Source: Promethearchaeota archaeon
Lineage (GTDB): Archaea; Asgardarchaeota; Lokiarchaeia; Sigyniarchaeales; SOKP01
Assembly (NCBI GenBank): GCA_037386725.1
Contig: JARRLT010000115.1
Span: forward strand, 1 to 5,619
Direction: 5' to 3'
Length of the DNA: 5,619 nucleotides
In this document: piece after piece, positions 1 to 5,619 of the stretch
Layout of the letters: each line of letters begins with the position of its first letter
Numbering within the stretch: position 1 is the stretch's first letter
The notes under the pieces: generated by a model
The model's database searches: none
Told to the model about the DNA's origin: nothing
Seen by the model: the letters and a program-made list of their open reading frames with translations, nothing else
Made by a program: the position numbers and the translations under genes

Positions 1-90
1 AAATATACTGATAAAGTAATATAAATTTGAATTTATAATTTTAATTTATCATATAAATTCTTTCTTATTACTTTTTGGATCTCGATAACA

Positions 91-111
91 TGTTTTTAAA
101 AATGCACAAAC
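91..111 (+). repeat. Copy 1 of a conserved AT-rich motif, TGTTTTTAAAAATGCACAAAC, upstream of the cupin gene
   Basis: The core TTAAAAATGCACAAAC (96..111) matches 577..592 (TTAAAAATGCAAAAAC) at 15 of 16 positions. Both copies are preceded by TGTTTT. It lies about 95 nt upstream of the ATG at 206. Confidence 0.4.
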
Positions 112-160
112 ATTACTTAATAAACTATACACCTAAACTATAAATCAAAATTTAAATTAT

Positions 161-170
161 TTTATATATA
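161..170 (+). promoter_or_regulatory. Candidate archaeal TATA box for the cupin gene
   Basis: TTTATATATA matches the archaeal TTTATATA consensus. It sits about 40 nt upstream of the ATG at 206, which implies a short 5' UTR. AT-rich background makes chance matches likely. Confidence 0.35.
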
Positions 171-190
171 AAAAGTAATACAATATAATT

Positions 191-196
191 GAGGAG
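191..196 (+). promoter_or_regulatory. Shine-Dalgarno-like ribosome binding site
   Basis: GAGGAG lies 9 nt upstream of the ATG at 206. Confidence 0.4.
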
Positions 197-205
197 AAGA
201 TAAAT

Positions 206-490
206 ATGGCCATAAAAAAGAAAAAACCAACTGAAGAAGAATTAGAAAAATTAGGAGTTAAAAGCTGGGGTACTTGGAGTAAGGAAGAGAGTAAATTTCC
301 TTGGGATTATGACGATGCTACTGAGACGTGTTATATATTGGAGGGTAAAGCTGAAGTAACTACTGAAGATGGAGAAAAGGTGGAATTTGAAAAAGGAGAT
401 CTTGTGCAATTTCCACGTGGATTGAAATGTGAATGGAATGTGAAAAATAAGAGAAGAAAATATTATAATTTCGGCGATTTGGATATTTAA
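206..490 (+). CDS. Small single-domain cupin, DUF861 / cupin_3 family (EutQ / ureidoglycine-aminohydrolase-type cupin fold)
   Basis: 94-aa ORF with an ATG start, an SD-like site and a TAA stop. The sequence GVKSWGTWSKEESKFPWDYDDATETCYILEGKAEV...GEKVEFEKGDLVQFPRGLKCEWNV...KYY follows the characteristic cupin_3 pattern (W..W......F.W.Y...E.cY.LEG...V....G......GDlv.FP.G....W.V....K.Y). This assignment is from memory of the family, not from a search. Confidence 0.85.
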   Translation: MAIKKKKPTEEELEKLGVKSWGTWSKEESKFPWDYDDATETCYILEGKAEVTTEDGEKVEFEKGDLVQFPRGLKCEWNVKNKRRKYYNFGDLDI

Positions 491-569
491 AATAACTTAA
501 TTTCAATTTTCTCTTATTTTATTTAATATCTGAAAATTCCTCACTAAAAATATTGAATACTTTTGCTTT

Positions 570-592
570 TGTTTTATTAAAAATGCAAAAAC
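570..592 (+). repeat. Copy 2 of the conserved AT-rich motif, TGTTTTATTAAAAATGCAAAAAC, upstream of the PAS/GAF gene
   Basis: 15 of 16 identity to 96..111, plus the shared TGTTTT prefix. Weaker partial copies are ATAAAAATGACAAAT (636..650) and ATAAAAATGT (666..675). Confidence 0.4.
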
Positions 593-710
593 CTATTTTT
601 TGTTATATAAATCCCTCACAAAGTAAAACTTTTTTATAAAAATGACAAATAAGTCCACAAAAGTAATAAAAATGTTTAAAATGAAAAGAAGTTTTAAATG
701 AGTAATTAAC

Positions 711-722
711 TTATATTTATAA
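711..722 (+). promoter_or_regulatory. Possible TATA-like element for the PAS/GAF gene
   Basis: TTATATTTATAA lies about 50 nt upstream of the ATG at 770. There is no SD-like sequence before that ATG. Weak call in an AT-rich spacer. Confidence 0.25.
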
Positions 723-769
723 GGAACCCAATTAATTGAATAATTTTACATTTCTGTAATAATATTCCA

Positions 770-2875
770 ATGAATAACCCAAACCTTAATTTAAACATAA
801 TAAAACATGAGGAGAAACTTGAAAGTAGAAATGATTTGTTAAAGAAATACGCCTTTCGAGACATTTATAAAAATATTCCTACTCCTATCCATATATGGCA
901 AAGGATTTCAGATAATTTTGTATTACTTGATTATAATACCGCAGCGAACGAGCTAGCTCAAGAAAAGTTAAGAGACTGTATTGGTATTAAAGCTTCAGAA
1001 CTTTTTAAAGATAATCCTCATATTATTAAAGATTTAAATAAATGTTTTAAATCCAAAATTTCATTAACTAAAGAAATTGAATATACTTTTAAAACAACAA
1101 GGGAAAGCATATTTTTATTTGTGAAATATATTTTTGTATCCCCAGATATCGTTTTAGCTTATCATCAAGATATTAGCCAGCGAATAAAAACCGAAATCAA
1201 ATTGTTAGAGTCAAATCAAAAATTCGAAGCTCTTTTTAAACAATCTCCTATATGTATAGCGATCTTTAGCATAGAGGGATATTTAGAAGACATAAATCCT
1301 GCTATAGAAAAATTGATTGGTTATAGAAAAAATGAAGTTGTAGGAAAACATTTTACAGAAATAGATCTTTATCCTCCAGAAGTATTATCTTTAATTCAAA
1401 AACGTCAGAAGGAATTGAAGTCCAAAAACCTTTTAAATACAATTGAAATCCAACTTAAAAGAAAAAACGGAGAATTTATATGGGTAATATCACAAGTTTC
1501 GAAAATTAAAATCCATGAAAGTGAATATTTTCAAGTAATTCTACAAGATGTTAATGATCTAAGAAAAATAGAGAAGCAATTGAGTAAAAAAGAAGAAGAT
1601 TATAAAAATATAATTGAAAACTTATCTGATTTAGTTATCCAGATTGATTATAGAGGAATTATTGAATACATTAGCCCCCAAATAAAAAAGGTTATGGGAT
1701 ATCAAAATGACGACCTTTTAGGTAAAAGTATTTTCAGTTTAATTCATCCCGAAGATATAGATAAATTTCTCATTGGAAAACAAGAAACTGAGCACACAGG
1801 AAAACCTCTTGAAATTGAATATAGAATGAAGAAAAAAGATGGAGGGTTTCTTTATGTTAGTATAAAAGGAAGATTAATTAATATGGAGGGAAAATTAGGA
1901 TTATTGGGTATTATTCGAGACATTTCTCCCAGAAAGAATGCAGAACTTCAAATTAAACGAAGATTAAAAATTGAAAAGCTTATCGCCAAAATTTCATCCA
2001 GATTTGCAGGAATAATAGACTTTAACGAAGCTATATATGGATCTCTTAAAGCTATGGGGACTTTTATCAATGCTAAAAGAGCATATTTATTTCTTTTTGA
2101 TCAAAATAAAGATTTTATGAGTAATACTAATGAATGGGTTGCACCTGGAATTGAACCTCAAATAATTCAATTGCAGCAAATTCCTTTAAAAAAATTATCT
2201 TTTTGGATTAAACAACTTAAGGAAGATGATTATATACGCGTATTGAATTCAGAAAACCTACTTCAACCAGAAAGCCCAAATACATATGTTATTGATAAAT
2301 ATTTTCATCAGAAAAACATCTACTCCATTTTAGTATATCCTATTAGAATTAAAGGAGAATTATCCGGTTTCCTTGGTTTTGATGATGTTTTAACAACTCG
2401 AAACTGGGAGAGAGATGATTTTAAAATTTTCAAAATTCCTTCTGAAATTATCGGAAATGTTTTAGAAAGGAAGTATGCTGAGGAAACATTGAAGGGAAGT
2501 CAAGAAATGTTGAAAAACGTATTAGCCTCAATAAATAATTATATTATCATAATTAATAAGGATTTTGAAATAATTTGGATTAATAATTTAGCTAAGACTC
2601 TATTTTCTGAAAATATAATTGGAAAAAAATGTTATAAAGCATATAGGAATAATGAAGTTCGATGTAAAGATTGTGTAGCCATCAAAACATTTAATGATAA
2701 TAAAAAATATGATCTTACATTTGAATTTCTTAGTTCTAAAGGGAAAAATAGATATTTTCATTGTATCTCTAATGCAATAGCCCATGATTCTCTTCGTGAA
2801 CCGGAATTAGTTGCTTTGATAGCAGATGATGTTACTAAATTGAAAAGATTAGAAGAAAAATTACAAAAACATTGA
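770..2875 (+). CDS. Multi-domain cytoplasmic sensor protein, PAS-PAS-PAS-GAF-PAS, with no recognisable output or transmitter domain
   Basis: 701-aa ORF from ATG to TGA, the longest in the window. Approximate domain spans by motif reading: PAS1 aa 25-137 (842..1180); PAS2 aa 148-263 (1211..1558; FKQSPICIAIFSIEGYLEDINPAIEKLIGYRKNEVVGKHF); PAS3 aa 275-388 (1592..1933; IIENLSDLVIQIDYRGIIEYISPQIKKVMGYQNDDLLGKSIFSLIHPED...GIIRDISPRK); GAF aa 398-565 (1961..2464; AKRAYLFLFD...ILVYPIRIKGELSGFLGFDD); PAS4 aa 575-690 (2492..2839). I saw no H-box (HE.R.PL), no N/G-box ATPase motifs, no receiver, no HTH and no TM segments. The protein ends in a short coiled-coil-like tail, KLKRLEEKLQKH. Confidence 0.9.
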   Translation: MNNPNLNLNIIKHEEKLESRNDLLKKYAFRDIYKNIPTPIHIWQRISDNFVLLDYNTAANELAQEKLRDCIGIKASELFKDNPHIIKDLNKCFKSKISLTKEIEYTFKTTRESIFLFVKYIFVSPDIVLAYHQDISQRIKTEIKLLESNQKFEALFKQSPICIAIFSIEGYLEDINPAIEKLIGYRKNEVVGKHFTEIDLYPPEVLSLIQKRQKELKSKNLLNTIEIQLKRKNGEFIWVISQVSKIKIHESEYFQVILQDVNDLRKIEKQLSKKEEDYKNIIENLSDLVIQIDYRGIIEYISPQIKKVMGYQNDDLLGKSIFSLIHPEDIDKFLIGKQETEHTGKPLEIEYRMKKKDGGFLYVSIKGRLINMEGKLGLLGIIRDISPRKNAELQIKRRLKIEKLIAKISSRFAGIIDFNEAIYGSLKAMGTFINAKRAYLFLFDQNKDFMSNTNEWVAPGIEPQIIQLQQIPLKKLSFWIKQLKEDDYIRVLNSENLLQPESPNTYVIDKYFHQKNIYSILVYPIRIKGELSGFLGFDDVLTTRNWERDDFKIFKIPSEIIGNVLERKYAEETLKGSQEMLKNVLASINNYIIIINKDFEIIWINNLAKTLFSENIIGKKCYKAYRNNEVRCKDCVAIKTFNDNKKYDLTFEFLSSKGKNRYFHCISNAIAHDSLREPELVALIADDVTKLKRLEEKLQKH

Positions 2876-3081
2876 AAATAGTAATTTTCGATTTTATCGT
2901 ATATCTTATTAATTCCTTTAATTTAATCGAATTTTTGGAAATAAGTGAACATAACAATGATTTTAATTAAGATTAGATCGTCTAAAGTCAAAAATCTTGA
3001 TTTTCTTCTCTTTTTCAAATAAAAAGTTGAGTTTATTGACTTGAAAAGAGAACAGGAAAATAATAGAATAATTTATGATAG

Positions 3082-3657
3082 TTATTCAATAGATTTTATA
3101 TTTTCTTCGTTTTCATTGCTTTCTCTATTGAGTTCTTCGTCTATTTCTAACTCTTCTACTGTTTTTTCTAATCGATCTAATGACCGCAAAGTTTCGTGGA
3201 TTTTCTTAATCTCAGCTCTTGTTTGAATATCTGCCTTTTTTAAGATTTCAAAAATTTTCTTTTCCCCATACCCTTGATCGTGGAGTTCTTTGAATTTTGA
3301 AATGAGATCTTTATGATAAAAGATGTAATTATCATTTTGATAAACAATCAACCATTTTTTCTTTTCTTGATTCTTTGAGAAGTTAAATATTATATTGTGT
3401 ATTTTTTGGGGATCCTTTCCTGTTTCTTTAATGAGAGTTTTCTCTTCGATACGATAATATTCCTTCATAGTTTTAAGCATCTTCCGCTTCAATAAGAATC
3501 TTGGAATATAGGAAAGGAGGAACAGAATCAATGTTACGATAGTTAAAATTATAGATAAGGTTATATTATATAATGCTACTATAATTAGAATTATTATAAG
3601 TAATAGAAACCATCTTCTACCGACCGATTTTAGAAATACAATATATTTTTTTGGCAA
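3082..3657 (-). CDS. Hypothetical membrane protein with an N-terminal hydrophobic hairpin (about 2 TM), a cytoplasmic alpha-helical region and an acidic tail
   Basis: 191-aa ORF. The codon at 3655..3657 is TTG, not ATG; the minus strand reads TTG CCA AAA AAA TAT. The next in-frame ATG is near codon 60, after the hydrophobic stretch WFLLLIIILIIVALYNITLSIILTIVTLILFLLSYI. The start is therefore uncertain. The C-terminus is charged and acidic (EELEIDEELNRESNENEENIKSIE). I recognise no family. Confidence 0.6.
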   Translation of the reverse strand: MPKKYIVFLKSVGRRWFLLLIIILIIVALYNITLSIILTIVTLILFLLSYIPRFLLKRKMLKTMKEYYRIEEKTLIKETGKDPQKIHNIIFNFSKNQEKKKWLIVYQNDNYIFYHKDLISKFKELHDQGYGEKKIFEILKKADIQTRAEIKKIHETLRSLDRLEKTVEELEIDEELNRESNENEENIKSIE

Positions 3658-3826
3658 TTTTATCCCTAATTTCTTTTTACCTTAAATTTATTTAATAAGT
3701 AATTTTAGATTGCTAAAAAGGTTTTCAGAATTAGTTTGCTTCTTTTAATTCCTTAAAATCCTTTTCAAAATTAATAAATTATGATCTATATTTCAAAATT
3801 TACGGGTTTTTAAAAATCAAGAAATT

Positions 3827-3831
3827 AAAAA
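3827..3831 (-). terminator. Oligo-T tract, candidate archaeal terminator downstream of the 5S-like gene
   Basis: The minus strand reads ...GGTTGTTTGATGTATCTTTTTAATTTC. The T5 run lies about 35 nt after the last 5S-homologous base (3865), and a shorter GTTGTTTG lies at 3846..3839. Confidence 0.3.
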
Positions 3832-3864
3832 GATACATCAAACAACCATATAAGTCTCGCGTTT

Positions 3865-3990
3865 CTGGGTTCGATATGGGACCAGGTGGTTCCCTCACGC
3901 ACCATGACCGTAGACGAATCTACAAGTTTGATATTTCGCATTAATTTCAATAACACTACTATTACCAACGTGTGTGAGTTTAACATCCAG
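3865..3990 (-). rRNA. 5S rRNA gene in circularly permuted order: helix II 3' strand - helix V/loop E/helix IV - helix I 3' strand - UUCG - helix I 5' strand - loop A - helix II 5' strand - helix III/loop C
   Basis: Minus-strand RNA: CUGGAUGUUAAACUCACACACGUUGGUAAUAGUAGUGUUAUUGAAAUUAAUGCGAAAUAUCAAACUUGUAGAUUCGUCUACGGUCAUGGUGCGUGAGGGAACCACCUGGUCCCAUAUCGAACCCAG. Matches to conserved 5S elements: (1) GUCUACGGUCAUGG resembles helix I 5' strand plus loop A (human GUCUACGGCCAUACC, archaeal GGCGGCCAUAGCGG). (2) CACCUGGUCCCAUAUCGAACCCAG resembles helix III/loop C (archaeal CACCCGGUCUCAUUUCGAACCCGG). (3) AUGUUAAAC resembles AAGUUAAGC. (4) GUUGGUAAUAGUAGUG...AUGCGAAAUAUCAAAC carries the loop E AGUA/GAA motif. 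Pairings checked by hand: helix I 3925-3919 with 3914-3908, 7 bp including 2 G.U, capped by UUCG (3918..3915); helix II 3902-3894 with 3978-3970, 8 of 9 pairs; helix III 3885-3882 with 3868-3865, with a 13-nt loop C; helix V 3969-3963 with 3933-3926, one bulged A; helix IV 3956-3949 with 3945-3938, loop GAA. GC is about 43% by hand count, against a much more AT-rich surrounding sequence. Exact ends are uncertain by a few nt. Confidence 0.75.
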
Positions 3991-4009
3991 CGCTGGGAGA
4001 TCTTCCCAA

Positions 4010-4017
4010 CTTATATA
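4010..4017 (-). promoter_or_regulatory. Candidate TATA box driving the permuted 5S gene
   Basis: The minus strand reads CGC-TATATAAG-TTGGG. Archaeal TATA boxes are centred about 26-27 nt upstream of the start site. That places initiation near 3986..3988 (U-G-G-A), which is where 5S homology begins (GGAUGUUAAAC). Confidence 0.45.
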
Positions 4018-4073
4018 GCGATTGACCTATGCATACTAATACCCAATAAGTCTTAAACTTTCGTATCTACAAT

Positions 4074-4091
4074 CCATTAATTTCTTAATGG
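4074..4091. other. Perfect 7-bp inverted repeat with a 4-nt spacer, CCATTAA-TTTC-TTAATGG
   Basis: Seen directly in the sequence. It lies between the stop of the peptidase gene (4235) and the 5S TATA box (4017). Its function is unknown; it could be a terminator hairpin or a protein-binding palindrome. Confidence 0.3.
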
Positions 4092-4193
4092 GTATAGTAA
4101 ATAACAATAATTAAAGTTAGTACTTAAATTTTACCTTAAATCAACCATAAAACTTTAATAGAAGGAATCTTGAGGGTGTAAAATTACAAAATT

Positions 4194-4198
4194 AAAAA
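4194..4198 (-). terminator. Oligo-T tract downstream of the peptidase gene
   Basis: A T5 run on the minus strand (AAAAA on plus) lies about 37 nt after the stop codon at 4235..4237. Weak call in AT-rich sequence. Confidence 0.25.
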
Positions 4199-4234
4199 TT
4201 TATTAATTAAGAAAGGTGAGTTTAAAATTAATTA

Positions 4235-5619
4235 TTATTTTAATTTTTCCATCTGTTTTGAATATTCTTTGAATTTAGTGATCATAAAATAGATCGCAAT
4301 TCCAGTAACTCCTAGAATGAAAAAAGTTCCCATTATAAGAAATATATTAATTGTCGGTGTTTCTATATATACTTTAAAATTATTATTATAGATTAAGACA
4401 GTATTATTGCTATAATCTCTTACGATTAATAAGTAAGAATAGGTTCCAGGATCTAATTTATTAAGTTTAATATAAAATGTATTATTGTTTGCATCAAAAT
4501 TGTTACTATTTGAATATATTGTATAATGATTAAAATTATCTTGGCTCATCAAGATCATTACACATTCAATTCCGGATTGATTATCGACAGCAGATACTGT
4601 ATAATTGAGATTACTTCCAACTGATTGATATTTACCTGGCTTAAGAAAGGAATTTATTATTGGAGATTTTTTATCTGGGAGTGTAGTAAAGTTAAAATAT
4701 GTTGGAATAAGGTTATGACCAGTAATTTCCATATTATAAACTTCATTTGCCCCAAGAGGTAAGCGAAATGTAACCGTTCCGTTAATGTCAGCATATACTG
4801 TTCGCGATTTTCCATCCGATGTATGCATAAAAACTCGTGCATAGGGGACAACTTCATTTCTTGTATTAAAAACTGTAAAATTGACTAATTGACCTTCATA
4901 GAACTCGGTTGGAATTGTATTTTTTACATGAACTGGAGTATTGGTGTAGATATCGACTTCGGGATCACCTAAAAGGTTATAGGTCAAGAGATTTTTTCTT
5001 TGATATTCATAAGTTATTGAGGTTTGGGTTTTAAAATATTCACTATTCATATAAGCAACTTTTGAGTCATAAAGCGCTTTCCCGGGTTGGAATTCTTTAT
5101 TATGAAAAAATTCATACCAGAATAGCTTTGCATTACCACGATTGAGTTTTTCAAGATTGTAATCGTCCGTGAAATACCATGTGACCCTCATAGCCCCTAT
5201 ATAAGCGATTGCTCCCGCATGTTGTTGTCGCATTAGAGTTTCACCAATGTTATCACTATAACTCTTTAAATCAAAAGGAGCGGTAGTACATGCATCAGCA
5301 TAAAAGAGAGAAGGCATATTAGTATTATTGCTATCTTGAGCATCTATGTTGCTATATATCGTACCTACTTTTTTTCCTTCATAATAATCAGGACTTCCAT
5401 GCCCTGCAAAAAGAATTGTTGAATATCCTAAATTTATATTAGAGACAAAGGAAGAATGAGAAAGTAATGTTTGATTATTTGGAGGTGGTGGTATTTCTGG
5501 ACTGAATGAAGTGGTACTATAAAGATGAGTAAAATTCATATTATCAAGTACATAATTTTTCCAAATATATTGCGTTAATCTTGCTTCATCTTCTCCGTCT
5601 GGGGGTTCTTGACTCGCTA
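4235..5619 (-). CDS. Clan CD cysteine peptidase (gingipain / peptidase C25-like) with beta-sandwich domains and a C-terminal transmembrane anchor; 5'-partial, N-terminus lies beyond the window
   Basis: The reading frame stays open from the annotated Met (5539) to the window edge; translating 5540..5617 gives ASQEPPDGEDEARLTQYIWKNYVLDN with no stop. The caspase-fold dyad context is present: LFAGHGSPDYY (His codon 5399..5401) and LFYADACTTAPFD (Cys codon 5288..5290), 37 residues apart. PYARVFMHTSDGKSRTVYADINGTVTFRLPLG resembles a carboxypeptidase-regulatory/Ig-like beta-sandwich. A TM helix INIFLIMGTFFILGVTGIAIYFMI (about 4280..4351) is followed by a short basic tail. There are many N-x-S/T sequons. 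The stop is TAA at 4235..4237. Confidence 0.85.
   Translation of the reverse strand, partial: ASQEPPDGEDEARLTQYIWKNYVLDNMNFTHLYSTTSFSPEIPPPPNNQTLLSHSSFVSNINLGYSTILFAGHGSPDYYEGKKVGTIYSNIDAQDSNNTNMPSLFYADACTTAPFDLKSYSDNIGETLMRQQHAGAIAYIGAMRVTWYFTDDYNLEKLNRGNAKLFWYEFFHNKEFQPGKALYDSKVAYMNSEYFKTQTSITYEYQRKNLLTYNLLGDPEVDIYTNTPVHVKNTIPTEFYEGQLVNFTVFNTRNEVVPYARVFMHTSDGKSRTVYADINGTVTFRLPLGANEVYNMEITGHNLIPTYFNFTTLPDKKSPIINSFLKPGKYQSVGSNLNYTVSAVDNQSGIECVMILMSQDNFNHYTIYSNSNNFDANNNTFYIKLNKLDPGTYSYLLIVRDYSNNTVLIYNNNFKVYIETPTINIFLIMGTFFILGVTGIAIYFMITKFKEYSKQMEKLK

Follow-up and report, generated by a model that had tools for sequence, protein, structure and literature searches.

A circularly permuted 5S rRNA gene in Asgard archaea with a predicted bulge-helix-bulge processing motif

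A Lokiarchaeota contig was found to encode its 5S rRNA with the two halves in swapped order, flanked by a relaxed bulge-helix-bulge (BHB) motif that should allow the splicing endonuclease to excise it and the product to be rejoined into a normal, probably circular, 5S. The window, meaning the whole 5,619-nt stretch of DNA analyzed here (contig JARRLT010000115.1), holds every 5S element once within 3984..3863 (122 nt) on the minus strand, in rotated order. The same layout in about 40 other Asgard genomes may explain why 5S genes are often reported missing in these archaea. An earlier note had proposed, from the sequence alone, a functional, circularly permuted chromosomal 5S gene in a free-living prokaryote with the long-range helix II preserved, and this interpretation is supported by our analysis. 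Its span of 3865..3990 is correct to within 6 nt at the 5' end and 2 nt at the 3' end. However, the note did not recognize how the permutation is resolved. Direct reading of the minus strand places the elements of the excised 5S as follows, with the termini given by the processing model:

3984..3970 (minus): GUUAAAC of the loop B 3' side and the helix II 3' strand, CUCACACAC
3969..3926 (minus): gamma domain (helix V, loop E, helix IV) with AGUA/GCGAA loop E
3925..3919 (minus): helix I 3' strand, UUGUAGA
3918..3915 (minus): UUCG cap
3914..3908 (minus): helix I 5' strand, UCUACGG
3907..3894 (minus): loop A and helix II 5' strand, UCAUGGUGCGUGAG
3893..3887 (minus): loop B 5' side
3886..3865 (minus): helix III and loop C, CCUGG-UCCCAUAUCGAAC-CCAG
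3864..3863 (minus): AA

In native order, the Rfam 5S_rRNA model (RF00001) matches only the 5' half, at 3915..~3850 and model positions 1-~65, with 23.3 bits against a gathering score of 38; the rest of that alignment is filler, and no canonical-order reading exists in the window. Eight related Asgard loci likewise gave no hit at the gathering threshold, while canonical 5S genes in control loci scored 76-97 bits. This failure is the expected result of the permutation and does not argue against the function, but it means that annotation pipelines miss the gene. A weak snR161 hit at 2350-2491 (23.7 bits against a threshold of 50, E = 0.65) lies inside the PAS-sensor ORF and was dismissed as chance. 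A sequence-only nhmmer profile built from 23 canonical archaeal 5S sequences scored the rotated window at 35.0 bits, with the alignment running across the predicted junction (HMM 15-71), whereas the native order scored 19.6 bits and stopped at the breakpoint (HMM 7-51). The 5' half aligns column for column with canonical archaeal 5S. In an alignment with four canonical archaeal sequences, the conserved columns of loop A (CAU.G), loop C (UCCCAU..CGAAC), loop B (AAGUUAA.C), and loop E (AGUA / G.GAA) are invariant, and the AGUA...GCGAA/GGGAA motif is present in all sequences. The MAFFT alignment of the gamma domain with canonical archaeal 5S is unreliable, and the structure of this domain rests on the Asgard-only alignment.

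The permuted arrangement is far more than chance and is conserved in every related Asgard locus examined. A flanking 191-aa protein is 100% identical to a protein of a Candidatus Lokiarchaeota MAG, and an independent Logan assembly (SRR13768071) is identical over 340 nt. A search pattern lying wholly within the 5' half, and so blind to gene order, hit 37 genomes once each; all are Asgard and all are permuted, including the chromosome CP070805.1. A second closed chromosome, CP070831.1, was found by synteny to carry a permuted gene at the corresponding site, and homologous loci in 48 fetched Asgard contigs have the same order. After in silico processing, RNAalifold returned helices I-V in the 5S Y-shape for 30 distinct sequences. 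In this consensus, 98.1% of cells pair, against 83.8% in shuffles, and 17 of 32 pairs show compensatory changes; 0 of 500 shuffles reach the observed values, and slid controls pair at 25-47%. Compensatory substitutions occur in helix I, which is a local hairpin in the gene, in the long-range helix II, and in helices III, IV, and V. The circular minimum-free-energy (MFE) fold of the window's product gives the same Y-shape.

The flanks of the gene offer an explanation of how the permutation could be resolved. Leader and trailer form a processing stem whose inner end is a relaxed BHB motif. The features of the locus, in transcribed order, are as follows:

4121..4132 (minus): candidate archaeal BRE/TATA box, AAAATTTAAGTA, an inferred promoter; a second TATA-like stretch near 4051-4062 is an alternative
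4039..4096 (minus): distal leader hairpin (UAUACCCAUUAAG ... CUUAUUGGGUAU) enclosing a degenerate, internally deleted copy of the end of the pre-5S unit
4009..4018 (minus): outer processing stem, 5' strand, CUAUAUAAGU
3995..4007 (minus): small leader hairpin (GGGA-AGAUC-UCCC) between the outer stem and the BHB
3991..3993 (minus): BHB flanking helix h, leader strand (GCG)
3987..3990 (minus): BHB central 4-bp helix H, leader strand (CUGG)
3984..3986 (minus): 5' three-nucleotide bulge AUG, with the predicted endonuclease cut between U3985 and G3984
3863..3984 (minus): excised 5S rRNA, 122 nt, in permuted order
3865..3868 (minus): BHB helix H, trailer strand (CCAG), also the 3' strand of 5S helix III
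3862..3864 (minus): 3' three-nucleotide bulge AAA, with the predicted cut between A3863 and A3862
3846..3861 (minus): trailer, comprising the h strand CGC (3861-3859), a GAG spacer, and the outer processing stem 3' strand ACUUAUAUGG (3855-3846)
3807..3832 (minus): T-rich tract (CTTTTTAATTTCTTGATTTTTAAAAA), a likely archaeal oligo-T terminator, inferred

The candidate promoter block is conserved between the window and its closest relative, L001 (AAAATTTAAGTA[C/T]TAA), and T-runs follow the trailer stem in relatives as well; in the absence of transcript data, both assignments are inferences. Three collinear direct repeats link the distal leader hairpin to the functional gene, namely 4075-4084 with 3939-3948 (10/10), 4062-4072 with 3915-3925 (10/11), and 4041-4053 with 3845-3857 (11/13), and an equivalent upstream hairpin is present in all relatives. 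The outer stem pairs 4009..4018 with 3855..3846 in the MFE fold of the precursor. An equivalent 10-15-bp leader-trailer duplex with a different sequence exists in all 40 relatives, with a mean duplex energy of -21.2 kcal/mol, against -11.2 for shuffled trailers. The small leader hairpin also forms in the MFE fold, and a hairpin sits at the same place in relatives, for example GUGC-UUUUC-GCAC and GUAGCG-ACU-CGCUAC.

The BHB motif itself is supported by position, covariation, and junction restoration. All 40 distinct precursors have the geometry of helix h, a 4-bp helix H, and a 3-nt bulge, with excised lengths of 120-122 nt, or about 150/181 nt where insertions are present. Across 34 distinct constructs, the two 3-nt bulges are separated by exactly 4 bp. 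Helix H, which in the window pairs CUGG with CCAG at 3868..3865, is paired in 100% of these constructs, with compensatory C-G (15), U-A (14), and U-G (5) at its second pair. The three inner pairs of helix h, which in the window pairs GCG with CGC at 3861..3859, are 100%, 91%, and 100% paired, with GC<->CG swaps. The MFE fold of the window's precursor reproduces the outer stem, the leader hairpin, and h, the AAA bulge, and H. In that fold, the trailer CCAG pairs with the leader CUGG and helix III is not formed, whereas in the folded product the same strand pairs with CCUGG; helix III can thus form only after release from the leader. However, the motif is of the relaxed hBH type rather than a strict hBHBh' motif, as helix h' does not form in register (27.5% paired) and h is only 3 bp in the window (up to 5 bp in relatives). 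Such a motif needs a broad-specificity EndA, and Asgard archaea are reported to have an (alpha-beta)2 EndA with the L1 loop, which is associated with cleavage of relaxed BHB motifs (PMC5829648). Furthermore, BHB-like geometry alone is common in this AT-rich sequence: a naive scan gave about 140-200 candidates per 340-nt precursor, and an automatic intron picker chose wrong sites in 4 loci and missed one. Geometry alone was therefore not used as evidence, and only sites fixed by homology were considered, with a null rate for the criteria of about 5e-4 per position. Folding energy was likewise not used as support, because the z-scores are not significant (-1.09 for the precursor and about 0 for the circular product).

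Cutting at the standard bulge positions and ligating restores the canonical sequence. Joining A3863 to G3984 gives CCCAGAA followed by GUUAAAC, or ...AUCGAACCCAGAA followed by GUUAAACUCACACAC... in wider context, which matches the canonical loop B of archaeal 5S, reading CCCAGAAGUUAAAC or CCCGGAAGUUAAAC. The cut rule, between bulge nucleotides 2 and 3, was checked on a tRNA-Trp intron in locus L048; ARAGORN did not call this tRNA, and the intron was parsed by hand from the Rfam tRNA span. Notably, relatives use a second breakpoint in loop C, and in 8 distinct sequences of this kind, the same operation gives the canonical loop C, identical to the uninterrupted loop C of locus L015. The loop B and loop C junctions read CCYGGAA joined to GUUAAAC and GGUC joined to CCAUCCGAAC, respectively. 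Additionally, 23 of 40 precursors carry 30-31-nt insertions with HBh' geometry, whose removal by the same rule gives the sequence of the intron-less homologue. Every processed sequence is 120-122 nt long. A scan of metagenome contigs for junction-spanning sequence returned 43 hits, but all were ordinary 5S genes of other archaea or bacteria and none was Loki-like; these served as canonical references and as positive controls for Rfam.

Taken as a whole, the locus is best explained as the functional 5S rRNA gene of a Lokiarchaeota-type Asgard archaeon, encoded in circularly permuted order, a reading to which we assign a probability of roughly 0.8. In the proposed pathway, which is inferred from sequence without RNA data, the precursor is transcribed as a stand-alone unit and its leader and trailer pair into the processing stem. 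The tRNA splicing endonuclease (EndA) would cut in both bulges, and the RNA ligase (RtcB) would join A3863 to G3984, closing the breakpoint of the gene and recreating loop B, while the 3' strand of helix III is freed to form helix III. The product would be a 122-nt 5S whose helix I is closed by a UUCG tetraloop, that is, a covalently closed circle with normal 5S topology, which most likely enters the ribosome in that form. Whole genomes were not scanned, and a second, canonical 5S of divergent sequence elsewhere in these genomes is therefore not excluded.

An alternative that we consider unlikely, although it is the strongest of the rivals, is that excision and ligation proceed as described but the circle is only an intermediate, reopened in or next to the helix I tetraloop to give a conventional linear 5S. 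Permuted tRNA genes of Cyanidioschyzon and Thermofilum are resolved in this way (PMC3978253, PMC3218864), and circular pre-16S and pre-23S are reopened in several archaea (PMC12918454). However, no nuclease is known to open a 5S helix I loop, and no conserved flanking signal is visible. The cap is always exactly 4 nt and mostly of the stable UNCG type (UUCG, UACG, CUCG, plus UUAG, UUUG, UAUG, and GUUA), a pattern that looks like a structural cap and not a processing site. The SRP RNA of Thermoproteus, moreover, stays circular (PMC4731332). Still less likely is a transcript that is trimmed or cut but never ligated, leaving a linear, permuted 5S with its ends in loop B. Brown-algal mitochondrial 5S rRNAs are permuted at the RNA level, with a closed hairpin in place of helix I (PMC4267664), and nothing in the DNA sequence can prove ligation. 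Nevertheless, the ends are defined by a BHB, whose cleavage products are the normal substrates of the archaeal ligase; eight distinct sequences from relatives place the break inside loop C, and many carry introns in loop C or helix IV, where continuity must be restored by ligation; and the junctions restore the canonical sequence to the nucleotide. A rearranged pseudogene or an assembly artefact, despite the sub-threshold Rfam half-hit, the short 5.6-kb source contig, and one NCBI contig of the same organism that breaks inside the gene, is effectively refuted by the compensatory changes in every helix, the conservation of loops A, B, C, and E, the identical independent assembly, and the single 5S-like locus per genome found with the order-neutral pattern, as far as this could be tested without whole-genome scans.

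Several known systems resemble parts of this arrangement. The permuted SRP RNA gene of Thermoproteus tenax (Plagens et al. 2015, PMC4731332) is also an essential structured ncRNA gene of an archaeon that is encoded in circularly permuted order and was invisible to standard covariance models; its RNA is cut by EndA and functions as a circle. Here, the RNA is 5S rRNA, the lineage is Asgard and not Thermoproteales, the architecture varies among close relatives, with two breakpoints plus mini-introns, and circularization and EndA cleavage are only inferred, whereas they were demonstrated for SRP RNA. In the circularly permuted tRNA genes of Cyanidioschyzon merolae and Thermofilum pendens (PMC3978253, PMC3218864), the 3' half is likewise encoded upstream of the 5' half, a BHB forms at the precursor termini, excision and ligation pass through a circular RNA, and permutation can coexist with BHB introns in the same gene. 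However, tRNA circles are reopened by RNase P and tRNase Z at the acceptor-stem linker, while the 5S linker is a tight tetraloop for which no processing enzyme is known. In archaeal 16S and 23S rRNA (PMC7758197, PMC12918454, PMC10515664), leader and trailer form a processing stem with a BHB, and EndA cuts and ligation give a circular rRNA species; circular 23S has been reported within archaeal ribosomes, and circular 16S/23S transcripts were detected for Asgard archaea (PMC12918454). Those genes are collinear with the mature RNA, so any permutation arises after transcription, and 5S rRNA was explicitly described as not taking this route (PMC12918454). Finally, the permuted mitochondrial 5S rRNA of brown algae and other stramenopiles (Valach et al. 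2014, PMC4267664; Rfam mtPerm-5S) shares a helix I that is a closed hairpin, ends that lie elsewhere, and a failure to be detected by the standard 5S model. The mitochondrial case is organellar, its ends lie at the alpha/gamma junction and not in loop B or loop C, it has no BHB and no ligation, and its final RNA stays permuted. No mtPerm-5S hit was reported by Rfam for our locus.

These findings add 5S to the short list of RNAs known to be permuted at gene level, and no prior description was found in the searchable literature. To our knowledge, and as far as that literature shows, this is also the first 5S gene reported with BHB introns. The fact that these genes fall below the standard Rfam threshold affects MAG quality standards that require a 5S. 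The variety of architectures among near-identical mature sequences offers a natural series for studying how permuted and split RNA genes arise. More tentatively, it is possible that the 5S rRNA in the ribosomes of a large clade of Asgard archaea is a covalently closed circle, made by the tRNA-splicing machinery from permuted and often intron-containing genes whose architecture has been reshuffled repeatedly among close relatives, with two permutation points and at least five intron sites all resolved by one enzyme system. If so, 5S biogenesis in this clade depends wholly on EndA and RtcB, and permuted or otherwise disrupted genes of this kind would also account for the inability to predict 5S rRNA in closed Asgard genomes, including Heimdallarchaeia.

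The window is very AT-rich, at about 27% G+C, with a local rise to about 40% at 3800-4000. When the minus strand was read directly, 3984..3863 was found to contain the following 5S elements, once each and in this order:

GUUAAAC, the 3' side of loop B
the helix II 3' strand, CUCACACAC
a gamma domain with an AGUA/GCGAA loop E
the helix I 3' strand, UUGUAGA
UUCG
the helix I 5' strand, UCUACGG
loop A, UCAUGG
the helix II 5' strand
helix III/loop C, CCUGG-UCCCAUAUCGAAC-CCAG

The earlier note, which had proposed a circularly permuted 5S rRNA gene at 3865-3990, is correct in this observation, and its coordinates are within a few nucleotides of the ends we infer. The Rfam 5S model sees only the 5' half in native order, scoring 23.3 bits against a gathering score of 38, and the 3' part of that alignment is filler. 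A weak Rfam hit to the yeast snoRNA snR161 at 2350-2491 (+) (23.7 bits against a threshold of 50, E = 0.65) lies inside the PAS-sensor ORF and is judged to be chance. Additionally, ORFs of 53 and 56 aa at 3825-3986 (-) and 3886-4056 (+) overlap the RNA gene, the first starting at the AUG that forms the 5' bulge of the bulge-helix-bulge (BHB) motif described below. These ORFs are almost certainly spurious but could be called as genes.

The flanking genes are a PAS/GAF sensor, a cupin, a 191-aa protein with no Pfam match, and the C-terminal part of a C25 peptidase. The C25 fragment is 50-60% identical to proteins of Asgard MAGs, whereas the 191-aa protein is 100% identical to a protein of a 'Candidatus Lokiarchaeota archaeon' MAG, although the taxonomic labels of the MAGs are the submitters' own. 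An independent Logan assembly of run SRR13768071 matches 340 nt of the locus without a mismatch. An NCBI contig of the same organism (GCA_037386705.1, JARRLU010000436.1) starts at its position 1 in the middle of the 5S gene, at CACACGUUGG. At least one assembler broke the contig there, but the order is the same. Misassembly is therefore excluded.

The gene neighbourhood (GTPase, 75-aa ORF, C25 peptidase, a gap, the 180-191-aa protein, PAS sensor, cupin, Arf/Ras GTPases) is conserved in Asgard contigs, and every gap holds a permuted 5S. The 180-191-aa protein, encoded at 3082-3657 (-) in the window and by orthologues in the related loci L001-L010 and L093, has an N-terminal hydrophobic segment and always lies directly downstream of the 5S gene on the same strand; one JGI record labels an orthologue as a 'UPF0154 family' protein. 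To examine conservation more widely, one genome per prokaryotic species was scanned with a 30-nt degenerate pattern lying entirely within the 5' half and therefore blind to gene order. The pattern hit 37 genomes, once each. All are Asgard MAGs, including chromosome CP070805.1 and a 998-kb contig, and all 37 are permuted. A second closed chromosome, CP070831.1 (locus L093), was missed by the pattern because of one base but has a permuted gene at the syntenic site. Notably, eight of these loci gave no 5S hit at the Rfam gathering threshold, while canonical 5S genes in control loci scored 76-97 bits.

We found no description of a permuted or intron-containing archaeal 5S gene in the literature searched, although most subscription journals were outside its scope and prior description elsewhere cannot be excluded. 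The only permuted 5S on record there is the brown-algal mitochondrial one, which differs in breakpoint and mechanism (PMC4267664), and a 2023 survey of natural RNA permutations lists no archaeal 5S (PMC10085705). Authors of closed Heimdallarchaeum genomes reported that 5S genes could not be predicted (PMC8813620). Nevertheless, some other Asgard lineages do have detectable 5S genes (PMC9723677).

To understand how the permutation is resolved, the leader and trailer of the gene were compared across related loci. In all 40 distinct precursor sequences, they form, from outside to inside, an outer 10-15-bp stem whose sequence differs between lineages (mean duplex energy -21.2 kcal/mol against -11.2 for shuffled trailers), a small leader hairpin, and a BHB core in which each strand reads 5' to 3' as a 4-nt H strand followed by a 3-nt bulge. 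In the window the leader reads GCG-CUGG-AU^G and the trailer reads CCAG-AA^A-CGC, where the caret marks the predicted cut. The cut was placed between bulge nucleotides 2 and 3, as is probably usual in archaeal splicing. This rule reproduces the canonical 37/38 exon boundaries of a control gene, a 132-nt tRNA-Trp(CCA) gene with a canonical BHB intron that lies next to a canonical 5S in a non-Asgard archaeal contig (L048, 896-1027, minus strand), which Rfam called but ARAGORN did not. Applied here, the rule gives a 122-nt product in which CCCAGAA is joined to GUUAAAC, exactly the string that canonical archaeal 5S carry at this point.

Counts on 34 distinct leader/trailer constructs showed that H is paired in 100% of constructs, with C-G, U-A and U-G at its variable pair and never C-A. 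The three inner pairs of h are 91-100% paired, with GC/CG swaps, whereas h' does not form in register. The motif is therefore the relaxed hBH type. Asgard archaea are reported to have the (alpha-beta)2 endonuclease with the L1 insert, which is linked to cleavage of relaxed motifs (PMC5829648). The minimum-free-energy fold of the window precursor reproduces the outer stem, the leader hairpin and the h-AAA bulge-H arrangement, and in that fold the helix III 3' strand is held by the leader. The folded circular product has the 5S Y-shape. However, the z-scores are not significant, so energy is not used as evidence. Further upstream, the leader at 4041-4084 (minus strand) contains three short segments collinear with the functional unit, GAAAUUAAUG, UUGUAGAUACG and AGACUUAUUGGGU, which look like a decayed, internally deleted upstream copy of the pre-5S unit. 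All relatives have an upstream hairpin resembling a second processing stem; it may overlap the real promoter, although the promoter and terminator assignments are themselves inferred.

The sequences were then processed in silico and rotated to start at helix I. All 40 are 120-122 nt, and 30 of them are distinct. RNAalifold returned helices I, II, III, V and IV, with changes on both sides in 17 of 32 pairs. In total, 98.1% of cells pair, a value that 0 of 500 shuffles reach, against 83.8% in column shuffles and 25-47% when partners are slid. The 5' half aligns column for column with canonical archaeal 5S. Moreover, a sequence profile of 23 canonical archaeal 5S scores the rotated window at 35.0 bits with the alignment crossing the junction, whereas the native order scores 19.6 bits and stops at the breakpoint. 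The product is thus a 5S.

In the absence of transcript or enzymatic data, our best explanation is EndA excision followed by ligation into a circular 5S whose helix I is capped by a tetraloop. Precedents include the permuted SRP RNA of Thermoproteus, which is cut by EndA and works as a circle (PMC4731332), and circular 23S rRNA reported in archaeal ribosomes (PMC12918454). Alternatively, the circle could be reopened at the cap, as in permuted tRNAs. We consider this less likely because the cap is always 4 nt, is mostly UNCG-like and has no conserved processing signal. A linear, unligated permuted product is unlikely, as are a pseudogene and an artefact, although whole genomes could not be scanned for a second 5S.

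Variation in relatives, although not present in the window, bears on the mechanism. Eight distinct sequences use a different breakpoint, inside loop C, in which the leader reads ..GCG-CYGG-AA^C-CAUCCGAACCCGGAAGUUAAAC and the trailer CCCGG-UC^A-CGCU. The resulting junction, GGUC joined to CCAUCCGAAC, is identical to the uninterrupted loop C of the related locus L015. This second permutation point, observed in loci L002/L003/L046, L014, L018, L020, L021, L030, L036, L042 and L093 (CP070831.1, about 2730-2890 of the locus), uses a homologous leader/trailer cassette. The leader CYGG pairs with the 5' strand of helix III instead of the 3' strand, which is possible because CCGG is palindromic. Near-identical mature sequences can come from different architectures: L018 has the loop C breakpoint, while L045 has the loop B breakpoint plus a loop C intron, and their leaders and trailers are homologous.

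Furthermore, 23 of 40 precursors carry one or two 30-31-nt insertions in loop C or helix IV, among them those of L004 (~12450-12480), L011 (~760-790 and a second one upstream in helix IV), L013, L026 (~2440-2470), L027, L028, L033, L034, L037, L040, L041 and L045. The insertions sit at five or more sites, two in loop C and three in helix IV. Each has HBh' geometry at the homology-defined boundaries, criteria that are met at about 5e-4 of positions in shuffles, and removal by the same rule gives the sequence of intron-less relatives. To our knowledge, and in the searchable literature, BHB introns have not been described in a 5S rRNA gene; the window's own gene has none. The loop C intron of L026 contains a near-copy of the gene's own beta-domain segment (AGGGAUAAUACCCGGUCCC against AGGAUAAUACCCGGUCCC), which suggests that the intron arose by local duplication. 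One enzyme system is therefore inferred to resolve all the variants, and continuity has to be restored by ligation in at least the intron and loop C cases.
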